DNA of 64,000 nucleotides from Escherichia coli. GTDB taxonomy: Bacteria > Pseudomonadota > Gammaproteobacteria > Enterobacterales > Enterobacteriaceae. Numbering within the stretch: the first letter of the stretch is position 1; every line of letters starts with the position of its first letter. Under the pieces are notes generated by a model, which was not told the origin of the DNA, did not search any database, and worked only from the letters and a program-made list of their open reading frames with translations. The stretch lies in assembly GCF_011045215.1 (NCBI RefSeq), contig NZ_CP049201.1. One strand, given 5' to 3'. This document shows, one piece after another, positions 1 to 64,000 of the stretch. The position numbers and the translations under genes are program-made.

Positions 1-265
<265 letters not shown>

Positions 266-269
266 TCAG

Positions 270-545
270 CTATTTAAGATAGGCACGAACCAGTTCAATA
301 GTGTCGTCAACGGATTGGCTGACTTCGCGGCTGTAGCAGTCATTTCGGTCAAACGTTTCCCGGATATGGCTTTCAAGCACTTCTGCCATCAGCCCATTAG
401 CCGCGCCCCGAACGGCAGCGATCTGTTGGAGTATGGCACGGCATTCGGCATCACCCTCCAGCGACCGTTCCAGAGCATCAATCTGCCCTCGAATACGACG
501 AACTCGAGTAAGGACCTTTTTCTTCTCTTCCGGAGTACTGGGCAT
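270..545 (-). CDS. frmR: Formaldehyde-responsive transcriptional repressor FrmR (CsoR/RcnR family)
   Basis: ORF track 270..566; translation [52 protein letters not shown] matches FrmR. Start trimmed to the MPSTPEE methionine, giving the expected 91 aa. Confidence 0.9.
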
Positions 546-571
546 TTCGCACCTCATCATCTGCATGCAAT

Positions 572-620
572 ATACTATAGGGGGGTATGCTATATGTCAA
601 TGCATACCCCCCTATAGTAT
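572..620. promoter_or_regulatory. Perfect 19-bp inverted repeat (ATACTATAGGGGGGTATGC / GCATACCCCCCTATAGTAT) with 11-bp spacer, upstream of frmR; probable FrmR operator in the frmRAB promoter
   Basis: Read directly: 572..590 is the exact reverse complement of 602..620. It lies 27-75 bp upstream of the frmR start, with a G6/C6 tract typical of CsoR/RcnR-family operators. Confidence 0.7.
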
Positions 621-704
621 ATAACACTGGAGAATAATTGTTGTCCGAAGCCTAACCAGGCGAACGGTCCCTCAAGACAGATGGGGACCGTTTATGTGCT
701 ATTT

Positions 705-1763
705 TTATGCCGCATCCGCTAAAACAAACATCCCGTAAGGATGGATTTCGAGGTAATAGTGCTCACCAATATCGGGCTGTAAACGGGTGGCGTTTACTTG
801 TAATAAAATCTCCTGTCCATGCCACTCTACGGTCACTTCGTACTGCGGCCCCATGTAGGCGACATGGCGAATAACACAACGCTGACTCTCTTCGCCGTGA
901 TTGCTTAAGGTGATGGCTTCCGGGCGAACGCCGACGGTGCCGCTACCTTGCGCCGGGAAATGCGCCGCGCGCGGCAGGCGATAACCGTAGATATCGACAT
1001 ACTCTTCGCTAAAGTTCGCCGGGAACAGGTTGGCGTCGCCCATAAAACTTGCCATAAATCGGGAGGCTGGCTGACGATAGAGATCCTGCGGTGAGCCAAT
1101 CTGCATGATGTGACCTTTATTCATCACCAGCACAGTGTCGGACACCGCGAAAGCTTCACTTTGATCGTGAGTGACGTAGAGCGACGTGATATTAAACTGC
1201 TTTTGCAGCTCGCGGATCTTATCGCGCATACTGCGGCGCAGGTTGGCATCGAGGTTACTTAACGGCTCATCAAACAGCAGCACCTTTGGCTTGAGGATCA
1301 ACGCGCGGGCCAGTGCCACACGCTGTTGCTGACCACCGGAAATCTGATCGACATAGCGGTCCTCGAAGCCTTCCAGATCCACCATTGCCAGCGCCTCCTT
1401 CACCCGCTGTTTCACTTCGCTACGCGACACGCCAAGCATCTTCAGCCCGTAGCCAACGTTTTCACCCAGCGACATATGCGGGAACAGAGCGTATGACTGA
1501 AACACCATGCAGATATCGCGCTGTTGAATGGAACGATGCGTGACATCTTCGCCATCAATAAAAATTTGCCCTTCGCTCGGTTTTTCCAGCCCGGCAACCA
1601 GACGCAAAATGGTGGTTTTGCCACAGCCGGAAGGACCGAGCAGCGTCACCATTTGCCCTTGTGGAATGGTGAGATTGATATTGTCGATAACCGTATTACT
1701 GCCGAATCGTTTAGTGACGTTGCGCAGTTCAACAAAATTTTTCTGACTCATAGTGCGCTCCAT
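705..1763 (-). CDS. afuC: ABC transporter ATP-binding protein, AfuC/FbpC-like
   Basis: 352-aa ORF with Walker [13 protein letters not shown] signature [15 protein letters not shown], Walker B LLFDEPLS and a C-terminal TOBE-like extension. Start codon overlaps the upstream permease stop (TAATG). Confidence 0.85.
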
Positions 1764-3841
1764 TACGCCTGGTTTTTGGCTTTAGAACGGGAGATACGAG
1801 CTTCTCCGATCAGCCAGTCAAAGAGGAAAATAATCGCCAGCATCACCACGATCAGAATCGAACCATAGGCGATGGCTACGCCATATTCGCCGTCTTCAAC
1901 GCGGTTAAGAATGTAGGCGGTTGCCACGCGGGTGTCCGGCGTGACGAGAAAGACGATGGCGCTGACCGTCGTGATGGCCCGCACAAAGCTGTAGATCAGG
2001 GCCGAGAGAATGGCCGGACGCAGCAGCGGCAGTAAAATGTGGGTTATGGTTCGCAAGGAACCCGCGCGCAGGCTGAGTGAGGCTTCATCCAGCGATTTGT
2101 CGATCTGCCCCAGACCCGCAATCCCGGCGCGAATACCCACCGGAACGTTACGCATCACCATCGAGATAATCACAATTGCCGCCGTTCCGGTGAGATAAAC
2201 CGGAGCGCTGTTAAAGGCAAGAATATACGAAACGCCCGCCACCGTACCCGGTACGGCAAAGCACAGCATGGTGGTGAACTCGATGGTCTTTTTGCCTTTG
2301 AATTGTTGACGCACCACCACCCAGGCGATGAGCAGGCCAAAGATAGCGGTAATGGGAGCGGCAATCCCGGCGTAGAGCAGGGTATCCAGCAGTGAAGGCC
2401 ACGCGCCGTCGCTCATTCCCTGACCAAATAGCTTGATAAAGTTATCCAGCGTCAGGGTGTAGTCCACGCCCCAGTTCACCGTGAAGCTGCCGTAGAAAAT
2501 GCTGCCGTAGAGCAGGGCGTTAAAGGCAATCCATATCGCAAGTATGGCGACCACGCTCCACACCAGGGTGACCGGTAGCGGCTGGACGTCGCCACGGTAG
2601 GATTTGCCGGAAACCGTGACGTAAGAGCGTTTACCAATCCACATATACTGGATGCAGAACACCAGCAGCGAGAACAGCAGCAGGAAAGCGCCAAGGGTGC
2701 TGGCGGCCTGATAATCCAGCTGCGAGCCGGTAATATAGAAGTAAATTTGCGTCGCCAGTACGTCGAAGTTACCGCCAAGTACCAGCGGGTTACTGAAATC
2801 AGCCAGTGACTGTACCACGACGATTAAAAAGGCATTGGCGAGTGCGGGCTTTAGCAACGGCACAAACACGCCGTTAAAGGTTTGCCAGCGGCTGGCGCGC
2901 AGGGTGTAGGAGGCCTCTTCCAGCGAGGGATGAATGGTTTTAATGGCCCCGTCGAGGATCATAAATGCCATTGGCGTGAATGCCAGAACCTGTGCCAGCC
3001 AGATCCCGGTAAAACCGTACAGCCAGTTGGTGTTGGTCAGCCCAAACCACTCCACCATAAATTCCGTAACATAGCCGGAGCGCCCCATCATGAGCGTCAC
3101 GCCTAAGCCGACCACAAACGGTGGCGTAACGATGGGCAAAATGGAAAAGATGCGACCAATAATGGCGCTGCGTTTAGCGATGCGCGTGGTATAAATCGCC
3201 AGCACCAGGCCGAAGAAAGTACAGCCTATCCCCACCGCTATCGACAAGACGATAGAGTTGACGATCACCTGAACAATATGTGCCTGCGAGAGCACGGTCA
3301 TAAACGCCAGCGGGGCGAACTCTCCCGCGTCGTTGGTGAACATCGGGATAAAAATGGCGATGCTCGGCCAGACGATAAAAATGCCAATCAGCGCCACAAT
3401 CGCAATCAGTGAGCCGATCACGAAGCGGTCGCCGCCCAGCCATTCGAGGCGGGTTAAGGCCAGCGTCATAATCGCGCCTAGTTCAACAAACAGCACGATG
3501 GCGGCGTAGCCTAAACCGCGTCCAGCCACGGTGGCGCTGATGACGATAAACGCCATACAGAGCAATGCCCAGCTGGCATCAAAATAATGACGACTACGCT
3601 GTTCGCGTGTGACCTCACGAAACGGGCGAACCAGCAACAGACTCGGTAACAAATACCACAGCCAGCTGATATTAAAATGCGACCAGCCATAAGCCTCGAG
3701 GATCTCATCACTCGTGGACTCCAGCAGGCCATAATCGAGGCTCCAGCTCGGCAACAGTATAAATGCCAGCCAGCCCAGCAAAACCCAAAGGAAAATCGCA
3801 TCCCGCTTTTTCACGGGATGGAGTGCAAGTGTCTGTGACAT
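1763..3841 (-). CDS. afuB: ABC transporter permease, fused two-domain, AfuB/FbpB-like
   Basis: ORF track 1763..3892 (709 aa, highly hydrophobic, two permease halves). The 3892 start is a TTG; the ATG at 3841 (MSQTLALHP) is more plausible. Start is uncertain by 17 codons. Confidence 0.8.
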
Positions 3842-3909
3842 AGCAGTTCCGGTATGGTTGGCCGGGGCAGGCGTTTGTGCTGCACCCGGCAAATACGCCT
3901 AATGCGGGT

Positions 3910-4941
3910 TTATTTACCCATCTTCACTTCGCTGACCCATTTATTAATCAATGCCTTACGAACATCCGTGGAACCATATTTATCCATGTCGTAGTTGATT
4001 AATTTCAGGTCGTCGAGCTTCAGCGAATTTGGCGACGTTTCGGCGGTGGTATTGGTCAGGATCTGATAAGACTTCCCTTTCTTCCACGCCAGTTCCTGAG
4101 CTTCTTTTGATAATACCCAGTCCACAAACAGTTTGGCGTTGTCGAGGTTGCGCGCGCCTTTCAGAATGCTGACGCCGCCAATTTCGTAGCCCGTACCTTC
4201 ACACGGGGAAATCAACTCCAGCGGCGCGCCCTGTTCTTTTTCCAGCGAGTAGTCATGCAGGAAGCCAATACCAATCGCCGTTTCGCCACGGGCGGCGTTA
4301 CGTGCCGGGGCTATGCCTGATTTGGTGTACTGAGAGACGTTGGCGTTCAGTTGTTTTAGATAATCAAAGGCCTGATCTTCCCCCCACAGCTGCGCAAAAG
4401 TAGCCAGGGCGGTGTAGGCAGTACCGGAACTTTGCGGATCGGCAATTTGAATTTCGCCTTTATATTCCGGTTTGGTGAGATCTTTCCAGCACTTCGGCAC
4501 CGGCAGGTTTTTCTCTTTCAGACGATCGGTGTTTACGCCAAAACCGAGGATCCCCACATAAACGGCAGAGGACAGATTCCCTTTCACTTTTGCCGGATCG
4601 CGGAATTTCTCCATGATCTGCTCAAGGTTAGGGGATTTATACGCCTGTAGCAGGCCCATCTCGCCAGCCTGCGATTGCGGGTCTAAAGTGCCGCCGTACC
4701 AGACGTCAGCCTGGGGGTTTTTCTTTTCAGCATCGACTTTTGCCAGGGTGCTTCCGGAACCGTTGCGGATAAACGAGGTTTTTACATCATATTTCTCGCC
4801 AAACGCTTTGGTTTCGGCCTCACACATTTCATTGGTGGCGCTGCAATAGACCACCAGCCGGCCTTTTGCCTGCGCGGCACCCGTTAAAGTCGCCAGCGCA
4901 ACGGCAGAAGCAATCAGAGTAGAGGTAAAGGTCATTTTCAT
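3910..4941 (-). CDS. afuA: Periplasmic substrate-binding protein of ABC transporter, AfuA/FbpA-like
   Basis: ORF track 3910..5268 trimmed to MKMTFTSTLIASAVALATLTGAAQA (signal peptide), giving 343 aa. Its ATG overlaps the stop of the upstream UhpC-like gene (ATGA at 4938..4941). Confidence 0.85.
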   Translation of the reverse strand: MKMTFTSTLIASAVALATLTGAAQAKGRLVVYCSATNEMCEAETKAFGEKYDVKTSFIRNGSGSTLAKVDAEKKNPQADVWYGGTLDPQSQAGEMGLLQAYKSPNLEQIMEKFRDPAKVKGNLSSAVYVGILGFGVNTDRLKEKNLPVPKCWKDLTKPEYKGEIQIADPQSSGTAYTALATFAQLWGEDQAFDYLKQLNANVSQYTKSGIAPARNAARGETAIGIGFLHDYSLEKEQGAPLELISPCEGTGYEIGGVSILKGARNLDNAKLFVDWVLSKEAQELAWKKGKSYQILTNTTAETSPNSLKLDDLKLINYDMDKYGSTDVRKALINKWVSEVKMGK

Positions 4942-6254
4942 TGTTTTATCCTTCGAGCGTGAGTGGTGGTGATGCCCGCCATCAGTAACGGCATCAGCAG
5001 TAAACCCATAAGTACTGCGGCGACCGAGAGTAAACTGAACATTCCCGGCCAGCCGTAGCGTTCGATGACCAGCGACAGCGGCCAGCCTGCCAGCGCCGCG
5101 CCAAGGTAAGCGAACAGGCCGAGAAATCCGGTGATTGAACCCGCCGCAGCTTTGTGCCCACACTCCACCGCCGCAAGTCCAATCAGCATTTGTGGGCCAA
5201 AGACGAAAAAGCCCACGGTAAAAAAGCACACTGCCAGCAGAGCGTAGTGATGAACCGGTGCCAGCCACAGTGCGGCGACTGACACCATCAACCCCAACGT
5301 GAACAGCAAAATCATTGGCGCTCGTTGCCCGCTAAACAGCAAATCCGATCCCCATCCGGCAAATAACGCGCCGAGTAAGCCGCCCACTTCAAACAGCATT
5401 ACCGTGGCGTTGGCGCTGAGCAGGTTGACACCGTGGCTTTCCGTCAGCCAGATATTGCCCCAGTCGTTAAGCGCAATCCGGATCACATAAACCAGTACAT
5501 AAGAGACGCCCAGTAGCCAGATCAGCGGATTTTGCAGCATGGTGGTGCGCAACATTTGCCACAGCCCCATCGGCGGACTTTGTTGTTCCTGACGTAACTC
5601 CAGCGGATCGTGACGCCAGTGACCAACTGTCGGTAATCCCTCTTCCTGGGGCGTGCCTTTGAGTTGTAGCGTTAACCAGATCCCTAATGCCATGCTGATT
5701 ATCCCCGGTGTCAGCATCGCGGCCTGCCAGCCCCACCAGTGGGCGGCAAAGGCGCTAATCAGCGGAATAATCGCTCCGCCAATGTTGATCGACATATTCC
5801 AGCAGCCCCACCAGAAACCGCGCTCATTGCGTGAGTACCAGTGGGTCAGCAAGCGGGCACACGGTGGCCATCCCCAGCCCTGAAAAAAACCGTTCAGTGT
5901 CCAGACCACAAGCAGAAGCGTAAGTGATTCGCCAAAGGCAAACACCACGTTCAATAACCCGGTGGCGAACAAGCCGACGCCCATAAAACCGCGTTGTCCG
6001 TGGCTGTCATGCCACAGTCCGGCGGTAAATTTCGACAATCCGTAGCTGAGATAAAACAGCGAACCCAGCAGGCCAATGTCGCCTTTATCCAGTCCGAGGT
6101 CGGTTTGTAGCGCCGGAAGGACGTAATTCACGCTTTTTCGCGTCAGATAAAATGCGGCGTAGCCAATAATCATGCACATCAGCAATCGCGGACGTAATGT
6201 CCGGTAGCATTGATTAATTTCTCTCGCTGAACGCGCGTGCATGGTTGTCTCCAT
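4938..6254 (-). CDS. MFS sugar-phosphate sensor/transporter, UhpC-like
   Basis: 438-aa polytopic membrane protein with organophosphate:Pi antiporter family features (G-rich TM helices, 12 predicted TM segments). Resembles UhpC/UhpT but sits in a separate locus. Confidence 0.8.
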   Translation of the reverse strand: METTMHARSAREINQCYRTLRPRLLMCMIIGYAAFYLTRKSVNYVLPALQTDLGLDKGDIGLLGSLFYLSYGLSKFTAGLWHDSHGQRGFMGVGLFATGLLNVVFAFGESLTLLLVVWTLNGFFQGWGWPPCARLLTHWYSRNERGFWWGCWNMSINIGGAIIPLISAFAAHWWGWQAAMLTPGIISMALGIWLTLQLKGTPQEEGLPTVGHWRHDPLELRQEQQSPPMGLWQMLRTTMLQNPLIWLLGVSYVLVYVIRIALNDWGNIWLTESHGVNLLSANATVMLFEVGGLLGALFAGWGSDLLFSGQRAPMILLFTLGLMVSVAALWLAPVHHYALLAVCFFTVGFFVFGPQMLIGLAAVECGHKAAAGSITGFLGLFAYLGAALAGWPLSLVIERYGWPGMFSLLSVAAVLMGLLLMPLLMAGITTTHARRIKQ

Positions 6255-6326
6255 GTTGCTGACTATATGAAAATGAAAGTGAAAGGGGATGAGAGAAAAT
6301 CCGGGATACCTAAGACTTTTTCCTGG

Positions 6327-7868
6327 TTATCCGGCGATTTGTTGCAAAAATGTGGGCAAGTTAACAATTACCCGCGTGCCGTGCTGTTTTTCGAGCGTTA
6401 AGTCGCCGCCCAGGGCGCTGACGCGCTCACGCATCCCCTGAATGCCAAATCCGGCCATTTTCCCGCTGGCGATCCCCACACCGTTGTCGCTGACTTCCAG
6501 ATGCAATACCTCTCCCTGCTGGCGCAGGATAATCGTCACTTCGCTGGCTTCGGCGTGTTTACAGATGTTATTGAGCAACTCCTGCAATAACCGATACAAG
6601 GTAAAGCGCACCGTTTCGTTTTCTGGTGTGGAGTTCAGTTGATAGGCAAACTGGCAATGAATGCCGCGTTCACTAAAGGCAAATTCATTAATCAGATGCA
6701 ACAACGCTTCGCGAAATGTCAGTTCATCAAGCGCGGGAGGCCGCAACTGGCGTAGCAATTGGCGGGTGGAGAGATGAATGCGGCGGGCGAGCTCATTGAT
6801 TTGGCTGGCTGCGGATTGAATTTGCGCCGGATCACGCGCCCGCTTCACCAGTTGCGACTGGATCTGAATGGCGGTGATGTTCTGACCGATTTCGTCGTGC
6901 AGCTCTCGCGCCAGGTTTTTTCGCGTGTCCTCCTCGGTGTGGATCAGCTTTTCCGCCAATGCCCGCCGCGCTGCCAGCTCGGCCTCCAGCCGTTGTCGGT
7001 AATGGTGCAGGTTTAGCGCCAGATGTTGCTGGCGACTGATGGCAATGCCCAGGCCAATTCCCAGCAAGGCCTGGGTCGCGAGGAAAATCTCCAGCTCCAC
7101 CAGGTTACTAAAGCCCACGCCAATCTGGCGGGCGATGGTGATCATCATGCTGCCCAAAAGCCCGGAGAGTACGCCACCTTGCCAGCCAAATTTCCACGCC
7201 ATCACCACATTGGGCAAAAAGACCACGATCAACAGCAGACGTTCAATTTCAGGTGACAGCACCATCTGAGTGCCGATACCAATAATAAAAAACAGGCTAC
7301 ACCAGATGATTAAAGAGGTACGCAAGGGGGGATTATGCGTATCGAGTCCCAGGAGCTGGTAGCGATGCTGCTGGCGCAGAAACTCAAAGATAAGATAGAC
7401 AAACGGCGTCAGTAATACGCCGCCGGTAAATGAGGTCAAACCCGGCAGCATTATTGGGCCCGACATAAAAGGGGAGAGCAGGGCGGTATTCAACAATGAA
7501 GCTGCCGTGACAGTGGCTAACAGCAACGTCAGACGCTGCCAGTAAAGTGGAAAACGGTGCCAGAAGTTTTGCGCAAGGAGGACAGGAAACAGGCTAATAA
7601 CCGGCGTTGCCAGCATGAGATAACCGTTCAATAGCTGTTCACTATGGAGCCAGAACATCATCAGCAAAGGGGGGAGCACCAACGCAGGCCAGTAGCGGCG
7701 AGAGAGCAAAATAACAAGGGCGAGATAAACTCCCTGAGGGAGAAACAACACTGCCTGTTGACCGTTATTGGTCAGATAAAAGCTGAGCGTCCACAGCATC
7801 AGCCAGCCGGTTCCCCAGGCCAGCACAATAAACAGCGAAATCACCCAATGACGAAGATTGCGCGACAT
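6327..7868 (-). CDS. Sensor histidine kinase, UhpB-like (MASE1 membrane domain + HisKA_3/HATPase)
   Basis: 513 aa; N-terminal multi-TM region, H-box ELHDEIGQN and NarX/UhpB-type ATPase motifs (DNGVGI, GFGIQGMRERV). Confidence 0.85.
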   Translation of the reverse strand: MSRNLRHWVISLFIVLAWGTGWLMLWTLSFYLTNNGQQAVLFLPQGVYLALVILLSRRYWPALVLPPLLMMFWLHSEQLLNGYLMLATPVISLFPVLLAQNFWHRFPLYWQRLTLLLATVTAASLLNTALLSPFMSGPIMLPGLTSFTGGVLLTPFVYLIFEFLRQQHRYQLLGLDTHNPPLRTSLIIWCSLFFIIGIGTQMVLSPEIERLLLIVVFLPNVVMAWKFGWQGGVLSGLLGSMMITIARQIGVGFSNLVELEIFLATQALLGIGLGIAISRQQHLALNLHHYRQRLEAELAARRALAEKLIHTEEDTRKNLARELHDEIGQNITAIQIQSQLVKRARDPAQIQSAASQINELARRIHLSTRQLLRQLRPPALDELTFREALLHLINEFAFSERGIHCQFAYQLNSTPENETVRFTLYRLLQELLNNICKHAEASEVTIILRQQGEVLHLEVSDNGVGIASGKMAGFGIQGMRERVSALGGDLTLEKQHGTRVIVNLPTFLQQIAG

Positions 7869-8497
7869 TAATGCCCCGCCAGCAGATGGTGGTCGAGCGC
7901 AAAATGTACCAGTTCAATGGTGCTATGGCAGTTCAGTTTTCCCAGCACATTGGCGCGATGCACATGTACCGTTTTATGACTGAGTTCGAGTTTAAAGGCG
8001 ATCTCTTTAACGCTGTCTCCTTTGACCAGTAAATCAAACACTTCACGTTCTCGTGGGGTGAGAATTTCTAGCGCCTGGGCGGGTTGCCCGCCGCCGCGTA
8101 AAGCCCGAATCGCATCGGCACAGAGATAATGCCCGCCCAGCCCGACCGAGCGCACCGCCTGTACTAACTCTTCCGGCCCACAGCGTTTGGTTAAATACCC
8201 GCTGGCACCAGCATCCAGCGCGCTTTGCACAAAGGTTGGCGCGTCATAAATGCTAAGAATAATGGCGCGAAATTGCGGTTTTTGTGCACGCAGGCGCTTA
8301 AGCAAACTGAGGCCGTTTTCGTCCGGCATGGCAATATCAATGACGGCAACATTGACGTCATCACGGATTAATGCCGACCATGCCTGCGCGGCACTACTGT
8401 ACTGACCAATGACCTCCAGATCGTCTTCCAGAGAGAGTAATTGTGCGAAGCCAGAGCGCACCACCACATGGTCATCCACCAGCACTACCCGAATCAT
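7868..8497 (-). CDS. Response regulator, UhpA-like (REC + LuxR-type HTH)
   Basis: 209 aa; MIRVVLVDDHVVVRSGFAQLL receiver domain and C-terminal LuxR HTH (KEIAFKLELSHKTVHVHRANVLGKL). Stop overlaps the kinase start by 1 nt. Confidence 0.85.
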   Translation of the reverse strand: MIRVVLVDDHVVVRSGFAQLLSLEDDLEVIGQYSSAAQAWSALIRDDVNVAVIDIAMPDENGLSLLKRLRAQKPQFRAIILSIYDAPTFVQSALDAGASGYLTKRCGPEELVQAVRSVGLGGHYLCADAIRALRGGGQPAQALEILTPREREVFDLLVKGDSVKEIAFKLELSHKTVHVHRANVLGKLNCHSTIELVHFALDHHLLAGH

Positions 8498-8799
8498 ACT
8501 TTTCTTCTCTTATTATCTAATTCTCCTATCATGCATCACGGCGCGGCGCTGGCAATCAACCAGCGACAGATATGGAATGGATGTAACAAAATGGCAATAA
8601 TTTGCCGGAGCGCACACATCTTATCTGGCTTGTGAACCGGCGGGATACGTTCGCCAAAACCGCAAAATGCGCAAACTCGCTAACCATTGCCGATTTTTTT
8701 CTAAAAACGCTTTGTTCTTAACAAGACCTTTTAATTCCTTTATCAAACTGACCCGCAACGAAATACTGCTCCCATAACAAGACAGGGGAGCAGACAATC

Positions 8800-9762
8800 A
8801 TGGCAATTTCATCGCGTAACACTCTTCTTGCCGCACTGGCATTCATCGCTTTTCAGGCGCAGGCGGTGAACGTCACCGTGGCGTATCAAACCTCAGCCGA
8901 ACCGGCGAAAGTGGCTCAGGCTGATAACACCTTTGCCAAAGAGAGCGGGGCGAACGTGGACTGGCGCAAGTTTGACAGCGGAGCCAGCATCGTGCGGGCG
9001 CTGGCTTCAGGCGATGTGCAAATCGGCAACCTCGGTTCCAGCCCGTTAGCGGTTGCAGCCAGCCAACAGGTGCCGATTGAAGTCTTCTTGCTGGCGTCAA
9101 AACTGGGTAACTCCGAAGCGCTGGTGGTAAAGAAAACTATCAGCAAACCCGAGGATCTGATTGGCAAACGCATCGCAGTGCCGTTTATCTCCACCACCCA
9201 CTACAGCCTGCTGGCGGCGCTGAAACACTGGGGCATTAAACCCGGGCAAGTGGAGATTGTGAACCTGCAGCCGCCCGCGATTATCGCTGCCTGGCAGCGG
9301 GGAGATATTGATGGTGCTTATGTCTGGGCACCGGCGGTTAACGCCCTGGAAAAAGACGGCAAGGTGTTGACCGATTCTGAACAGGTCGGGCAGTGGGGCG
9401 CGCCAACGCTGGACGTTTGGGTGGTGCGCAAAGATTTTGCCGAGAAACATCCTGAGGTCGTGAAAGCGTTCGCTAAAAGCGCCATCGATGCTCAGCAACC
9501 GTACATTGCTAACCCAGACGTGTGGCTGAAACAGCCGGAAAACATCAGCAAACTGGCGCGTTTAAGCGGCGTGCCTGAAGGTGACGTTCCGGGGCTGGTG
9601 AAGGGGAATACCTATCTGACGCCGCAGCAACAAACGGCAGAACTGACCGGACCGGTGAACAAAGCGATCATCGACACCGCGCAGTTTTTGAAAGAGCAGG
9701 GCAAGGTCCCGGCTGTAGCGAATGATTACAGCCAGTACGTTACCTCGCGCTTCGTGCAATAA
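8800..9762 (+). CDS. tauA: Taurine ABC transporter periplasmic binding protein
   Basis: 320-aa ORF with signal peptide, matching TauA; followed by tauBCD in the canonical order. Confidence 0.92.
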   Translation: MAISSRNTLLAALAFIAFQAQAVNVTVAYQTSAEPAKVAQADNTFAKESGANVDWRKFDSGASIVRALASGDVQIGNLGSSPLAVAASQQVPIEVFLLASKLGNSEALVVKKTISKPEDLIGKRIAVPFISTTHYSLLAALKHWGIKPGQVEIVNLQPPAIIAAWQRGDIDGAYVWAPAVNALEKDGKVLTDSEQVGQWGAPTLDVWVVRKDFAEKHPEVVKAFAKSAIDAQQPYIANPDVWLKQPENISKLARLSGVPEGDVPGLVKGNTYLTPQQQTAELTGPVNKAIIDTAQFLKEQGKVPAVANDYSQYVTSRFVQ

Positions 9763-9774
9763 AAGGAGGCGCAG

Positions 9775-10542
9775 ATGCTGCAAATCTCTCATCTTTACGC
9801 CGATTATGGCGGCAAACCGGTACTGGAAGATATCAACCTGACGCTGGAAAGCGGCGAGCTACTGGTGGTGCTGGGGCCGTCCGGCTGCGGTAAAACCACC
9901 CTGCTGAATTTGATTGCCGGTTTTGTGCCTTATCAGCATGGCAGCATTCAACTGGCGGGTAAGCGTATTGAGGGGCCGGGAGCAGAGCGTGGCGTAGTTT
10001 TTCAGAATGAAGGGCTACTACCGTGGCGCAATGTACAGGACAACGTGGCGTTCGGCCTGCAATTGGCAGGTATAGAGAAAATGCAGCGACTGGAAATCGC
10101 GCACCAGATGCTGAAAAAAGTGGGGCTGGAAGGCGCAGAAAAACGCTACATCTGGCAGCTTTCCGGTGGTCAACGTCAGCGGGTGGGGATTGCCCGCGCG
10201 CTGGCGGCGAATCCCCAGCTGTTATTACTCGACGAACCGTTTGGTGCGCTGGACGCCTTCACCCGCGACCAGATGCAAACCCTGCTGCTGAAACTCTGGC
10301 AGGAGACGGGCAAGCAGGTGCTGTTGATTACCCACGATATAGAAGAAGCGGTGTTTATGGCGACTGAACTGGTTCTGCTTTCATCCGGCCCTGGACGTGT
10401 GCTGGAGCGGCTGCCGCTCAACTTTGCTCGCCGCTTTGTTGCGGGAGAGTCGAGCCGCAGCATCAAGTCCGATCCACAATTCATCGCCATGCGCGAATAT
10501 GTTTTAAGCCGCGTATTTGAGCAACGGGAGGCGTTCTCATGA
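9775..10542 (+). CDS. tauB: Taurine ABC transporter ATP-binding protein
   Basis: 255 aa with Walker [10 protein letters not shown] and signature [15 protein letters not shown]. Confidence 0.92.
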
Positions 10543-11366
10543 GTGTGCTCATTAATGAAAAACTGCATTCGCGGCGGCTGAAATGGCGCTGGCCGCTCTC
10601 GCGTCAGGTGACCTTAAGCATTGGCACGTTAGCGGTTTTACTCACTGTATGGTGGACGGTGGCGGCGCTGCAACTGATTAGCCCGCTGTTTTTACCGCCG
10701 CCGCAACAAGTACTGGCAAAACTGCTCACCATTGCCGGACCGCAGGGATTTATGGACGCCACGCTGTGGCAGCATCTGGCAGCCAGCCTGACGCGCATTG
10801 TGCTGGCGCTACTCGCGGCGGTGTTGATCGGCATTCCGGTCGGGATCGCCATGGGGCTAAGCCCGACGGTGCGCGGCATTCTGGATCCGGTAATCGAACT
10901 TTATCGTCCGGTGCCGCCGCTGGCTTATTTACCACTGATGGTGATCTGGTTTGGTATTGGCGAAACCTCGAAGATCTTACTGATCTATTTAGCGATTTTT
11001 GCGCCGGTGGCGATGTCGGCGCTGGCAGGGGTGAAAAGCGCGCAGCAGGTTCGCATTCGTGCCGCCCAGTCGCTGGGTGCCAGCCGTGCGCAGGTGCTGT
11101 GGTTTGTCATTTTGCCCGGCGCGCTGCCGGAAATCCTCACCGGATTACGTATTGGTCTGGGTGTGGGCTGGTCTACGCTGGTGGCGGCGGAGCTGATTGC
11201 CGCGACGCGCGGTTTAGGATTTATGGTTCAGTCAGCGGGTGAATTTCTCGCGACTGACGTGGTGCTGGCGGGGATCGCGGTGATTGCGATTATCGCCTTT
11301 CTTTTAGAACTGGGTCTGCGCGCGTTACAGCGCCGCCTGACGCCCTGGCATGGAGAAGTACAATGA
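10539..11366 (+). CDS. tauC: Taurine ABC transporter permease
   Basis: 275-aa hydrophobic permease; 4-bp overlap with tauB. Confidence 0.92.
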
Positions 11367-12214
11367 GTGAACGTTTGAGTATTACCCCGCTGGGGCCGTA
11401 TATTGGCGCACAAATTTCGGGTGCCGACCTGACGCGCCCGTTAAGCGATAATCAGTTTGAACAACTTTACCATGCTGTACTGCGCCATCAGGTGGTGTTT
11501 CTGCGCGATCAAGCCATTACGCCGCAGCAGCAACGCGCGCTGGCCCAGCGTTTTGGTGAACTGCATATTCACCCTGTTTACCCTCATGCCGAAGGGGTTG
11601 ACGAGATCATCGTGCTGGATACCCATAACGATAATCCGCCAGATAACGACAACTGGCATACCGATGTGACATTTATTGAAACGCCACCCGCAGGGGCGAT
11701 TCTGGCGGCGAAAGAGTTACCCTCGACCGGCGGTGATACGCTCTGGACCAGCAGTATTGCGGCCTATGAGGCGCTCTCTGTTCCCTTCCGCCAGCTGCTA
11801 AGCGGGCTGCGTGCGGAGCATGATTTTCGTAAATCGTTCCCGGAATACAAATACCGCAAAACCGAGGAGGAACATCAACGCTGGCGCGAGGCGGTCGCGA
11901 AAAATCCGCCGTTGCTACATCCGGTGGTGCGAACGCATCCGGTGAGCGGTAAACAGGCGCTGTTTGTGAATGAAGGCTTTACTACGCGAATTGTTGATGT
12001 CAGCGAGAAAGAGAGCGAAGCCTTGTTAGGCTTTTTATTCGCCCATATCACTAAACCGGAGTTTCAGGTGCGCTGGCGCTGGCAACCGAATGATATTGCG
12101 ATTTGGGATAACCGTGTGACTCAGCACTATGCCAATGCCGATTACCTGCCACAGCGGCGGATTATGCATCGGGCGACGATTCTTGGGGATAAACCGTTTT
12201 ATCGGGCGGGGTAA
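11363..12214 (+). CDS. tauD: Taurine dioxygenase (alpha-ketoglutarate dependent)
   Basis: 283 aa matching TauD ([27 protein letters not shown]...); overlaps tauC by 4 bp. Confidence 0.93.
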
Positions 12215-12221
12215 TACGAGA

Positions 12222-12282
12222 GTGGACGGTCCCCTCGCCCCTTGGGGAGAGGGTTAGGGTGAGGGGGCGTTCACCGTGCTTT
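12222..12282. repeat. GC-rich intergenic repeat with internal dyad symmetry (Box C-like), between convergent tauD and hemB
   Basis: Sequence GGACGGTCCCCTCGCCCCTTGGGGAGAGGGTTAGGGTGAGGGGGCG contains CCCC/GGGG dyads; resembles a small dispersed enterobacterial intergenic repeat class. Family assignment is from memory only. Confidence 0.4.
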
Positions 12283-12319
12283 CAACAGGTTAACTCCCCC
12301 TTTCTGAAAGGAAACAAAA

Positions 12320-13294
12320 TTAACGCAGAATCTTCTTCTCAGCCAGATCCAGCGCAAAGTAGCTGAAAATCAGATCCGCACCTGCACGCTTAATCGAACC
12401 TAAGCTTTCGAGCACCACTTTCTCTTCATCTATAGCACCCGCCAGCGCGGCGAACTTAATCATCGCGTACTCACCGCTCACCTGATACGCGCCAATCGGC
12501 AATTCAGTACGTTCACGCAGCTCACGCACGATGTCGAGGTACGCTCCAGCAGGTTTAACCATCAGGCAGTCTGCGCCCTGGGCTTCATCCAGCAGTGACT
12601 CACGAATCGCCTCACGACGGTTCATTGGGTTCATCTGATAGCTTTTGCGGTCGCCTTTTAATGCGCTTCCGGCAGCTTCACGGAACGGACCATAAAAGGA
12701 GGAGGCGAACTTGGTCGAATACGACATAATCGCCGTATCTTTAAAGCCAGCAGCGTCCAGCGCCTGGCGAATCGCCTGTACCTGGCCATCCATCGCGGCG
12801 GAAGGGGCGATGAAGTCTGCACCTGCAGCAGCTGCAACCACGGCTTGCTTGCCTAAATTTTCCAGAGTCGCGTCGTTGTCGACGCCATGCTCGCACAGCA
12901 CACCGCAGTGACCGTGAGAAGTGTATTCACAGAAGCAGGTGTCTGACATGACAATCATTTCTGGCACTGTCTGCTTGCAGATGCGCGACATACGCGCCAC
13001 CAGTCCATCTTCCCGCCAGGCATCGCTGCCGGTTTCATCGGTATGGTGAGAGATGCCGAAAGTCATCACGGAACGAATACCGGCGTTGGCGATGCGTTCA
13101 ATTTCGCGTGCCAGATGTTTCTCTGGAATGCGCATCACGCCAGGCATGGCTTCAACGGCTTTGTAGTCGTCAATTTCTTCTTCAACAAAGATCGGCAACA
13201 CCAGGTCGTTAAGGCTAAGTGTTGTCTCTTCAAACATAGCGCGCAGCGCAGGAGATTTGCGCAGGCGACGAGGGCGTTGGATTAAGTCTGTCAT
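12320..13294 (-). CDS. hemB: Porphobilinogen synthase (delta-aminolevulinic acid dehydratase)
   Basis: ORF track 12320..13327 trimmed to [28 protein letters not shown] (324 aa), matching HemB. Confidence 0.93.
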
Positions 13295-13819
13295 GGTCTG
13301 CCTGATGTTTGTGGAATTAAGGTGCACAGTATACCTGAAGCGGGGCAGGAGTGTTTTACGAAAGTTGTCACGATGTTGACAAGAAGAGAATGAAAGAGAG
13401 ACCAGGGCATCTTTGTAATAGAAATAGCAATAACTTCATATTCACTGAAAATATTTTTTAATTTTTATTTATAGGTGCTGGTTATTATTTTTGCTAATTT
13501 GGTTGAACTGTCAAAAATTGAATTACTTAAAGTTCATTGTTTATTGATACATTATTTGTCTGATTTGTTGTTTTGGTATTTTTAGGATCTATAATTCAAA
13601 ATTAATGATTTCATTAACGTGTTGAAATGCAGTGTTTTTGTCAACTTATTCTTTGTGCGTATAGATATTTTTATATATGTCCGCAATCGGACTTAGGGGA
13701 AAGAATAATTGAACCATTCCTCTATAACGCCGCATAATCGTAAACGCGAAACATAAGATGTTTTCTATGCATTGATAATTGATGGATCAACTTATTACGT
13801 CCCTGAGGAGGGATGACAA

Positions 13820-16819
<3,000 letters not shown>

Positions 16820-16820
16820 A

Positions 16821-17509
<689 letters not shown>

Positions 17510-18667
17510 TCAGGATGCGGGGATAACCAACGGTTTATTCCCGCTTAGCTCGGTCACCAGATCATTGATGCCATCGCTCATATTTTTAAAGCGCGTCAAC
17601 GGCGAACGAGTGACCACCACAAATGCGCCAATATTCTTCTGCGGGATCATCGCCATATAGGTAATGAAACCGCCACCACCGCCTGTCTTCTGAATAATCC
17701 CCGGACGACCCTCTTTCGGGGCCATATATACCCAGCCTAAACCAAGCGCATCCGCTTTGCCGGGGACATCCATGCCAATCACTTTCGTAAACTGCGCGCG
17801 CTGATAAATCAACGTCTGCATGCGATCTGCCTGGTTACTGCGCTGATAAAAATCAGATGACAAATACTGCTGCATCCAGCGCATCATATCGCCAGGCGTG
17901 GAATAGACGCCGCCGCTGCCAATTGCCGCCAGCGTGTTATTGCACGGACTGGCTCCGCGCTCAGCAACCATTAAACGGCGGCACTGATCCGGTGAGGGGG
18001 TGTAGGTGGTGTCTTTCATCCCCAATGGACGGGTAATCTGCTCTTCAAACAACTGGGTATAAGGCTTGCCGGACGCATTCGCCAGTGCATCTGCCAGCAG
18101 GTCGAACGCAAGGTTAGAGTACGCCGCCTGACTGCCTGGCGCGGCTTTCAGCTTCGCCGTAGAAAGGTATTTCCAGCGTTGCTCGCGCGTTGGCCAGACA
18201 AACACCGGACGATGTGCCGCGCCACCGGGCTGTTCACGGGGCAGGGCGCTGGTATGGGTTGCCAGATTGACCAGCGTAATGGGCGTCCCATTGTAGGTTG
18301 GCACGCGTGCGCCTGGCGGAGCATATTTACTTAGCGGATCGTTTAACTTCACGGTCCCCTGGTCGAGCAATTTCACCAGCATCTCACTGGTCATTAGCTT
18401 GGTGAGGGAAGCAATACGCACGACCGAATCCAGCTGCGGGCGAACGTTATTACCAGGTCGCGTTTCGCCATAACTGCGAAAGACGCGCTGGTTACCGTCG
18501 ATAACAACCAGCGCCATCCCCGTGGCACCGCTGCCGTAAAAAATATGATCGGCATAACGATCGACAATATCAGAGGCAAACTCCGGTTCAGTGATCGGCT
18601 GCGCCGCATGGACGGAGGTCAATGACGCCGCACACAGCACGGCAGAAAAAAGCAGACTACGTTTCAA
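17510..18667 (-). CDS. ampH: Penicillin-binding protein AmpH (class C beta-lactamase-like D-Ala carboxypeptidase/endopeptidase)
   Basis: 385 aa with signal peptide and the serine active-site motif (SLTK) of the AmpC/AmpH family. Confidence 0.93.
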   Translation of the reverse strand: MKRSLLFSAVLCAASLTSVHAAQPITEPEFASDIVDRYADHIFYGSGATGMALVVIDGNQRVFRSYGETRPGNNVRPQLDSVVRIASLTKLMTSEMLVKLLDQGTVKLNDPLSKYAPPGARVPTYNGTPITLVNLATHTSALPREQPGGAAHRPVFVWPTREQRWKYLSTAKLKAAPGSQAAYSNLAFDLLADALANASGKPYTQLFEEQITRPLGMKDTTYTPSPDQCRRLMVAERGASPCNNTLAAIGSGGVYSTPGDMMRWMQQYLSSDFYQRSNQADRMQTLIYQRAQFTKVIGMDVPGKADALGLGWVYMAPKEGRPGIIQKTGGGGGFITYMAMIPQKNIGAFVVVTRSPLTRFKNMSDGINDLVTELSGNKPLVIPAS

Positions 18668-19018
18668 CGGTGGTGTCCATAAATTGAATGAAGGTAACTG
18701 AGCGTATTTATACTACTCATTGATGGATTGCAAAGGGCGAATTAGTGCAATAATAGTGTTAAAAACGTAACGGCGCGTAAACACGATCTTTTTCCTGCTC
18801 ACCAATGCCTGCATTTGTGATCCTGCGCGTGTTAATCCGCTTATGTAAACAATCTTTGGTTTGTGAAATCCGTCGAAACAATTCTTATGGCCAGGCTGGC
18901 GAACTAAGCGCCTTGCTATGGGTCACAATGGGCGGTTTCATTTGGCTGACGCTTTGTAGCGGTCATGCGGTTAATACACAGCAGTTGTTAAAACGATAAG
19001 AAGTTAGCAGGAGTGCAT

Positions 19019-20239
19019 ATGTTTAAGTCTTTTTTCCCAAAGCCGGGAACGTTTTTTCTCTCGGCCTTTGTTTGGGCATTGATTGCCGTTATCTTCTGGC
19101 AAGCCGGTGGGGGGGACTGGGTGGCGCGTATCACCGGCGCTTCCGGGCAGATCCCGATTAGCGCCGCGCGTTTCTGGTCGTTGGATTTCCTGATTTTTTA
19201 CGCTTACTACATTGTTTGCGTAGGACTTTTTGCATTGTTCTGGTTTATCTACAGCCCGCACCGTTGGCAATACTGGTCAATACTCGGTACTGCACTGATC
19301 ATCTTCGTCACCTGGTTTTTGGTGGAAGTCGGGGTTGCCGTCAACGCCTGGTATGCACCGTTCTATGATCTGATTCAAACCGCGCTAAGTTCGCCGCATA
19401 AAGTCACTATCGAACAATTTTACCGCGAAGTGGGCGTCTTTCTGGGGATTGCGCTGATCGCGGTAGTGATCAGTGTGCTGAATAACTTCTTTGTCAGTCA
19501 CTACGTGTTCCGCTGGCGTACGGCGATGAACGAATATTACATGGCGAACTGGCAACAACTGCGTCATATCGAAGGCGCCGCACAGCGTGTGCAGGAAGAC
19601 ACCATGCGTTTTGCTTCAACGCTGGAGAATATGGGCGTCAGTTTTATCAACGCCATCATGACGTTGATCGCCTTCCTGCCGGTGCTGGTAACGCTCTCCG
19701 CGCATGTGCCGGAGCTGCCGATTATCGGGCACATTCCGTATGGTCTGGTGATTGCCGCTATCGTCTGGTCGCTGATGGGGACCGGATTGCTGGCAGTGGT
19801 AGGGATCAAACTGCCGGGGCTGGAGTTTAAAAACCAGCGAGTAGAGGCTGCCTACCGTAAAGAGCTGGTTTATGGTGAAGACGATGCCACGCGCGCGACG
19901 CCGCCAACGGTACGCGAGCTGTTTAGCGCCGTACGGAAAAACTATTTCCGCCTCTATTTTCACTATATGTATTTCAACATCGCTCGCATTCTCTATTTGC
20001 AGGTCGATAACGTTTTCGGTTTGTTCTTGCTGTTTCCGTCAATTGTTGCCGGTACGATTACGCTCGGCCTGATGACGCAGATTACCAACGTTTTTGGTCA
20101 GGTTCGCGGTGCTTTCCAGTACCTGATTAACTCATGGACCACACTGGTTGAGTTGATGTCTATCTACAAACGTCTGCGCAGCTTTGAACATGAGCTGGAT
20201 GGTGACAAAATTCAGGAAGTAACCCATACCTTGAGCTAA
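19019..20239 (+). CDS. sbmA: Peptide antibiotic/antimicrobial-peptide importer SbmA
   Basis: ORF track 19013..20239 trimmed to [24 protein letters not shown] (406 aa), matching SbmA. Confidence 0.93.
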
Positions 20240-20251
20240 AAAGGAGAAGTA

Positions 20252-21346
20252 ATGTCGCGCGTCAATCCTCTATCTTCGCTGTCATTGTTGGCGGTTCTGG
20301 TTTTAGCGGGGTGCAGTAGTCAGGCTCCGCAACCGTTGAAAAAGGGCGAAAAAGCGATAGATGTGGCGAGCGTCGTGCGGCAGAAGATGCCTGCGAACGT
20401 GAAAGACCGTGATGCCTGGGCAAAAGATCTCGCCACCACCTTTGAAAGTCAGGGGCTGGCACCGACGCTGGAAAACGTCTGCTCGGTGCTGGCGGTGGCG
20501 CAGCAGGAGTCAAATTATCAGGCAGATCCGGCCGTTCCGGGCTTAAGCAAAATCGCCTGGCAAGAGATTGACCGTCGTGCTGAACGGATGCACATTCCTC
20601 CTTTTCTGGTTCATACCGCGCTAAAAATCAAATCGCCAAACGGCAAAAGTTATAGCGAACGGTTAGATTCGGTGCGTACAGAAAAGCAATTGAGCGCGAT
20701 TTTTGACGATCTGATCAGCATGGTGCCAATGGGGCAGACGCTGTTTGGTTCGCTTAATCCGGTGCGCACCGGTGGGCCGATGCAGGTCAGCATTGCTTTT
20801 GCCGAACAGCATACCAAAGGGTATCCGTGGAAAATGGACGGTACAGTCCGTCAGGAAGTCTTTAGTCGCCGCGGCGGGTTGTGGTTTGGTACTTACCATT
20901 TACTGAATTATCCCGCCAGTTATAGCGCACCGATATACCGTTTTGCTGATTTTAACGCTGGCTGGTACGCCAGCCGTAATGCCGCGTTTCAGAACGCGGT
21001 CAGTAAGGCCAGCGGCGTGAAGCTGGCACTGGACGGTGATTTAATTCGTTACGACAGTAAAGAACCCGGGAAAACCGAACTGGCAACGCGCAAACTGGCG
21101 GCAAAACTGGGGATGAGCGACAGCGAAATTCGTCGTCAGCTAGAGAAAGGTGACAGCTTCTCTTTTGAGGAGACGGCGCTGTACAAGAAAGTTTATCAAC
21201 TTGCCGAAGCGAAAACGGGTAAATCACTCCCCCGCGAAATGTTGCCTGGCATTCAACTGGAAAGCCCGAAAATCACCCGCAACCTGACTACGGCCTGGTT
21301 TGCGAAGCGCGTAGACGAACGGCGGGCGCGTTGTATGAAACAGTGA
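20252..21346 (+). CDS. yaiW: Lipoprotein YaiW
   Basis: 364 aa with lipobox LAGC; downstream of sbmA with a 12-bp gap, consistent with the sbmA-yaiW operon. Confidence 0.9.
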   Translation: MSRVNPLSSLSLLAVLVLAGCSSQAPQPLKKGEKAIDVASVVRQKMPANVKDRDAWAKDLATTFESQGLAPTLENVCSVLAVAQQESNYQADPAVPGLSKIAWQEIDRRAERMHIPPFLVHTALKIKSPNGKSYSERLDSVRTEKQLSAIFDDLISMVPMGQTLFGSLNPVRTGGPMQVSIAFAEQHTKGYPWKMDGTVRQEVFSRRGGLWFGTYHLLNYPASYSAPIYRFADFNAGWYASRNAAFQNAVSKASGVKLALDGDLIRYDSKEPGKTELATRKLAAKLGMSDSEIRRQLEKGDSFSFEETALYKKVYQLAEAKTGKSLPREMLPGIQLESPKITRNLTTAWFAKRVDERRARCMKQ

Positions 21347-21363
21347 TCAAACAGGAATGTCAT

Positions 21364-21394
21364 GCCAGATAAGGCGTTTTAGGCCGTATCTGGC
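21364..21394. terminator. Hairpin between convergent yaiW and yaiY (possible bidirectional terminator)
   Basis: GCCAGATA...TATCTGGC inverted repeat read directly from the sequence. Confidence 0.5.
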
Positions 21395-21404
21395 AACGTA
21401 AATC

Positions 21405-21713
21405 TTACTGGCGGCGATGTCGCCAGTGCAGCCATAGCGCCACCACTGCAAAAATGAGGCAGCCTACTAAAAACGGGATCAGCCCGAAAATGGTGCCGAC
21501 ACCTAAACCAATTTCCACCCGTGGGCGACCTGTTTCCTGGACCTGCATTAAACGCTCATAGACGCCGGGCGCATGCACTAACAGGTTCAGCAATTGCGCC
21601 CCAGCCCAAAAGCAAAACAGCACAAACAACGCATAGGCAATGTTGCCAGGCGTTGAAGAGGCATTGCGATATTTTCCGCTAAACAGCGATTTTGACAGGG
21701 TGAAATCAGCCAT
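21405..21713 (-). CDS. yaiY: Inner membrane protein YaiY
   Basis: 102-aa ORF matching YaiY ([33 protein letters not shown]...). Confidence 0.9.
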
Positions 21714-21972
21714 AAAAACCTCCGGAAGTCATCTGCTTCTCTTCTGGTGTGATACCAGCGGCTTATGGCAAGTCTGACAGGTCATTTAGATTGTCAATAT
21801 CAGAATCATGGTAAATTGATGTTGGGAATATTCCCGAAGCGTGAATCTTCGCTGCGAGTCACAAAATAGCAACTTTAAGTTAAATTTATTAACAATTGCG
21901 AAAATGTTGTCTACACCACAGACGGTTGTTGCAGAATATGCAAGGATGTTGTTTTTCGTTAACGGAGCAGCC

Positions 21973-22185
21973 ATGAATCTGCCTGTAAAAATCCGCCGTG
22001 ACTGGCACTACTATGCGTTCGCCATTGGTCTTATATTCATTCTTAATGGCGTGGTGGGGTTACTGGGATTTGAAGCAAAAGGTTGGCAGACCTATGCCGT
22101 CGGTCTGGTGACGTGGGTGATTAGTTTCTGGCTGGCGGGGTTGATTATTCGTCGTCGCGATGAAGAAACTGAAAACGCCCAATAA
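21973..22185 (+). CDS. yaiZ: Small membrane protein YaiZ
   Basis: ORF track 21841..22185 trimmed to MNLPVKIRRDWHYYAFAIGLIF (70 aa). Confidence 0.85.
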   Translation: MNLPVKIRRDWHYYAFAIGLIFILNGVVGLLGFEAKGWQTYAVGLVTWVISFWLAGLIIRRRDEETENAQ

Positions 22186-22208
22186 GAATATTATCGGGCG
22201 TTAAAATA

Positions 22209-23303
22209 TTACATTGTGGTTTTCAATGCGTTATCCGCAGCGTGACGCTCCAGCGCCAGCTCAATCAAACGTGTGATCAGATCGGTGTAACCCAGACCGC
22301 TGGCTTGCCACAGCTTCGGATACATACTGATGTTGGTGAAGCCAGGCAGTGTGTTGATCTCGTTGATCACCACTTCGTTCTCTGGGGTTAAAAACACGTC
22401 TACACGCGCCATGCCTGCGCATCCCAACGTCTGATAAGCCTGAACGGCAATCGCCCGGATCTTATCGTTGATTTCTGGCGCAATGGCTGCCGGAACTACC
22501 ACTTTCGCGCCATCTTCGTCAATGTACTTGGTGTCGTAGGCATAGAAATCGCTGTTGAGTACGATCTCGCCACAGGTGCTGGCTTGCGGATTGTCGTTGC
22601 CCAGAACTGCGCATTCGATCTCACGACCTTTGATCCCTTGCTCAACGATCACTTTATGATCGAACTCGAACGCCAGATCGACGGCAATTGCGTACTGTTC
22701 TTCACTGGTTACTTTGCTGACACCAACAGAAGAGCCCTGATTAGCCGGTTTTACAAACAGTGGTAACCCCAGTTTAGACTCCACTTCGGCAAAACTGATG
22801 TTGTGACGATTAGCGCGCGTCAGGGTAATAAATGGCGCAATGTTCAGCCCGGCATCGCGTAGCAGACGTTTGGTGACATCTTTATCCATACAGGCTGCTG
22901 AAGCCAGAACATCAGAACCTACAAACGGTAAATTGGCGACCCGCAGCATTCCCTGCAAGGAACCATCTTCGCCCAGCGTACCGTGGACAATCGGGAAAAT
23001 GACATCCACCGTCGGCAACGGCTGACCGTTTTGCGCGTCGATAAGCTGATGCTCATGTTTACCTGGCACTTGCGCAAGGCTGGTCGCCGAAGGGCGCAAC
23101 GCAATATGGGCAGGATCGTCTGCATTTAGCAGATAATTGCTGGCATCGCTGACGTGCCATTGCCCTTGTTTATCAATGCCCAGCAGCACAACGTCGAAGC
23201 GACTTTTATCAATGGCATCGACAATGTTTTTTGCCGATTGCAGAGACACTTCATGTTCCGCTGATTTACCACCAAAAACGATTCCTACCCGCAGTTTTTC
23301 CAT
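22209..23303 (-). CDS. ddlA: D-alanine--D-alanine ligase A
   Basis: 364 aa, [28 protein letters not shown]..., ATP-grasp ligase. Confidence 0.94.
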
Positions 23304-23765
23304 CTTAAAAACCTATCCCGTCTAACACAAAGTGCATACATTACCACGACAAAACGGGGGATTCGCGGCCTTCTGAAAGATTGTTGCAATCTTCTGCTGA
23401 CAAAGCGTGCAACGTACTGGTGAAGAAAGTGCGTTATCTCAAAGATGTGCGCAAGATCACAAAAATGATGAACGGGAAGCTAATTTATTCCTGGCTTAAA
23501 TGGCCATGCGGTGAGTTTTTTTCTCTTAATTATAAGTTAACGAAGAGAATATATTTCATAACTTTTATTTATAATAAAGGTTGATAATTAAAAGCCTATA
23601 TTTTGTGTGGGTAATTATTTAAATAAGAGAAACGTTTCGCTGGTAATCAAACAAAAAATATTTGCGCAAAGTATTTCCTTTGTCATAAAAATAATACTTC
23701 CAGACACTATGAAGTTGTGAAACATAATGTTAACTTCTCCATACTTTGGATAAGGAAATACAGAC

Positions 23766-24026
23766 ATGAAAAATCTCATTGCTGAGTTGTTATTTAAGCT
23801 TGCCCAAAAAGAAGAAGAGTCGAAAGAACTGTGTGCGCAGGTAGAAGCTTTGGAGATTATCGTCACTGCAATGCTTCGCAATATGGCGCAAAATGACCAA
23901 CAACGGTTGATTGATCAGGTAGAGGGGGCGCTGTACGAGGTAAAGCCCGATGCCAGCATTCCTGACGACGATACGGAGCTGCTGCGCGATTACGTAAAGA
24001 AGTTATTGAAGCATCCTCGTCAGTAA
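23766..24026 (+). CDS. iraP: Anti-adaptor protein IraP (RpoS stabiliser under phosphate starvation)
   Basis: 86-aa ORF matching IraP/YaiB; preceded by an approximately 460-bp AT-rich regulatory region. Confidence 0.9.
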
Positions 24027-24046
24027 AAAGTTAATCTTTTCAACAG

Positions 24047-24081
24047 CTGTCATAAAGTTGTCACGGCCGAGACTTATAGTC
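24047..24081 (+). promoter_or_regulatory. phoA promoter: Pho box (CTGTCATAAAGTTGTCAC) and -10 TATAGT
   Basis: Direct-repeat CTGTCAT/TTGTCAC spaced as in the PhoB-binding consensus, about 65 bp upstream of the phoA GTG start. Confidence 0.8.
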
Positions 24082-24126
24082 GCTTTGTTTTTATTTTTTA
24101 ATGTATTTGTACATGGAGAAAATAAA

Positions 24127-25542
24127 GTGAAACAAAGCACTATTGCACTGGCACTCTTACCGTTACTGTTTACCCCTGTGACAAAAGCCCGGACACCAGA
24201 AATGCCTGTTCTGGAAAACCGGGCTGCTCAGGGCGATATTACTGCACCCGGCGGTGCTCGCCGCTTAACGGCTGATCAGACCGCCGCTCTGCGTGATTCT
24301 CTTAGCGATAAACCTGCAAAAAATATTATTTTGCTGATTGGCGATGGGATGGGGGATTCGGAAATTACTGCCGCACGTAATTATGCCGAAGGTGCGGGCG
24401 GCTTTTTTAAAGGTATCGATGCCTTACCGCTGACCGGGCAATACACTCACTATGCGCTGAATAAAAAAACCGGCAAACCGGACTACGTCACCGACTCGGC
24501 TGCATCAGCAACCGCCTGGTCAACCGGTGTCAAAACCTATAACGGCGCGCTGGGCGTCGATATTCACGAAAAAGATCACCCAACGATTCTGGAAATGGCA
24601 AAAGCCGCAGGTCTGGCGACCGGTAACGTTTCTACCGCAGAGTTGCAGGATGCCACGCCCGCTGCGCTGGTGGCACATGTGACCTCGCGCAAATGCTACG
24701 GTCCGAGCGCGACCAGTGAAAAATGTCCGGGTAACGCTCTGGAAAAAGGCGGAAAAGGATCGATTACCGAACAGCTGCTTAACGCTCGTGCCGACGTTAC
24801 GCTTGGCGGCGGCGCAAAAACCTTTGCTGAAACGGCAACCGCTGGTGAATGGCAGGGAAAAACGCTGCGTGAACAGGCACAGGCGCGTGGTTATCAGTTG
24901 GTGAGCGATGCTGCCTCACTGAATTCGGTGACGGAAGCGAATCAGCAAAAACCCCTGCTTGGCCTGTTTGCTGACGGCAATATGCCAGTGCGCTGGCTAG
25001 GACCGAAAGCAACATACCATGGCAATATCGATAAGCCCGCAGTCACCTGTACGCCTAATCCGCAACGTAATGACAGTGTACCAACCCTGGCGCAGATGAC
25101 CGACAAAGCCATTGAATTGTTGAGTAAAAATGAGAAAGGCTTTTTCCTGCAAGTTGAAGGTGCGTCAATCGATAAACAGGATCATGCTGCGAATCCTTGT
25201 GGGCAAATTGGCGAGACGGTCGATCTCGATGAAGCCGTACAACGGGCGCTGGAATTCGCTAAAAAGGAGGGTAACACGCTGGTCATAGTCACCGCTGATC
25301 ACGCCCACGCCAGCCAGATTGTTGCGCCGGATACCAAAGCTCCGGGCCTCACCCAGGCGCTAAATACCAAAGATGGCGCAGTGATGGTGATGAGTTACGG
25401 GAACTCCGAAGAGGATTCACAAGAACATACAGGCAGTCAGTTGCGTATTGCGGCGTATGGCCCGCATGCCGCCAATGTTGTTGGACTGACCGACCAGACC
25501 GATCTCTTCTACACCATGAAAGCCGCCCTGGGGCTGAAATAA
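24127..25542 (+). CDS. phoA: Alkaline phosphatase
   Basis: ORF track 24058..25542; true start taken as the GTG at 24127 ([21 protein letters not shown] signal peptide), giving 471 aa. Confidence 0.95.
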
Positions 25543-25547
25543 AACCG

Positions 25548-25585
25548 CGCCCGGCAGTGAATTTTCGCTGCCGGGTGGTTTTTTT
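25548..25585 (+). terminator. Rho-independent terminator after phoA
   Basis: CCCGGCAG-loop-CTGCCGGG stem followed by TGGTTTTTTT. Confidence 0.8.
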
Positions 25586-25660
25586 GCTGTTAGCAACCAG
25601 ACTTAATGGCAGATCACAGGCGCATACGCTCATGGTTAAAACATGAAGAGGGATGGTGCT

Positions 25661-25981
25661 ATGAAAATTACATTACTGGTTACCTTGCTTTTCGGTCTGG
25701 TTTTTTTAACCACCGTCGGCGCTGCCGAGAGAACCTTAACCCCACAACAACAGCGTATGACCTCCTGTAATCAGCAGGCGACGGCGCAGGCGTTGAAAGG
25801 GGATGCTCGTAAGACCTACATGAGTGATTGCCTGAAGAACAGCAAGTCTGCGCCTGGTGAAAAAAGTTTGACGCCACAGCAGCAAAAGATGCGCGAATGT
25901 AATAATCAAGCAACGCAACAATCTCTGAAAGGTGATGATCGTAATAAGTTTATGAGCGCCTGCCTCAAGAAAGCCGCCTGA
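25661..25981 (+). CDS. psiF: Phosphate starvation-inducible protein PsiF
   Basis: ORF track 25643..25981 trimmed to MKITLLVTLLFGL (106 aa); contains a duplicated LTPQQQ...C..Q internal repeat. Confidence 0.9.
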   Translation: MKITLLVTLLFGLVFLTTVGAAERTLTPQQQRMTSCNQQATAQALKGDARKTYMSDCLKNSKSAPGEKSLTPQQQKMRECNNQATQQSLKGDDRNKFMSACLKKAA

Positions 25982-26082
25982 CACCTGATAGTGCTAACGG
26001 GTGAGCTACGAAAATGGCTCACCCGAAATTTCATACTTCTGCCTTTAGCCCCGTCTCTATAATTTGGGAAAATTGTTTCTGA

Positions 26083-27198
26083 ATGTTCCCAAAAATAATG
26101 AATGATGAAAACTTTTTCAAAAAAGCGGCGGCGCACGGGGAGGAACCTCCTTTAACTCCTCAAAACGAACATCAGCGGTCCGGGCTGCGCTTCGCCCGTC
26201 GCGTCAGACTACCCCGCGCGGTTGGTCTGGCTGGCATGTTCTTACCGATTGCTTCAACGCTGGTTTCGCACCCGCCGCCGGGCTGGTGGTGGCTGGTGTT
26301 GGTCGGCTGGGCGTTCGTCTGGCCGCATTTAGCCTGGCAGATAGCGAGCAGGGCCGTCGATCCGCTTAGCCGGGAAATTTACAACTTAAAAACCGATGCA
26401 GTATTAGCGGGAATGTGGGTAGGCGTAATGGGCGTAAACGTGCTGCCTTCCACCGCGATGTTGATGATTATGTGTCTGAATTTGATGGGGGCAGGCGGCC
26501 CCCGTCTGTTTGTCGCGGGTCTGGTGTTGATGGTGGTTTCCTGCCTTGTCACCCTCGAGCTGACGGGCATCACCGTGTCGTTCAATAGTGCGCCGCTGGA
26601 ATGGTGGCTCTCCCTTCCCATTATTGTCATTTATCCTCTGCTGTTTGGCTGGGTCAGCTACCAGACGGCGACTAAACTGGCGGAACATAAACGCAGGTTG
26701 CAGGTCATGAGTACCCGCGACGGCATGACGGGCGTGTATAACCGACGTCATTGGGAAACTATGTTACGCAATGAATTTGATAACTGTCGGCGGCATAATC
26801 GCGATGCAACGTTACTGATTATCGATATCGACCATTTCAAGAGCATCAACGATACCTGGGGCCATGATGTGGGCGATGAAGCGATTGTGGCGCTTACCCG
26901 ACAGTTACAAATTACCCTGCGCGGTAGCGATGTGATTGGTCGGTTTGGCGGCGATGAGTTTGCAGTAATCATGTCCGGTACGCCAGCTGAGAGCGCCATT
27001 ACCGCCATGTTACGGGTGCATGAAGGGCTAAATACATTACGTTTGCCGAATACGCCACAGGTAACTTTACGGATTAGTGTGGGGGTTGCGCCGCTGAACC
27101 CACAAATGAGTCACTATCGTGATTGGTTGAAATCGGCAGATTTGGCGCTTTACAAAGCAAAGAAAGCCGGACGTAACCGCACCGAAGTGGCGGCCTGA
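26083..27198 (+). CDS. dgcC: Diguanylate cyclase (GGDEF domain, MASE2-type membrane N-terminus)
   Basis: 371 aa with the GGDEF active-site motif (RFGGDEFAV) and N-terminal TM helices; matches AdrA/YaiC. Confidence 0.92.
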   Translation: MFPKIMNDENFFKKAAAHGEEPPLTPQNEHQRSGLRFARRVRLPRAVGLAGMFLPIASTLVSHPPPGWWWLVLVGWAFVWPHLAWQIASRAVDPLSREIYNLKTDAVLAGMWVGVMGVNVLPSTAMLMIMCLNLMGAGGPRLFVAGLVLMVVSCLVTLELTGITVSFNSAPLEWWLSLPIIVIYPLLFGWVSYQTATKLAEHKRRLQVMSTRDGMTGVYNRRHWETMLRNEFDNCRRHNRDATLLIIDIDHFKSINDTWGHDVGDEAIVALTRQLQITLRGSDVIGRFGGDEFAVIMSGTPAESAITAMLRVHEGLNTLRLPNTPQVTLRISVGVAPLNPQMSHYRDWLKSADLALYKAKKAGRNRTEVAA

Positions 27199-27214
27199 CG
27201 TCCGGCGAAAGTCA

Positions 27215-28024
27215 TCAGGATTTGCTGAGTTTTTCTGATTTTTCCATACACTTCGTCATCGCTTCGATCACTGCAGCACGGAAGCCTTTCTCTTCCAGTA
27301 CGCGTACCGCTTCAATGGTGGTGCCTCCCGGTGAGCAGACCATATCTTTCAGTGCCCCCGGATGTTCTCCCGTTTCCAGCACCATTTTTGCGGAACCCAT
27401 TACCGCCTGAGCGGCAAATTTATACGCCTGGGCACGTGGCATCCCGCCCAGCACGGCGGCGTCGGCCATCGCTTCGATAAACATAAATACGTAGGCTGGC
27501 GAAGAACCGCTCACACCGACCACCGGGTGGATCATCGGCTCAGCAATTACTTCCGCTTCGCCAAAGCAGCGGAAAATATTCAGCACATCAGCGGTATCTT
27601 CTGGGGTTACCAGCGCGTTTGGCGTTACGGAGGTCATCCCGGCATTAACCAGCGCGGGAGTGTTCGGCATGGCGCGGATAATTTTCCGGTCATGGCCCAG
27701 CGCGCGGGCAAGCTGGTCGAGCGTGACACCTGCAGCAATAGAAACGACCAGAGAGTCTTTATTCAGGCTGGAGGTGATTTCGCTAAGCACTTTAATCATG
27801 ATGCCAGGTTTAACGGCAGCAAAAATGATGTCGGCGATTTGCGCCACTTCTTGCGCCGATTCTGCGGCGTTGATGCCGAACTGGTCATGCAGGGCGGCGA
27901 CTTTATCCGGGGAGGGGGTGTATACCCAGATTTGCCCTGGAAGCACCTGACCGCTGGCAATCAGACCGCCGAGAATGGCTTTTCCCATATTGCCGCAGCC
28001 AATAAAACCGATTTTCTTTTCCAT
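27215..28024 (-). CDS. proC: Pyrroline-5-carboxylate reductase
   Basis: ORF track 27215..28132 trimmed to [18 protein letters not shown] (Rossmann fold), giving 269 aa. Confidence 0.93.
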
Positions 28025-28143
28025 TGCCTCACTCCTGCCGTGAAATTCATTGTTTTGATAATCGCTGGCAGAAGCATAAACAGAACTATGCCGGAAGGCA
28101 AAAGCGCGACACAATAGAGGATTACCCAACAAAGGATGACTTT

Positions 28144-28602
28144 ATGACAATTTGGGTGGATGCCGACGCGTGTCCCAATGTAATTAAAGAGATTTTGTAT
28201 CGCGCGGCGGAACGTATGCAGATGCCGCTGGTACTGGTAGCAAACCAGAGTTTACGCGTGCCGCCATCGCGATTTATTCGTACGCTGCGCGTCGCGGCAG
28301 GTTTCGACGTTGCCGATAACGAAATTGTCCGGCAGTGTGAAGCGGGCGATTTGGTGATCACCGCAGATATACCTTTGGCTGCTGAAGCCATCGAGAAAGG
28401 CGCTGCGGCGCTTAATCCGCGCGGCGAACGTTACACGCCAGCGACCATTCGTGAGCGCCTGACGATGCGCGATTTTATGGATACCTTACGTGCCAGTGGG
28501 ATCCAGACCGGCGGACCAGATAGCCTTTCACAACGTGACCGCCAGGCCTTTGCCGCGGAGCTGGAGAAGTGGTGGCTGGAAGTGCAACGTAGTCGTGGCT
28601 AA
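28144..28602 (+). CDS. yaiI: UPF0178 family protein YaiI
   Basis: ORF track 28024..28602 trimmed to [18 protein letters not shown] (152 aa); divergent from proC. Confidence 0.88.
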
Positions 28603-28784
28603 ATGTAATTTATTATTTACACTTCATTCTTGAATATTTATTGGTATAGTAAGGGATGTATTGAGATTTTCACTTTAAGTGGAATTTTTTCTTTACAATC
28701 GAAATTGTACTAGTTTGATGGTATGATCGCTATTCTCATGACACCGGCTTTCGCCGCATTGCGACCTATTGGGGAAAACCCACG

Positions 28785-29309
28785 ATGACACAACCTCTTT
28801 TTCTGATCGGGCCTCGGGGCTGTGGTAAAACAACGGTCGGAATGGCCCTTGCCGATTCGCTTAACCGTCGGTTTGTCGATACCGATCAGTGGTTGCAATC
28901 ACAGCTCAATATGACGGTCGCGGAGATCGTCGAAAGGGAAGAGTGGGCGGGATTTCGCGCCAGAGAAACGGCGGCGCTGGAAGCGGTAACTGCGCCATCC
29001 ACCGTTATCGCCACGGGGGGCGGCATTATTCTGACGGAATTTAATCGTCGCTTCATGCAAAATAACGGAATCGTGGTTTATTTGTGTGCGCCAGTTTCAG
29101 TCCTGGTTAACCGACTGCAAGCTGCACCGGAAGAAGATTTACGGCCAACCTTAACGGGAAAACCTCTGAGCGAAGAAGTTCAGGAAGTGCTGGAAGAGCG
29201 CGATGCGCTATATCGCGAAGTTGCGCATATTATCATCGACGCAACAAACGAACCCAGCCAGGTGATTTCTGAAATTCGTAGCGCCCTGGCACAGACGATC
29301 AATTGTTGA
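28785..29309 (+). CDS. aroL: Shikimate kinase II
   Basis: 174 aa with P-loop GPRGCGKTT. Confidence 0.94.
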
Positions 29310-29349
29310 TTTTAGAGCGCCTATACTTAACGTTCATCCCGTGAAATAA

Positions 29350-29550
<201 letters not shown>

Positions 29551-29807
29551 CCGCATCAGACTGCTCGGAAGGGAGTCTGAGTGCCACTACAAGGGATCTG
29601 CGTCACATTTTTCATAATTCATGTTTTTCTAATAATTAGAATATTAAACAATAACAATCCATTACTGGAATCATTTGGAATCTTTACATTATGTCGTGCA
29701 CGTCTGCTGCTACGCTTTTTGTCATTTGTAGCACAAGTAAGTGTCAGCAGTGGTGCTTCACACTTGCCCGGTAATTAACGACGAAAGAAAAGTAAGGTGG
29801 AAGAACA

Positions 29808-30485
29808 ATGAGTGCGTCGTTGGCGATCCTGACCATCGGCATTGTACCTATGCAGGAAGTTTTGCCGCTCCTGACGGAATACATTGACGAAGATAATATT
29901 TCCCATCATAGCCTGCTGGGGAAGTTAAGTCGTGAAGAAGTGATGGCGGAGTACGCGCCAGAAGCAGGCGAAGACACCATTCTCACATTATTAAATGACA
30001 ACCATCTGGCCCATGTTTCGCGTCGCAAAGTAGAGCGTGACCTGCAAGGTGTGGTTGAAGTGCTCGATAATCAGGGCTACGACGTCATTTTATTAATGAG
30101 TACAGCAAACATTAGTAGTATGACTGCGCGTAATACGATCTTTCTTGAGCCGTCGCGAATATTGCCTCCACTGGTTTCCTCTATTGTTGAAGATCATCAG
30201 GTGGGGGTTATCGTTCCGGTTGAGGAGATGCTGCCCGTTCAGGCGCAAAAATGGCAAATTTTGCAGAAATCGCCGGTATTTTCATTGGGTAACCCCATTC
30301 ATGATTCAGAACAAAAAATCATTGACGCCGGGAAAGAATTACTGGCAAAAGGGGCTGATGTCATCATGCTGGATTGTTTAGGATTTCACCAACGTCATCG
30401 CGATTTACTGCAAAAACAGCTCGATGTTCCTGTCTTGCTGTCTAACGTATTGATTGCACGGCTAGCTGCGGAATTACTGGTGTAA
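29808..30485 (+). CDS. aroM: AroM protein
   Basis: 225-aa ORF matching AroM. Confidence 0.9.
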
Positions 30486-30556
30486 TTTTGCGTGACAGCC
30501 AGCGCCTCTGGCCCCTATAGTGAAGTAGATGTTCAACTACCAGACAGGGCCAGTTT

Positions 30557-30841
30557 ATGCTTCAAAGTAATGAGTACTTTTCCGGCAAAGTGAAATCGAT
30601 CGGCTTTTCCAGCAGCAGCACTGGTCGCGCCAGCGTGGGTGTTATGGTTGAAGGCGAATACACCTTCAGCACCGCTGAGCCGGAAGAGATGACGGTAATC
30701 AGTGGCGCGCTGAATGTGTTACTGCCTGACGCGACCGACTGGCAAGTGTATGAAGCCGGTTCGGTGTTTAATGTTCCCGGTCACAGTGAGTTTCATCTGC
30801 AAGTTGCCGAACCCACCTCTTATCTGTGCCGCTATCTGTAA
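30557..30841 (+). CDS. ppnP: Pyrimidine/purine nucleoside phosphorylase PpnP (YaiE)
   Basis: 94-aa [20 protein letters not shown]... (cupin-like). Confidence 0.9.
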
Positions 30842-30975
30842 TTCCTCGCCTTCCCCTTGAACGGGAGGGCATTTTTCTGAAATATCCTCTCTTTAACCCA
30901 TAATAATATTTCCTTTGCTGCGATTTTTTCAATTTCCGATATATTCATAATTCATCAAGGTTGATATAAATATCA

Positions 30976-33264
30976 TTGAAGATTATGAATAGAATTAATA
31001 TATTGGTCATCTGTATGGTCGTATTTTTTATGACTGGCAATGCATGTGCCACAGAGTGGATCAGTAGCGAGGAGCTTATCACCTCTGACTTTCATCTTAT
31101 GACGGCAGATGAGCGCAACGTGGTTAAAGCGGCAACCGACGATAGTATGGAAGCTGCTTATATGCTAAAAGATAATATCCGCTGGTATTATCATAATGGT
31201 GACCTATCATTACCCGCTAACTTCAGCAATAAAAATAAACTGGTGGTAAACGGTAATTTAACGATTTCCGGCGATTATGATGATTATCTGTCAGGTAATG
31301 GTCATCTGATTGTATTAGGTAATGTTATTGTCGATAACTTTATTAATCATGATTTCGCGTATGTCAAAGGACAGATGACAGCGAAAGGTTTAGTTTATGC
31401 TGATTACAATGATCATAACTTTGAAGTGATGAAGGGAATTAGTGCGCGAGGCATTATTGTTTCCGATAAAGCAACGCAATTTGAAGTCATTAAAGCTGAA
31501 TTTTATATCAATGAAGATGGAAGTGGTGAAGGATATAACTGGGATGAGAATATTCAAAAAGCCTATTCACTGGTGACTGCCGATCTTTATGATCACACTG
31601 AAATCGAAACCGATAACATTTCCAATGCGTATCCTGACTATGATAGCGTCGCAGACAACATCGTTCAGGGTTTACCGCTTTTTCGAGATAAAGCCGTTCC
31701 TGAAATTAATGAGAAATTAAAATGGATTGAAACGGGGAAACTCGATAATTTCCCAGCGAATAAAATAAAGCATCAAGATCCACTGGTGGCACGTTTTCTG
31801 ACTCATACAGAGAGTTTATCACCCGCCGTTATGCTGCAACTGTTACAGCACCCCGATGACCAGACGCGTGAATCGATGGCGCAGTCCTGGCCCGCTCAAC
31901 AGATGCATTTGCTTACCGATGAATTAATTAAAGATGAGGCTGTTGCCAGAGGGCTGGTTAAAAACAGTAATATTTCCGCCGATGTGAATAAAAAATTAAT
32001 GTCTGTACCCGTCGAGAGCGTACAGCTGGAGCAGGCCAGACAGGATAATCTTTCTCCAGATATTGTTGCGTCGTTAAGTCATAGTCCCTTTCTCAGTGTA
32101 CGCAAGACATTACTCAGCCATTACGATTACGCCTGGCTGGTTCCGACTGCAGTGGCCGATGAGTTGATAAATAACGAAGACCCGGAGTTACGTGAAAGAA
32201 TTACCGGAGCAGATTTAACCGCACAACAAGCAGTGATGTTGAGTAAAGATAAATCACTGAAAGTTCGTGAAGCATTAGCCCGGACGCTTACTGAATTAAA
32301 AATTACCCAACTGTCAGCAACCCTGCGTACAGAGGATATTGAACGTATCGCAGAACAAATGTATCTGGATAATAAAGAAAATAAAAATATCGTAAAGGCG
32401 TTATTGATAGCGTTGCCGGAGATGCGTCAACTGTCTCTGGCAAAAGAAGATGTGCACAATTTGCGCGAAGGTGCGCGTTATCTGACATCGAGGGAAGTAA
32501 TTAGTTATCTACTGACTCAGCATGATGTTCCCACCGTCTGGGATGAGCTGGCACGCGATAAATTATTGCCGCTGGAATATAAGAAACAGTTATGGCAACG
32601 CACATTAAATTTAATGATGAGCAAACGGCAAGAAGATCAAGAGCAAGCCTACGAAGTACAGCTGGCGCTGATTGATAATGGTGTTGTTGACGAAGAGATG
32701 TTAAATAATGCCATTGATTTACTGGTTGATTTACCCGCTGAATACCGCTATCGAATGCGTAACCAATTATTTGATAATAAAGAATTACCTTCCGGAGTTA
32801 TCAACAAACTCGATCAACAGTATCGCTTCAACTCTGACTGGGCGCTGTCTGTTGTCAGTATGAAAAATAGCACCCGTAGGCAAAGTGAAAGAGGATTACA
32901 CCGCTGGAACCGTGAGGATAGCGATATTTTTGCGGAACTGGCGACGATAAAAGATAAATCAGATGATGAATGGTGGCGTGCATTGCTGCAAAGTCGCAAT
33001 GATCATTTGCGCCAAACGGCATTACGCAACGCACATACCCCGGCGTCGTTGTTAACGACATTGACTGAGCCTCAGGATCGGTCGCTGGCTATTAATAATC
33101 CACAGCTGGCTGCCGATGTGAAAACGGCGTGGTTAAAAGAGGATCCATCATTACTCTTATTTGTCGAACAACCCGATCTTTCGCTGTTACGTGATTTAGT
33201 GAAAACCGGGGCAACGCGGAAAATTCGCAGTGAAGCGCGTCACCGGCTTGAGGAAAAACAATGA
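30976..33264 (+). CDS. Hypothetical secreted protein, 762 aa: Sec signal peptide, N-terminal beta-rich region, long alpha-helical repeat region (HEAT/PBS-lyase-like)
   Basis: Long uninterrupted ORF in an AT-rich block. N-terminus [25 protein letters not shown] is signal-peptide-like, with a putative cleavage site ACA/TEW. Recurring motifs such as [25 protein letters not shown] and [13 protein letters not shown]. No catalytic motif recognised. Confidence 0.7.
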
Positions 33265-33716
33265 CACAGCGCCCATGGAGCAAGTTACAGCGGGAGATCT
33301 ATGACTTACTGACGCCAACGATCAACCTGCAAATTCACTGTACCCGTTATCCCATGCGCAGCCAAAATGGTGGAAGCACCGATTTACCTCGTTATTGGAT
33401 CACGTTGGATAAAAACGTGATCTGGGATTACCCGAAAGACTTTATTGCAGGTAACGGTGGAGTGCGTAATTTTCACGGTGAAACTTGCTGGTATCCTTAC
33501 CTGACGGATATTTGTTCAATTTCTGATTTATTGCGTGAATATATTGATACCCCAAAAGCGGAGCTGTTAACAAAACAATTTACCAGCGATAAATGGGGGT
33601 TAGTGAATATTCTGCGTGCTGCTGACAGGCGAATAGGGATGAGGCGATTAGATCAGTTACGGCGTAAAACGCATAATATTGCTGCGCTAAAAATTATTGC
33701 CCGCCGTAGCGAATAA
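33261..33716 (+). CDS. Hypothetical protein, 151 aa, translationally coupled to the upstream 762-aa gene
   Basis: ATGA start/stop overlap at 33261..33264; Trp/Tyr-rich, no signal peptide, no recognised domain. Confidence 0.6.
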
Positions 33717-33740
33717 TTATATCCCTGGTGTGGCTTCGTA

Positions 33741-33774
33741 CGCCGGATAAGACGCGGCAGGCGTCGCATCCGGC
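33741..33774. repeat. REP (repetitive extragenic palindrome) element
   Basis: CGCCGGATAAGACGCGGCAGGCGTCGCATCCGGC, a classic REP-like imperfect palindrome, between the inserted operon and rdgC. Confidence 0.7.
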
Positions 33775-33793
33775 ATTAAAGGAAAATCAGCAA

Positions 33794-34705
33794 TTAACGT
33801 TGTGCTTCGCCACCTAATCCTTCAATCAGGTTTTGAATTAACGCTGCCAGTTCACCAGTCATCAGGATGAAATCGGCATCAAAACGCTGGGCGAAATCTT
33901 CACGGTCGATATCTTCGTTTTGATCGCGCAGCTCGTCGCAGAACTTCAGACGCTTGAGCGAACCATCGTCGCACATCACAAACTGAATGCGCTGCTGCCA
34001 GTCGAGCGCCAGTTTAGTCACCACTTTTCCGGCTTCAATGTGATTGGTGATCTCTTCGCTGGTCAGATCTTGTTTCTTCGCGCGGATCACTCCGCCATCT
34101 TCCAGCAACGATTTCAGCTCGGCTTCATCAAGCAGCTGGAAGCCCTGTGCCGCACTACCGGAACGTACCCATTCGGTCAGCGTCAGTTCAATCGGGTTTT
34201 CCATGCTCAATGGTACAACCGGTAACGACCCCAGGCTTTTACGCAGCAGTGCCAGCGTATCTTCCGCTTTTTTGGCACTGGCGCAGTCCACCATAATCAA
34301 ACCGTTAACCGTGTCGATCCACATCATTGTCTGGCTAAAACGGCTGAAAGCACGCGGCAACAGAGAGTGCAGCACTTCGTCTTTTAGCGAATCTTTTTCG
34401 GTTTTCTTCAGCTTACGCGCCTGTTCCGCTTCCAGTTTGGCGATTTTCGCTTCCAGCGCCTGCTTAATCACCGGAGACGGGAGGATTTTTTCTTCTTTGC
34501 GCGCGCAGATAACAATTTGACCATTGGCAACGTGCGTTAACGCATCGCTGTGCGATCCCATCGGAGGAACCCAGCCCATCTTCGCCATGTCCTGGCTGCC
34601 GCATGGGGTAAATGCCATCGAGGCTAGCTGTTTTTCCATCTCTTCTGCACGCAGCGAAATCTCGCGGCTAAGACGGTAAACCATTAAATTTTTGAACCAC
34701 AGCAT
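33794..34705 (-). CDS. rdgC: Recombination-associated protein RdgC
   Basis: ORF track 33794..34777 trimmed to [16 protein letters not shown] (303 aa). Confidence 0.93.
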
Positions 34706-34829
34706 GATAATTTCCACGGCCTTGTCGTTAAATTTAGCGGGCATGATAACGAATTGTCGGCGGCCTTGCATTGCCAATCCGGTTGTCCGTCTCTACGCTA
34801 TTGATATTGAAAAAAATAAGGAGAGTACC

Positions 34830-35738
34830 GTGCGTATAGGTATCGATTTAGGCGGCACCAAAACTGAAGTGATTGCACTGGGCGATGCAGGGGAGCAGTT
34901 GTACCGCCATCGTCTGCCCACGCCGCGTGATGATTACCGGCAGACTATTGAAACGATCGCCACGTTGGTTGATATGGCGGAGCAGGCGACGGGGCAGCGC
35001 GGAACGGTAGGTATGGGCATTCCTGGCTCAATTTCGCCTTACACCGGTGTGGTGAAGAATGCCAATTCAACCTGGCTCAACGGTCAGCCATTCGATAAAG
35101 ACTTAAGCGCGAGGTTGCAGCGGGAAGTGCGGCTGGCAAATGACGCCAACTGTCTGGCGGTTTCAGAAGCAGTAGATGGCGCGGCAGCGGGAGCGCAGAC
35201 GGTATTTGCCGTGATTATCGGCACGGGATGCGGCGCGGGCGTGGCATTCAATGGGCGGGCGCATATCGGCGGCAATGGCACGGCAGGTGAGTGGGGACAC
35301 AATCCGCTACCGTGGATGGACGAAGACGAACTGCGTTATCGCGAGGAAGTCCCTTGTTATTGCGGTAAACAAGGTTGTATTGAAACCTTTATTTCGGGCA
35401 CGGGATTCGCGACGGATTATCGTCGTTTGAGCGGACATGCGCTGAAAGGCAGTGAAATTATCCGCCTGGTTGAAGAAAGCGATCCGGTAGCGGAACTGGC
35501 ATTGCGTCGCTACGAGCTGCGGCTGGCAAAATCGCTGGCACATGTCGTGAATATTCTCGATCCGGATGTGATTGTCCTGGGGGGCGGGATGAGCAATGTA
35601 GACCGTTTATATCAAACGGTTCCGCAGTTGATTAAACAATTTGTCTTCGGCGGCGAATGTGAAACGCCGGTGCGTAAGGCGAAGCATGGTGATTCCAGCG
35701 GCGTGCGCGGCGCTGCGTGGTTATGGCCACAAGAGTAA
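34830..35738 (+). CDS. mak: Fructokinase / manno(fructo)kinase (ROK family)
   Basis: ORF track 34692..35738; start taken as the GTG at 34830 ([18 protein letters not shown]-terminal motif), giving 302 aa, preceded by AGGAGAG. Confidence 0.9.
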
Positions 35739-35763
35739 AAAACCCAGGCAATTGGCGTATCAT

Positions 35764-35849
35764 GCCTGATGCGACGCTTGCCGCGTCTTATCAGGCCTAC
35801 AAAATGTGCCAGAACCGCGTAAGGCATTCACGCCGCATCCGGCAATAAG
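35764..35849. repeat. BIME: two REP elements in the mak-araJ intergenic region
   Basis: GCCTGATGCGACGCTTGCCGCGTCTTATCAGGCCTAC and CGTAAGGCATTCACGCCGCATCCGGCAATAAG. Confidence 0.8.
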
Positions 35850-35871
35850 CAACGCGCACCGTGACAGTAAT

Positions 35872-37056
35872 CTACCCCAGTGGTTTCGCCAGCACCGGAC
35901 TATCCGCCGCTTGCTGGCGCTTATAGCGACCATACAGCAGCAACGATGACATCGCAGCAAACGAAAGCAGGGCGGCAGGCAGCGCCACGTAATTATATGC
36001 CAGCCCCAGCGTCAGCATCATACCTCCGCAATATGCGCCGACGGCGCTACCGAGGTTAAACGCTATTTGCCCACCTGCGGCACCTAATAACTCTCCGCCT
36101 TTGGCATTTTGCAGTAACAATATTTGCAGAGGTGCTGAAAGGGCAAATAATCCCGCGCAACAAATAAAAGCAAAAATAAGCGACGTTGTTTTCATGCCGC
36201 CGCAGAAAAAGAGCATCAGCAGTGCCAGTACAATTATAAAGTCAGTCACTGCTGCAATGCGCAGTGGTGAATAACGTCCTGAAATCCTGCCACTTAGCAT
36301 ATTTCCCAGCACCATCCCTAGCCCAACTAACATCATAATAAAGGTCATCGCCGTTTCCGAAAAACCGGAAATAAACATCATGTATGGCTTTACGTAGCTG
36401 AACCAGGCAAACACACCTGCGTTGCCAAACATGGTGGCGGCGAAAATTAACCACGGGGCCGGGCTGCGCAAAAAGTGAAATTGTTCGCGCAGCTTTCCTT
36501 TCGCCTCGTCGCGAATATCCGGCACCCAAAAATAGACCGATGCCATCACCGCAATATTAAAAACAGCGATCAATAAAAAGGTGTAACGCCAGCTAAATTC
36601 CTGACTTAAATACGTTCCCAGCGGAATGCCCAGCAAATTGGCGACTGTCATCCCGGAAACCATCCCCGCCACGGCGGCGGTGACTTTTCCGGGTTTGATA
36701 ATTTTTGATAACACGATCGCTCCGACGCCAAAAAATGCGCCATGCGGAAAGCCGGAAACCAGGCGACCAATGGCAAGCATCAGGTAAGACGAAGAGAGCG
36801 TGAACATGGCGTTGCCAATGACGCACAACGCCACCAGAAACAACAAGATATGTTTGAGTGAGTAGCGGCTGGAAAAGAGTGCGATGATTGGCGCACCGAC
36901 CACCACCCCCAGCGCATAATACGAGATCATATGCCCGGCAGCAGGAATCGAAATTCCTACGTTATGCGCCAGCTCCGTGAGCACGCCCATAATGCCAAAT
37001 TCGGCCATCCCCAAACCAAACGTGCCCAGAGCCAAAGATAAAATGACTTTTTTCAT
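35872..37056 (-). CDS. araJ: MFS transporter AraJ
   Basis: ORF track 35872..37140 trimmed to MKKVILSLALGTFGLGMAEFGIMGVL (394 aa). Confidence 0.92.
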   Translation of the reverse strand: MKKVILSLALGTFGLGMAEFGIMGVLTELAHNVGISIPAAGHMISYYALGVVVGAPIIALFSSRYSLKHILLFLVALCVIGNAMFTLSSSYLMLAIGRLVSGFPHGAFFGVGAIVLSKIIKPGKVTAAVAGMVSGMTVANLLGIPLGTYLSQEFSWRYTFLLIAVFNIAVMASVYFWVPDIRDEAKGKLREQFHFLRSPAPWLIFAATMFGNAGVFAWFSYVKPYMMFISGFSETAMTFIMMLVGLGMVLGNMLSGRISGRYSPLRIAAVTDFIIVLALLMLFFCGGMKTTSLIFAFICCAGLFALSAPLQILLLQNAKGGELLGAAGGQIAFNLGSAVGAYCGGMMLTLGLAYNYVALPAALLSFAAMSSLLLYGRYKRQQAADSPVLAKPLG

Positions 37057-37181
37057 ACCACCATCACAACCACCAGAACGGCTACCAATCACCGTAGCCA
37101 ATAAAGTGATAGCTTGCAGGATAACGACCAGCAAGGCCAAGAGATAATTCGCCCCTCTGTATTCATTATCCTGCTGAATAG

Positions 37182-40100
37182 TTATTTCACTGCAAACGTA
37201 CTTTCCAGTTTGCTGTAGCCCAGGCCGTTGATCTTTTTCACTTTGATCTGCACCGGAATACGCTCTTTCATCGCTTCTACGTGGCTAATCACACCGATGG
37301 TTTTGCCACTGGCGTTCAGGGCATCCAGCGCATCAAGGGCGGTATCCAGCGTTTCGCTATCCAGCGTGCCAAAACCTTCATCAAGGAACAGCGAGTCAAT
37401 ACGCGTTTTATGGCTGACCAGATCTGAAAGCGCCAGCGCCAGCGCCAGACTGACGAGGAAACTTTCGCCGCCAGAAAGGGTACGGGTGTCGCGTACCGCA
37501 TCTGCCTGCCAGGTATCAACAACCTCGACTTCCAGCGCCTCGCTGGCTTTGCGCTGTAACAGATAGCGCCCGTGCAGCCGGGTAAGTTGCTGATTAGCGA
37601 GATGGACTAAATTATCCAGCGTCAGCCCCTGGGCAAATTTGCGGAATTTATCGCCCTCTTTGGAACCTATTAGCGAATTCAGATATCCCCAGTCCTCAAC
37701 CTGCTGCGTCATTTGAGCAATTTGCTGCATTAAGGTTTGTTGTTGCTGACGGTTATCTGCATCCTGCTTCAGCTGCTGGCGAATCTCGCCTTGACTCGTG
37801 GTGTTCTCACGCAATTTTTGGTGAGTTTGCGCTAACTCTTGCTGAATCTGCTCCACCGTCACAGTGAGAGCCAACCCGCCAGGTCGGTGTTGCTGATGCT
37901 GTGCCAGCGTTTCTGCTGTCTGAGTGACCAGCGTTTGCGCCTGACGGCGCTGGTTTTCCAGATTCTGCTTGAGCTGTTCCAGTTGCGTTAGTGTTTGTTC
38001 ATCCATTAGCGCCGCAAGGAACACCTGCTGATCGTCAAAGACGCTGGCCTGTAGCGCGGTGTCAAACTGCGCCTTGGCTTTTTGCAGACTTTGCGCCGCC
38101 AGAACGTCCTGTTGCTGTAACGTCTGCTGCTGGCTGTGTAATGCGAGACATTGTTCATGAACCTGCCGCCAGTTTTCCAGCGCCACAGTTTCTTCGCTGT
38201 GCGGGAGCTCATCACTTTGCGGCAACGTTTCCAGAATCGGCGTCAGCTGATGAATACGGTTTTGCAGCGCGGTTAATTCGTTCTGGCGATGCTGCCAGCT
38301 CTGCGCTTCTTGCTGACGTGTCGCCAACCAGCTCTCTTCTTCATCTTCCTGTGGCAATGTCAGTGCATAACCCGCCAATGCCGTTAAGAGCTGCTGCTGG
38401 CGTTGTTCAATTTGCTGTTGATACTGGATAATTTGCTGATTATGCGCGGCAATCTGCCCTTGTAATTCATGTCGTTGGCTGAGTAACCGCAGCTGGCGTT
38501 CGTGCTCATCTTGTGCATCTAGCCACGGTTGAATATCGTCCTGTGGCTGCAAGGTGATATTGAGGCTGGCCGTGACGGCTTGCCATTGTTGAGTAAGTGC
38601 TTGCTCATCTTGTCGGAGGCTTTGCGCTTCGTTTTCATCGCGCTGAAGCTGCTTCGTTAATGCATCCAGTTGCCCGCGCAGCGCCGCACCTTCTTCGCCG
38701 AGCTTTTTCACTTCTTTTTCCAGCGTTAATAGCCGGGCCTGATTAACGCCCGGTTCCAGCGCCTGATACGCCTCGACCGCTGGATGGCTGGTGGAACCAC
38801 AAAGTGGACAAGGCTGACCCGCCTGTAACTGCGCGCGCTGGGCTTCCAGCGTTTTGATGCGCGCTTCCTGCTCGCAAATGGTTTTCACATCGGCAAGTTG
38901 CTGCGTCTTTTCTTTATAACGCTGGCGCATTTCGTTAAGTGCGGCATTACGTTGCGTCTGTTCCAGAGTGACATTCTGGATAGTGACCATTAACTGCGCC
39001 AGACGTTTTTGTTGGGGAACAATCTGCCCATGCAGCGCGACCAGGCGCTGACGCAGTGGGCGTTGCTCGGCATGTTGCGCCAGGGCGCTAGCAACTTCAT
39101 CGGCGGTTAACGTCAACGTGATCGCCGCAAGCGTATTAAGTTTTTGCTCAGCATGGGTTAACTGTTGCTGCCATTGCCGCAGATGCTCGCGATCGCTGGT
39201 TTGTTGGGAGAACTGCGCACGCCAACCCGCCAGTTCGTTGTTCCACTGACGGAAGCAGTCGTGTTCCTGTAACCAGGTATTCAGGCTTTGTTGCTGCTGC
39301 TGTAATTCTGCTGACTGCTTCGCCGCGTGGTGGCGAATGCTCGCGCGAAGCGCCATTGTGCTCTGTAAGCGAGTATTTACTTCTTCAATCTGCTGGCGAG
39401 TATGCGCCAGCGCCGCGCTGTGTTCTGCGATGCGTTCCCAGTGTGGACGAAGATTTCGTGCCGGTTGTGCCAGACTAAGCGCCGCCAGTTGAGGTTGCGC
39501 TTTTTCTTCTTCGGCTAACGCCTGTTGCAAGGCCTGCTGACGGCGGCTGGCTTCTTGATGCAATTCGTCCAGACGCGTTAACCAGTTTAGTGATTGTTGT
39601 TCTTGCTGCTGCGCGGTAAGTAACTGTTTTTCTTCGTCAGTAAGTACCTGCAAACTCGCTATCAGCGATTGCACTTGTTCTGGCGTGAGCAACGCGACGC
39701 CGCTGGCCTGCGCTTGCAGCTTCTCCAGCTCAGTGCGGGCCGATTTGTGCTGCTCAAAAACCATCGCCGAGATTTGCCCGTAGATTTCAGTGCCAGTTAA
39801 CTCCTCGAGCAATTCCGCGCGTTCTTTGGGTTTGGCATTCAGGAAGGCAGCAAATTGCCCCTGCGAAAGCAGCATCGAACGGGTGAAGCGCCCGTAATCC
39901 AGTCCGGTTAACGTCGCCGTCAGTTCCAGCTTATCTTTCACTTTGTCGGCGAGAATTTTGCCATCGGCGCAGCGCGCCAGCTCTACGCGTGGCACCTGCA
40001 AATTACCGTCGGGTTGGTTACGCGCCCGATTCTGGCTCCAGAACGCGCGATACGCTTCACCTTTCAATTCAAACTCCACCTCCGCCAGACATTCGGCGGT

Positions 40101-40325
40101 ATCGCGGGTCATGAGATCATTTTGCGATTGTGAAACGTTAGAGAGACGCGGAGTTTCGTGATACAGCGCCAGACAAATGGCGTCCAGCAGGGTGGTTTTC
40201 CCCGCACCGGTTGGGCCGGTAATGGCAAACAGCCCGTTGCTGGCGAACGGCTCGCGGGTGAAATCAATCTTCCATTCGCCTTTTAATGAGTTCAGGTTTT
40301 TCAGGCGCAGGCTGAGAATTTTCAT
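37182..40325 (-). CDS. sbcC: SbcCD nuclease ATPase subunit SbcC (SMC-like, long coiled coil with Zn hook CPLC)
   Basis: 1047 aa; N-terminal Walker [10 protein letters not shown], central Q/L-rich coiled coil, CPLCGS hook, C-terminal signature [17 protein letters not shown] and Walker B. Confidence 0.95.
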
Positions 40326-41524
40326 GCTTCGTGTTCTCCGGCGAGGGTATGCAACGTCGTGGTGAAAAGATGCTGCAGACGTTGCTGCTGCGACTCATCC
40401 AGTTCTTCCAGTGCCAGACGGCGATTGAACACCTCTTCGACGCTGAGTTCGCTGAGGGTTTCACGCTGTTGGCTGGCTAACACACGCTCGCGCTGTTCAC
40501 GACTCCGGCGTACCAGTAATACTTCAACAGGCAATGATTCGGTTAATGTCTGGATTTTGCGCTGAATATCATGCAGATACTCATCAGTAGTGATTTCGAT
40601 ATCCAACCAGACAGGCGGCTCCTGCGATACATCGCGCCACTGTTCCAGCTGTTCGGTAATCGACGCCAGATCGCCTTTCAGCACTGCCATGGGTTGCGTT
40701 ACCGGTACGTTCAGGTTTTCCACGCTCTCTAATTTGCCGTTTGAAAATGTCACCAGATGGACATATTTACTCTTTCCGCATTCATCAAAACTCAGTGGAA
40801 TGGGGGAGCCGCAATAGCGAACATGTTCCATGCCGCCAATAATCTGTGCGCGGTGAATATGCCCGAGCGCGATGTAGTCGGCTGGTGGAAAGTTTTGTGC
40901 CGGAAACGCGTCCAGCGTGCCAATATAAATGTCACGCACGGCGTCACTTTTACTGGCCCCCACGGTCGTTAAATGTCCCGTGGCGATGATGGGCAGAGGC
41001 TGATCGCCGCGCAGTTTGCAGGCATCGGCATAGTGTTGTTGGTAATAATCGGTAATCGCTGCCAGTAAATGCTGCTGTTTTTCAATACCGTTAAGCCCCG
41101 CCTGGCTGGTAATAATGTCACGCGGACGTAAAAACGGAATGGGGCACAGCACTGCGCCTGGCGTCCCGTCGCGACGAGGCAAGATTTGCGGCGCATGTCC
41201 GGCGCTGGCGACCACGGTAGTATTGAGGAACGCCATGATATCGCGCGATTCATTCAGCGTGGCGACCGAGTCATGGTTTCCTGCCAGTACCACCAGATGA
41301 CAGCCAGTTTGCTGTAAATTGACAACAAAACGGTTGTATAACGTGCGGGCGTAACTGGGCGGCGAGCCGGTATCGAAAACATCACCAGCAACAATAATCG
41401 CATCCACCTGATGGGTTTGTGCTGTTTCCAGCAGCCAGTCAAGAAAAGCCTGATGTTCAGCTTCGCGGCTTTTACTGTAGAAGTTCTGGCCGAGATGCCA
41501 GTCTGAGGTGTGAAGAATGCGCAT
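40322..41524 (-). CDS. sbcD: SbcCD nuclease subunit SbcD (Mre11-like phosphoesterase)
   Basis: ORF track 40322..41566 trimmed to [12 protein letters not shown] (400 aa); stop overlaps the sbcC start (ATGA). Confidence 0.94.
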
Positions 41525-41632
41525 AACGGTTCCCTGGCGAAAAAGCATGGGCGCGATTATACCCAAACAGATGTGCCATTTGCTTTTTTCTGCGCCACGG
41601 AAATCAATAACCTGAAGATATGTGCGACGAGC

Positions 41633-41670
41633 TTTTCATAAATCTGTCATAAATCTGACGCATAATGACG
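41633..41670 (+). promoter_or_regulatory. phoB promoter Pho boxes (TTTTCATAAATCTGTCATAAATCTGAC) and -10 region
   Basis: Tandem CTGTCAT-type 7-bp direct repeats with 4-bp spacers, 45-80 bp upstream of the phoB ATG. Confidence 0.8.
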
Positions 41671-41713
41671 TCGCATTAATGATCGCAACCTATTTATTAC
41701 AACAGGGCAAATC

Positions 41714-42403
41714 ATGGCGAGACGTATTCTGGTCGTAGAAGATGAAGCTCCAATTCGCGAAATGGTCTGCTTCGTGCTCGAACAAAATGGCTTTCAGCCG
41801 GTCGAAGCGGAAGATTATGACAGTGCTGTGAATCAACTGAATGAACCCTGGCCGGATTTAATTCTCCTTGACTGGATGTTACCTGGCGGCTCCGGTATCC
41901 AGTTCATCAAACACCTCAAGCGCGAGTCGATGACCCGGGATATTCCAGTGGTGATGTTGACCGCCAGAGGGGAAGAAGAAGATCGCGTGCGCGGCCTTGA
42001 AACCGGCGCGGATGACTATATCACCAAGCCGTTTTCGCCGAAGGAGCTGGTGGCGCGAATCAAAGCGGTAATGCGCCGTATATCGCCGATGGCGGTGGAA
42101 GAGGTGATTGAGATGCAGGGACTAAGTCTGGACCCGACATCTCACCGGGTGATGGCGGGTGAAGAGCCGCTGGAGATGGGGCCGACAGAATTTAAACTGC
42201 TGCACTTTTTTATGACGCATCCTGAGCGCGTGTACAGCCGCGAGCAGCTGTTAAACCACGTCTGGGGAACCAACGTGTATGTGGAAGATCGCACGGTCGA
42301 TGTCCACATTCGTCGCCTGCGTAAAGCTCTGGAGCCCGGCGGGCATGACCGCATGGTGCAGACCGTGCGCGGTACAGGATATCGTTTTTCAACCCGCTTT
42401 TAA
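41714..42403 (+). CDS. phoB: Phosphate regulon response regulator PhoB
   Basis: 229 aa, [27 protein letters not shown]..., OmpR-family winged helix. Confidence 0.95.
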
Positions 42404-42460
42404 CGCCTTGCTCATCGGACGCAGAGCAGGGCTTATGATTTCTTAACTGGAGTATCTTAC

Positions 42461-43756
42461 GTGCTGGAACGGCTGTCGTGGAAAAGGCTGGTGCTGGAGC
42501 TGCTACTTTGCTGCCTCCCGGCTTTCATCCTGGGTGCATTTTTTGGTTACCTGCCCTGGTTTTTGCTGGCATCGGTAACGGGACTGCTTATCTGGCATTT
42601 CTGGAATTTATTGCGCCTTTCATGGTGGCTGTGGGTGGATCGTAGTATGACCCCGCCACCGGGGCGTGGTAGCTGGGAACCGCTACTATACGGCTTACAC
42701 CAGATGCAGCTGCGAAATAAAAAACGCCGCCGCGAGCTGGGTAATCTGATTAAACGCTTTCGTAGCGGCGCGGAGTCGCTGCCCGACGCAGTGGTGCTGA
42801 CCACGGAAGAGGGCGGTATTTTCTGGTGTAACGGTCTGGCGCAACAGATTCTTGGTTTGCGCTGGCCGGAAGATAACGGGCAGAACATCCTTAACCTGCT
42901 GCGTTACCCGGAGTTTACGCAATATCTGAAAACGCGTGATTTTTCTCGCCCGCTCAATCTGGTGCTCAACACCGGGCGGCATCTCGAAATTCGCGTCATG
43001 CCTTATACCCACAAACAGTTGCTGATGGTGGCGCGTGATGTCACGCAAATGCATCAACTGGAAGGGGCGCGGCGTAACTTTTTTGCCAACGTGAGCCATG
43101 AGTTACGTACGCCATTGACCGTGTTACAGGGTTACCTGGAGATGATGGATGAGCAGCCGCTGGAAGGCGCGGTACGTGAAAAAGCGTTGCACACCATGCG
43201 CGAGCAGACCCAGCGGATGGAAGGGTTGGTGAAGCAATTGCTGACGCTGTCGAAAATTGAAGCCGCGCCGACGCATTTGCTCAATGAAAAGGTTGATGTG
43301 CCGATGATGCTGCGCGTTGTTGAGCGCGAGGCTCAGACTCTGAGTCAGAAAAAACAGACATTTACCTTTGAGATAGATAACGGCCTCAAGGTGTCTGGCA
43401 ACGAAGATCAGCTACGCAGTGCGATTTCGAACCTGGTCTATAACGCCGTGAATCATACGCCGGAAGGCACGCATATCACCGTACGCTGGCAGCGAGTGCC
43501 GCACGGTGCCGAATTTAGCGTTGAAGATAACGGACCGGGCATTGCACCGGAGCATATTCCGCGCCTGACCGAGCGTTTTTATCGCGTTGATAAAGCGCGT
43601 TCCCGGCAAACCGGCGGTAGCGGATTAGGGTTAGCGATCGTGAAACATGCGGTGAATCATCACGAAAGTCGCCTGAATATTGAGAGTACAGTAGGAAAAG
43701 GAACACGTTTCAGCTTTGTTATCCCGGAACGTTTAATTGCCAAAAACAGCGATTAA
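42461..43756 (+). CDS. phoR: Phosphate regulon sensor histidine kinase PhoR
   Basis: 431 aa with N-terminal TM segment, PAS, H-box [10 protein letters not shown] and ATPase motifs. Confidence 0.95.
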
Positions 43757-44162
43757 TCCGCCTTTGTCATCTTTTATTGCCATAAGCCAGCCAATGCTGG
43801 CTTATTTTCTTTGCAGTCAAAATACGGGCGTTAGATTTTACAACGGTTGGTGATTTTTTGTTCGCATGATTAGCCATGTCTTTTTCACGGAAATAGTGTT
43901 TTATACTGGTTGGTGATTTCTTATCGCTATATACCTCTGGTTTTTAGATCCCTCCTTGCTTTAAAACGTTATAAGCGTTTAAATTGCGCTTCAGGTGCTG
44001 TCATACTGACTGCATTAACGCGGTAAATCGAAAAACTATTCTTCGCCGCGCCTGGTTGGGAGTATTTCCCGCTAAAATTGTTTAAATATACCGCTGTATC
44101 ATCCCCAGGGATTGGCACAAAAATTTAACGTTACAACACCACATCCACAGGCAGTATGATTT

Positions 44163-45482
44163 ATGACCCATCAATTAAGATCGCGCGATATCATCGCTCT
44201 GGGCTTTATGACATTTGCGTTGTTCGTCGGCGCAGGTAACATTATTTTTCCTCCAATGGTCGGCTTGCAGGCAGGCGAACACGTCTGGACTGCGGCATTC
44301 GGCTTCCTCATTACTGCCGTTGGCCTGCCGGTATTAACGGTAGTGGCGCTGGCAAAAGTTGGCGGCGGTGTTGACAGCCTCAGCACGCCAATCGGTAAAG
44401 TCGCTGGCGTACTGCTGGCAACGGTTTGTTACCTGGCGGTGGGGCCGCTTTTCGCTACGCCGCGTACAGCTACCGTTTCCTTTGAAGTGGGGATTGCGCC
44501 GCTGACGGGTGATTCCGCGCTGCCGCTGTTTATCTACAGCCTGGTCTATTTCGCTATCGTTATTCTGGTTTCGCTCTATCCGGGCAAGCTGCTGGATACC
44601 GTGGGCAACTTCCTTGCGCCGCTGAAAATTATCGCGCTGATCATCCTGTCTGTTGCCGCGATTGTCTGGCCGGCGGGTTCTATCAGCACGGCGACTGAGG
44701 CTTATCAAAACGCTGCGTTTTCTAACGGCTTCGTTAACGGCTATCTGACCATGGATACGCTGGGCGCAATGGTGTTTGGTATCGTTATTGTTAACGCGGC
44801 GCGTTCTCGTGGCGTTACCGAAGCGCGTCTGCTGACCCGTTATACCGTCTGGGCTGGCCTGATGGCGGGTGTTGGTCTGACTCTGCTGTACCTGGCGCTG
44901 TTCCGTCTGGGTTCAGACAGCGCGTCGCTGGTCGATCAGTCTGCAAACGGCGCTGCTATTCTGCATGCTTACGTTCAGCACACCTTTGGCGGCGGCGGTA
45001 GCTTCCTGCTGGCGGCGTTAATCTTCATCGCCTGCCTGGTAACGGCAGTTGGCCTGACCTGTGCTTGTGCAGAATTCTTTGCCCAGTACGTACCGCTCTC
45101 TTATCGTACGCTGGTGTTTATCCTCGGCGGCTTCTCGATGGTGGTTTCTAACCTCGGCTTAAGCCAGCTGATCCAGATCTCCGTACCGGTGCTGACCGCT
45201 ATTTATCCGCCGTGTATCGCACTGGTTGTATTAAGTTTTACACGCTCATGGTGGCATAATTCGTCCCGCGTGATTGCTCCGCCGATGTTTATCAGCCTGC
45301 TTTTTGGTATTCTCGACGGGATCAAAGCATCTGCATTCAGCGATATCTTACCGTCCTGGGCGCAGCGTTTACCGCTGGCCGAACAAGGTCTGGCGTGGTT
45401 AATGCCAACAGTGGTGATGGTGGTTCTGGCCATTATCTGGGATCGCGCGGCAGGTCGTCAGGTGACCTCCAGCGCTCACTAA
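44163..45482 (+). CDS. brnQ: Branched-chain amino acid transport system 2 carrier BrnQ
   Basis: 439-aa polytopic membrane protein matching BrnQ. Confidence 0.93.
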
Positions 45483-45557
45483 ATCACTGAACATTTGTTT
45501 TAACCACGGGGCTGCGATGCCCCGTGGTTTTTTATTGTGTTGATGGGTTAGGAATTG

Positions 45558-46931
45558 ATGGAAAGTAAGAACAAGCTAAAGCGTGGGCTAAGTACCCGCC
45601 ACATACGCTTTATGGCACTGGGTTCAGCAATTGGCACCGGGCTGTTTTACGGTTCGGCAGACGCCATCAAAATGGCCGGTCCGAGCGTGTTGTTGGCCTA
45701 TATTATCGGTGGTATCGCGGCGTATATCATTATGCGTGCGCTGGGGGAAATGTCGGTACATAACCCGGCCGCCAGCTCTTTCTCGCGTTATGCGCAGGAA
45801 AACCTCGGCCCGCTGGCAGGTTACATTACCGGCTGGACCTACTGCTTTGAAATCCTTATTGTCGCCATCGCCGATGTGACCGCTTTTGGTATCTATATGG
45901 GTGTCTGGTTCCCGACGGTGCCGCACTGGATTTGGGTACTGAGCGTGGTGCTGATCATTTGCGCCGTAAACCTGATGAGCGTGAAGGTATTCGGTGAGCT
46001 GGAATTCTGGTTCTCGTTCTTTAAAGTCGCCACTATCATCATCATGATTGTCGCCGGTTTCGGCATCATCATCTGGGGGATTGGCAACGGCGGGCAACCG
46101 ACCGGTATTCATAACCTGTGGAGCAACGGCGGCTTCTTCAGTAACGGCTGGCTTGGCATGGTGATGTCGTTGCAAATGGTGATGTTTGCTTACGGTGGGA
46201 TCGAAATTATCGGGATTACCGCCGGTGAAGCGAAAGATCCTGAGAAATCGATACCGCGTGCGATTAACTCCGTGCCGATGCGTATTCTGGTGTTCTACGT
46301 CGGTACGCTGTTCGTCATTATGTCTATCTACCCGTGGAATCAGGTTGGCACTGCCGGTAGCCCGTTCGTGCTGACGTTCCAGCATATGGGCATTACCTTT
46401 GCCGCCAGCATTCTTAACTTTGTTGTGCTGACTGCTTCGCTGTCGGCAATTAACAGTGACGTATTTGGCGTAGGCCGTATGCTCCACGGTATGGCAGAGC
46501 AGGGCAGCGCACCGAAAATTTTCAGCAAAACGTCGCGTCGCGGTATTCCGTGGGTTACGGTGCTGGTGATGACTACCGCGCTGCTGTTTGCGGTGTATCT
46601 GAACTACATCATGCCGGAAAACGTCTTCCTGGTGATCGCTTCGCTGGCAACCTTCGCCACGGTGTGGGTGTGGATTATGATCCTGCTGTCGCAAATTGCC
46701 TTCCGTCGCCGTTTGCCGCCAGAAGAAGTTAAGGCGCTGAAATTTAAAGTGCCGGGTGGGGTAGCAACGACCATCGGCGGGCTGATTTTCCTGCTCTTTA
46801 TTATCGGGTTGATTGGTTATCACCCGGATACGCGTATCTCGCTGTATGTCGGTTTCGCGTGGATTGTTGTGCTGTTGATTGGCTGGATGTTTAAACGCCG
46901 CCACGATCGTCAGCTGGCTGAAAACCAGTAA
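45558..46931 (+). CDS. proY: Proline-specific permease ProY (APC family)
   Basis: ORF track 45555..46931 trimmed to [33 protein letters not shown] (457 aa). Confidence 0.93.
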
Positions 46932-47089
46932 TACTTGCGTTCTGTAAGCCGGTTCAGGAGGAAATCCTGATCCGGCTATTCCGAAAGTTATCCGCCCCCG
47001 TCCTCCTCCCCCAAATATCCTTCAGATGATGAGTGATCCTGCATTAGGCTATGGCAAGGTGATCAGATTTTCATCACAGGGGAATTATG

Positions 47090-48904
47090 ATGTTAAATGC
47101 ATGGCACCTGCCGGTGCCCCCATTTGTTAAACAAAGCAAAGATCAACTGCTCATTACACTGTGGCTGACGGGCGAAGACCCACCGCAGCGCATTATGCTG
47201 CGTACAGAACACGATAACGAAGAAATGTCAGTACCGATGCATAAGCAGCGCAGTCAGCCGCAGCCAGGCGTCACGGCATGGCGGGCGGCGATCGATCTCT
47301 CCAGCGGACAACCCCGGCGGCGTTATAGTTTCAAATTGCTTTGGCACGATCGCCAGCGTTGGTTTACACCGCAAGGCTTCAGCCGAATGCCGCCGGCACG
47401 ACTGGAGCAGTTTGCCATCGATGTACCGGATATCGGTTCACAATGGGCTGCGGATCAGATTTTTTATCAGATCTTCCCTGATCGTTTCGCCCGTAGTCTT
47501 CCTCGTGAAGCTGAACAGGATCATGTCTATTACCATCACGCAGCCGGACAAGAGATCATATTGCGTGACTGGGATGAACCGGTCACGGCGCAGGCGGGCG
47601 GATCAACGTTCTATGGCGGCGATCTGGACGGGATAAGCGAAAAACTGCCGTATCTGAAAAAACTTGGCGTGACGGCGTTGTATCTCAATCCGGTGTTTAA
47701 AGCTCCCAGCGTACATAAATACGATACCGAGGATTATCGCCATGTCGATCCGCAGTTTGGCGGTGATGGGGCGTTGCTGCGTTTGCGACACAATACGCAG
47801 CAGCTGGGAATGCGGCTGGTGCTGGACGGCGTGTTTAACCACAGTGGCGATTCCCATGCCTGGTTTGACAGGCATAATCGTGGCACGGGTGGTGCTTGTC
47901 ACAACCCCGAATCCCCCTGGCGCGACTGGTACTCGTTTAGTGATGATGGCACGGCGCTCGACTGGCTGGGCTATGCCAGCTTGCCGAAGCTGGATTATCA
48001 GTCGGAAAGTCTGGTGAATGAAATTTATCGCGGGGAAGACAGTATTGTCCGCCACTGGCTGAAAGCGCCGTGGAATATGGACGGCTGGCGGCTGGATGTG
48101 GTGCATATGCTGGGGGAGGCGGGTGGGGCGCGCAATAATTTGCAGCACGTTGCCGGGATCACCGAAGCGGCGAAAGAAACACAGCCGGAAGCGTATATTG
48201 TCGGCGAACATTTTGGCGATGCACGGCAATGGTTACAGGCCGATGTGGAAGATGCCGCCATGAACTATCGCGGCTTTACCTTCCCGTTGTGGGGATTTCT
48301 CGCCAATACCGATATCTCTTACGATCCGCAGCAAATTGATGCCCAAACCTGTATGGCCTGGATGGATAATTACCGCGCAGGGCTTTCTCATCAACAACAA
48401 TTACGTATGTTTAATCAGCTCGACAGCCACGATACTGCGCGATTTAAAACGCTGCTCGGTAGGGGGGTTGCGCGCCTGCCGCTGGCGGTGGTCTGGCTGT
48501 TCACCTGGCCTGGTGTACCGTGCATTTATTACGGTGATGAAGTGGGACTGGATGGTAAAAACGATCCGTTTTGCCGTAAACCGTTCCCCTGGCAGGTGGA
48601 AAAGCAGGATACGGCGTTATTCGCGCTGTACCAGCGAATGATTGCGCTGCGTAAGAAAAGTCAGGCGCTGCGTCGTGGTGGCTGTCAGGTGCTGTATGCG
48701 GAAGATAACGTGGTGGTATTTGTCCGCGTGCTGAATCAGCAGCGTGTACTGGTGGCAATCAACCGTGGAGAAGCCTGTGAAGTGGTGCTACCCGCGTCAC
48801 CGTTGTTTAATGTTGCGCAATGGCAACGCAAAGAAGGCCATGGGCAACTGTCAGACGGGATTCTGGCTTTGCCTGCCATTTCGGCTACGGTATGGATGAA
48901 CTAA
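47090..48904 (+). CDS. malZ: Maltodextrin glucosidase
   Basis: ORF track 47087..48904 trimmed to [12 protein letters not shown] (604 aa); GH13 motifs ([13 protein letters not shown]). Confidence 0.94.
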
Positions 48905-48938
48905 AGCATCTGTTTTATTTGTTACGTCGTTAGTCATC

Positions 48939-48990
48939 AGCCCTGACACTACGCAGCGAAAAAGCTGCACAATGTCAGGGCTGAGTTTGT
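48939..48990 (+). terminator. Nested hairpin downstream of malZ (putative terminator)
   Basis: CAGCCCTGACA...TGTCAGGGCTG outer stem enclosing GCAGCGAAAAAGCTGC, followed by a T-rich stretch. Confidence 0.45.
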
Positions 48991-49089
48991 TAAATATTTG
49001 TCCCGATCGATATGAGCGATTTTTGGTATTCTTTGCCCATGAGGTTATGTACAACCTGCTCCAGGATAACCCTGTAGTGGAGCAAAGAT

Positions 49090-50535
49090 ATGACAATTTC
49101 AAATTCGAATTTATTGAAACCGTTTATTACTGGTACTGAGTTGCCACCTTTTAAAGAGGATGTCTTTTCTAAAACAGAAGAACAATTTAAAAAAAGCACC
49201 TATGGCAAATCGCTTTTCATTTCCGGAAATGAAAACTTAGTAAACATTTCAGCGGAAAAAATCGATGAAATAAAAAATAGCAAAAATTTCTTTTCAAACA
49301 TTGTAAATATAATAATTTTACTCATTAAGCATCCTGATAAAATTCTGCCCATTCTTCATGGTTGTCCTGTAGAGTCGATCGAAGTCATTAAGAATGCGAA
49401 ACGAACGGGACAATGGTCATATGAGATGACTGATAAGAACGGGCAGAGTATTGAAGTGTCCTATATTTTCACTGATACCATAGATGATAAATCTGATGGA
49501 AAATTATGCTTAAAAATCTGTAACTCCTGCAACCAAAATGATTCTAGTACACATGAATATAAAATAGATCATCAACAGTTGAAAAATCATATAAGGCAAC
49601 TTGAGGAGTGGGCCCTTCTTGAAAAGTTTTATGATAACAACGCTTATTATTCTAAACGTACAAAACAATTAGAGAAGAAAATTGCCGATGCGGGGTTTAT
49701 AACAAGGAAGGTTAAAGCCGAGAACTTTAATGTAAAAGAGTTTAAAGACGATATAGCCTCGATGCTTTGTGAACAGCCCCCCATGCGTACACACCAGATT
49801 TCTTCATCCGGATACGTATCTGCCGATAAACTGCACAAACTCTATAAGACAAATTTGGAAGACGCGCAGAGAGATCTGAAAACAACACCGGTTGACATCG
49901 ATGGTGTTAGTCTAAAATCAATAACTCGGGAAAAAATTGCGGAAGAAATTGCGAAAAAAACTGCGGAAATAATTGCGAAACAAAATGCGAAGAGCATTGA
50001 GGAGAAGAATATTGAAAAAAACAAGAAACAAACAAATTCTGAGGATAATTTTGTCTTAAAATTCTCACCGGAAGAAATCAATGAGATGCTCCTGGATTAC
50101 AGCGATGAAGAACAAAAAAAATTAAGACCTTTTTTCACTAGTGATCACATCTATTGTTTGTTTGATGCTTTTAGTCAGGGTTTGCATAATGTTGCTCGTA
50201 ATGGCAGTCCACGGTATGCAGGTTTACTACGTCAAATAGCATCCAAGTCTGCGATATTACAAGATTTTGATCAACAATTGTTCTGGCGCACGTTTACAGG
50301 AGGGGTCCTCCATCGACATATCTCTGTGAAGAGCGAGCCAGAAAAGACAGATGTATGGCGATTCAGTAGCCAATTTGATTTTCCACATACAAATGAAAAC
50401 GGAGAGTTGTCCAGAACGGTACTCATGTTCGAGGGGGTTGCTGAAAGCAACTTTAAAGATATCGCCAATCATTCCAGCGAATGTTTTTCTTACCGTTGTT
50501 ATGCCGCCCCGCTGGATGCGAATGCTAAAAAATAG
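49090..50535 (+). CDS. Hypothetical protein, 481 aa, AT-rich strain-variable gene; no recognisable domain
   Basis: Long ORF with markedly lower GC than the flanking malZ/acpH. Lys/Asn/Ser/Glu-rich, no signal peptide or TM segment; central charged helical region (EKIAEEIAKKTAEIIAKQNAKSIEEKNIEKNKK). Confidence 0.7.
   Translation: MTISNSNLLKPFITGTELPPFKEDVFSKTEEQFKKSTYGKSLFISGNENLVNISAEKIDEIKNSKNFFSNIVNIIILLIKHPDKILPILHGCPVESIEVIKNAKRTGQWSYEMTDKNGQSIEVSYIFTDTIDDKSDGKLCLKICNSCNQNDSSTHEYKIDHQQLKNHIRQLEEWALLEKFYDNNAYYSKRTKQLEKKIADAGFITRKVKAENFNVKEFKDDIASMLCEQPPMRTHQISSSGYVSADKLHKLYKTNLEDAQRDLKTTPVDIDGVSLKSITREKIAEEIAKKTAEIIAKQNAKSIEEKNIEKNKKQTNSEDNFVLKFSPEEINEMLLDYSDEEQKKLRPFFTSDHIYCLFDAFSQGLHNVARNGSPRYAGLLRQIASKSAILQDFDQQLFWRTFTGGVLHRHISVKSEPEKTDVWRFSSQFDFPHTNENGELSRTVLMFEGVAESNFKDIANHSSECFSYRCYAAPLDANAKK

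Positions 50536-64000: not shown

Follow-up and report, generated by a model that had tools for sequence, protein, structure and literature searches.

Results

The frm locus and its surroundings

The 64-kb stretch of E. coli DNA analysed here (the window) opens inside the frmRAB operon, which runs on the minus strand. Its frmR gene (270–545, minus strand) encodes a 91-amino acid repressor of the CsoR/RcnR family (RefSeq WP_001141271.1), which matches Pfam family PF02583 with 82 bits and aligns over residues 1–91 with PDB entry 5LBM, ‘Transcriptional repressor FrmR’ (E = 4e-55). The translation carries Pro2 and Cys35, the pair cross-linked by formaldehyde, together with His60, and the gene is linked to frmA, as expected of the FrmR subgroup. 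frmA, the second gene of the operon, lies directly downstream and starts at 235; its 5′ part (1–235, minus strand), cut by the window edge, was identified from RefSeq and a Pfam ADH_N match as encoding S-(hydroxymethyl)glutathione dehydrogenase. The Shine-Dalgarno sequence of frmR, GAGGTG (550–555, minus strand), can be read directly from the DNA and is conserved in relatives. A mechanical list of open reading frames gives a longer, 98-amino acid version of frmR from 566. We rejected this as the gene, since the annotated and crystallised protein (RefSeq and PDB 5LBM) is the 91-amino acid form that starts at 545. Position 566 is the site of an A/G polymorphism among E. coli strains, reading TTGCATGC here and in K-12 and TTGCGTGC in most others sampled, and falls at or beside the inferred transcription start; it is the A allele that introduces an in-frame ATG upstream, and hence the spurious 98-amino acid frame.

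Positions 200–1000 are 100% identical to E. coli strain PapM-32-1, and positions 200–637 were found in 5415 of 5426 complete E. coli genomes. Synteny breaks just upstream of the frm promoter, with only 450 genomes running on from 637 into the fbpC-type ABC-transporter operon (705–5268) seen in the window. The upstream gene is thus fbpC here, co-directional with frmR and ending at 705, and yaiO in K-12-type strains; similarity between the two arrangements is weak and fades about 15–28 bp upstream of the palindrome described below. A 15-nt block next to the palindrome (623–637, minus strand; TTATTCTCCAGTGTT) is kept within Escherichia, and near-identity to most E. coli genomes stops at its far end, at 637. 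Between the fbpC stop (705) and the frm promoter there is also a perfect 9-bp G+C-rich hairpin (663–692; AACGGTCCC / GGGACCGTT, with a 12-nt loop), which is followed by a T-rich stretch on the plus strand and by no T-run on the minus strand, and which may mark the end of the fbpC transcript.

A 21-nt palindrome lies immediately upstream of frmR

Positions 572–590 read ATACTATAGGGGGGTATGC, and positions 602–620 are the exact reverse complement of this sequence. The two are separated by an 11-nt spacer, TATATGTCAAT (591–601). A preliminary description of the locus had reported this as a perfect 19-bp inverted repeat with an 11-bp spacer; the repeat is real and the spacer is as described, but the arms are longer than was claimed, as perfect pairing continues for 2 nt outward to give 21-nt arms (570–590 and 602–622), with 569 and 623 unpaired. 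The whole palindrome, which has no strand of its own, occupies 570–622. It was also placed correctly as immediately upstream of frmR: the start codon occupies 545–543 and the nearer arm ends at 570, leaving 25 bp between the palindrome and the start of the gene. Read 5′ to 3′, the minus strand across the region upstream of frmR is ...TGTT ATATACTATAGGGGGGTATGC ATTGACATATA GCATACCCCCCTATAGTATAT TGCATGCAGATGATGAGGTGCGAA ATG. Within the palindrome there are two uninterrupted tracts, G6 at 581–586 and C6 at 606–611, and the hexamer CTATAG occurs once per arm (575–580 and 612–617), as noted previously.

An inverted repeat of this length is not expected by chance. In 30 first-order Markov simulations of a 64-kb sequence, the longest arm was 9–12 nt, against 21 nt in the real sequence, and the analytic expectation for arms of at least 21 nt is about 3e-7 per window. 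Among perfect inverted repeats with a spacer of up to 20 nt, 570–622 is the longest in the window, and the runner-up has 13-nt arms. This second repeat (16839–16868; arms TAATGCCCGTCAA, 4-nt loop) sits between the end of a 992-amino acid open reading frame (13820–16798, plus strand) and a frame listed from 16841, whose listed start it overlaps; it could be a terminator hairpin, though one without a clear T-run after it.

The palindrome was found in 5411 of 5426 E. coli genomes, approximately once per genome (median one place, maximum two), and only its own two arms match within the window. This led us to reject a dispersed repeat of the REP/BIME, MITE or insertion sequence-end kind. The exact 53-mer was present in 3554 of 5135 matched records, and the K-12 MG1655 sequence is 98.1% identical to it; the perfect 21-nt palindrome is therefore the majority E. 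coli allele, of which K-12 carries a one-base variant. The minus-strand base at 589 is C here (GCATAC) and A in K-12 (GAATAC), with no compensating change in the other arm, so that the perfect arms measure 19 nt in K-12 as compared with 21 nt here.

Since single-stranded 570–622 folds into a 21-bp stem (−22.2 kcal/mol, z = −7.15) and the upstream gene, which ends at 705, is co-directional, we considered whether the repeat might act chiefly as a nucleic-acid structure, either as a cruciform or as an RNA hairpin acting as terminator or insulator against read-through from upstream (from fbpC, or from yaiO in K-12), with FrmR binding being secondary. Neither strand has a T-run after the stem, however, and a terminator scan makes no call, so we rejected a Rho-independent terminator or insulator. 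The idea of a structure kept by compensatory change was likewise rejected: the changes at 589 in K-12 and in the arm of E. albertii each disrupt inner pairs from one side, with no matching change on the other. The sequences of the two sites diverge in relatives, where a short stem, or none at all, is often found. An Rfam scan of 200–1000 returned only microRNA-precursor models at chance level, with 20–27 bits against thresholds of 73–90. Moreover, the inferred transcription start lies downstream of the repeat, in which case the frm mRNA would not contain it. We consider a primarily structural role extremely unlikely.

The palindrome contains the frm promoter

The promoter elements, which the preliminary description did not mention, lie inside the repeat. 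A perfect consensus −35 hexamer, TTGACA (595–600, minus strand), occupies the palindrome spacer, and a −10 hexamer, TAGTAT (572–577, minus strand), follows in the arm nearer frmR at a spacing of 17 nt. Together these match the consensus at 10 of 12 positions and constitute the sole σ70-like promoter found in 200–1000; the same promoter scan found no divergent promoter on the plus strand. TAGTAT overlaps a second −10-like hexamer, TATAGT (574–579), and both are held within TATAGTAT (572–579).

Counting 5–7 nt downstream of the −10 hexamer, we infer a transcription start at 565–567 (minus strand). This agrees with the placement of the repeat centre (596 in the window) at −29 of the start predicted by Denby et al. 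(2016; PMC5146963).

Each arm carries a type I FrmR site

Each arm contains one 17-bp ATAC-N9-GTAT unit built around one of the G6/C6 tracts. In the frame drawn in Fig. 6a of PMC5146963, by which we presume the exact bases contacted, the site farther from frmR (604–620, minus strand) reads ATAC-TATAGGGGG-GTAT on the coding strand, where it has a G6 tract, and stops 3 nt short of the −35 hexamer. The site nearer frmR (572–588, minus strand) reads ATAC-CCCCCTATA-GTAT on the coding strand, with a C6 tract, and its 3′ half forms the −10 region. These are the only two ATAC-N9-GTAT units in the 64-kb window, and a search of the window for further FrmR sites, using the 17-mer with up to three mismatches, matched the two arms only.

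A type I operator is defined in PMC5146963 by an uninterrupted G/C tract of 3–8 bp. Both tracts here are uninterrupted and fall within that range, ATAC and GTAT flank each of them, and the element lies within the promoter of an operon for a PF02583 repressor, with −35 and −10 hexamers inside it. It is also conserved upstream of orthologous regulator genes (at 65 of 80 loci, as described below). The preliminary reading of the repeat as an operator of the RcnR/CsoR type, recognisable by a G/C tract with AT-rich arms, is thus borne out both by PMC5146963 and by our comparison of these loci.

Both 17-bp cores, as well as TTGACA, are unchanged across nine aligned Escherichia sequences; the one exception is E. 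albertii, which has ATACTCCCC, the wider consensus among frmR homologues. Positions adjoining the cores vary.

Conservation of the sites upstream of frmR homologues

For a wider comparison we used 80 loci encoding FrmR relatives of 52–100% identity, ranging from Escherichia to Brucella, Lysobacter and Variovorax, a set in which Salmonella is not represented. The 10,080 nt immediately upstream of these genes hold 83 copies of ATAC-N9-GTAT (at 65 loci), whereas the remaining 321 kb hold five. To approach this without a prior motif, we scanned 79 distinct upstream regions for all frames made up of a 4-mer, a gap of 0–20 nt and the reverse-complement 4-mer. The top frame was again ATAC-N9-GTAT, found in 64 of the 79 regions with 5 background matches, followed by the nested TACT-N7-AGTA, the frame of RcnR, in 51 regions with 3 background matches. 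The comparison thus supports, independently and at the level of sequence, the published ATAC-N9-GTAT frame.

A counterpart of the nearer site was present at 65 of the 80 loci, with the consensus ATACTCCCC(T/C)ATAGTAT. A second site accompanied it at 18 loci, so that 47 of the 65 site-bearing loci have a single site. Loci with two sites belong to Escherichia, Pantoea, Edwardsiella, Enterobacter, Providencia, Aeromonas, Erwinia, Serratia, Morganella, Deefgea and one Paraburkholderia, and at most of the 18 the farther site mirrors the nearer one and lies 2–4 nt upstream of a TTGAC −35 element. The nearer site is thus widespread, and its mirrored partner is found mainly in Enterobacterales, Aeromonas and Deefgea.

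Measured from centre to centre, the tandem sites lie 32 bp apart in Escherichia and Deefgea; eight loci have 34 bp, and 33, 35 and 23 bp occur at single loci, implying that helical phasing is not strictly conserved. Most tandem-site relatives have TTGAC at the equivalent position, and the spacing of 32 bp in Escherichia, as against 34 bp in most of them, reflects 2 bp fewer between the −35 element and the nearer site. With this difference, another −10 hexamer would sit at 17-nt spacing: E. coli probably uses TAGTAT, and relatives with the 2 extra bp would use TATAGT.

The same comparison bears on the CTATAG sub-palindromes, which, according to the preliminary description, could allow alternative binding registers. 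CTATAG is indeed present in both arms, and TATAG is common in the nearer sites of relatives. Nevertheless, CTATAG itself was found in only 9 of 39 distinct sites, being replaced elsewhere by TGGGG, TAGAG, TGCAG, CATAG and others, and the unbiased frame scan picked out ATAC-N9-GTAT and TACT-N7-AGTA, not a frame centred on CTATAG. The occurrence of TATAGTAT in nearer sites is better explained by its role as the −10 region. Binding of FrmR in registers centred on CTATAG therefore appears very unlikely.

The set also contains FrmR homologues of 84–91% identity in unrelated genera and on a plasmid (loci L007–L018), with near-identical tandem operators in Edwardsiella anguillarum plasmid 1 (L008), an Enterobacter sp. 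(L010) and Morganella psychrotolerans (L018). In E. coli, a few copies of the frm region are plasmid-borne (7 places). The scattered homologues and their shared operators suggest that frmRA(B) and its operator move together as a cassette. In a separate group of seven loci from Lysobacter, Thermomonas and related Lysobacteraceae (L030, L034–L036, L053, L056 and L078), ATACTCCCCCCCACTA occurs near the start codon, and in all of these except L030 it runs straight into the ATG that starts the protein match. Transcripts of these genes may have no leader or only a very short one; alternatively, the sequence may be a variant operator, ATAC-N9-CTAT, that extends over the start codon.

Discussion

FrmR as the repressor acting at the palindrome

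Our analysis establishes the anatomy of the element, its overlap with the frm promoter and its conservation. Taken together with published work, these data strongly suggest that the palindrome serves the frmRAB promoter as its operator, composed of two mirror-image type I sites of the CsoR/RcnR family that are bound by FrmR when formaldehyde is absent and released when it is present, a reading to which we assign a probability of roughly 0.93. That the palindrome is an FrmR operator is already known for E. coli Pfrm. Denby et al. (2016, Sci Rep 6:38879, PMC5146963) drew the large inverted repeat of Pfrm as tandem type I FrmR sites, and measured by bio-layer interferometry a Kd of about 220 nM for FrmR on Pfrm DNA, compared with about 3600 nM on an unrelated control promoter. 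Formaldehyde treatment abolished this binding. The same study showed that FrmR represses in vitro transcription from Pfrm, that formaldehyde relieves the repression, and that sensing depends on a methylene bridge between Pro2 and Cys35. More recently, in 2024, E. coli ATACN9GTAT sites were placed upstream of the −35 element and in the spacer of constitutive promoters, and the resulting hybrids derived from J23100 and J23110 were completely repressed, in an FrmR-dependent manner, on overexpression of FrmR (PMC11127321). Published work thus shows that FrmR binds Pfrm and represses it both in vitro and in vivo, that formaldehyde releases FrmR, and that ATAC-N9-GTAT sites can be transferred to other promoters. 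A literature search, which did not extend to a Sort-Seq study of Pfrm, turned up neither footprinting nor mutagenesis of the individual E. coli sites. The proposal, made from the sequence, that this is the autoregulatory site of FrmR was accordingly correct and had already been established by the binding, repression and release described in PMC5146963, with which the 80-locus comparison agrees.

A likely course of regulation can be put together from these elements. When formaldehyde is absent, FrmR tetramers would occupy the sites, most likely one per site. Because the site at 604–620 abuts the −35 hexamer and that at 572–588 overlaps the −10 hexamer, bound FrmR would keep RNA polymerase off the core promoter, and, frmR being the first gene of the operon, this would amount to negative autoregulation. 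Formaldehyde would then bridge Pro2 of one subunit to Cys35 of another through a methylene group and so remodel the DNA-binding surface, and the remodelled FrmR would dissociate, allowing frmR, frmA and frmB to be transcribed.

Occupancy of the two sites

For E. coli FrmR, binding was measured on a PCR fragment and analysed with a 1:1 model (PMC5146963), and an occupancy of one tetramer per site in E. coli, along with the contribution of each site, is therefore something we extrapolate from Salmonella and from RcnR. In Salmonella, where the FrmR site is a C6 tract set between the halves of a T/A-rich inverted repeat (Osman 2015, 2016; PMC4528141, PMC5016687), two tetramers bind each DNA probe with a KDNA of about 1e-7 M, and mutation of one T/A-rich flank leads to loss of binding (PMC4528141, PMC5016687).

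A different arrangement has to be weighed at this point, in which repression depends on a higher-order complex instead of on two tetramers acting independently, either through a single tetramer bridging both sites with its two faces or through FrmR wrapping the flanking DNA, as proposed for RcnR. The length and symmetry of the layout, and the DNA upstream of it, would then be important in their own right. Bridging was raised by Denby et al. (PMC5146963) on account of the wide separation of the site centres, which by their count are 31 bp apart (32 by ours), compared with 19 bp for rcnR-A. In addition, a truncated PfrmR that retains both sites and lacks the upstream DNA was reported to lose repression (PMC11127321), from which it appears that the two sites alone may not suffice in the native context, and the 15-nt block at 623–637 is kept in Escherichia despite the differing neighbour gene. 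A complex of this kind, if it exists, would explain both the loss of repression in the truncated promoter and the near-perfect mirror symmetry of the sites in Escherichia. Several observations point the other way. Outside the enteric group a single site is the rule (47 of the 65 site-bearing loci), so that one site is enough in many lineages; the centre spacing varies (32, 33, 34, 35 and 23 bp), which speaks against a strict helical phase; the sites still repress when moved into unrelated promoters (PMC11127321); and two tetramers of equal affinity account for the Salmonella data (PMC4528141, PMC5016687). On balance we regard a higher-order complex as rather unlikely, and a role of the upstream DNA (623–637) in repression, suggested by the truncation result in PMC11127321, as possible.

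Since the element, its repressor, the signal chemistry and the use of the system in formaldehyde and methylglyoxal biosensors have all been published, the finding itself adds little. The additions made here are modest: the 21-nt majority allele, the confirmation of the frame at 80 loci together with the distribution of the sites, the non-fixed spacing and the two overlapping −10 registers in TATAGTAT. These points on allele, frame, spacing and −10 region could nonetheless be of help to designers of FrmR-controlled promoters.

Comparison with known operators

The closest known system is the Pfrm operator of E. coli K-12, which is the same element at the same locus: upstream of frmRAB, tandem ATAC-N9-GTAT sites together make up a large inverted repeat whose centre lies near −29. 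The K-12 FrmR protein is identical to that of the window (WP_001141271.1), and the two loci differ by the one base at 589 and by the upstream gene, yaiO in K-12 and fbpC here.

The operator-promoter of Salmonella frmRA resembles that of E. coli in having a C6 tract and a T/A-rich inverted repeat upstream of frmR, and in being bound less tightly in the presence of formaldehyde (PMC4528141, PMC5016687). Unlike the E. coli operator, it is described as one C6-tract site, carried on a 33-bp probe, yet it binds two tetramers. The Salmonella operon also lacks frmB, and Salmonella FrmR has clearly diverged from its E. coli counterpart (90 versus 186 bits for the two PDB entries).

In the account given in PMC5146963 of the work of Iwig and Chivers (2009), the RcnR operator, located between rcnR and rcnA, is likewise of type I, with a G6 tract, an AT-rich inverted repeat and the TACT-N7-AGTA frame. 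Going by that account, both operators comprise two sites with one tetramer per site, in the case of FrmR presumably, and both regulators belong to PF02583. The arrangement of the sites differs: those of RcnR (motif TACTGGGGGGNAGTA) have centres 19 bp apart and lie between divergent genes, as recounted there, whereas the FrmR sites are 32 bp apart, are mirror images of one another, and bracket the −35 element and overlap the −10 element of a single promoter. The signals differ as well, RcnR responding to Ni/Co and FrmR to formaldehyde.

Finally, the type II operators of CsoR, as represented in PMC5146963 by Streptomyces lividans CsoR (Tan et al. 2014), are recognised by the same repressor family and are likewise pseudo-palindromic and promoter-overlapping. 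The uninterrupted G6 and C6 tracts of the element described here place it with type I, not with type II.

Follow-up and report, generated by a model that had tools for sequence, protein, structure and literature searches.

Two literatures disagree on the neighbouring genes of a single genomic island in Escherichia coli. Its regulators have been described as an O157:H7-specific fucose sensor, whereas its transporter has been shown, in orthologues, to import sugar phosphates. Do these two halves belong together, and if so, what signal does the whole respond to? We address this question in a stretch of E. coli DNA of 64,000 nucleotides (contig NZ_CP049201.1 of assembly GCF_011045215.1), hereafter the window. 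In our assessment, there is a probability of roughly 60% that the island forms a self-sufficient module that both senses external sugar phosphates and takes them up, and in which an operon comprising a major facilitator superfamily (MFS) gene and afuABC is activated in a Uhp-like manner.

An island between frmR and tauA

Six open reading frames, all on the minus strand, lie between frmR (270-545, minus strand) and tauA (8800-9762, plus strand). The first encodes a response regulator (RR; 7868..8497), a NarL/FixJ-type paralogue of UhpA and the orthologue of FusR/Z0463. Its stop is overlapped by the start of the histidine kinase (HK) gene (6327..7868), which encodes a paralogue of UhpB and the orthologue of FusK/Z0462. 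The third gene, orthologous to Z0461, encodes a UhpC-like MFS protein and occupies 4938..6242 of an open reading frame spanning 4938-6254. Its probable true start is 6242, a second ATG that is preceded by a GGAG Shine-Dalgarno sequence and is kept across genera, and it ends within an ATGA that also holds the start codon of afuA. The remaining genes are afuA (3910..4941), for a predicted periplasmic sugar-phosphate-binding protein whose signal peptide ends in ...AQA/KG; afuB (1763..3841, RefSeq coordinates), for a fused double-domain ABC permease; and afuC (705..1751 from the RefSeq start, with the longest reading frame extending to 1763), for an ABC ATPase. Gene content, strand and order, together with the coordinates of every reading frame, agree with the first-pass annotation of this DNA.

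The limits of the island were mapped by blastn of two E. coli loci, one with an empty site and one with a yaiO cassette, against the window. Homology to both stops at 637 and restarts at 8662, placing the OI-20 equivalent at about 638..8661. Replacement of a yaiO-yaiS cassette, as proposed in the first-pass annotation, is consistent with what other E. coli carry at the frmR-tauA site: yaiO, an LbetaH protein, yaiP and a PIG-L remnant, or, in some, nothing at all. That annotation was also right that neither an insertion sequence nor an integrase flanks the block; none was found at the junctions. A search of the junctions for direct repeats and mobility genes returned only weak resemblances of 8-9 nt (TTGTTGTCCG, TTATCTGGC), and we claim no target-site duplication.

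The six-gene block is O-island 20 (OI-20) of enterohaemorrhagic E. coli (Z0458-Z0463), and the locus was thus already known. Its genes, their order (afuCBA, z0461, fusK, fusR) and the frmR-tauA site are those of EDL933, and the flanking genes are the same in the window and in the O157:H7 locus. DNA identity to O157:H7 is 99.0% over 8.2 kb when compared with Z570, and the HK gene is 99.4% identical to that of EDL933. The host of the window, however, is not O157:H7, and the closest complete genome is that of the urinary isolate EC974 (99.8% over the island). The first-pass annotation had missed both the named island and the published FusKR "fucose sensor". OI-20 and FusKR are named together in Sit et al. 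2015 (PMC4546632).

The OI-20 module is not specific to O157. It is present in 519 of 5,426 complete E. coli genomes from many sources, a count at odds with reviews that describe FusKR as O157:H7-specific. Beyond E. coli, the intact six-gene unit was recovered in 73 of 80 species-level loci, representing about 28 genera of Enterobacterales; in the other seven loci the available DNA stops short of the full unit, so the six-gene order is incomplete there. Fragments of afuC and afuB with 86% identity, found on other chromosomes and on plasmids, were considered as further carriers of the regulators and rejected. They lack the regulators and are IS1-truncated remnants beside mmuPM.

At the right edge, the stretch of island DNA preceding the RR gene (8498..8661, minus strand; delimited by junction mapping and promoter scan) contains a sigma-70-like TTGCCA-16-CATGAT at 8528-8555, a consensus match only. 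Near the left edge, just past the afuC stop, a hairpin read from the sequence (AACGGTCCCC...GGGACCGTT; 663..692, minus strand) is a possible transcript end, although it lacks a U-run on the minus strand. It was not called by the terminator scan, and the generic promoter and terminator scans both returned counts no higher than those for shuffled sequence.

Regulators related to UhpABC

The regulatory genes were annotated at first pass as paralogues of UhpA, UhpB and UhpC, and protein comparison upholds this assignment. The RR shares 48% identity with K-12 UhpA, and its best NCBIfam match is UhpA (NF007685; 193.4 bits, under the cut-off of 258). Its recognition helix, KTVHVHRAN, is identical to that of UhpA, and the same helix occurs in each of the 77 RR sequences obtained from the loci. 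The HK comprises MASE1 (11-281), HisKA_3 (316-380) and HATPase_c (423-505) domains by Pfam. It is 35% identical to UhpB, likewise its best NCBIfam match (381.7 bits, just under the cut-off of 408). Because both scores fall below the equivalog cut-offs, the RR and HK are best regarded as paralogues of the Uhp proteins rather than orthologues, and their signal could have diverged.

The MFS protein exceeds the cut-off of its model, the NCBIfam UhpC subfamily (NF008661; 587.7 bits against 564), and shares 53% identity with UhpC and 29% with UhpT. Residues aligning with UhpT R46, R275 and K82 do not vary, while the positions of UhpT D388 and K391 follow UhpC. The order of the genes (RR, HK, sensor-type MFS protein, transporter) is also that of the UhpABC-UhpT system of K-12, with which the island has the MASE1 kinase and the RR recognition helix in common. 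The transporters differ: UhpT is an antiporter, whereas the island encodes an ATP-driven ABC importer.

A putative promoter upstream of the UhpC-like gene

The gap between the HK and MFS genes (72 bp) keeps its length across loci, and the MFS-afuA junction is overlapping or short. Conserved columns number 29 of 85 in the HK-MFS gap and 1 of 67 in the afuA-afuB spacer. Within and beside this gap, on the minus strand, we find the elements of a candidate promoter with a predicted transcription start at about 6255 and a very short 5′ leader of about 13 nt. The most distal is a CRP-like site (AATTGTTAACTTGCCCACATTT; 6348..6369) that falls within the final codons of the HK gene and has its centre at -103.5 relative to the predicted start. 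With a match at 16 of 22 consensus positions, it is of a kind that occurs only four times in about 128,000 positions of the window, and the synonymous sites that it covers within the HK gene are frozen across 74 sequences.

From the base after the HK stop runs an inverted repeat (CCAGGAAAAAGTCTTAG; 6310..6326), centred at about -63 and unique in the window, which is a candidate binding site for the RR. The right half is degenerate in E. coli, while Buttiauxella, Rahnella, Erwinia and Ewingella have a perfect palindrome, either CCAGGAAtAATTCCTGG or CTAGGAATAATTCCTAG. Downstream lies a near-invariant box (TCTCATCC; 6287..6294), separated by 72 nt from the CRP-like site in 71 of 78 loci and by 27 nt from the -10 hexamer in 74 of 78. 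The predicted -10 hexamer, TATAGT (6262..6267), is paired with a poor -35, ATCCCC, a combination typical of activator-dependent promoters. The weakness of this -35 accounts for the failure of the generic promoter scan to call the promoter.

These elements superimpose on the uhpT promoter (PuhpT) of K-12. PuhpT likewise has a weak -35, an inverted repeat centred at -64 and CTCAnnCC at -38 to -31, where CTCATCCC of the island box aligns with CTCAGGCC of PuhpT. Its CAP site and the island CRP-like site share the position -103.5, and the published position of the uhpT CRP site, -103 (PMC5352689), validates this reference frame. CCAGG/CCTGG motifs are common to the two promoters. Judged from sequence only, the island promoter thus has the features of an UhpABC-type target, namely a distal CRP site, UhpA sites at about -80 to -32 and a weak -35. 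The repeats themselves differ, with a 7-3-7 palindrome in the island and GGCAAAAC-N15-GTTTTGCC at uhpT. No second copy of the palindrome, as might indicate autoregulation, was found upstream of the RR gene within three mismatches. The published 29-nt FusR site at ler was also compared with the palindrome and rejected as a match, since shuffled sequences did as well as the best alignments (8-10 of 17 positions; p about 0.1-0.7).

From this architecture we infer sensing by the UhpC-like protein, relay through the kinase and RR, and co-activation by CRP of the promoter in the HK-MFS gap. Expression data from O157 Sakai, in which afuA rises 37-fold at glucose exhaustion (PMC2241611), are as expected for dependence on CRP. 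The promoter analysis lends computational support to the idea that hexose phosphates govern afuABC in a Uhp-like way, an idea for which our literature search found no published test. Such control conflicts with the published repression of z0461 by FusR, which has the opposite sign and a different ligand and so counts against a model of activation. Also against it are the degenerate right half of the repeat in E. coli, the very short predicted leader and the dissimilarity of the published FusR site at ler.

The published account may be complete as it stands: FusK would sense fucose directly, FusR would mainly repress ler, z0461 and the fuc genes, Z0461 would be an accessory fucose importer, and the adjacency of afuABC would carry no regulatory meaning. 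The experimental claims behind it are those of Pacheco et al. 2012, as relayed by reviews and citing papers (PMC11644481, PMC6199705, PMC4810492): FusK autophosphorylates on fucose, and z0461 as well as ler and the fuc genes are targets of repression by FusR. A 2026 study adds fusKR-dependent repression of the LEE upon fucose release. Several observations fit this account poorly. The only membrane domain of the kinase is MASE1, as in UhpB, which needs UhpC as a co-sensor (PMC4790336). Z0461 itself scores above the UhpC cut-off and keeps phosphate-binding arginines for which a neutral sugar such as fucose would have no use. The block of six genes stays together across about 28 genera, most of them without the LEE, and the conserved site at -63, combined with a weak -35, occupies the position of an activator and not that of a repressor. 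Moreover, z0461 and fusKR are up together in bovine gut contents. We found no published test of FusK together with Z0461 in the literature searched, in which Pacheco et al. 2012 is represented by papers that cite it, and FusK and UhpB were both named only in Sit et al. 2015. On balance, we consider it unlikely that the fucose account is the whole story.

A less probable alternative, which we rate as doubtful, accepts the promoter and assigns it to other regulators, either CRP with cross-talk from canonical UhpA or CRP alone, with the island RR acting elsewhere. The identical recognition helices mean that either UhpA or the island RR might bind, the shared CCAGG/CCTGG motifs point the same way, and CRP alone would be enough for the induction of afuA at glucose exhaustion. 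Yet all loci examined keep the RR, HK and MFS genes beside this promoter, an argument for their acting on it, and the island repeat is unlike the uhpT repeat in both spacing and sequence.

Probable sugar-phosphate import and its proposed regulation

Sit et al. 2015 (PMC4546632) showed that the AfuABC systems of Actinobacillus pleuropneumoniae and Citrobacter rodentium import glucose-6-P, fructose-6-P and sedoheptulose-7-P rather than iron, and described the C. rodentium afu locus as conserved with OI-20. This is the work on enteric pathogens that the first-pass annotation had alluded to when it proposed that the system imports sugar phosphates and not ferric iron. On the regulation of afuABC, Sit et al. 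go no further than its closeness to FusKR, and their assays concern the A. pleuropneumoniae and C. rodentium proteins rather than those of E. coli. In those systems, as in the window, a fused permease and an ATPase are encoded beside AfuA; here AfuB has 692 aa, with two permease halves that both match NCBIfam models, and AfuC has 348 aa.

AfuA of the window is 76% identical to AfuA of A. pleuropneumoniae (PDB 4R72-4R75; E=1.5e-169). Residues H229, D230 and E253 are the counterparts of H205, D206 and E229 in the published protein, with the same 24-residue spacing, and this His-Asp-Glu sugar triad is present in all 81 loci. The pyridoxal-5-phosphate-binding P5PA of Actinobacillus (PDB 6WCE), a paralogue within the AfuA subfamily, is far more distant (E=1.5e-109) and has GYALGG where AfuA has GYEIGG at the triad glutamate. 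On the strength of this identity and the conserved ligand residues, we consider the E. coli AfuABC to be a probable sugar-phosphate importer.

The ferric annotation goes back to the FbpABC/HitABC importers, which have the binding-protein fold class and ABC architecture in common with AfuABC. It persists in the RefSeq name of AfuC, "fbpC ferric ABC transporter ATP-binding protein", and in the NCBIfam model PRK11432, which AfuC matches with 699.5 bits against a cut-off of 496, the profile beginning at residue 5 of the longest reading frame. That AfuABC imports ferric iron, as these legacy names and a distant FbpA/HitA homology (E about 1e-11) would have it, is barely credible given the close identity to a protein whose crystal structure was solved with sugar phosphates bound, the retained triad, the binding and transport shown by Sit et al., and the absence of the ferric di-tyrosine, with NNYYWY of HitA aligning with GFLHDY so that Tyr-Tyr becomes Leu-His.

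Under the sugar-phosphate module that we favour, periplasmic AfuA would bind glucose-6-P, fructose-6-P or sedoheptulose-7-P, and the AfuB permease and AfuC ATPase would import it at the expense of ATP. The UhpC-like membrane protein would sense external hexose phosphate and signal to the MASE1 kinase, which would phosphorylate the RR. Bound to the repeat at -63, and acting with CRP-cAMP at -103.5, the RR would switch on the weak-(-35) promoter in the 72-bp gap, producing one transcript of the UhpC-like gene and afuABC. Compared with canonical uhpABC-uhpT, an ABC importer would thus replace UhpT. Unlike in K-12, the regulated promoter would lie upstream of the sensor gene, so that the sensor would be co-induced with the transporter, creating positive feedback.

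The locus has been described before, along with what it transports and its part in gut colonisation; its distribution, the PuhpT-like promoter and the frozen synonymous sites are newly noted here. We tentatively propose that FusKR represents the regulatory arm of an ancient UhpABC-type module found across the Enterobacterales. Its main task may be to sense external hexose or heptose phosphates through Z0461 and, with CRP-cAMP, to activate z0461-afuABC from a PuhpT-like promoter, with the fucose response and LEE repression being secondary, lineage-specific or indirect. The comparative evidence, a six-gene unit in about 28 genera and a promoter that mirrors PuhpT down to the position of CRP, points to one Uhp-style unit. 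If this proposal is correct, the signalling logic of a widely cited virulence regulator would have to be rewritten, the response of afuABC when glucose runs out would have an explanation, and the lasting "ferric" annotation of afuC would be put right.

The six-gene island and its relatives

Between frmR (270-545) and tauA (8800-9762), the window carries all six minus-strand open reading frames listed in the first-pass annotation: the response regulator RR (7868-8497), the kinase HK (6327-7868), a UhpC-like MFS protein (4938-6254, with a second ATG at 6242), AfuA (3910-4941), AfuB (1763-3841) and AfuC (705-1751/1763). The RR and HK genes overlap by ATTAATG, and the MFS gene and afuA by ATGA. 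This 8.2-kb block is an already known island, O-island 20 of EHEC (Z0458-Z0463), in which RR is FusR (Z0463), HK is FusK (Z0462) and the UhpC-like protein is Z0461, identities missed by the first-pass annotation. Its transport function is also already published. The block is 99.0% identical to that of O157:H7 and 99.8% identical to that of the urinary isolate EC974.

In complete E. coli genomes, the frmR-tauA site occurs in three states: occupied by the six-gene block, occupied by a cassette of yaiO, an LbetaH protein, yaiP and a PIG-L remnant, or empty, with only ~305 bp between frmR and tauA. The yaiO/yaiP cassette is the occupant that the first-pass annotation gave for K-12. Alignment with the empty site places the island limits at ~638-8661. 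Neither flank has an IS or an integrase, as had been proposed, or a convincing target duplication. Directly past the afuC stop, at the left edge of the island, lies a hairpin with a 9-bp stem (663-692), a possible operon terminator whose T-rich tail is on the plus strand only.

Several neighbouring features were also observed. Upstream of frmR, a near-perfect inverted repeat of roughly 55 bp (570-622; ATATACTATAGGGGGGTATGC...GCATACCCCCCTATAGTATAT) with G6/C6 tracts overlaps a strong promoter-like match (572-600). It is common to genomes with and without the island and probably serves as promoter and operator of frmRAB. At ~14811-14816, the window lacks the IS3-family element by which an autotransporter gene is interrupted in the closest genome, EC974; apart from this, window and EC974 are collinear at ~99.2-99.3% identity. 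Elsewhere, a second afuC, ~86% identical, and an IS1-truncated 3′ fragment of afuB adjoin mmuPM (9001-10408 and 9001-10407 in comparison loci L086 and L087). This remnant is carried by many E. coli chromosomes, and also by some plasmids, with neither afuA nor the regulators beside it, and it shows that IS-rich DNA has been a further vehicle for afu genes.

When one genome was scanned for each species, an AfuA relative was detected in 348 species, and the 80 best loci were fetched. Of these 80, 73 have the complete six-gene set in unchanged order, and the other seven run into the sequence end. The fetched loci represent ~28 named genera, including Citrobacter, Klebsiella, Enterobacter, Serratia, Buttiauxella, Rahnella, Erwinia, Pantoea, Brenneria and Yersinia, with HK identity as low as 55%. 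Among complete E. coli genomes, 519 of 5,426 carry the HK gene, in three allele groups; they include O157:H7, O145 and O169:H41, and isolates from pigs, poultry, water and human urine. This distribution contradicts passages in the literature that confine FusKR to O157:H7 or derive it from Enterococcus. In Citrobacter youngae ATCC 29220, the UhpC-like gene has one in-frame stop (L018 ~8012-8014; …FAFG*SLTLL…) in an otherwise intact cluster; the gene is a pseudogene, or the stop reflects a sequencing error.

The proposed UhpABC paralogy holds for all three regulatory proteins. The best curated family models are UhpA for RR (193 bits, below the 258 cut-off), UhpB for HK (381.7 bits, below 408) and UhpC for the MFS protein (587.7 bits, above 564). 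Direct comparison with K-12 gives identities of 48% between RR and UhpA and 35% between HK and UhpB, while the MFS protein is 53% identical to UhpC and 29% to UhpT. HK has the MASE1, HisKA_3 and HATPase_c architecture of UhpB, and the RR recognition helix KTVHVHRAN is the same as that of UhpA in 77/77 RR sequences from the fetched loci. In the OPA family, residues equivalent to UhpT R46, R275 and K82 are essential for organophosphate binding; the UhpC-like protein retains the aligned arginines and lysine. By sequence, the regulators are UhpABC paralogues and belong with afuABC to a single conserved unit.

A PuhpT-like promoter upstream of the UhpC-like gene

The gap between the HK and MFS genes varies little in length, measuring 63-84 bp in all but four of 78 loci, and the MFS-afuA junction is overlapping or shorter than 60 bp in nearly all. 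A regulated promoter would consequently be expected upstream of the UhpC-like gene, which should share a single transcript with afuABC. No strong terminator was found after the HK gene. RefSeq records start the UhpC-like protein at 6254 in the O157:H7 genome Z570 and at 6242 in EC974. Alignment across genera supports the start at 6242, as the upstream ATG is missing in most genera and a GGAG Shine-Dalgarno precedes the second ATG.

Promoter elements were read from an alignment of 76 distinct sequences. An inverted repeat, CCAGGAAAAAGTCTTAG (6310-6326), starts immediately after the HK stop codon. In several genera it forms a perfect palindrome, CCAGGAAtAATTCCTGG; in E. coli its right half is degenerate. 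It is followed by a near-invariant TCTCATCC box (6287-6294) and a -10 hexamer, TATAGT (6262-6267), with a poor -35. Within the last HK codons is a CRP-like site (6348-6369) matching 16/22 consensus positions, a match equalled at only 4 of ~128,000 window positions. When this promoter and K-12 PuhpT are both numbered with the -10 hexamer starting at -12, the CRP-like sites are both centred at -103.5, the inverted repeats at -63 (window) and -64 (PuhpT), and CTCAnnCC occupies -38 to -31 in both. This frame reproduces the published uhpT CRP position of -103 (PMC5352689). Transcription of uhpT requires UhpA and is enhanced by CRP (PMC5352689; PMC4790336).

Across 74 sequences, the synonymous sites of HK codons -14 to -4 are frozen (GTT, CCC and ACA each 74/74), whereas amino acids of equal conservation immediately upstream are encoded by 2-6 codons. 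The one base that varies there lies in the N6 spacer of the CRP-like site. In the same loci, 29 of 85 gap columns are at least 90% conserved, versus 1 of 67 in the afuA-afuB spacer, which served as control. Spacings are also fixed, with 72 nt from CRP-like site to box in 71/78 loci and 27 nt from box to -10 in 74/78. The sequence evidence thus shows a PuhpT-like promoter under selection in this gap, with a predicted start site.

Individual loci depart from this arrangement. In Yersinia aldovae (L084 ~7340-7385), the HK C-terminus reads ...IIVNLPTHSRATDAIDNDCVNLPTKVDQRRT, and the VNLPT-encoding DNA, which holds the CRP-like element, is present twice. One copy remains at the promoter-proximal distance, and it looks as if an insertion could persist only as long as one copy kept this distance. 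The gap reaches 266 bp in Raoultella planticola (L014) and 401 bp in a Buttiauxella MAG (L075), versus ~72. In the former, the TCTCATCC box still adjoins the HK stop, and the insertion seems to lie between promoter and MFS gene.

Signal and transported ligand

In the most likely mechanism, the UhpC-like protein would sense external hexose phosphate and HK would then phosphorylate RR. RR would bind the candidate repeat at -63 and, with CRP-cAMP, activate the MFS-afuABC operon. In the canonical uhp system, the sensor gene lies outside the induced operon, whereas here it lies inside, so that basal expression would need read-through.

Published data offer a different account, in which the FusK signal is fucose and FusR acts on z0461 by repression. 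Passages of reviews and a transcriptome paper describe FusK as a fucose sensor, FusR as a repressor of ler, z0461 and fuc genes, and Z0461 as helping fucose import (PMC11644481, PMC6199705, PMC4810492). Also against the proposed mechanism are the RR and HK scores below equivalog cut-offs, the degenerate right half-repeat in E. coli, a transcription start that is a predicted position only, and the published FusR site at ler, which bears no resemblance to the palindrome. In its support, z0461 and fusKR rose together in bovine gut contents, which the authors of that work considered unlike simple FusR repression. Further, afuA rose 37-fold at glucose exhaustion in O157:H7 Sakai, the largest increase among O157-specific ORFs (PMC2241611), which fits CRP dependence.

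The AfuABC report alluded to in the first-pass annotation is Sit et al. 2015 (PMC4546632). Using crystallography, calorimetry and complementation of a uhpT mutant, it showed that AfuABC imports glucose-6-P, fructose-6-P and sedoheptulose-7-P, and that a C. rodentium afuA mutant is impaired in colonisation and transmission (PMC4546632). In our literature search, it was the only paper to mention FusK and UhpB together, and no paper testing hexose-phosphate control of afuABC was found. The window AfuA matches the A. pleuropneumoniae structures 4R72-4R75 (E=1.5e-169), with 76% identity between the mature protein and the crystallised chain; true ferric-binding proteins reach only ~1e-11. The sugar-coordinating His-Asp-Glu triad of that structure (H205, D206, E229) is kept as H229, D230 and E253 in the window precursor, and it is present in 81/81 loci. 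In FbpA-type proteins, a tyrosine pair coordinates iron. Opposite this pair in HitA (NNYYWY), AfuA has Leu-His (GFLHDY), and a ferric reading is very unlikely. By sequence, the window AfuA is a sugar-phosphate binder, in agreement with the annotation's original proposal, and the window AfuABC would import sugar phosphates as its orthologues do.

Database labels lag behind. AfuC (705-1751; locus L001) is still 'fbpC ferric ABC transporter ATP-binding protein' in RefSeq and NCBIfam (PRK11432, 699.5 bits versus a 496 cut-off). AfuA is only an 'ABC transporter substrate-binding protein', a decade after its specificity was shown. Its best structural match, the recent PDB entry 8x1a (E=1.7e-173), has the same His-Asp-Glu triad and is titled 'Iron(III) ABC transporter, periplasmic iron-compound-binding protein'.

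Uhp-like, hexose-phosphate control of the MFS-afuABC operon is plausible but unproven. What it offers is a specific challenge to the "fucose sensor" label that can be put to the test at defined promoter coordinates.

Follow-up and report, generated by a model that had tools for sequence, protein, structure and literature searches.

The DNA analysed here, a 64-kb stretch of E. coli sequence referred to below as the window, carries the known island OI-20 on its minus strand (705..8497). The island holds fusR and fusK, whose products resemble UhpA and UhpB, the UhpC-like MFS gene Z0461, and afuABC (Table 1). Compared with Sakai ECs_0413-0418, nucleotide identity is 99% (99.1%) and protein identity 99-100%, the fusR product being 99.5% identical to ECs_0418. 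Gene coordinates and overlaps agree with OI-20 of O157:H7 (FusKR Z0462/Z0463, Z0461, AfuABC; Pacheco 2012; Sit 2015, PMC4546632), and both copies are flanked by frmR and tauA, although the window strain, unlike that reference, is non-O157. Of 5,426 complete E. coli genomes, 518 carry OI-20, and the six-gene order is kept across about 75 Enterobacterales species. The island and the overlap between Z0461 and afuA are already known and annotated, and the overlap is ordinary. The literature handles fusKR, z0461 and afuABC as separate items; in what we searched, we found no description of Z0461-afuABC as a single unit with a uhpT-type promoter.

Table 1. Genes and sequence features of OI-20 in the window, in order of minus-strand transcription
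Feature	Position	Strand	Evidence
Regulator-operon promoter TTGCCA-16-CATGAT and start 8521; second start 8611	8521..8555	-	Promoter-like match 8555..8528; Cappable-seq
fusR / Z0463, UhpA-like response regulator, 209 aa	7868..8497	-	ORF and RefSeq CDS
TAATG 1-nt stop/start overlap, regulator/kinase	7866..7870	-	Sequence; same junction in canonical uhpA/uhpB
fusK / Z0462, UhpB-like sensor histidine kinase, MASE1 domain, 513 aa	6327..7868	-	ORF and RefSeq CDS
Putative CRP-like site TGTTAACTTGCCCACA, centre about -104, in 3' end of kinase gene	6351..6366	-	8 of 10 consensus half-site positions
Putative response-regulator site, 17-bp imperfect dyad CCAGGAAAAAGTCTTAG, centre -64	6310..6326	-	70 aligned spacers
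TCTCAT box, 21 nt before -10	6289..6294	-	Spacer conservation
-10 hexamer TATAGT, no -35	6262..6267	-	TAnnnT pattern conserved; bTSSfinder box10 tatagt
Transcription start of MFS-afuABC unit (A of ATG 6254)	6254	-	Cappable-seq EDL933 443688(-)
GGAG Shine-Dalgarno of MFS gene, 6 nt before ATG 6242	6249..6252	-	Conserved in all aligned spacers
Z0461 / ECs_0416, UhpC-like MFS gene, 434 aa (438 aa from ATG 6254)	4938..6242	-	NCBIfam UhpC match; 100% identical to Sakai
AAGGA Shine-Dalgarno of afuA, in 3' end of MFS gene, 7 nt before ATG	4949..4953	-	Conserved
ATGA 4-nt overlap, afuA start (4941..4939) and MFS stop (4940..4938)	4938..4941	-	Sequence and RefSeq
afuA, periplasmic sugar-phosphate-binding protein, 343 aa	3910..4941	-	RefSeq; 100% identical to Sakai ECs_0415
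Weak internal start site inside afuA	4103	-	Cappable-seq EDL933 441537(-), 1.5-7 units vs up to 423 at main site
REP-like hairpin GCCGGGT...CCCCGGC in afuA-afuB spacer	3861..3890	-	Centroid fold -19.3 kcal/mol
afuB, fused double permease, 692 aa	1763..3841	-	RefSeq; tblastn aligns residues 1-692 in nearly all loci
afuB stop TAA (1765..1763), GGAG (1761..1758), afuC start ATG (1751..1749)	1749..1765	-	Sequence, profile, PGAP, sister clades
afuC (fbpC), ABC ATPase, 348 aa	705..1751	-	NCBIfam NF008513 match, 699 bits; PGAP annotation
Putative hairpin CGGTCCC...GGGACCG, 15 nt past afuC stop	665..690	-	Sequence; no U-run

AfuABC imports G6P, F6P and S7P (PMC4546632). As in A. pleuropneumoniae and C. 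rodentium, the window encodes the binding protein, the fused double permease and the ATPase in that order. AfuA residues H229, D230 and E253 are invariant in the homologue alignment and appear to correspond to H205/D206/E229 of the published sugar-binding motif (PMC4546632), offset by 24 residues. The A. pleuropneumoniae afuABC genes were studied alone, whereas the importer of the window is preceded and overlapped by the UhpC-like gene.

The spacer between fusK and the MFS gene is conserved in length, measuring 83-90 nt in 70 of 75 species. In the window it is 72 nt long if counted from ATG 6254, the start in EDL933 RefSeq, and 84 nt from the conserved ATG 6242 used in Sakai and EC974. ATG 6254 was rejected as the MFS start, being E. 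coli-specific and the first base of the mRNA; leaderless use of it in E. coli might nevertheless occur. The earlier note had suggested that the gap 6255..6326 holds an internal promoter, and this was borne out: the gap has a uhpT-type layout, with a Cappable-seq start at 6254. We found a distal CRP-like site, a dyad near -64, a proximal box and a -10, with no -35. The position of the CRP-like site is unchanged across 72 of 72 island loci; at a fixed position, 8 or more half-site matches would arise by chance in about 0.1% of cases. At uhpT, the CRP site lies at -103 (PMC5352689). The dyad is conserved in the 70 aligned spacers, reaching the perfect form CCAGGAATAATTCCTGG in several genera, and a matching dyad stands at the same position in the uhpT promoters of K-12, E. 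kobei, Plesiomonas and V. vulnificus. TCTCAT[CG]C occurs in the kinase-to-MFS spacer of 68 loci out of 75; its counterpart in canonical uhpT promoters is TCTCA(T/G), likewise 21 nt from the -10.

The resemblance to the K-12 uhpT promoter extends to every element (CRP at about -103, dyad at -64, TCTCA box 21 nt before the -10, no -35), with the dyad-to-box spacing being 15 nt in the island against 16 in canonical uhpT. A weight matrix built solely from the four canonical uhpT promoters gave 6326..6262(-) as its single best match on both strands of the 64-kb window, scoring +10 against -8.8 for the runner-up (background -72, sd 14.5). A consensus promoter and terminator scan of 500..8900 returned 5 promoter-like sites where 6.2 were expected, which is no enrichment; it missed the 6254 promoter, which has no -35. 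In published Cappable-seq data for EDL933, start site 443688(-), which we mapped base by base to window position 6254, was attributed to RS02125 under 7 of the 8 conditions and peaked at 422.9 in stationary M9; box10 tatagt was reported for it by bTSSfinder. Neither sugar phosphate nor fucose had been added to the media in which the start was active, so an inducer may not be needed for its activity.

The evidence for a single transcript downstream of this start comes from several sources. Cappable-seq of EDL933 lists no gene-specific start site for afuA, afuB or afuC (RS02120, RS02115, RS02110), nor for the kinase. The separate promoters for each gene that the earlier note had named as the counter-case did not appear in these data. 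One strong start lies upstream of the first gene, with only weak internal signals for the rest, a pattern that is consistent with a continuous mRNA from the MFS gene to afuC. When Sakai exhausts glucose, ECs0416 and afuA are both induced (PMC2241611), and in bovine gut contents RS02110-RS02125 all rise 2-4.7-fold (PMC6199705 supplement). Z0461, afuA, afuB and afuC thus appear to be made from one mRNA. That much of the earlier proposal of one expression unit is supported, through synteny, the single strong start site and co-induction; the overlap, on which that proposal had leaned, is itself not proof.

The overlap at the MFS/afuA junction, where the minus strand reads ...AAGGATAAAACAATGAAAATG, was confirmed in the sequence, and RefSeq/PGAP annotates the identical 4-nt overlap in EC974, Sakai and EDL933. 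The afuA start is well founded, with M1 invariant and K2 nearly invariant among 14 aligned homologues, almost all of 343 aa. The chain of overlaps said to run through all four genes, however, fails at the other two of the three junctions. Between afuA and afuB there is no overlap, the genes being separated by 68 nt (3909..3842). TTG 3892, the afuB start given in the ORF list, was dropped in favour of ATG 3841 on the basis of RefSeq and homologue alignments. At afuB/afuC the letters TAATG are present at 1765..1761, and the earlier note took their ATG, sharing one base with the afuB stop at 1763, as the start of afuC. That codon is probably not the start, and the sequence favours ATG 1751, which would leave a gap of 11 nt to afuB. 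ATG 1751 has GGAG 6 nt upstream, the NCBIfam FbpC profile (NF008513) begins at residue 5 of the long afuC ORF, and PGAP places the start at 1751 in three strains. Sister clades read TAAcGGAG here, with no ATG, and retain both GGAG and the downstream ATG. The possibility that mis-assigned start codons would remove the overlaps was therefore realised at afuC and not at afuA, where the start is conserved and the overlap stands. The hairpin beyond afuC is probably the transcript end.

The 68-nt spacer contains a REP-like hairpin seen in nearly all species. Compensatory changes occur in 3 of its 7 base pairs in a 41-sequence alignment of the spacer. The REP-derived Rfam family naRNA4 matches weakly at the hairpin (E = 0.15; 26.9 bits against a cut-off of 59.5), and the Rfam scan at E <= 1 gave sub-threshold matches only. 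The fold of the whole spacer is no better than that of shuffled sequences (z = -0.91), and support for the hairpin comes solely from its conservation across species. A T-run follows the hairpin in some genera, giving it the look of an attenuator. The malEFG and hisJQMP operons likewise have a GC-rich palindrome between the binding-protein and permease genes, and REP elements lie at malE-malF and hisJ-hisQ. By analogy with these operons, the hairpin probably shields the mRNA upstream of it, and the binding protein would then be produced in excess of the permease.

How much the MFS/afuA overlap contributes to expression is a separate question from whether the genes share a transcript. The overlap occurs in only 31 of 75 species (-4 in 23, -1 in 8), and so coupling cannot be essential; the remaining 44 have gaps of 4 to 160 nt. 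The junction is nonetheless tight, at -4 to +20 nt in 61 of 75 species, and the sister clades with gaps (4-60 nt, and about 160 nt in Yersinia) keep the gene order unchanged. Four-nucleotide ATGA overlaps are commonplace, being found in 5 of 30 same-strand adjacent gene pairs in the 45 kb around the locus in Sakai (mhpD/F, mhpF/E, tauB/C, tauC/D and MFS/afuA). A Shine-Dalgarno sequence (AAGGA or AAGGG, 7-9 nt upstream) precedes afuA in 75 of 75 loci, whether the genes overlap or are gapped. These observations argue that the overlap may be incidental compaction, in which the genes are co-transcribed, afuA is translated independently from its own Shine-Dalgarno, and the overlap has no regulatory meaning; we put the chance of this not far short of even. 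Against it, E. coli operons offer well-documented cases of termination-reinitiation at ATGA junctions, so some coupling is likely once ribosomes arrive at the MFS stop. Translational coupling of all four genes, which the earlier note had read from the overlaps, does not hold with one overlapping junction, found in 31 of the 75 species, and an afuA that always has its own Shine-Dalgarno. Coupling of the MFS gene and afuA is possible and, because afuA has its own AAGGA, not required; we would argue that any dependence of afuA translation on MFS translation is at most partial. A different reading gives afuABC its own promoter, towards the 3' end of the MFS gene, and makes it a separate operon; the overlap would then reflect no more than tight spacing. 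PMC4546632 treats afuABC as the operon, and in Actinobacillus afuABC stands alone (PMC4546632). The Yersinia spacer of about 160 nt before afuA and the weak start site inside afuA point the same way. We nevertheless consider a separate operon highly improbable: Cappable-seq of EDL933 has no minus-strand start between 441537 and 443185, and the signals at 443185 and 443222 inside the MFS gene are flagged as degradation products. The consensus scan found no promoter-like site upstream of afuA in the MFS 3' part, and no second copy of the dyad or of TCTCAT was found in the longer MFS-afuA spacers of other genera. The joint induction of ECs0416 and afuA also counts against it.

The genes upstream of the spacer form a two-component pair related to, and distinct from, UhpA and UhpB. 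The best NCBIfam match of FusR is UhpA, at 193 bits, under the cut-off of 258, and FusK matches UhpB at 382 bits, under its cut-off of 408. FusK is 35-39% identical to canonical UhpB, and FusR 49-51% to UhpA. On the sequences, the two are paralogues, not equivalogs, of UhpB and UhpA. The FusR recognition helix, S-x-KTVHVHRAN, is identical to that of canonical UhpA, so FusR most likely binds the dyad. EDL933 starts 445955 and 446045, mapped by collinearity to 8521 and 8611 in the window, were assigned to RS02135 in all 8 Cappable-seq conditions. The regulator/kinase overlap is -1 in 59 of 75 species. The K-12 uhpABC-uhpT locus shares with the island the regulator/kinase/MFS triple, the 1-nt regulator/kinase overlap, the MASE1 kinase and the recognition helix, but the island proteins are only paralogous to K-12 UhpA, UhpB and UhpC (51%, 38% and 53% identity). 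The two loci differ between the kinase and MFS genes, where the island has 84 nt with a promoter and a start and K-12 has 9 nt. They also differ in the transporter controlled, which is an ABC importer in the island and the UhpT antiporter in K-12. The K-12 arrangement, with uhpC directly after uhpB in a constitutive regulatory operon, was not found in the island. With a regulated promoter between kinase and MFS genes, the UhpC-like gene belongs to the regulated unit.

The Z0461 protein matches NCBIfam UhpC (NF008661) at 587.7 bits, above the cut-off of 564. It is 50-56% identical to UhpC (53% in K-12) and 29-36% to UhpT (about 31% in K-12), and has UhpC-type residues at UhpT K294/D388/K391. 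In 65 alignment columns, D388/K391 included, Z0461 and UhpC agree with each other and differ from invariant UhpT residues. In every complete locus the MFS gene is accompanied by the MASE1 kinase and the regulator. UhpB-type MASE1 kinases lack a periplasmic sensor domain and depend on UhpC (PMC4790336). A co-sensor role for Z0461 is plausible from this homology. The earlier note had favoured a co-sensor over an independent transporter; the UhpC homology and the MASE1 kinase partner uphold this, while the overlap gives no basis for it, and the position downstream of the promoter and reports of fucose import weigh on the other side.

Published work on FusKR would suggest a different use of the spacer. 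According to Pacheco 2012, as cited in PMC6199705 and PMC11644481, FusKR senses fucose and represses both z0461 and the fuc genes. The change in z0461 expression in fusK and fusR mutants is described as repression in the account of PMC6199705, and FusR is reported to repress ler (PMC11644481). Repression is of opposite sign to the action of UhpA at uhpT, and fucose is a different ligand. The conserved spacer could accordingly be an operator through which FusR represses z0461, and not an activation site of the UhpA kind. We regard this as unlikely, since a repressor site would be expected over the -10 or the start site, whereas a dyad at -64, a box at about -40 and the lack of a -35 fit an activator-dependent promoter and uhpT itself. 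Repression and activation are not exclusive, and the phosphorylated and unphosphorylated regulator could act differently. Doubtful, too, is the view that the UhpC-like protein, expressed alongside AfuABC, serves chiefly to transport fucose or a hexose phosphate and is no co-sensor. It takes its strength from the place of the MFS gene downstream of a regulated promoter, the canonical position of uhpT and not of uhpC, and from the transport arginines, with equivalents of R46 and R275 retained. Optimal fucose import and use are ascribed to z0461 in PMC6199705, citing Pacheco 2012. Chlamydia has a UhpC-like protein that does transport G6P (Schwoppe 2002, from the reference list of PMC4546632). The grouping of Z0461 with UhpC, the constant company of the MASE1 kinase and the regulator, and the need of such kinases for UhpC all speak against it. 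A second sugar-phosphate carrier would also be redundant beside a high-affinity ABC importer.

Our preferred reading, which we hold to be likely, is that OI-20 comprises two minus-strand transcription units and that a uhpT-type promoter drives Z0461-afuABC. The first unit would be fusR-fusK, encoding the UhpA/UhpB paralogues, transcribed from 8521 and 8611 and joined by TAATG as uhpA-uhpB are. The second would begin at 6254, from a promoter filling the 84-nt spacer after fusK, and run through Z0461, afuA, afuB and afuC. FusR, bound at the dyad, most likely controls the 6254 promoter together with cAMP-CRP, and transcription from it may depend on the phosphorylated regulator. The ATGA at MFS/afuA would be common tight packing that permits termination-reinitiation coupling, and afuC would be translated from its own GGAG. 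The MFS protein is most likely the UhpC-like, ligand-sensing partner of the MASE1 kinase, and would be under positive feedback together with the AfuABC importer.

It is tempting to go one step further. FusK, FusR and Z0461 may be a complete paralogue of UhpABC, with Z0461-afuABC as its native output and a sugar phosphate (G6P, F6P or S7P), perceived via the UhpC-like protein, as its native signal; the published fucose response would then be secondary or indirect. We advance this only tentatively and think it somewhat less probable than its opposite. The published test of G6P reportedly used FusK without Z0461. Since G6P sensing by UhpB requires UhpC, such a set-up would account for a negative result.

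In itself the overlap is of minor importance, a routine finding in an island already known and annotated. Two start codons are corrected, that of afuC and that of the MFS gene in the EDL933 annotation. Z0461 likely heads the afuABC unit, which would be driven by a promoter with a layout homologous to that of uhpT. The EHEC "fucose sensor" FusKR would thereby be linked directly to the uptake of sugar phosphates, which is a colonisation factor in C. rodentium.

The window is E. coli DNA, and the locus is the OI-20 island. RefSeq annotates the same six genes in the best-matching genome, Sakai and EDL933, on the minus strand between frmR and tauA: afuC (fbpC), an ABC permease, an ABC binding protein, "uhpC", a MASE1 histidine kinase and a response regulator. 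The identification follows from this gene set and from 99.0-100% identity of the window proteins to Sakai ECs_0413-0418. In OI-20 nomenclature the kinase and regulator are FusK/FusR (Z0462/Z0463), the MFS protein is Z0461 and the importer is AfuABC (PMC4546632; PMC6199705). Of 5,426 complete E. coli genomes, only 518 carry the island, with matches to window 600-8900 that cover at least 80% of that stretch. The island also occurs outside O157, where a 2024 review (PMC11644481) states otherwise, and at least 75 further species of Enterobacterales have the same cluster.

The earlier note had proposed that the MFS gene and the ABC importer form one expression unit, on the strength of start/stop overlaps linking four genes. 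The operon idea is supported, by evidence much stronger than the overlap; the chain of overlaps was overstated. The ATGA overlap of the MFS gene and afuA is real in the sequence, and all three genome annotations give it as 4 nt. There is good support for the afuA start: an AAGGA stands 7 nt ahead of it, and in the alignment M1 is invariant, K2 is nearly so and almost all homologues are 343 aa. ATGA overlaps are common: the 45 kb around the locus in Sakai has 30 pairs of neighbouring genes on the same strand, and 5 of them overlap in this way. The present one is ordinary and already annotated in a known island. The second overlap is a mis-assigned start. The letters TAATG are present at the end of afuB, but afuC most likely starts at ATG 1751, leaving a gap of 11 nt. 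The ATG within TAATG was rejected on four lines of evidence: GGAG lies 6 nt ahead of ATG 1751, the FbpC profile begins at residue 5 of the long ORF, PGAP places the start at 1751 in three strains, and sister clades read TAAcGGAG, with no ATG there and with the GGAG and downstream ATG kept. The 68 nt between afuA and afuB were absent from the earlier account.

Alignment of AfuA gave 80 loci from different Enterobacterales species, and junction distances were taken from 75. Every locus with sufficient flanking sequence has the order regulator-kinase-MFS-afuA-afuB-afuC. The regulator-kinase distance is -1 in 59 loci, the kinase-MFS distance is 83-90 nt in 70, afuA and afuB are 53-191 nt apart, and afuB and afuC are 4-25 nt apart in all but two, never overlapping when the conserved start is used. 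The MFS-afuA distance varies (-4 in 23 loci, -1 in 8, +4 to +20 in 30, +35 to +60 in 12, about +160 in 2), and the overlap is therefore a feature of one subclade, comprising E. coli, Citrobacter, Klebsiella/Raoultella, Serratia marcescens and relatives. What is general is a tight junction and afuA's own SD. In two Yersinia species (L080, L083; ~6840-7000) this spacer reaches 157-160 nt, against at most 60 nt elsewhere, and lacks both the dyad and the TCTCAT described below. Aberrant distances in Leclercia adecarboxylata NCTC13032 (L029; regulator-kinase 480, afuB-afuC 719), in locus L013 (kinase-MFS 278) and in locus L075 (419 and 511) suggest frameshifts, pseudogenes or insertions.

The kinase-MFS spacer is a uhpT-type promoter, bearing out the suggestion of an internal promoter in this gap. 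Seventy distinct spacers align with strongly conserved blocks: a 17-bp dyad (CCAGGAAAAAGTCTTAG in the window, a perfect CCAGGAATAATTCCTGG in several genera), TCTCATCC, a -10-like TAnnnT (TATAGT in the window), GGAG and ATG. The uhpT promoters of K-12, Enterobacter kobei, Plesiomonas and Vibrio vulnificus read dyad-N16-TCTCA(T/G)-N21-(-10), and the island reads dyad-N15-TCTCAT-N21-(-10). A weight matrix built from those four promoters only was run along the 64-kb window on both strands and had its single best match here (score +10.0; next best -8.8; background -72, sd 14.5). The CRP-like site TGTTAACTTGCCCACA, which 72 of 72 island loci share at one position, corresponds to the uhpT CRP site at -103 (PMC5352689). 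The FusR recognition helix, S-x-KTVHVHRAN, is identical to that of UhpA. The island regulator and canonical UhpA (L003 7137..7727) also have similar target dyads; this E. coli has both systems, and the two may cross-talk.

Published Cappable-seq of EDL933 places a start site for RS02125 at 443688(-) in 7 of 8 conditions, with signals of 11.8 in exponential LB, 61.7 in exponential M9 and 422.9 in stationary M9 (PMC10469882, supplementary tables). Base-by-base mapping puts it on the A of ATGGAG in the window, and the dyad centre thus falls at -64 and the -10 at -13 to -8. The same tables hold no gene-specific start sites for afuA, afuB, afuC or the kinase; they hold weak internal signals within afuA, afuC and the kinase, and two within the MFS gene flagged as degradation products. 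Of the two regulator start sites, that at 8521 lies 7 nt past a promoter-like -10. An antisense start seen in all 8 conditions lies 27 nt from the main site, directed into the 3′ end of the kinase gene, and forms a divergent pair within the promoter. In Sakai at glucose exhaustion, ECs0416 and afuA both rise, afuA 37-fold (PMC2241611), which fits the CRP site. In published RNA-seq of EDL933 in bovine gut contents, RS02110-RS02125 are all up 2-4.7-fold.

The gap had been given as 72 bp, which holds only with ATG 6254, as in EDL933; with ATG 6242, annotated in Sakai and EC974 and preceded by the conserved GGAG, it is 84 nt. RefSeq is thus inconsistent, with a long form in EDL933 and a short form in the other two. 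Since transcription was mapped to start on the A of the in-frame upstream ATG, the E. coli mRNA begins with AUG, and leaderless translation (438 aa) could occur beside SD-led translation from ATG 6242 (434 aa). The upstream ATG is absent from other genera.

Coordinates of features in the window
Feature	Position	Strand	Detail
Inverted repeat TATACTATAGGGGGGTATGC...GCATACCCCCCTATAGTATA	572..632	-	
afuC start	1751	-	
TAATG	1765..1761	-	
afuA-afuB spacer	3842..3909		
REP-like hairpin	3890..3861		GC-rich
Signal within afuA	4103		weak
ATGA overlap	4941..4938	-	
Main start site	6254	-	EDL933 443688
Antisense start site	6281	+	EDL933 443715
Weight-matrix best match	6326..6262	-	
CRP-like site	6366..6351		
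Regulator gene	7868..8497	-	
Regulator start site	8521		EDL933 445955
Regulator start site	8611		EDL933 446045

The REP-like hairpin in the afuA-afuB spacer occurs in almost all species, with differing stem sequences and some compensatory changes, and gives a weak REP-derived Rfam match. REP elements at malE-malF and hisJ-hisQ are a model for its effect. By this analogy, the hairpin probably favours production of AfuA over that of AfuBC, and RNA-seq base means of 261, 154 and 116 for afuA, afuB and afuC are weakly consistent with this. Variants of the spacer occur among the loci (L004, L009, L047; ~8030-8170): some Citrobacter species have one of 136-139 nt with two REP-like units, and in Atlantibacter and Buttiauxella a T-run follows the hairpin, as in an attenuator. 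Another hairpin lies 3′ of the afuC stop. The long, near-perfect inverted repeat around the frmRAB TTGACA/TAGTAT promoter is presumably the FrmR operator.

The earlier note cast the MFS protein as a co-sensor, and homology makes a sensor role the likeliest reading. The protein is 50-56% identical to canonical UhpC of four species and 29-36% to UhpT, and scores above the NCBIfam UhpC cut-off. It retains the R46 and R275 equivalents, has UhpC-type residues at UhpT K294, D388 and K391, and agrees with UhpC in 65 alignment columns where UhpT has a different, invariant residue. The kinase and regulator score under the equivalog cut-offs for UhpB and UhpA, of which they are paralogues. Unlike canonical uhpC, the MFS gene lies under the regulated promoter. 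Together, FusKR and Z0461 resemble a complete Uhp paralogue that drives Z0461-afuABC through a uhpT-like promoter, a description we did not find in the searchable literature. This likeness is the most interesting by-product of the analysis, and raises sugar phosphates as the possible real signal.

Follow-up and report, generated by a model that had tools for sequence, protein, structure and literature searches.

Two promoter cassettes, probably self-contained, appear to share the fusR-tauA gap of Escherichia coli next to a gene cluster that looks like an old neighbour of tauABCD

Two promoters, one for each flanking gene, can be predicted in the 302-bp gap between fusR and tauA in the stretch of Escherichia coli DNA analysed here (64,000 nucleotides, hereafter the window). 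Comparison across species suggests that they are probably two self-contained cassettes, firing in opposite directions and juxtaposed, and not one integrated control region. Cassette A, on the fusR side, would consist of a minus-strand promoter with a 33-bp conserved upstream element, presumably the site of a binding factor. Cassette B (8680-8799, plus strand) would be the tauABCD promoter, whose weak -35 and conserved upstream box (box 1) would suit activation by Cbl/CysB under sulfate starvation. Between the two would lie about 77 bp of unconserved filler, a place where REP elements and other DNA appear to come and go by species. The pairing itself appears to be old: many Enterobacteriaceae have the six-gene cluster headed by fusR next to the tauABCD operon, whereas the majority of E. 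coli have apparently lost it.

The anatomy of the gap, its pattern of conservation, the variable distance between the modules and the synteny are direct observations; from them we infer the transcription start sites, the protein binding and the functional independence of the cassettes. The gap is an ordinary divergent intergenic region of known parts. Its interest as a piece of regulation is small; the ancestry of the O-island 20 (OI-20) cluster and the nature of the K-12 tauA allele, both described below, are the more useful observations.

Layout of the fusR-tauA locus

According to the open reading frame list and the sequence, the gap spans 8498-8799 and is non-coding, with fusR (minus strand) and tauA (plus strand) diverging from its two ends. 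The fusR gene (7868-8497, minus strand; 209 aa), which corresponds to EHEC z0463 (PMC6199705), encodes a response regulator of the NarL/FixJ family. The best NCBIfam match of its product is UhpA with 193 bits; because this score lies below the equivalog cutoff of 258 bits, we call the regulator UhpA-like and not UhpA. The tauA gene (8800-9762, plus strand; 320 aa), the first of tauABCD, encodes the binding protein of the taurine ABC transporter. Its product is recognized by the NCBIfam equivalog with 697 bits against a cutoff of 490, and the RefSeq annotation concurs.

Beyond fusR the minus strand continues with fusK for a UhpB-like MASE1 kinase (6327-7868), z0461 for a UhpC-like MFS protein (4938-6242) and the genes of an AfuABC-type ABC transporter (705-4941). 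The fusR stop overlaps the start of fusK, and z0461 and afuA overlap by 4 bp. In an E. coli genome that matches at 99.7% identity, RefSeq annotates the genes in the same layout.

An earlier sequence-only reading of this DNA had described a back-to-back divergent geometry over 302 bp, a UhpA-like regulator and a tauA promoter inside the gap. The first two points are confirmed by the ORF coordinates and by the sub-cutoff NCBIfam match; the third is accepted as necessarily so. The divergent pair is a plain fact, for which a chance test is unnecessary.

What that reading called the accessory operon is the EHEC OI-20 cluster fusR-fusK-z0461(uhpC-like)-afuABC; the names OI-20, FusKR and AfuABC are those of the literature (PMC4546632, PMC6199705, PMC11644481). 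Compared with the z0463-tauA region of EHEC O157:H7, 301 of the 302 gap bases match, and the sole difference is A/G at 8614, in the spacer. Gene order is equal, FusR is identical at 208 of 209 aa, and FusK has 2 aa changed. Since the DNA is essentially identical, the published O157:H7 roles of FusK/FusR and z0461, as well as repression by QseB/QseF and AfuABC transport, should carry over to the cluster in the window. According to reviews, fusKR is repressed by QseB and QseF (PMC5120142, PMC4810492). Unlike the EHEC O157:H7 system, the nearest matches to the window come from non-O157 strains (baboon, guinea fowl).

Conserved modules and the spacer between them

Alignment of 24 fusR-tauA gaps delimits a conserved module A at about 8526-8602, with a mean identity of 0.73-0.74 over 8526-8556 and 8578-8608. 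Read on the minus strand, the module contains a predicted sigma-70 promoter for fusR-fusK (8528-8555), composed of a -35 TTGCCA (8555-8550), a 16-bp spacer and a -10 CATGAT (8533-8528), which reads CATCAT in other genera. Each of the two hexamers is at least 90% conserved across species. The offset between the -10 and -35 blocks is constant in 28 of 32 species, and the remaining 4 are unmeasurable with the anchor patterns used. A consensus scan of the gap returned one sigma-70-like match where 0.6 would be expected, a result that alone is not significant. Accordingly, the predicted promoter draws its support from conservation across species and not from its scan score. Its -10 (CATGAT) is a weak hexamer, as are those of the predicted tauA promoter (TTTATC/AATACT). 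Judged from the position of the -10, fusR transcription would start near 8521. It would be followed by a predicted 5′ leader and ribosome-binding region (8498-8520, minus strand), which reads TAGATAATAAGAGAAGAAAAGT and then ATG and is moderately conserved (mean identity 0.41).

Further upstream, at around -49 to -81 relative to that start, lies an element of 33 bp (8570-8602, strand unspecified) that reads ATATGGAATGGATGTAACAAAATGGCAATAA in the window and has the consensus TTATGTAACGAATGTAACAAAATCGCAATAA. Its mean identity is about 0.74 across 22 non-E. coli species, compared to 0.20 in the neighbouring spacer. Most of the element (up to 8593) accompanies fusR to E. coli islands at other sites.

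Several assignments of this element were considered and rejected. It does not qualify as a site of FusR autoregulation, since the motif of the z0461 promoter (AAAGTC...GACTTT, CCAGG) is missing there. The ATGTAACAAAAT motif, considered in the same context, is not enriched: it has 7 matches in the window where 6.7 are expected. A CRP site and a plus-strand promoter were both dismissed on inspection of the alignment. A sigma-54 promoter was dismissed as well, for GG-N10-GC fits the window only and is unconserved. We also discarded a supposed remnant of the fusR module in the 615-bp yaiS-tauA gap of K-12 (TTATGTGAATGTAAT): its alignment scores of 26-28 fall within those of shuffles (mean 24.8, maximum 38).

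On the other side of the gap, the tauA cassette (8680-8799) has a mean identity of 0.82 in the same 24 aligned gaps. It begins with box 1 (8680-8712, plus strand; CTAACCATTGCCGATTTTTTTCTAAAAACGCTT), which covers roughly -94 to -62 relative to where tauA transcription is predicted to start. We propose box 1 as the binding region for the LysR-type activators Cbl/CysB, an assignment that is presumptive for Cbl. The box is conserved in species with fusR and without it and is partly kept in the divergent K-12 allele; the region upstream of K-12 ssuE shows a similar T-run/CTAAAAA pattern. The distance from box 1 to the -10 is 62 bp in 31 of 32 species; in the remaining one, no box was matched by the anchor pattern.

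The core promoter of tauA (8730-8767, plus strand) consists of box 2 (TTTAATTCCTTTATCAAA), a weak -35 TTTATC (8739-8744), a variable spacer of 17 bp and a -10 AATACT (8762-8767). Whether fusR is present (24 species) or absent (another 24), the box 2/-35 block and the -10 block are at least 90% conserved, and the 17-bp spacer between them varies. The weak -35 would fit an activator-dependent sigma-70 promoter. Placed from the -10, the predicted tauA leader (8774-8799, plus strand) starts near A8774, has a length of 26 nt and carries a Shine-Dalgarno sequence GGGGAG (8785-8790). The last 38 bp before the tauA ATG are identical in K-12, for which van der Ploeg et al. reportedly found a tauA leader of 26 nt in 1997.

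In the 24 fusR-less species, conservation upstream of tauA starts at the same point, about 8680, and none is seen further upstream. Because conservation begins at about 8680 whatever the neighbour, the tauA control region appears to be a self-contained cassette of about 120 bp.

The cassette also holds a perfect 8-bp inverted repeat (CTGCTCCC / GGGAGCAG) that pairs 8766-8773 with 8786-8793, from the tauA -10/discriminator to the ribosome-binding site. Across species, 6-8 of the 8 pairs are kept. A leader hairpin of these arms that masks the ribosome-binding site was nonetheless rejected: compensatory changes are absent, and the predicted transcript would begin only after the left arm. Some species have insertions within the tauA leader, between the -10 and the ATG; the one in Enterobacter sp. 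JUb54 measures about 60 bp.

Modules A and B are separated by a spacer of about 77 bp (8603-8679, strand unspecified) that is weakly REP-like and unconserved, with a mean identity to other species of 0.20 (24 gaps aligned, over 8609-8679). In other species the DNA at this position measures anything from 0 (or about 20 bp) to over 3 kb, and clear REP/BIME sequences are frequent in it. The spacer segment of the window occurs at a median of one place per E. coli genome, that is, it is unrepeated elsewhere. For this reason we reject an active REP family and describe the spacer merely as REP-like.

Comparison within E. coli alone resolves the gap into three pieces: module sequence at 8498-8593, a stretch found only at this junction at 8594-8661 and core sequence at 8662-8799. 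The island/core junction at 8661/8662 thus falls inside the spacer, and homology to island-free ST131 begins at 8662. In some species (5 loci), 0.9-3.6 kb of extra DNA separates fusR from tauA.

The gap holds no credible known RNA, given that an Rfam search at E ≤ 1 returned a single meaningless plant miRNA match (E 0.98). Likewise, none of its ten small ORFs (25-64 aa) is supported, as all enter the unconserved spacer or the coding flanks.

A probable separate promoter for z0461-afuABC

The sequence-only reading placed the promoter of the operon in the gap next to tauA. The intergenic region between fusK and z0461 leads us to revise this. It is 84 bp long, near-invariant across 32 sequences from at least 9 genera, and has a -10 of its own. 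The promoter region recognized there (6262-6326, minus strand; CCAGGAAAAAGTCTTAG...) comprises a -10 TATAGT (6267-6262) and, upstream, a CCAGG-containing block. It probably drives z0461-afuABC and, by analogy with the UhpA-dependent uhpT promoter, is probably controlled by FusR. Since this conserved gap carries its own -10, the transporter genes would have their own promoter at a distance of 2.2 kb from tauA. The promoter in the fusR-tauA gap is therefore most likely that of fusRK. A candidate FusR-type site upstream of z0461 (AAAGTC...GACTTT) is absent from the 302-bp gap.

The arrangement resembles that of uhpABC-uhpT. Both loci have a paralogous regulator, a kinase and a UhpC-like sensor in the same order, and a transporter behind a separate conserved promoter; the uhpT and z0461 promoters are also alike in that a good -10 is preceded by a block containing CCAGG. 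The differences are as clear. The transporter is an ABC system (AfuABC) in the cluster and the antiporter UhpT in the uhp locus. The regulator and the kinase of the cluster score below the UhpA and UhpB equivalog cutoffs, and the signal reported for FusKR is fucose, unlike that of the hexose-phosphate uhp locus. Finally, uhpA has ilvN upstream on the same strand and is not part of a divergent pair, whereas fusR is divergent from tauA.

Distribution and age of the cluster

Among 5426 complete E. coli genomes, the cluster adjoins tauA in 450, and 65 more carry it elsewhere, so that its presence is polymorphic within the species. The 65 off-site copies consist of fusR-fusK-uhpC-afuABC next to a tyrosine integrase, in contexts such as the tRNA-Sec site and the neighbourhood of ulaE. 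These genomes match only bases 1-94 of the gap used as query, which assigns the part at 8498-8593 (minus strand) to a mobile six-gene module. Because it is integrase-linked at other sites, the six-gene module also serves as cargo of mobile islands; the copy beside tauA looks ancestral. At the tauA site of the window itself we found neither integrase nor tRNA; integrase-linked copies occur only at the other E. coli sites.

Junctions at the tauA site take the form of a REP-type replacement. In ST131-like island-free strains, frmR lies 305 bp from tauA and a REP-type stretch stands in the place of the island. The tauA-proximal 138 bp (8662-8799) are present in island-free ST131 at 97% identity.

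The sequence-only reading had treated the operon as acquired. We surveyed other species with a TauA scan of one genome per species, keeping the best 80 loci. In 34 of these 80, genes whose products share 80-97% aa identity with FusR, FusK, the UhpC-like protein and AfuA stand immediately upstream of tauA and diverge from it, and the cluster thus lies beside tauABCD-hemB in 34 species and is not missing from this locus in relatives. The genera concerned are Citrobacter, Klebsiella (oxytoca group), Raoultella, Enterobacter, Leclercia, Lelliottia, Silvania and Huaxiibacter, together with a second Escherichia lineage. On longer contigs, the full order hemB-tauDCBA<>fusR-fusK-uhpC-afuABC is seen in C. 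amalonaticus, K. oxytoca and an E. mori-like strain.

Neither composition nor divergence sets the cluster apart from the flanking core genes. When the window is compared with Citrobacter and Klebsiella, the island genes are 79-87% identical in nucleotides, and tauABCD and hemB 81-85%. In the E. mori-like strain, which is more distant, the values fall to 72-74% for fusR and fusK but remain at 80-82% for the flanks. The GC content is 0.51-0.56 in the island genes and 0.54-0.59 in tauABCD/hemB. We could not, then, uphold an acquired origin: with synteny in 34 of the 80 loci (at least 9 genera), core-like divergence and the same GC, the locus points to an old neighbourhood and not to foreign DNA. 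The cluster (638-8661 of the window) looks like an old neighbour of tauABCD that was lost from most E. coli or exchanged among close relatives.

According to reviews, FusKR was acquired recently, possibly from Enterococcus faecalis, and is confined to EHEC (PMC11644481, PMC4810492). In contrast, the present comparison puts the cluster beside tauA in many Enterobacteriaceae. If FusKR/AfuABC is an old and mostly lost neighbour, the framing of its role in the evolution of virulence changes.

Elsewhere in the window, GC falls sharply to 0.37-0.38 at 13201-14000, between hemB and a large autotransporter gene (13820-16798).

Relation between the two promoters

The conserved blocks of the gap end at 8602 and resume at 8680, and no operator or promoter elements overlap or are shared as in a control region of the araC-araBAD type or of LysR-type regulator/target pairs. 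Distance and phasing between the promoters are not conserved either. Across 32 species the predicted starts lie 194-3577 bp apart (median about 262; 253 in the window), and in the shortest versions, those of Enterobacter with 194 bp between predicted starts, the cassettes nearly abut. The modules look autonomous, since their blocks do not overlap, their internal spacing is rigid, the distance between them is free and each exists without the other. The regulatory cross-talk or promoter occlusion envisaged by the sequence-only reading therefore finds no support in the sequence. Occlusion by read-through is not expected in any case, since divergent promoters send polymerases apart.

We consider it rather unlikely that the two promoters influence each other in cis, whether by shared or competing binding, by occlusion or by transcription-induced supercoiling. 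Divergent promoters within a range such as the 253 bp that separate the predicted starts in the window can couple through supercoiling, and such coupling leaves no sequence signature. Nonetheless, a start-to-start distance that varies 18-fold across species while spacing inside the cassettes stays fixed argues against coupling, as do the unconserved spacer between non-overlapping blocks and the retention of each cassette, unchanged, without the other. The adjacency of fusR and tauA in 34 species speaks for coupling, and so does the mirrored occurrence (inverted repeat) of ATTGCC at the outer end of both cassettes. This 6-mer, however, was picked post hoc and lies within chance, and it is unneeded in the K-12 allele.

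Conserved divergent pairs of a regulator and an operon often mark regulation, and a transcription factor gene has been kept divergent from tauA in at least 9 genera; a direct control of tauABCD by FusR, with the pair as regulator and target, would explain this. We regard it as very improbable. All of these genera come from one family in which synteny is broadly retained anyway, the same tauA cassette is kept without fusR in 46 of the best 80 species, and the cluster works from other chromosomal sites in the 65 E. coli genomes mentioned above. Moreover, the candidate FusR/UhpA-type site of the z0461 promoter is missing from the gap, and the literature searched contained no published link between FusR and tauABCD. 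Just as improbable is the idea that insertion of the island severed distal regulatory sites of tauA, for example an upstream CysB site, so that island strains regulate tauA differently. In K-12, CysB sites do lie upstream of the Cbl site, and no more than 112 bp separate the junction at 8661/8662 from the predicted start of tauA. But conservation stops at about 8680 in all species examined, with or without fusR, and nothing is therefore conserved past the junction. There, strains that share the allele but have no island carry an unrelated REP stretch, and the true difference from K-12 is an allele within the cassette that is independent of the island. Two autonomous cassettes thus remain the reading that we prefer.

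ATTGCC(A/G) occurs three times in conserved columns, at 8550-8556, at 8595-8601 (minus strand) and at 8686-8692 (plus strand). Two copies belong to the fusR module, one of them being the fusR -35, and the third stands mirrored at the outer end of the tauA cassette. As a site for a shared factor these three copies were rejected, being compatible with chance for a 6-mer so chosen. Nor is ATTGCC linked to fusR, because among species that lack fusR the G of the copy in the tauA cassette is missing from the E. cloacae clade and present in others. We give little credence to a functional pairing, be it through a common factor at the mirrored ATTGCC(G)ATTTT motifs (about 8591-8602 and 8686-8697) or through an action of FusR on tauA. 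If such a pairing were true, it would tie the sensing of host-derived sugar to taurine-sulfur scavenging in gut Enterobacteriaceae.

Two alleles of the tauA promoter

The tauA promoter is dimorphic in E. coli: of the 5426 genomes, 4363 are of the K-12 type at -138 to -38 and 1009 of the window type. The K-12 tauABCD promoter resembles that of the window in serving the same gene, in its final 38 bp (which include the -10 end and the leader) and in the colinear order of box 1, box 2 and -10. It differs in having yaiS upstream of tauA, where the window has fusR. A BLAST comparison of the two tauA promoters matched nothing beyond the last 38 bp. Upstream of -38, the two alleles are colinear and share 48% ungapped identity, compared to 29% for shuffles (z 4.3), and the similarity is register-specific.

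The K-12 tauABCD promoter depends on Cbl and CysB and is induced by sulfate starvation. In the work of van der Ploeg et al. from 1997, the Cbl footprint on it is said to extend from -112 to -68. Since the window allele is only 48% identical to K-12 upstream of -38, its dependence on Cbl is an extrapolation, as is control by Cbl/CysB in general. In its favour, box 1 and box 2 persist in the K-12 and the window allele alike, and the region upstream of ssuE has the similar pattern.

The window-type allele is common to E. albertii, Citrobacter, Klebsiella, Enterobacter and, more weakly, Pantoea. Outside E. coli, the K-12-type allele was found only in E. whittamii. Because the window type is the family-wide allele, the K-12 tauA promoter is the derived form. 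All experimental work on the tauA promoter thus concerns an allele that has diverged and is confined to Escherichia, and around one in five E. coli genomes, including those of O157:H7 and ST131, carry the family-wide allele.

Follow-up and report, generated by a model that had tools for sequence, protein, structure and literature searches.

How do two genes that run tail to tail, with no base between their stop codons, bring their transcripts to an end? This question is raised by iprA (formerly yaiV) and ampH in the 64 kb stretch of Escherichia coli DNA analysed here, referred to below as the window; coordinates are those of the window unless MG1655 is named. The original prediction held that the two stop codons abut, that neither a terminator nor a hairpin lies at the junction, and that transcripts from each gene must read into the coding region of the other. 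The features at issue are the following.

16886..17509, plus strand: iprA coding sequence, 207 aa, from the open reading frame list with the RefSeq start and name
17510..18667, minus strand: ampH coding sequence, 385 aa with a TTG start, from the open reading frame list and RefSeq
17507..17512, both strands: abutting stop codons TAA/TCA with 0 intergenic bases, from the sequence

Read directly from the sequence, the plus strand at the junction is GAG TAT TAA TCA GGA, where TAA at 17507-17509 ends iprA and TCA at 17510-17512 is the complement of the ampH stop TGA. Sequence, open reading frame list and RefSeq agree on this, and RefSeq annotates the same zero-spacer junction in K-12 DHB4, in two other strains and in MG1655, where iprA lies at 394506-395129 and ampH at 395130-396287 (window coordinate = MG1655 coordinate - 377,620). 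The 1.9 kb around the junction is 99.8% identical to NZ_OZ282453. The abutment of the stop codons is real, already part of the standard annotation, and not surprising. The MG1655 RefSeq record has no terminator annotated at the iprA/ampH junction. With a spacer of zero, neither gene can be transcribed in full without running into its neighbour; a degree of antisense overlap is inevitable, and to this extent the predicted read-through stands. IprA is a winged-helix regulator (Pfam HTH_46 match, E=6e-31) whose C-terminus, ...LPSEY, is conserved through the last residue in 17 homologs. AmpH matches Pfam Beta-lactamase (E=9e-68), and its length of 385 aa is kept in many genera. A 222-aa open reading frame from 16841 represents an older iprA model; the RefSeq start is at 16886.

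This layout is widespread. We fetched iprA loci by IprA-homolog alignment, one genome per species and about 80 in all (80-83), from other Escherichia, Citrobacter, Salmonella, Raoultella, Kluyvera, Enterobacter, Lelliottia, Trabulsiella, Buttiauxella and Pluralibacter. iprA and ampH converge in all of these 80-83 loci except that of Atlantibacter, which has no ampH downstream. The gap between them runs from -4 to +44 nt in the 74 measurable of 78 loci, mostly from -4 to +5; in the other 4 the AmpH match is incomplete and the computed gap is meaningless. All Escherichia loci have a gap of 0 and Citrobacter and Raoultella one of 0-1 nt, while Kluyvera, Pseudocitrobacter and some Enterobacter have a gap of -4, with bases of the sequence TTAA shared, and most Enterobacter and Lelliottia have 2-5 nt. 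Gaps of 11-17 nt occur in a few genera, and gaps of 33-44 nt are confined, among the aligned loci, to Salmonella and Buttiauxella. Cronobacter, fetched separately, has a 34-nt spacer. This distribution indicates that the junction is ancient and not an accident of one strain.

The claim that no hairpin is present does not hold, as two inverted repeats flank the junction. One of them, H2, is strong and conserved; the other, H1, is background-like.

17464..17500, minus strand: H2 stem-loop, encoded by iprA codons NKGKLVAINRLPS, with its core stem at 17496..17468
17453..17467, minus strand: U-rich tail UUUAUUCAUUUCGAU after the H2 core, tail score 4.4, d=+14
17517..17544, plus strand: H1 hairpin, inside the last ampH codons (GNKPLVIP), 7 nt after the iprA stop

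Folding of both strands gives H2 a 16-bp stem with one bulge and a 4-nt loop, which on the ampH strand reads UGAAGGCAAACGGUUG-AUAG-CGACC-A-GUUUGCCUUUA. It lies within the last 15 iprA codons, with its extended stem 9 nt and its core 13 nt from the ampH stop, and as DNA it is a perfect 9-bp inverted repeat with a 15-bp spacer. The fold is markedly stronger on the minus strand, at -20.9 kcal/mol (top 0.3% of 44-nt segments across the 64 kb), than on the plus strand, at -14.8 kcal/mol (5.7th percentile). The U tract that follows, UUUAUUCAUUU, is interrupted. We scored terminators with a d'Aubenton-Carafa-type discriminant using modern energies, which makes the d values approximate; the H2 core obtains d=+14, while every plus strand candidate near the junction is negative. 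H2 ranks 18th of the 50 sites with d>0 in the 128 kb scanned. Among the best 19 sites by this discriminant, 8, including H2, lie no more than 30 nt past the stop of a gene on the same strand and the remainder are probably false positives, which puts the precision of the discriminant in the window at about 50%. Similar-scoring sites away from gene ends number about 10 per 128 kb, which makes the probability of a chance placement in the 30 nt behind a particular stop about 0.2%.

H2 is not a by-product of the IprA peptide. When the last 22 iprA codons were randomised synonymously, following the window's own codon usage, the recoded sequences folded on the minus strand with a mean of -10.7 +/- 3.3 kcal/mol, and only 0.6% reached -20.9. 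On the plus strand the same test was ordinary, with 20% of recodings folding as well (p=0.20). The window contains a single copy of the H2 motif, where 0.02 would be expected by chance, and an Rfam 15 scan of 16000-19500 on both strands returned no match with E<=1. Among E. coli records, 5386 of 5416 carry exactly the same 66 nt across H2, its tail and the junction, and the surrounding 1.9 kb is only 95-99% identical in 1854 of 5422.

Comparison across genera separates what the protein requires from what the stem requires. For the comparison, the final 66 nt of iprA and its stop codon were taken from 78 distinct sequences, which align with no gap. Without an input structure, RNAalifold predicted an 8-bp core helix, columns 13-20 with 36-43, with three covarying pairs. 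This core is paired in 618 of 624 cells over the 78 sequences. By codon analysis, the residues K-G-K-L and R-L-P leave little freedom to five of the eight pairs. Covariation is seen in the remaining three, each of which links a third codon position on one arm to a third position on the other. Pair 13-43 (Pro CCU/CCC with Lys AAA or Arg CGG) is AU in 42 sequences, GC in 31 and unpaired in 3; pair 19-37 (Arg CGU/CGC with Lys AAA/AAG) is AU in 51, GC in 23, GU in 3 and unpaired in 1; and pair 16-40 (Leu UUG/UUA with Gly GGC/GGU) is CG in 75, UA in 2 and unpaired in 1. On an approximate neighbour-joining tree built from the rest of iprA, parsimony requires at least 7 independent changes at both columns of pair 19-37, so these double switches are repeated events rather than one inherited change. 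Over the full 16-pair structure, 85% of cells are paired, against 80% in shuffled controls and 47-55% when the partners are slid by one column. The hairpin is kept in Kluyvera and Pseudocitrobacter too, with the inner stem paired one position out of register, which lowers the pair counts.

At the level of the locus, ampH appears always to be followed by a 3' stem-loop, as judged from the 78 loci compared. The best minus strand fold after the ampH stop averages -19.9 kcal/mol, against a background of -12.2 in the same loci, and falls in the top 10% in 60 of 78; a minus strand site with d>0 is found in 44 of 78. The core stem starts 4-30 nt past the ampH stop in the other loci. A U-rich tract follows H2 in Escherichia, Citrobacter, Kluyvera and relatives, and in Enterobacter and Lelliottia a stronger stem (-20 to -25 kcal/mol) is followed by a U-poor tail.

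The pattern of non-canonical pairs tells which of the two strands carries the selected structure. Where one strand has a G.U pair, its complement has an A.C mismatch. Among the non-Watson-Crick cells of all 16 pairs, 142 are G.U when read on the ampH strand and 10 when read on the iprA strand; for the core alone the figures are 20 and 3. One-sided core changes, A to G at 18-38 with about 8 origins and C to U at 20-36 with about 4, are always wobbles on the ampH strand. From this asymmetry it follows that the selected structure lies in the RNA made from the ampH strand, and not in iprA mRNA or DNA.

A few loci act as natural controls. The four aligned loci with a 33-44 nt spacer carry their own ampH-oriented hairpin and U tract in it, with d=3 in S. 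diarizonae, d=33 in S. arizonae and d=39-42 in two Buttiauxella. Five of the six core mismatches in the alignment occur in three of these four loci (S. arizonae and the two Buttiauxella), and one of the 74 other loci is mismatched (Fisher p ~2e-4, from two genera only and from lineages that are not independent). Atlantibacter, which lacks the downstream ampH, has an H2 core with 2 mismatches and 3 wobbles, and Cronobacter has its own intergenic hairpin and has lost one H2 core pair via an Arg-to-Lys change. An iprA-like paralog of Citrobacter farmeri that does not lie beside ampH keeps most of the core (of 7 pairs, 5 are Watson-Crick, 1 is G.U and 1 is mismatched) and is an ambiguous control. 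These comparisons indicate that the H2 core is eroded where ampH has a terminator of its own in the spacer.

On the iprA side there is little to match this. H1 folds with -14.6 kcal/mol on the plus strand and has a poor U tail, UUAGCUCGG; we rejected it as an iprA terminator on its d of -14.7, its background-like 6% rank in the window, a recoding p of 0.08 and its lack of conservation across genera, and it is probably non-functional. After the iprA stop, the plus strand fold averages -13.7 kcal/mol over the 78 loci against a background of -13.6, and a plus strand site with d>0, as sought for an intrinsic iprA terminator, is present in only 1 of the 78 loci and in none from E. coli. The predicted absence of a terminator is thus probably right for iprA and wrong for ampH, whose stem-loop is terminator-like and has a U-rich tail. 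Two further features may bear on where transcripts from either side come to rest.

17610..17830, plus strand: C-rich, G-poor stretch antisense to ampH, a candidate Rho loading region for iprA read-through
16842..16865, minus strand only: hairpin with U-rich tail TTATTTAGATTAAAT, 21 nt upstream of the iprA start, d=+22.4, -16.5 kcal/mol

In 80-nt intervals at 17610-17750, the plus strand has 25-33 C against 14-17 G. The composition of this stretch suggests that iprA transcripts probably run antisense into ampH and end there by Rho, 100-250 nt in; the Rho table of Adams et al. lists no plus strand region here. On the minus strand downstream of H2, C and G are about equal in most 80-nt intervals. 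The hairpin at 16842..16865 is a possible back-stop terminator for minus strand transcription that crosses iprA.

Published transcript maps bear on the junction in part. The original prediction had proposed 3' end mapping across it as a check, and the Term-seq list of Adams et al. 2021 (PMC7815308), covering three conditions, contains no 3' end at 3950xx-3953xx of MG1655 on either strand. SMRT-Cappable-seq describes ampH as a single-gene unit with starts at 396318, 396319 and 396363 (Yan et al. 2018, PMC6131387), and the same paper gives no ampH termination site. Low expression may lie behind the absence from both 3'-end lists. The Rho data of Adams et al. 2021 (PMC7815308) include a region at 395316 on the ampH strand (window 17696; score 2.48, p=5.5e-5), where reads in the 800-nt intervals before and after the site are 56/57 untreated and 98/247 with bicyclomycin, low and coarse counts that amount to a 4.3-fold downstream rise with the drug. 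The site is 186 nt upstream of the ampH stop, and its downstream interval is mostly antisense to iprA. The signal may reflect termination inside ampH. The counts suggest either that H2 is an inefficient stop, or that other minus strand transcripts are present, or that Rho acts inside a weakly translated ampH (TTG start); we take them as real evidence against a fully efficient intrinsic terminator, and as some support for read-through on the ampH strand. With no end called at the junction, the published lists and the Rho table together are compatible with some of the predicted read-through, at the resolution that low and coarse counts afford. Text searches of the literature returned nothing relevant on an ampH terminator, an ampH sRNA, or yaiV and ampH together. 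A HusR SELEX peak inside yaiV, also considered, shows no motif and is unrelated to the junction.

The reading that we consider probable is that H2 is a 3'-end element of ampH placed inside iprA, most likely an intrinsic terminator, and that iprA ends via Rho. On this account, the two genes could converge without a spacer because the 3'-end element of ampH is housed within its neighbour. RNA polymerase transcribing ampH would terminate intrinsically at H2, leaving a 3' end predicted at about 17455-17461 (MG1655 ~395,075-395,081); the resulting 3' UTR, some 50 nt long, would be antisense to the last part of iprA. Of the predicted reading of each transcript into the opposing gene, the ampH part would then be limited to an overlap of about 50 nt. 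Polymerases that escape H2 would be stopped by Rho or by the minus strand hairpin at 16865..16842. iprA, which lacks an intrinsic terminator, would give transcripts that continue antisense into ampH as far as a Rho-dependent end. What the analysis shows is the stem-loop itself, how rare it is statistically, its covarying conservation and its specificity for one strand; we infer both the function of H2, to terminate or to stabilise the ampH mRNA, and the sites at which iprA transcripts end.

The strongest competing account, which we nonetheless think rather unlikely, is that H2 is a protective 3' stem-loop, with Rho terminating ampH transcripts further downstream and 3'-to-5' exonucleases trimming them back to the stem. 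The covariation and strand bias of H2 fit this equally well, and the bicyclomycin-sensitive region on the ampH strand, with its 4.3-fold downstream rise, speaks for it, as do the very stable stems and U-poor tails of Enterobacter and Lelliottia. Stem-loops without a U tract at E. coli Rho-dependent 3' ends are reported, in the summary given by bioRxiv 10.1101/2023.10.02.560326. H2 shares with Rho-terminated, processed 3' ends (Dar and Sorek 2018, PMC6061677; bioRxiv 10.1101/2023.10.02.560326) a hairpin near the stop, a Rho-sensitive signal and, in Enterobacter, tails poor in U. It differs from the ends treated there in that the E. coli H2 has a U-rich tail and passes the discriminant for intrinsic terminators. 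Also against trimming, the minus strand beyond H2 is not clearly C-rich and G-poor, and the Term-seq list of Adams et al. holds no trimmed 3' end.

It is improbable, in our view, that there is no functional terminator at all and that both transcripts read far into the opposing coding sequences and interfere by antisense pairing or polymerase collision, which is closest to what was first proposed for this locus. The zero intergenic bases, the absence of an intrinsic iprA terminator in 77 of 78 loci, the lack of a called Term-seq end at the junction, and the equality of untreated minus strand reads before and after 395316 are all in line with it. Such mutual read-through would nevertheless leave unexplained the compensatory synonymous changes in H2 and the wobbles on the ampH strand, as well as the decay of H2 beside a separate intergenic terminator, and the stability of the junction across the family argues against a harmful conflict.

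It is conceivable, although we regard it as a long shot, that H2 is more than a terminator and that the genes are deliberately coupled, the same 37 nt encoding both the IprA wing and the ampH stem-loop. Transcription of iprA through H2, or pairing between the ampH 3' UTR and the end of the iprA mRNA as an RNase III substrate, could then tune the efficiency of ampH termination and the stability of iprA mRNA in a reciprocal manner. If this were true, a peroxide-resistance regulator would be linked to a peptidoglycan-remodelling enzyme across Enterobacteriaceae. In excludon-type regulation, or regulation by overlapping 3' UTRs, convergent genes make transcripts that are complementary at their 3' ends. 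The ampH overlap predicted here differs in being only about 50 nt, and reciprocal expression or a long antisense RNA is without support in our data.

Very improbable is a collision-type overlapping bidirectional terminator, of the sort put forward for convergent genes in E. coli, with H2 as the stem-loop at which converging polymerases meet and both transcripts end. The convergent genes, the conserved stem-loop at their boundary and the overlapping 3' ends to be expected are shared with such terminators (Ju, Li and Liu 2019, via bioRxiv 10.1101/2022.10.23.513370), and such a stem-loop is what the model requires in the outline relayed there. On the iprA strand, though, H2 precedes the stop codon, and termination at it would yield mRNAs without a stop. 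It is under selection, and terminator-like, on one strand only, the iprA strand having d<0, a fold at the 5.7th percentile and 10 G.U against 142 for the ampH strand, which sets it apart from the terminators so outlined. Both genes are apparently weakly expressed, and the model, as relayed, needs frequent collisions.

Least credible of all is that H2 acts in the iprA mRNA, serves as a palindromic DNA site for IprA or another protein, or is a chance by-product of the peptide KGKL...RLP: it is a perfect 9-bp inverted repeat in a regulator gene with five of eight core pairs fixed by the amino-acid sequence, but its pairing is kept while its sequence changes, as expected of base pairing and not of sequence recognition, the wobbles (142 to 10) favour an ampH-strand RNA, the plus strand fold is unremarkable, and the motif, found once in the window against 0.02 expected, has no Rfam match. 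Covariation and wobble asymmetry led us to reject a DNA site and an iprA-mRNA structure.

Seen as a probable ampH terminator, H2 has relatives close by. The annotated 50 kb around the site contain seven convergent pairs, with gaps of 133, 77, 16, 23, 58, 0 and 158 nt, and iprA/ampH is an ordinary, very compact convergent junction at the extreme of a common layout. In the two other tight pairs, proC/adrA and ddlA/yaiZ, the terminator hairpin of one gene likewise lies partly inside the last codons of the neighbour: the proC hairpin (27206..27166) overlaps adrA by 33 nt and the ddlA hairpin (22200..22176) overlaps yaiZ by 10 nt. With intrinsic terminators of this kind, set in the coding sequence of a convergent neighbour, H2 shares a short loop, a U-rich tail and a position a few nt past the stop. 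It departs from them in that hairpin and tail lie wholly inside the neighbour's coding sequence, with zero spacer, that its U tract is interrupted, and that its 3' end is predicted. The addition made here is modest: ampH has, entirely within iprA, a 3' stem-loop or terminator that appears to be new, is absent from the annotation, and is well supported by sequence statistics and by the comparison of genomes.

The placement of H2 inside iprA would account for how the two genes manage without a spacer, and for the near absence of change at synonymous sites in the final codons of iprA. The junction offers a small, clean case of a coding sequence under a second, RNA-level constraint from the opposite strand, complete with natural controls. 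Expression of ampH may change when the 3' end of iprA is deleted or recoded, or through the IS1 insertions observed at that end, and for the phenotypes of iprA mutants a polar effect on ampH is worth checking.

Upstream of iprA (formerly yaiV; 16886..17509, + strand), which converges on ampH (17510..18667, - strand), lie an autotransporter gene and a hairpin, the latter scored with a d'Aubenton-Carafa-type terminator discriminant (d; approximate values, d>0 passes):

13820-16798, autotransporter gene, intact 992-aa ORF
16842-16865, hairpin TGCCCGTCAAGGATTTGACGGGCA, U-rich tail on the - strand only, d=+22

The hairpin sits between the autotransporter gene's stop codon (16796-16798) and the iprA start (16886), and it looks like a - strand terminator, which would halt antisense transcription or ampH read-through beyond iprA. 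The 222-aa yaiV ORF would have this hairpin inside its opening codons, which favors the 207-aa RefSeq start for iprA. The autotransporter gene itself is annotated as EhaB in one related strain, and its equivalent in K-12 MG1655 is the split pseudogene yaiT.

Two further tight convergent pairs occur in the window, each with the terminator hairpin of one gene inside the last codons of its partner:

22176-22200, ddlA hairpin, 10 nt overlap with yaiZ; ddlA/yaiZ gap 23 nt
27166-27206, proC hairpin, 33 nt overlap with adrA; proC/adrA gap 16 nt

Within ampH, a bicyclomycin-sensitive (Rho) region has been reported on the - strand at MG1655 395316 (Adams et al. 2021). This position corresponds to 17696 in the window, 186 nt ahead of the ampH stop codon. 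With TTG as its start codon, ampH may be translated weakly enough to leave the transcript open to Rho, which could then terminate within the gene.

The 3' part of iprA is interrupted by IS1 in E. coli E308 (locus L090, 788-1548) and likewise in strain VTB97420v. In E308, the point where homology to the window restarts, 17468, coincides exactly with one edge of the core of H2, the candidate ampH terminator stem-loop within the last iprA codons (17464-17500), so the H2 stem is retained while its U-rich tail has been swapped for IS1 sequence. A 4.9-kb ENA contig carries a 259-aa predicted protein, P0073, that is 99% identical to IprA across 61% of IprA's length despite containing a Pfam beta-lactamase domain, and either a rearrangement at the iprA/ampH junction or faulty gene calling there may account for this.

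Cronobacter sakazakii keeps the synteny of autotransporter, iprA, ampH and sbmA, with an isochorismatase-family gene inserted, and its iprA homolog and ampH converge (L088 3156-3195) with a 34-nt spacer that contains a canonical hairpin, ATAACGGCGCC-TGTGC-GGCGCCGTTAT. Citrobacter farmeri encodes a second iprA-like gene (L084 2501-3124; 60% identical) that follows another autotransporter gene; ampH is not adjacent to this copy, and a LacI-family gene lies 281 nt downstream. The autotransporter gene and iprA may move or be duplicated as a single unit.

Follow-up and report, generated by a model that had tools for sequence, protein, structure and literature searches.

The described systems closest to the locus considered here include ykiA and ykiD of Escherichia coli K-12. 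[quoted passage not shown] The K-12 gene ydbD is induced 3.9-fold on sigma-E overproduction (PMC2731931), and YdbD was picked up in a methylglyoxal-susceptibility screen, according to a citing passage in PMC13313352. Apart from these, recombinase-associated acquired interbacterial defence (rAID-1) clusters show the same layout as the gene arrays that harbour relatives of the smaller protein described below (bioRxiv 10.1101/471110). As defined by Ross et al., such clusters begin on the 5' side with an XerD-like tyrosine recombinase, after which come at least two co-directional genes with a GC content of 41% or less.

The window analysed (64,000 nucleotides of E. coli contig NZ_CP049201.1, assembly GCF_011045215.1) carries the ykiA-ykiD locus in its intact, ancestral Escherichia state, flanked upstream by ppnP (30557-30841, plus strand) and downstream by rdgC (33794-34777, minus strand; ending at 34705 when taken from the RefSeq start). 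The ORF list and the GC values bear out the description given in the earlier note, i.e. two complete genes of lower GC joined by an ATGA overlap in the ppnP-rdgC slot, and neither gene contains an internal stop. The large gene (30985..33264, plus strand, 759 aa) is an intact ykiA and encodes a YdbD paralogue with DUF2773; the coordinates follow the RefSeq start (ATG at 30985), while the ORF opening at a TTG spans 30976..33264 (plus strand) and encodes 762 aa. It is followed by an SF0329-family gene (33261..33716, plus strand, 151 aa), the intact form of K-12 ykiD, the GAGG Shine-Dalgarno of which (33250..33253, plus strand) lies within the 3' end of the large gene, 8-11 nt upstream of the ATG. 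The GC content of the large and small genes is 0.425 and 0.443, respectively, versus 0.52 and 0.51 for the genes on either side and 0.506 for the window as a whole, and the 143-nt spacer upstream of the large gene has a GC content of 0.336. An intrinsic-terminator-like hairpin followed by a T-run (30848..30870, plus strand; 8-bp stem with 6 GC pairs, tail ATTTTTCTGA) sets ppnP apart from the two-gene operon. The REP element reported beside the locus is likewise found, as a palindrome (33742..33774, GCCGGATAAGACGCGGCAGGCGTCGCATCCGGC) between the convergent SF0329 gene and rdgC, with a weak match to the Rfam naRNA4/REP-derived model (27.8 bits, below gathering).

Comparison with the K-12-type locus, to which window positions 30500-30983 are 98.6% identical as far as a deletion junction, confirmed the earlier statement that K-12 has only a short remnant between ppnP and rdgC. 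Two segments of the window are absent in K-12-type strains. The first deletion (30984..32922) removes the start codon and about 646 codons of the large gene, and K-12 ykiA corresponds to the last 113 codons (from residue 647), with the DUF2773 match inside. The second (33293..33654) is in-frame, falls within the imperfect repeat AGTTAC(A/G)GCG and gives the 27-aa YkiD, in which codons 1-11 of the SF0329 gene are joined to codons 136-151. Two oddities of K-12 are thus explained, ykiA and YkiD being what deletions have left of a 759-aa YdbD paralogue and of a 151-aa SF0329-family gene, respectively. Therefore, YkiD should not be taken for a gene dedicated to a small protein.

The presence/absence check suggested for this junction was run on 5426 complete E. 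coli genomes, of which 443 have kept both genes. SF0329 without the large gene occurs in about 477 further genomes, and its middle segment is kept in 920, versus only 443 for the large gene. Deletion or IS1 insertion has removed the large gene from 92% and the small gene from 83% of the complete genomes; most lineages probably lost the large gene first and SF0329 second, by deletion. Purifying selection acts on intact copies of both genes: relative to a divergent E. coli allele (dS ~0.2), the large gene has a dN/dS of 0.17 and SF0329 one of 0.05, with the beta-helix as the most constrained part of the large gene (0.06). The earlier note had allowed for degenerate relics, and the idea that both genes are functionless and being lost, in this strain as well, would accord with such extensive loss and with an operon that is probably silent in the laboratory. 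Nevertheless, the frames are intact, the dN/dS values hold over a dS of ~0.2, searches with the operon's proteins return hundreds of homologues, and another Escherichia species encodes a large protein with 74% identity, all of which makes this explanation very unlikely.

Both genes would be transcribed together, as a single unit, from an AT-rich promoter of their own. The promoter and 5'UTR region (30871..30984, plus strand; ~34% GC) consists of the DNA that makes up the ykiA promoter region in K-12, and control by BglJ-RcsB, transferred from the K-12 promoter, can be proposed for the operon in this strain. Accepting this, the operon would probably be silent in the laboratory and turned on by BglJ-RcsB. 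Repression of the promoter by H-NS is not claimed, ykiA not being among the targets examined for it in PMC3950696.

The large gene represents, at full length, what survives in K-12 as the pseudogene ykiA, and it is a YdbD paralogue over its whole length. Its product (YkiA) is colinear with K-12 YdbD (28% identity over 743 aa, E 8e-83; the identity of the homologue as YdbD is given by its RefSeq annotation as ydbD) and matches DUF2773 (PF10971) over the full model length at residues 679-759 (E 4.6e-44). Inspection and hydropathy point to a Sec-type signal peptide at residues 1-22 (30985..31050, plus strand), with a mean Kyte-Doolittle hydropathy of 3.05 in a 12-residue window, an A-x-A site and predicted cleavage between ACA and TEW; hydropathy indicates no further hydrophobic segment in the mature protein. 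Of 32 full-length homologues, taken as called, about 23 begin with a signal-peptide-like stretch (21 over the hydropathy threshold and 2 just below it), and the Trp after the cleavage site is conserved among large-family homologues. YkiA is hence predicted, from its sequence, to be exported via Sec to the periplasm. Several homologues devoid of a signal-like N-terminus appear to be truncated gene calls. A lipoprotein was considered and rejected, as the residues preceding Cys20 do not form a lipobox and the Cys is missing from the 74%-identical Escherichia sp. homologue.

As modelled by AlphaFold2 (pLDDT 90.9, pTM 0.81), the large protein has strands at residues 68-176, the remainder being all-helical up to residue 758. 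The strands make up a small beta-helix domain of bactofilin-like fold (31186..31512, plus strand), followed by an all-alpha solenoid with LRV-type repeats (31705..33018, plus strand; residues ~241-678) and the helical C-terminal DUF2773 match (33019..33261, plus strand). Thus, the signal peptide, the beta-rich region and the lack of a catalytic motif, all read from the sequence in the earlier note, agree with hydropathy, the AlphaFold2 model and domain searches, in which no catalytic motif was found. The ~450 aa of HEAT/PBS-lyase-like repeats proposed there are indeed helical repeats, of LRV type: the large-family profile matches 1LRV (E 1.6e-15), while the E. coli sequence alone stays below the Pfam LRV thresholds. 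A PDB search with both proteins as single sequences gave chance matches only, and NCBIfam applied to ten N-domain relatives recognised nothing but the TPR or PARCEL portions of fusion proteins. A carbohydrate-active beta-helix enzyme was rejected, since no family match was found and a structural role would explain the conserved polar residues just as well. The YdbD/YkiA family thereby gains a predicted architecture of signal peptide, bactofilin-like beta-helix and LRV solenoid.

YkiA may act as a non-enzymatic scaffold, in which a capped bactofilin-like beta-helix precedes a long LRV helical solenoid, and, like YdbD, it could bind a ligand or partner in the periplasm, holding or sequestering it in connection with envelope stress. 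Among the options offered earlier for the large protein, the periplasmic binding scaffold is the most tenable. The YdbD phenotypes on which the analogy draws are themselves weak and indirect, a point against the favoured explanation. Cytoplasmic as well as split and permuted actinobacterial versions of the large family exist; the split, permuted form argues that the beta-helix and solenoid modules work together, and the cytoplasmic and split versions imply that the activity of the family is not intrinsically periplasmic, which counts against the favoured explanation. Alternatively, the large protein could serve as a periplasmic immunity protein or shield against periplasm-acting effectors, the islet then being a two-gene orphan-immunity locus. 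A repeat scaffold without enzyme features, encoded in an accessory and often deleted slot with an immunity-like gene adjoining, would suit such a role, as would the HEAT-repeat protein YibA, which is encoded beside rhsA in K-12. However, toxins, T6SS genes and immunity arrays were not seen beside any family member, 759 aa is very large for an immunity protein, and homologues of the large gene are flanked by housekeeping genes, pyk and gpmI among them, so that a shield appears improbable, if somewhat less so than most of the alternatives weighed here.

The small protein belongs to the SF0329 family, which comprises more than 1400 clusters at 90% identity. It matches NCBIfam NF049912 at residues 6-148 (94.6 bits versus a cutoff of 60) and Pfam PF25753 (SF0329; E 3.8e-22), and 29 invariant columns, many of the invariant residues being polar, are common to it and 33 relatives. 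The polar positions are S7, K8, Q10, H26, C27, R44, D56, D110, D122, R124 and N139. It is basic (pI 9.6) and has no hydrophobic segment, in line with the aromatic-rich, cytoplasmic-looking partner described at first reading, and its conserved C-terminal helix pair is rich in Arg and Lys. Identity across phyla is about 60%. Foldseek against AFDB50 retrieved only the SF0329 family plus two DUF4304-labelled proteins, DUF4304 going without mention in the literature searched; only close relatives were among the homologues listed with the SF0329 profile, and a search for a solved structural relative found none. All 34 SF0329 members match only PF25753, with no match to the Imm or SUKH Pfam families, and no homology to a validated or Pfam-defined immunity family was detected. 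Furthermore, PADLOC assigned neither protein to any of its families, PHROGs gave no significant match (best E ~0.09), tblastn with both proteins found no carrier among phage records, and a literature search returned no paper on either intact protein.

Across 49 non-Escherichia loci of at least 6 kb each, SF0329 lies within runs of at least five co-directional small genes at 26. These arrays hold up to 19 genes at a GC of 0.33-0.42, their neighbouring proteins are hyperdiverse (343 clusters among 453 proteins), and Imm10, SUKH-1/-3/-5/-6 and Macro proteins are among the neighbours. A Bacteroides-type tyrosine recombinase, counted at 60% identity or more to a reference copy (other than BF9343_RS08045), is present in the fetched stretch at 12 loci; a 13th match reached only 28%. 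Many SF0329 relatives therefore show the rAID-1 layout, whereas the E. coli locus, with ppnP upstream, a GC of 0.43-0.44 and neither recombinase nor array, does not. No cognate toxin was recognised beside any SF0329 gene, NCBIfam applied to the large neighbours identifying housekeeping enzymes only.

From these contexts, SF0329 is envisaged to stay in the cytoplasm as an orphan immunity-type protein, which would protect against an injected interbacterial toxin. The term "immunity" is tenable for the small protein alone, and solely as an orphan; an identity of ~60% across phyla together with a basic pI is unusual for binding-type immunity proteins and counts against it. Such strong cross-phyla conservation suggests that SF0329 may act on the target or product of a toxin instead of binding one specific toxin. 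Enzymatic immunities of the ADP-ribosylhydrolase type are a model for this mode of action. Carried further, SF0329 would be an immunity of new fold that is not toxin-specific and reverses or blocks the effect of the toxin, and the islet would be a minimal, BglJ-RcsB-switched interbacterial-defence locus with periplasmic YkiA covering the envelope. This extended proposal would explain the cross-phyla identity, the invariant polar residues, the orphan status and the spread through Bacteroides arrays, and is put forward as a speculative, rather improbable one.

Almost half of the SF0329 loci lie outside arrays, and some adjoin type I restriction-modification and AbiC genes, or TerB/BrxC-like/helicase genes, on integrative elements, which makes other island-cargo roles possible. 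SF0329 could thus be a single-gene cargo of another kind, for example an anti-phage or nucleic-acid-binding factor, and these loci, the basic character and Arg/Lys-rich helix pair of the protein, and its strong conservation with many invariant polar residues would all fit. Against this, the PADLOC, PHROG and phage-record searches gave nothing in its favour, and the immunity-type array is the commonest SF0329 context; we consider the cargo reading unlikely, while giving it more weight than the other alternatives to an orphan immunity-type protein.

Whether the two genes work as a pair was addressed through their families. SF0329 neighbours the large family at none of the 6 loci sampled for the latter, and the large family was absent near SF0329 at all 49 non-Escherichia loci; an alignment-based scan of genome contigs gave only 7 loci. 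An Escherichia-like contig has an intact SF0329 gene (89% aa identity) next to a large gene that is degraded. The two-protein module suggested in the earlier note, either effector or toxin with immunity or scaffold with partner, is not sustained, the families never being neighbours elsewhere and no toxin, trafficking or defence-system domain having been found in the two proteins by domain and PADLOC searches. In its toxin-immunity form, the exported 759-aa protein would be the effector and the 151-aa protein its cognate immunity. Adjacent genes with an ATGA overlap in an AT-rich accessory slot, SF0329 relatives sitting among immunity genes, and a small gene that outlives the large one (on the Escherichia-like contig and in ~477 E. 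coli genomes), as orphan immunity genes do, would speak for it; nevertheless, with the families apart in other genomes and neither a toxin nor a trafficking domain in the large protein, it is the least credible of the explanations considered.

A non-toxin couple specific to Escherichia could also be envisaged, in which SF0329 acts as, for example, a cytoplasmic chaperone, regulator or modifier of YkiA before export. The ATGA overlap with its internal Shine-Dalgarno, purifying selection on both genes where both are present, and retention of SF0329 in 443 of the 443 genomes with the large gene are compatible with such a couple. However, each family stands alone in every other sampled context, SF0329 remains intact where the large gene has gone, and loss of the large gene ahead of SF0329 is enough to account for the lack of genomes with the large gene alone; a couple of this kind therefore seems rather doubtful. 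The reading tentatively preferred, at somewhat under even chances, is that of two functionally independent accessory genes, one for a YdbD-like periplasmic scaffold and the other for an orphan-immunity-like protein, which would be switched together by BglJ-RcsB and lost sequentially. The ATGA overlap and internal Shine-Dalgarno would suit a true functional pair as well, and in that respect they weigh against independence.

The current understanding is not overturned by these results, which constitute a lead and not a discovery. SF0329 emerges as a candidate immunity gene that is frequent in Bacteroides defence arrays and has an intact copy in a tractable host, including O157:H7.

The earlier statement that the architecture fits no nameable system does not hold, as both proteins fall into catalogued families (DUF2773/YdbD and SF0329). 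YdbD (K-12 b1407, a "DUF2773 domain-containing bactofilin" in RefSeq) has in common with YkiA the signal peptide, beta-helix, helical solenoid and C-terminal DUF2773, and BglJ-RcsB targets the promoter of ykiA as well as that of ynbA, located immediately downstream of ydbD. In contrast, YdbD is encoded at pdxI-ydbD-ynbABCD instead of ppnP-rdgC, has no SF0329 neighbour, does not conserve the YDDY loop of the YkiA beta-helix and is found full-length in 3834 of 5426 genomes, as against 443 for YkiA. With bactofilins (BacA, TtBac), the YkiA beta-helix shares only the fold and gives no Pfam bactofilin match. Bactofilins are cytoplasmic polymers, whereas YkiA carries a signal peptide and has its beta-helix flanked by other domains at both ends; a polymerising bactofilin was rejected, end-to-end polymerisation being unlikely for a beta-helix so flanked in a protein predicted to be exported. 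Compared with the leucine-rich repeat variant protein of Azotobacter vinelandii (1LRV), YkiA has a far longer solenoid and no Fe-S domain. The rAID-1 orphan immunity genes of Bacteroidales share with SF0329 relatives the low-GC, co-directional small-gene arrays behind recombinases, with Imm10, SUKH and Macro genes alongside, while the E. coli SF0329 copy occupies a fixed chromosomal slot without recombinase or array. Finally, K-12 ykiA and YkiD represent the same locus and the same DNA as the window, in which the two genes have kept their full length and evolve under purifying selection.

The interval between ppnP (30557-30841, + strand) and rdgC (33794-34777, - strand; to 34705 from the RefSeq start) carries two co-directional genes, and their identification as the intact forms of K-12 ykiA and ykiD, together with their anatomy, is virtually certain. 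The large gene (+ strand, 30976..33264) was listed as an ORF of 762 aa from TTG, while the RefSeq start at ATG 30985 yields 759 aa; the small gene (+ strand, 33261..33716; 151 aa) is convergent with rdgC. The two overlap as ATGA, and GAGG lies 8-11 nt 5' of the small-gene start, within the large gene. A terminator-like hairpin (30848-30870) closes ppnP and is followed by a spacer of 34% GC; the small gene and rdgC are separated by an intergenic stretch containing a REP palindrome (33742-33774). GC is 0.425 in the large gene and 0.443 in the small gene, as against ~0.51-0.52 in the flanking genes. The locus was accurately described in the earlier note as a two-gene operon of lower-GC DNA with an ATGA overlap and a flanking REP element. 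The REP element (33742-33777, - strand) also gives a sub-threshold Rfam match (27.8 bits; gathering score 59.5) to naRNA4, a REP-derived nucleoid-associated RNA model.

The region is 99.9% identical to that of E. coli PapM-32-1. Presence and absence at the ppnP-rdgC junction, a check proposed in the earlier note, were surveyed in 5426 complete E. coli genomes: the whole region is found in 443 (including O157:H7, O55:H7 and O145), the middle of the small gene in 920, and an intact small (SF0329-family) gene beside a truncated large gene in ~477 (for example, locus L109). The remaining genomes are of the K-12 type, in which a remnant is left after two deletions. The first (window 30984-32922) takes the start codon and ~646 codons of the large gene, leaving a 113-codon ykiA pseudogene joined to the original promoter and leader. 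The second (~33293-33654) is in frame, inside an imperfect 10-bp repeat, AGTTAC(A/G)GCG, of the small gene, and its product is exactly the 27-aa YkiD, codons 1-11 being fused to codons 136-151 of the 151-aa gene (window 33261-33716 vs K-12-type locus L002 3486-3569). YkiD, which is among the K-12 small proteins confirmed by epitope tagging (PMC6001520), is a deletion remnant and no dedicated small-protein gene. Since ~477 genomes retain SF0329 with a truncated large gene and the K-12 type has both deletions, the large gene was lost before the small gene. The first step is repeated independently in a metagenomic Escherichia-like contig (L031 7700-8453, same slot), where all that is left of the large gene is ATGAATAGGTAA (MNR-stop) and a degraded C-terminal trace, and SF0329 is intact at 89% identity. 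Insertions of IS1 occur at the locus in some strains. Elsewhere in the window, at least 80% of the stretch 1-25000 is covered in only 450 of the 5426 genomes, approximately the same number as carry the operon; its contents, which include a 992-aa autotransporter-like ORF (13820-16798) and uhpC-like and MASE1 sensor-kinase genes (705-7868), suggest that these lineages contain more DNA that is accessory or degraded in K-12.

In the window strain, the two genes are no relics. Degenerate ORFs, named in the earlier note as an outcome that would refute its reading, are contradicted by the lack of internal stops in either gene and by dN/dS values of 0.17 for the large gene (beta-helix, 0.06; helical part, 0.17-0.27) and 0.05 for the small gene. 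These were calculated against L028, an E. coli allele that has diverged to 93% nucleotide identity; aroM (0.035) and ppnP (0.095) serve for comparison. Further, the large protein is 74% identical in a cryptic Escherichia species.

Pfam recognises only the C-terminal 81 residues of the large protein, YkiA, as DUF2773 (E 4.6e-44), a family that appears to correspond to the portion surviving in K-12 ykiA; NCBIfam, PADLOC, PHROGs and a PDB sequence search gave no matches. A word-indexed search returned Escherichia only, plus one enterobacterial homologue at 50% identity, and an exhaustive search returned 174 representative clusters, ~40 of them full length (735-820 aa, 25-35% identity). An AlphaFold2 model built on a 33-sequence alignment (pLDDT 90.9, pTM 0.81) begins with a helical cap, continues with short strands (residues 68-176) and is helical from there to the C-terminus; the family profile matches the Azotobacter vinelandii leucine-rich-repeat-variant (LRV) structure 1LRV (E 1.6e-15), and members match Pfam LRV and LRV_2. 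The N-terminal module (residues ~55-240) is also found alone or joined to other repeats (TPR, PARCEL surface repeats). Most full-length members have signal peptides, with a Trp conserved just past the predicted cleavage site; several seeming exceptions are truncated gene calls (with a start further upstream, P0005 acquires MLKLNILTGCIIMIGLNSFAQS|AQW), while a minority are genuinely cytoplasmic. In Kitasatospora (L007 6391-8585) and Streptomyces (L008, L010-L012), the family is split and permuted into a 525-aa LRV/C-terminal gene followed, with a 7-bp overlap, by a 207-aa N-module gene, neither product having a signal peptide; this arrangement argues that the beta-helix and LRV modules work jointly. 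Among P0249 (500 aa) and P0202/P0230 (1012/1200 aa), the beta-helix module is joined to PARCEL surface-lipoprotein repeats in one protein and to LRV and TPR arrays in those that are cytoplasmic; it behaves as a mobile module.

Searching by tblastn against chromosomes mislabelled "plasmid" exposed an E. coli paralogue, ydbD (L110 2881-5193; L111 5087-7393), named "DUF2773 domain-containing bactofilin" in RefSeq, immediately upstream of ynbABCD and full length in 3834 of the 5426 genomes. The alignment of YdbD with YkiA spans both proteins, at 28% identity across 743 aa (E 8e-83). A screen for methylglyoxal susceptibility (Kim 2007, PMID 17846588, as cited in PMC13313352) had ydbD among its hits; the gene is induced 3.9-fold on sigma-E overproduction (PMC2731931) and, despite very low expression, was marked together with ynbB as relevant to fitness (bioRxiv 10.1101/038851). 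The K-12 "ykiA promoter" was mapped by 5'-RACE and is activated by the BglJ-RcsB heteromer, mutation of a candidate site abolishing activation; the ynbA promoter, just downstream of ydbD, is a further target (PMC3950696), which hints that the paralogues belong to a shared regulon. Across the stretch that starts at ppnP and stops one base short of the ATG, the window and K-12 are 98.6% identical, and BglJ-RcsB would, by analogy, control the operon here as well. The analogy with YdbD and the nature of this regulon tentatively suggest that YkiA might be a Sec-exported, non-catalytic beta-helix and LRV scaffold, binding a periplasmic partner or ligand in an envelope-stress or competition response, a role we regard as rather less than an even prospect.

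The ATGA overlap shows co-transcription in E. coli and probably coupled translation. Such overlaps are common between unrelated operon neighbours. A two-protein module, such as the toxin-immunity pair considered in the earlier note, is opposed by the failure of the families to co-occur outside E. coli (0/6 large-family loci, 0/49 SF0329 loci). The six large-family members, in mutually unrelated contexts, have no toxin, secretion system or SF0329 gene nearby, and NCBIfam detected no toxin among the large neighbours of SF0329. Within Escherichia, SF0329 persists without the large gene. Because co-occurrence fails both ways, predicted compartments differ and the overlap is a common arrangement, YkiA and SF0329 are read as independent accessory genes on one promoter, a reading that is well supported.

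The small protein is a basic (pI 9.6) SF0329 member without a hydrophobic segment (NCBIfam 94.6 bits, cutoff 60; Pfam E 3.8e-22). The family (542 matches from the single sequence, 1405 from a profile) is conserved to an unusual degree, at 55-68% identity among Proteobacteria, Bacteroidota, Bacillota, Bradymonadia and spirochaetes, with 29 invariant columns over 34 sequences. No solved structural relative was found; two AFDB50 entries annotated DUF4304 (A0A962PLC4 and A0A916M7E1) show 32-34% identity when aligned with the SF0329 model (Foldseek E ~1e-10 to 1e-12), which suggests one superfamily, and no paper mentioning the name DUF4304 was found. Of the 49 loci examined outside Escherichia, each at least 6 kb long, 26 place SF0329 within runs of at least five co-directional small genes (longest, 19), the arrays having GC of 0.33-0.42. 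In 12 of the 49, the fetched stretch includes a tyrosine recombinase that shares 60-100% identity with the copy in the Bacteroides array L014 (a 13th match is only 28%), a type that clusters at ≥90% identity with Bacteroides fragilis and Phocaeicola dorei recombinases. Neighbours are hyperdiverse (453 proteins in 343 clusters), and those that could be named recurrently belong to Imm10, SMI1/KNR4 (SUKH-1), SUKH-3, SUKH-5, SUKH-6 and Macro. Other copies are solitary or adjoin restriction-modification and AbiC or TerB/BrxC-like genes on integrative elements; tblastn found no phage record with SF0329 and, apart from E. coli sequence filed as plasmid, only one plasmid. The LRV portion of the large-family profile has a weak match (E 4e-7) in a 157-aa ORF of L014 (9465-9935); short proteins of the LRV type could be among the cargo of such arrays.

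Both genes were already annotated under family names in hundreds of RefSeq genomes; new are the recognition that ykiA and YkiD derive from full-length genes, the paralogy with YdbD, the predicted architecture of the YkiA family, its split actinobacterial form, the unpaired occurrence of the two families, and the findings that SF0329 is associated with defence arrays and that it has no solved structural relative. SF0329 could possibly, at a little under an even chance, be a cytoplasmic orphan immunity-type protein; more speculatively, its immunity would be directed at the target or product of a toxin instead of at a single toxin, the reading most in keeping with how extremely the family is conserved and with its orphan status throughout. 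What the locus offers is a helpful lead to two "y-gene" families and no new kind of system. The SF0329 arrays have the layout of Bacteroidales rAID-1 (recombinase-associated acquired interbacterial defence) clusters, whose cargo includes orphan immunity genes shown by experiment to be protective (bioRxiv 10.1101/471110).
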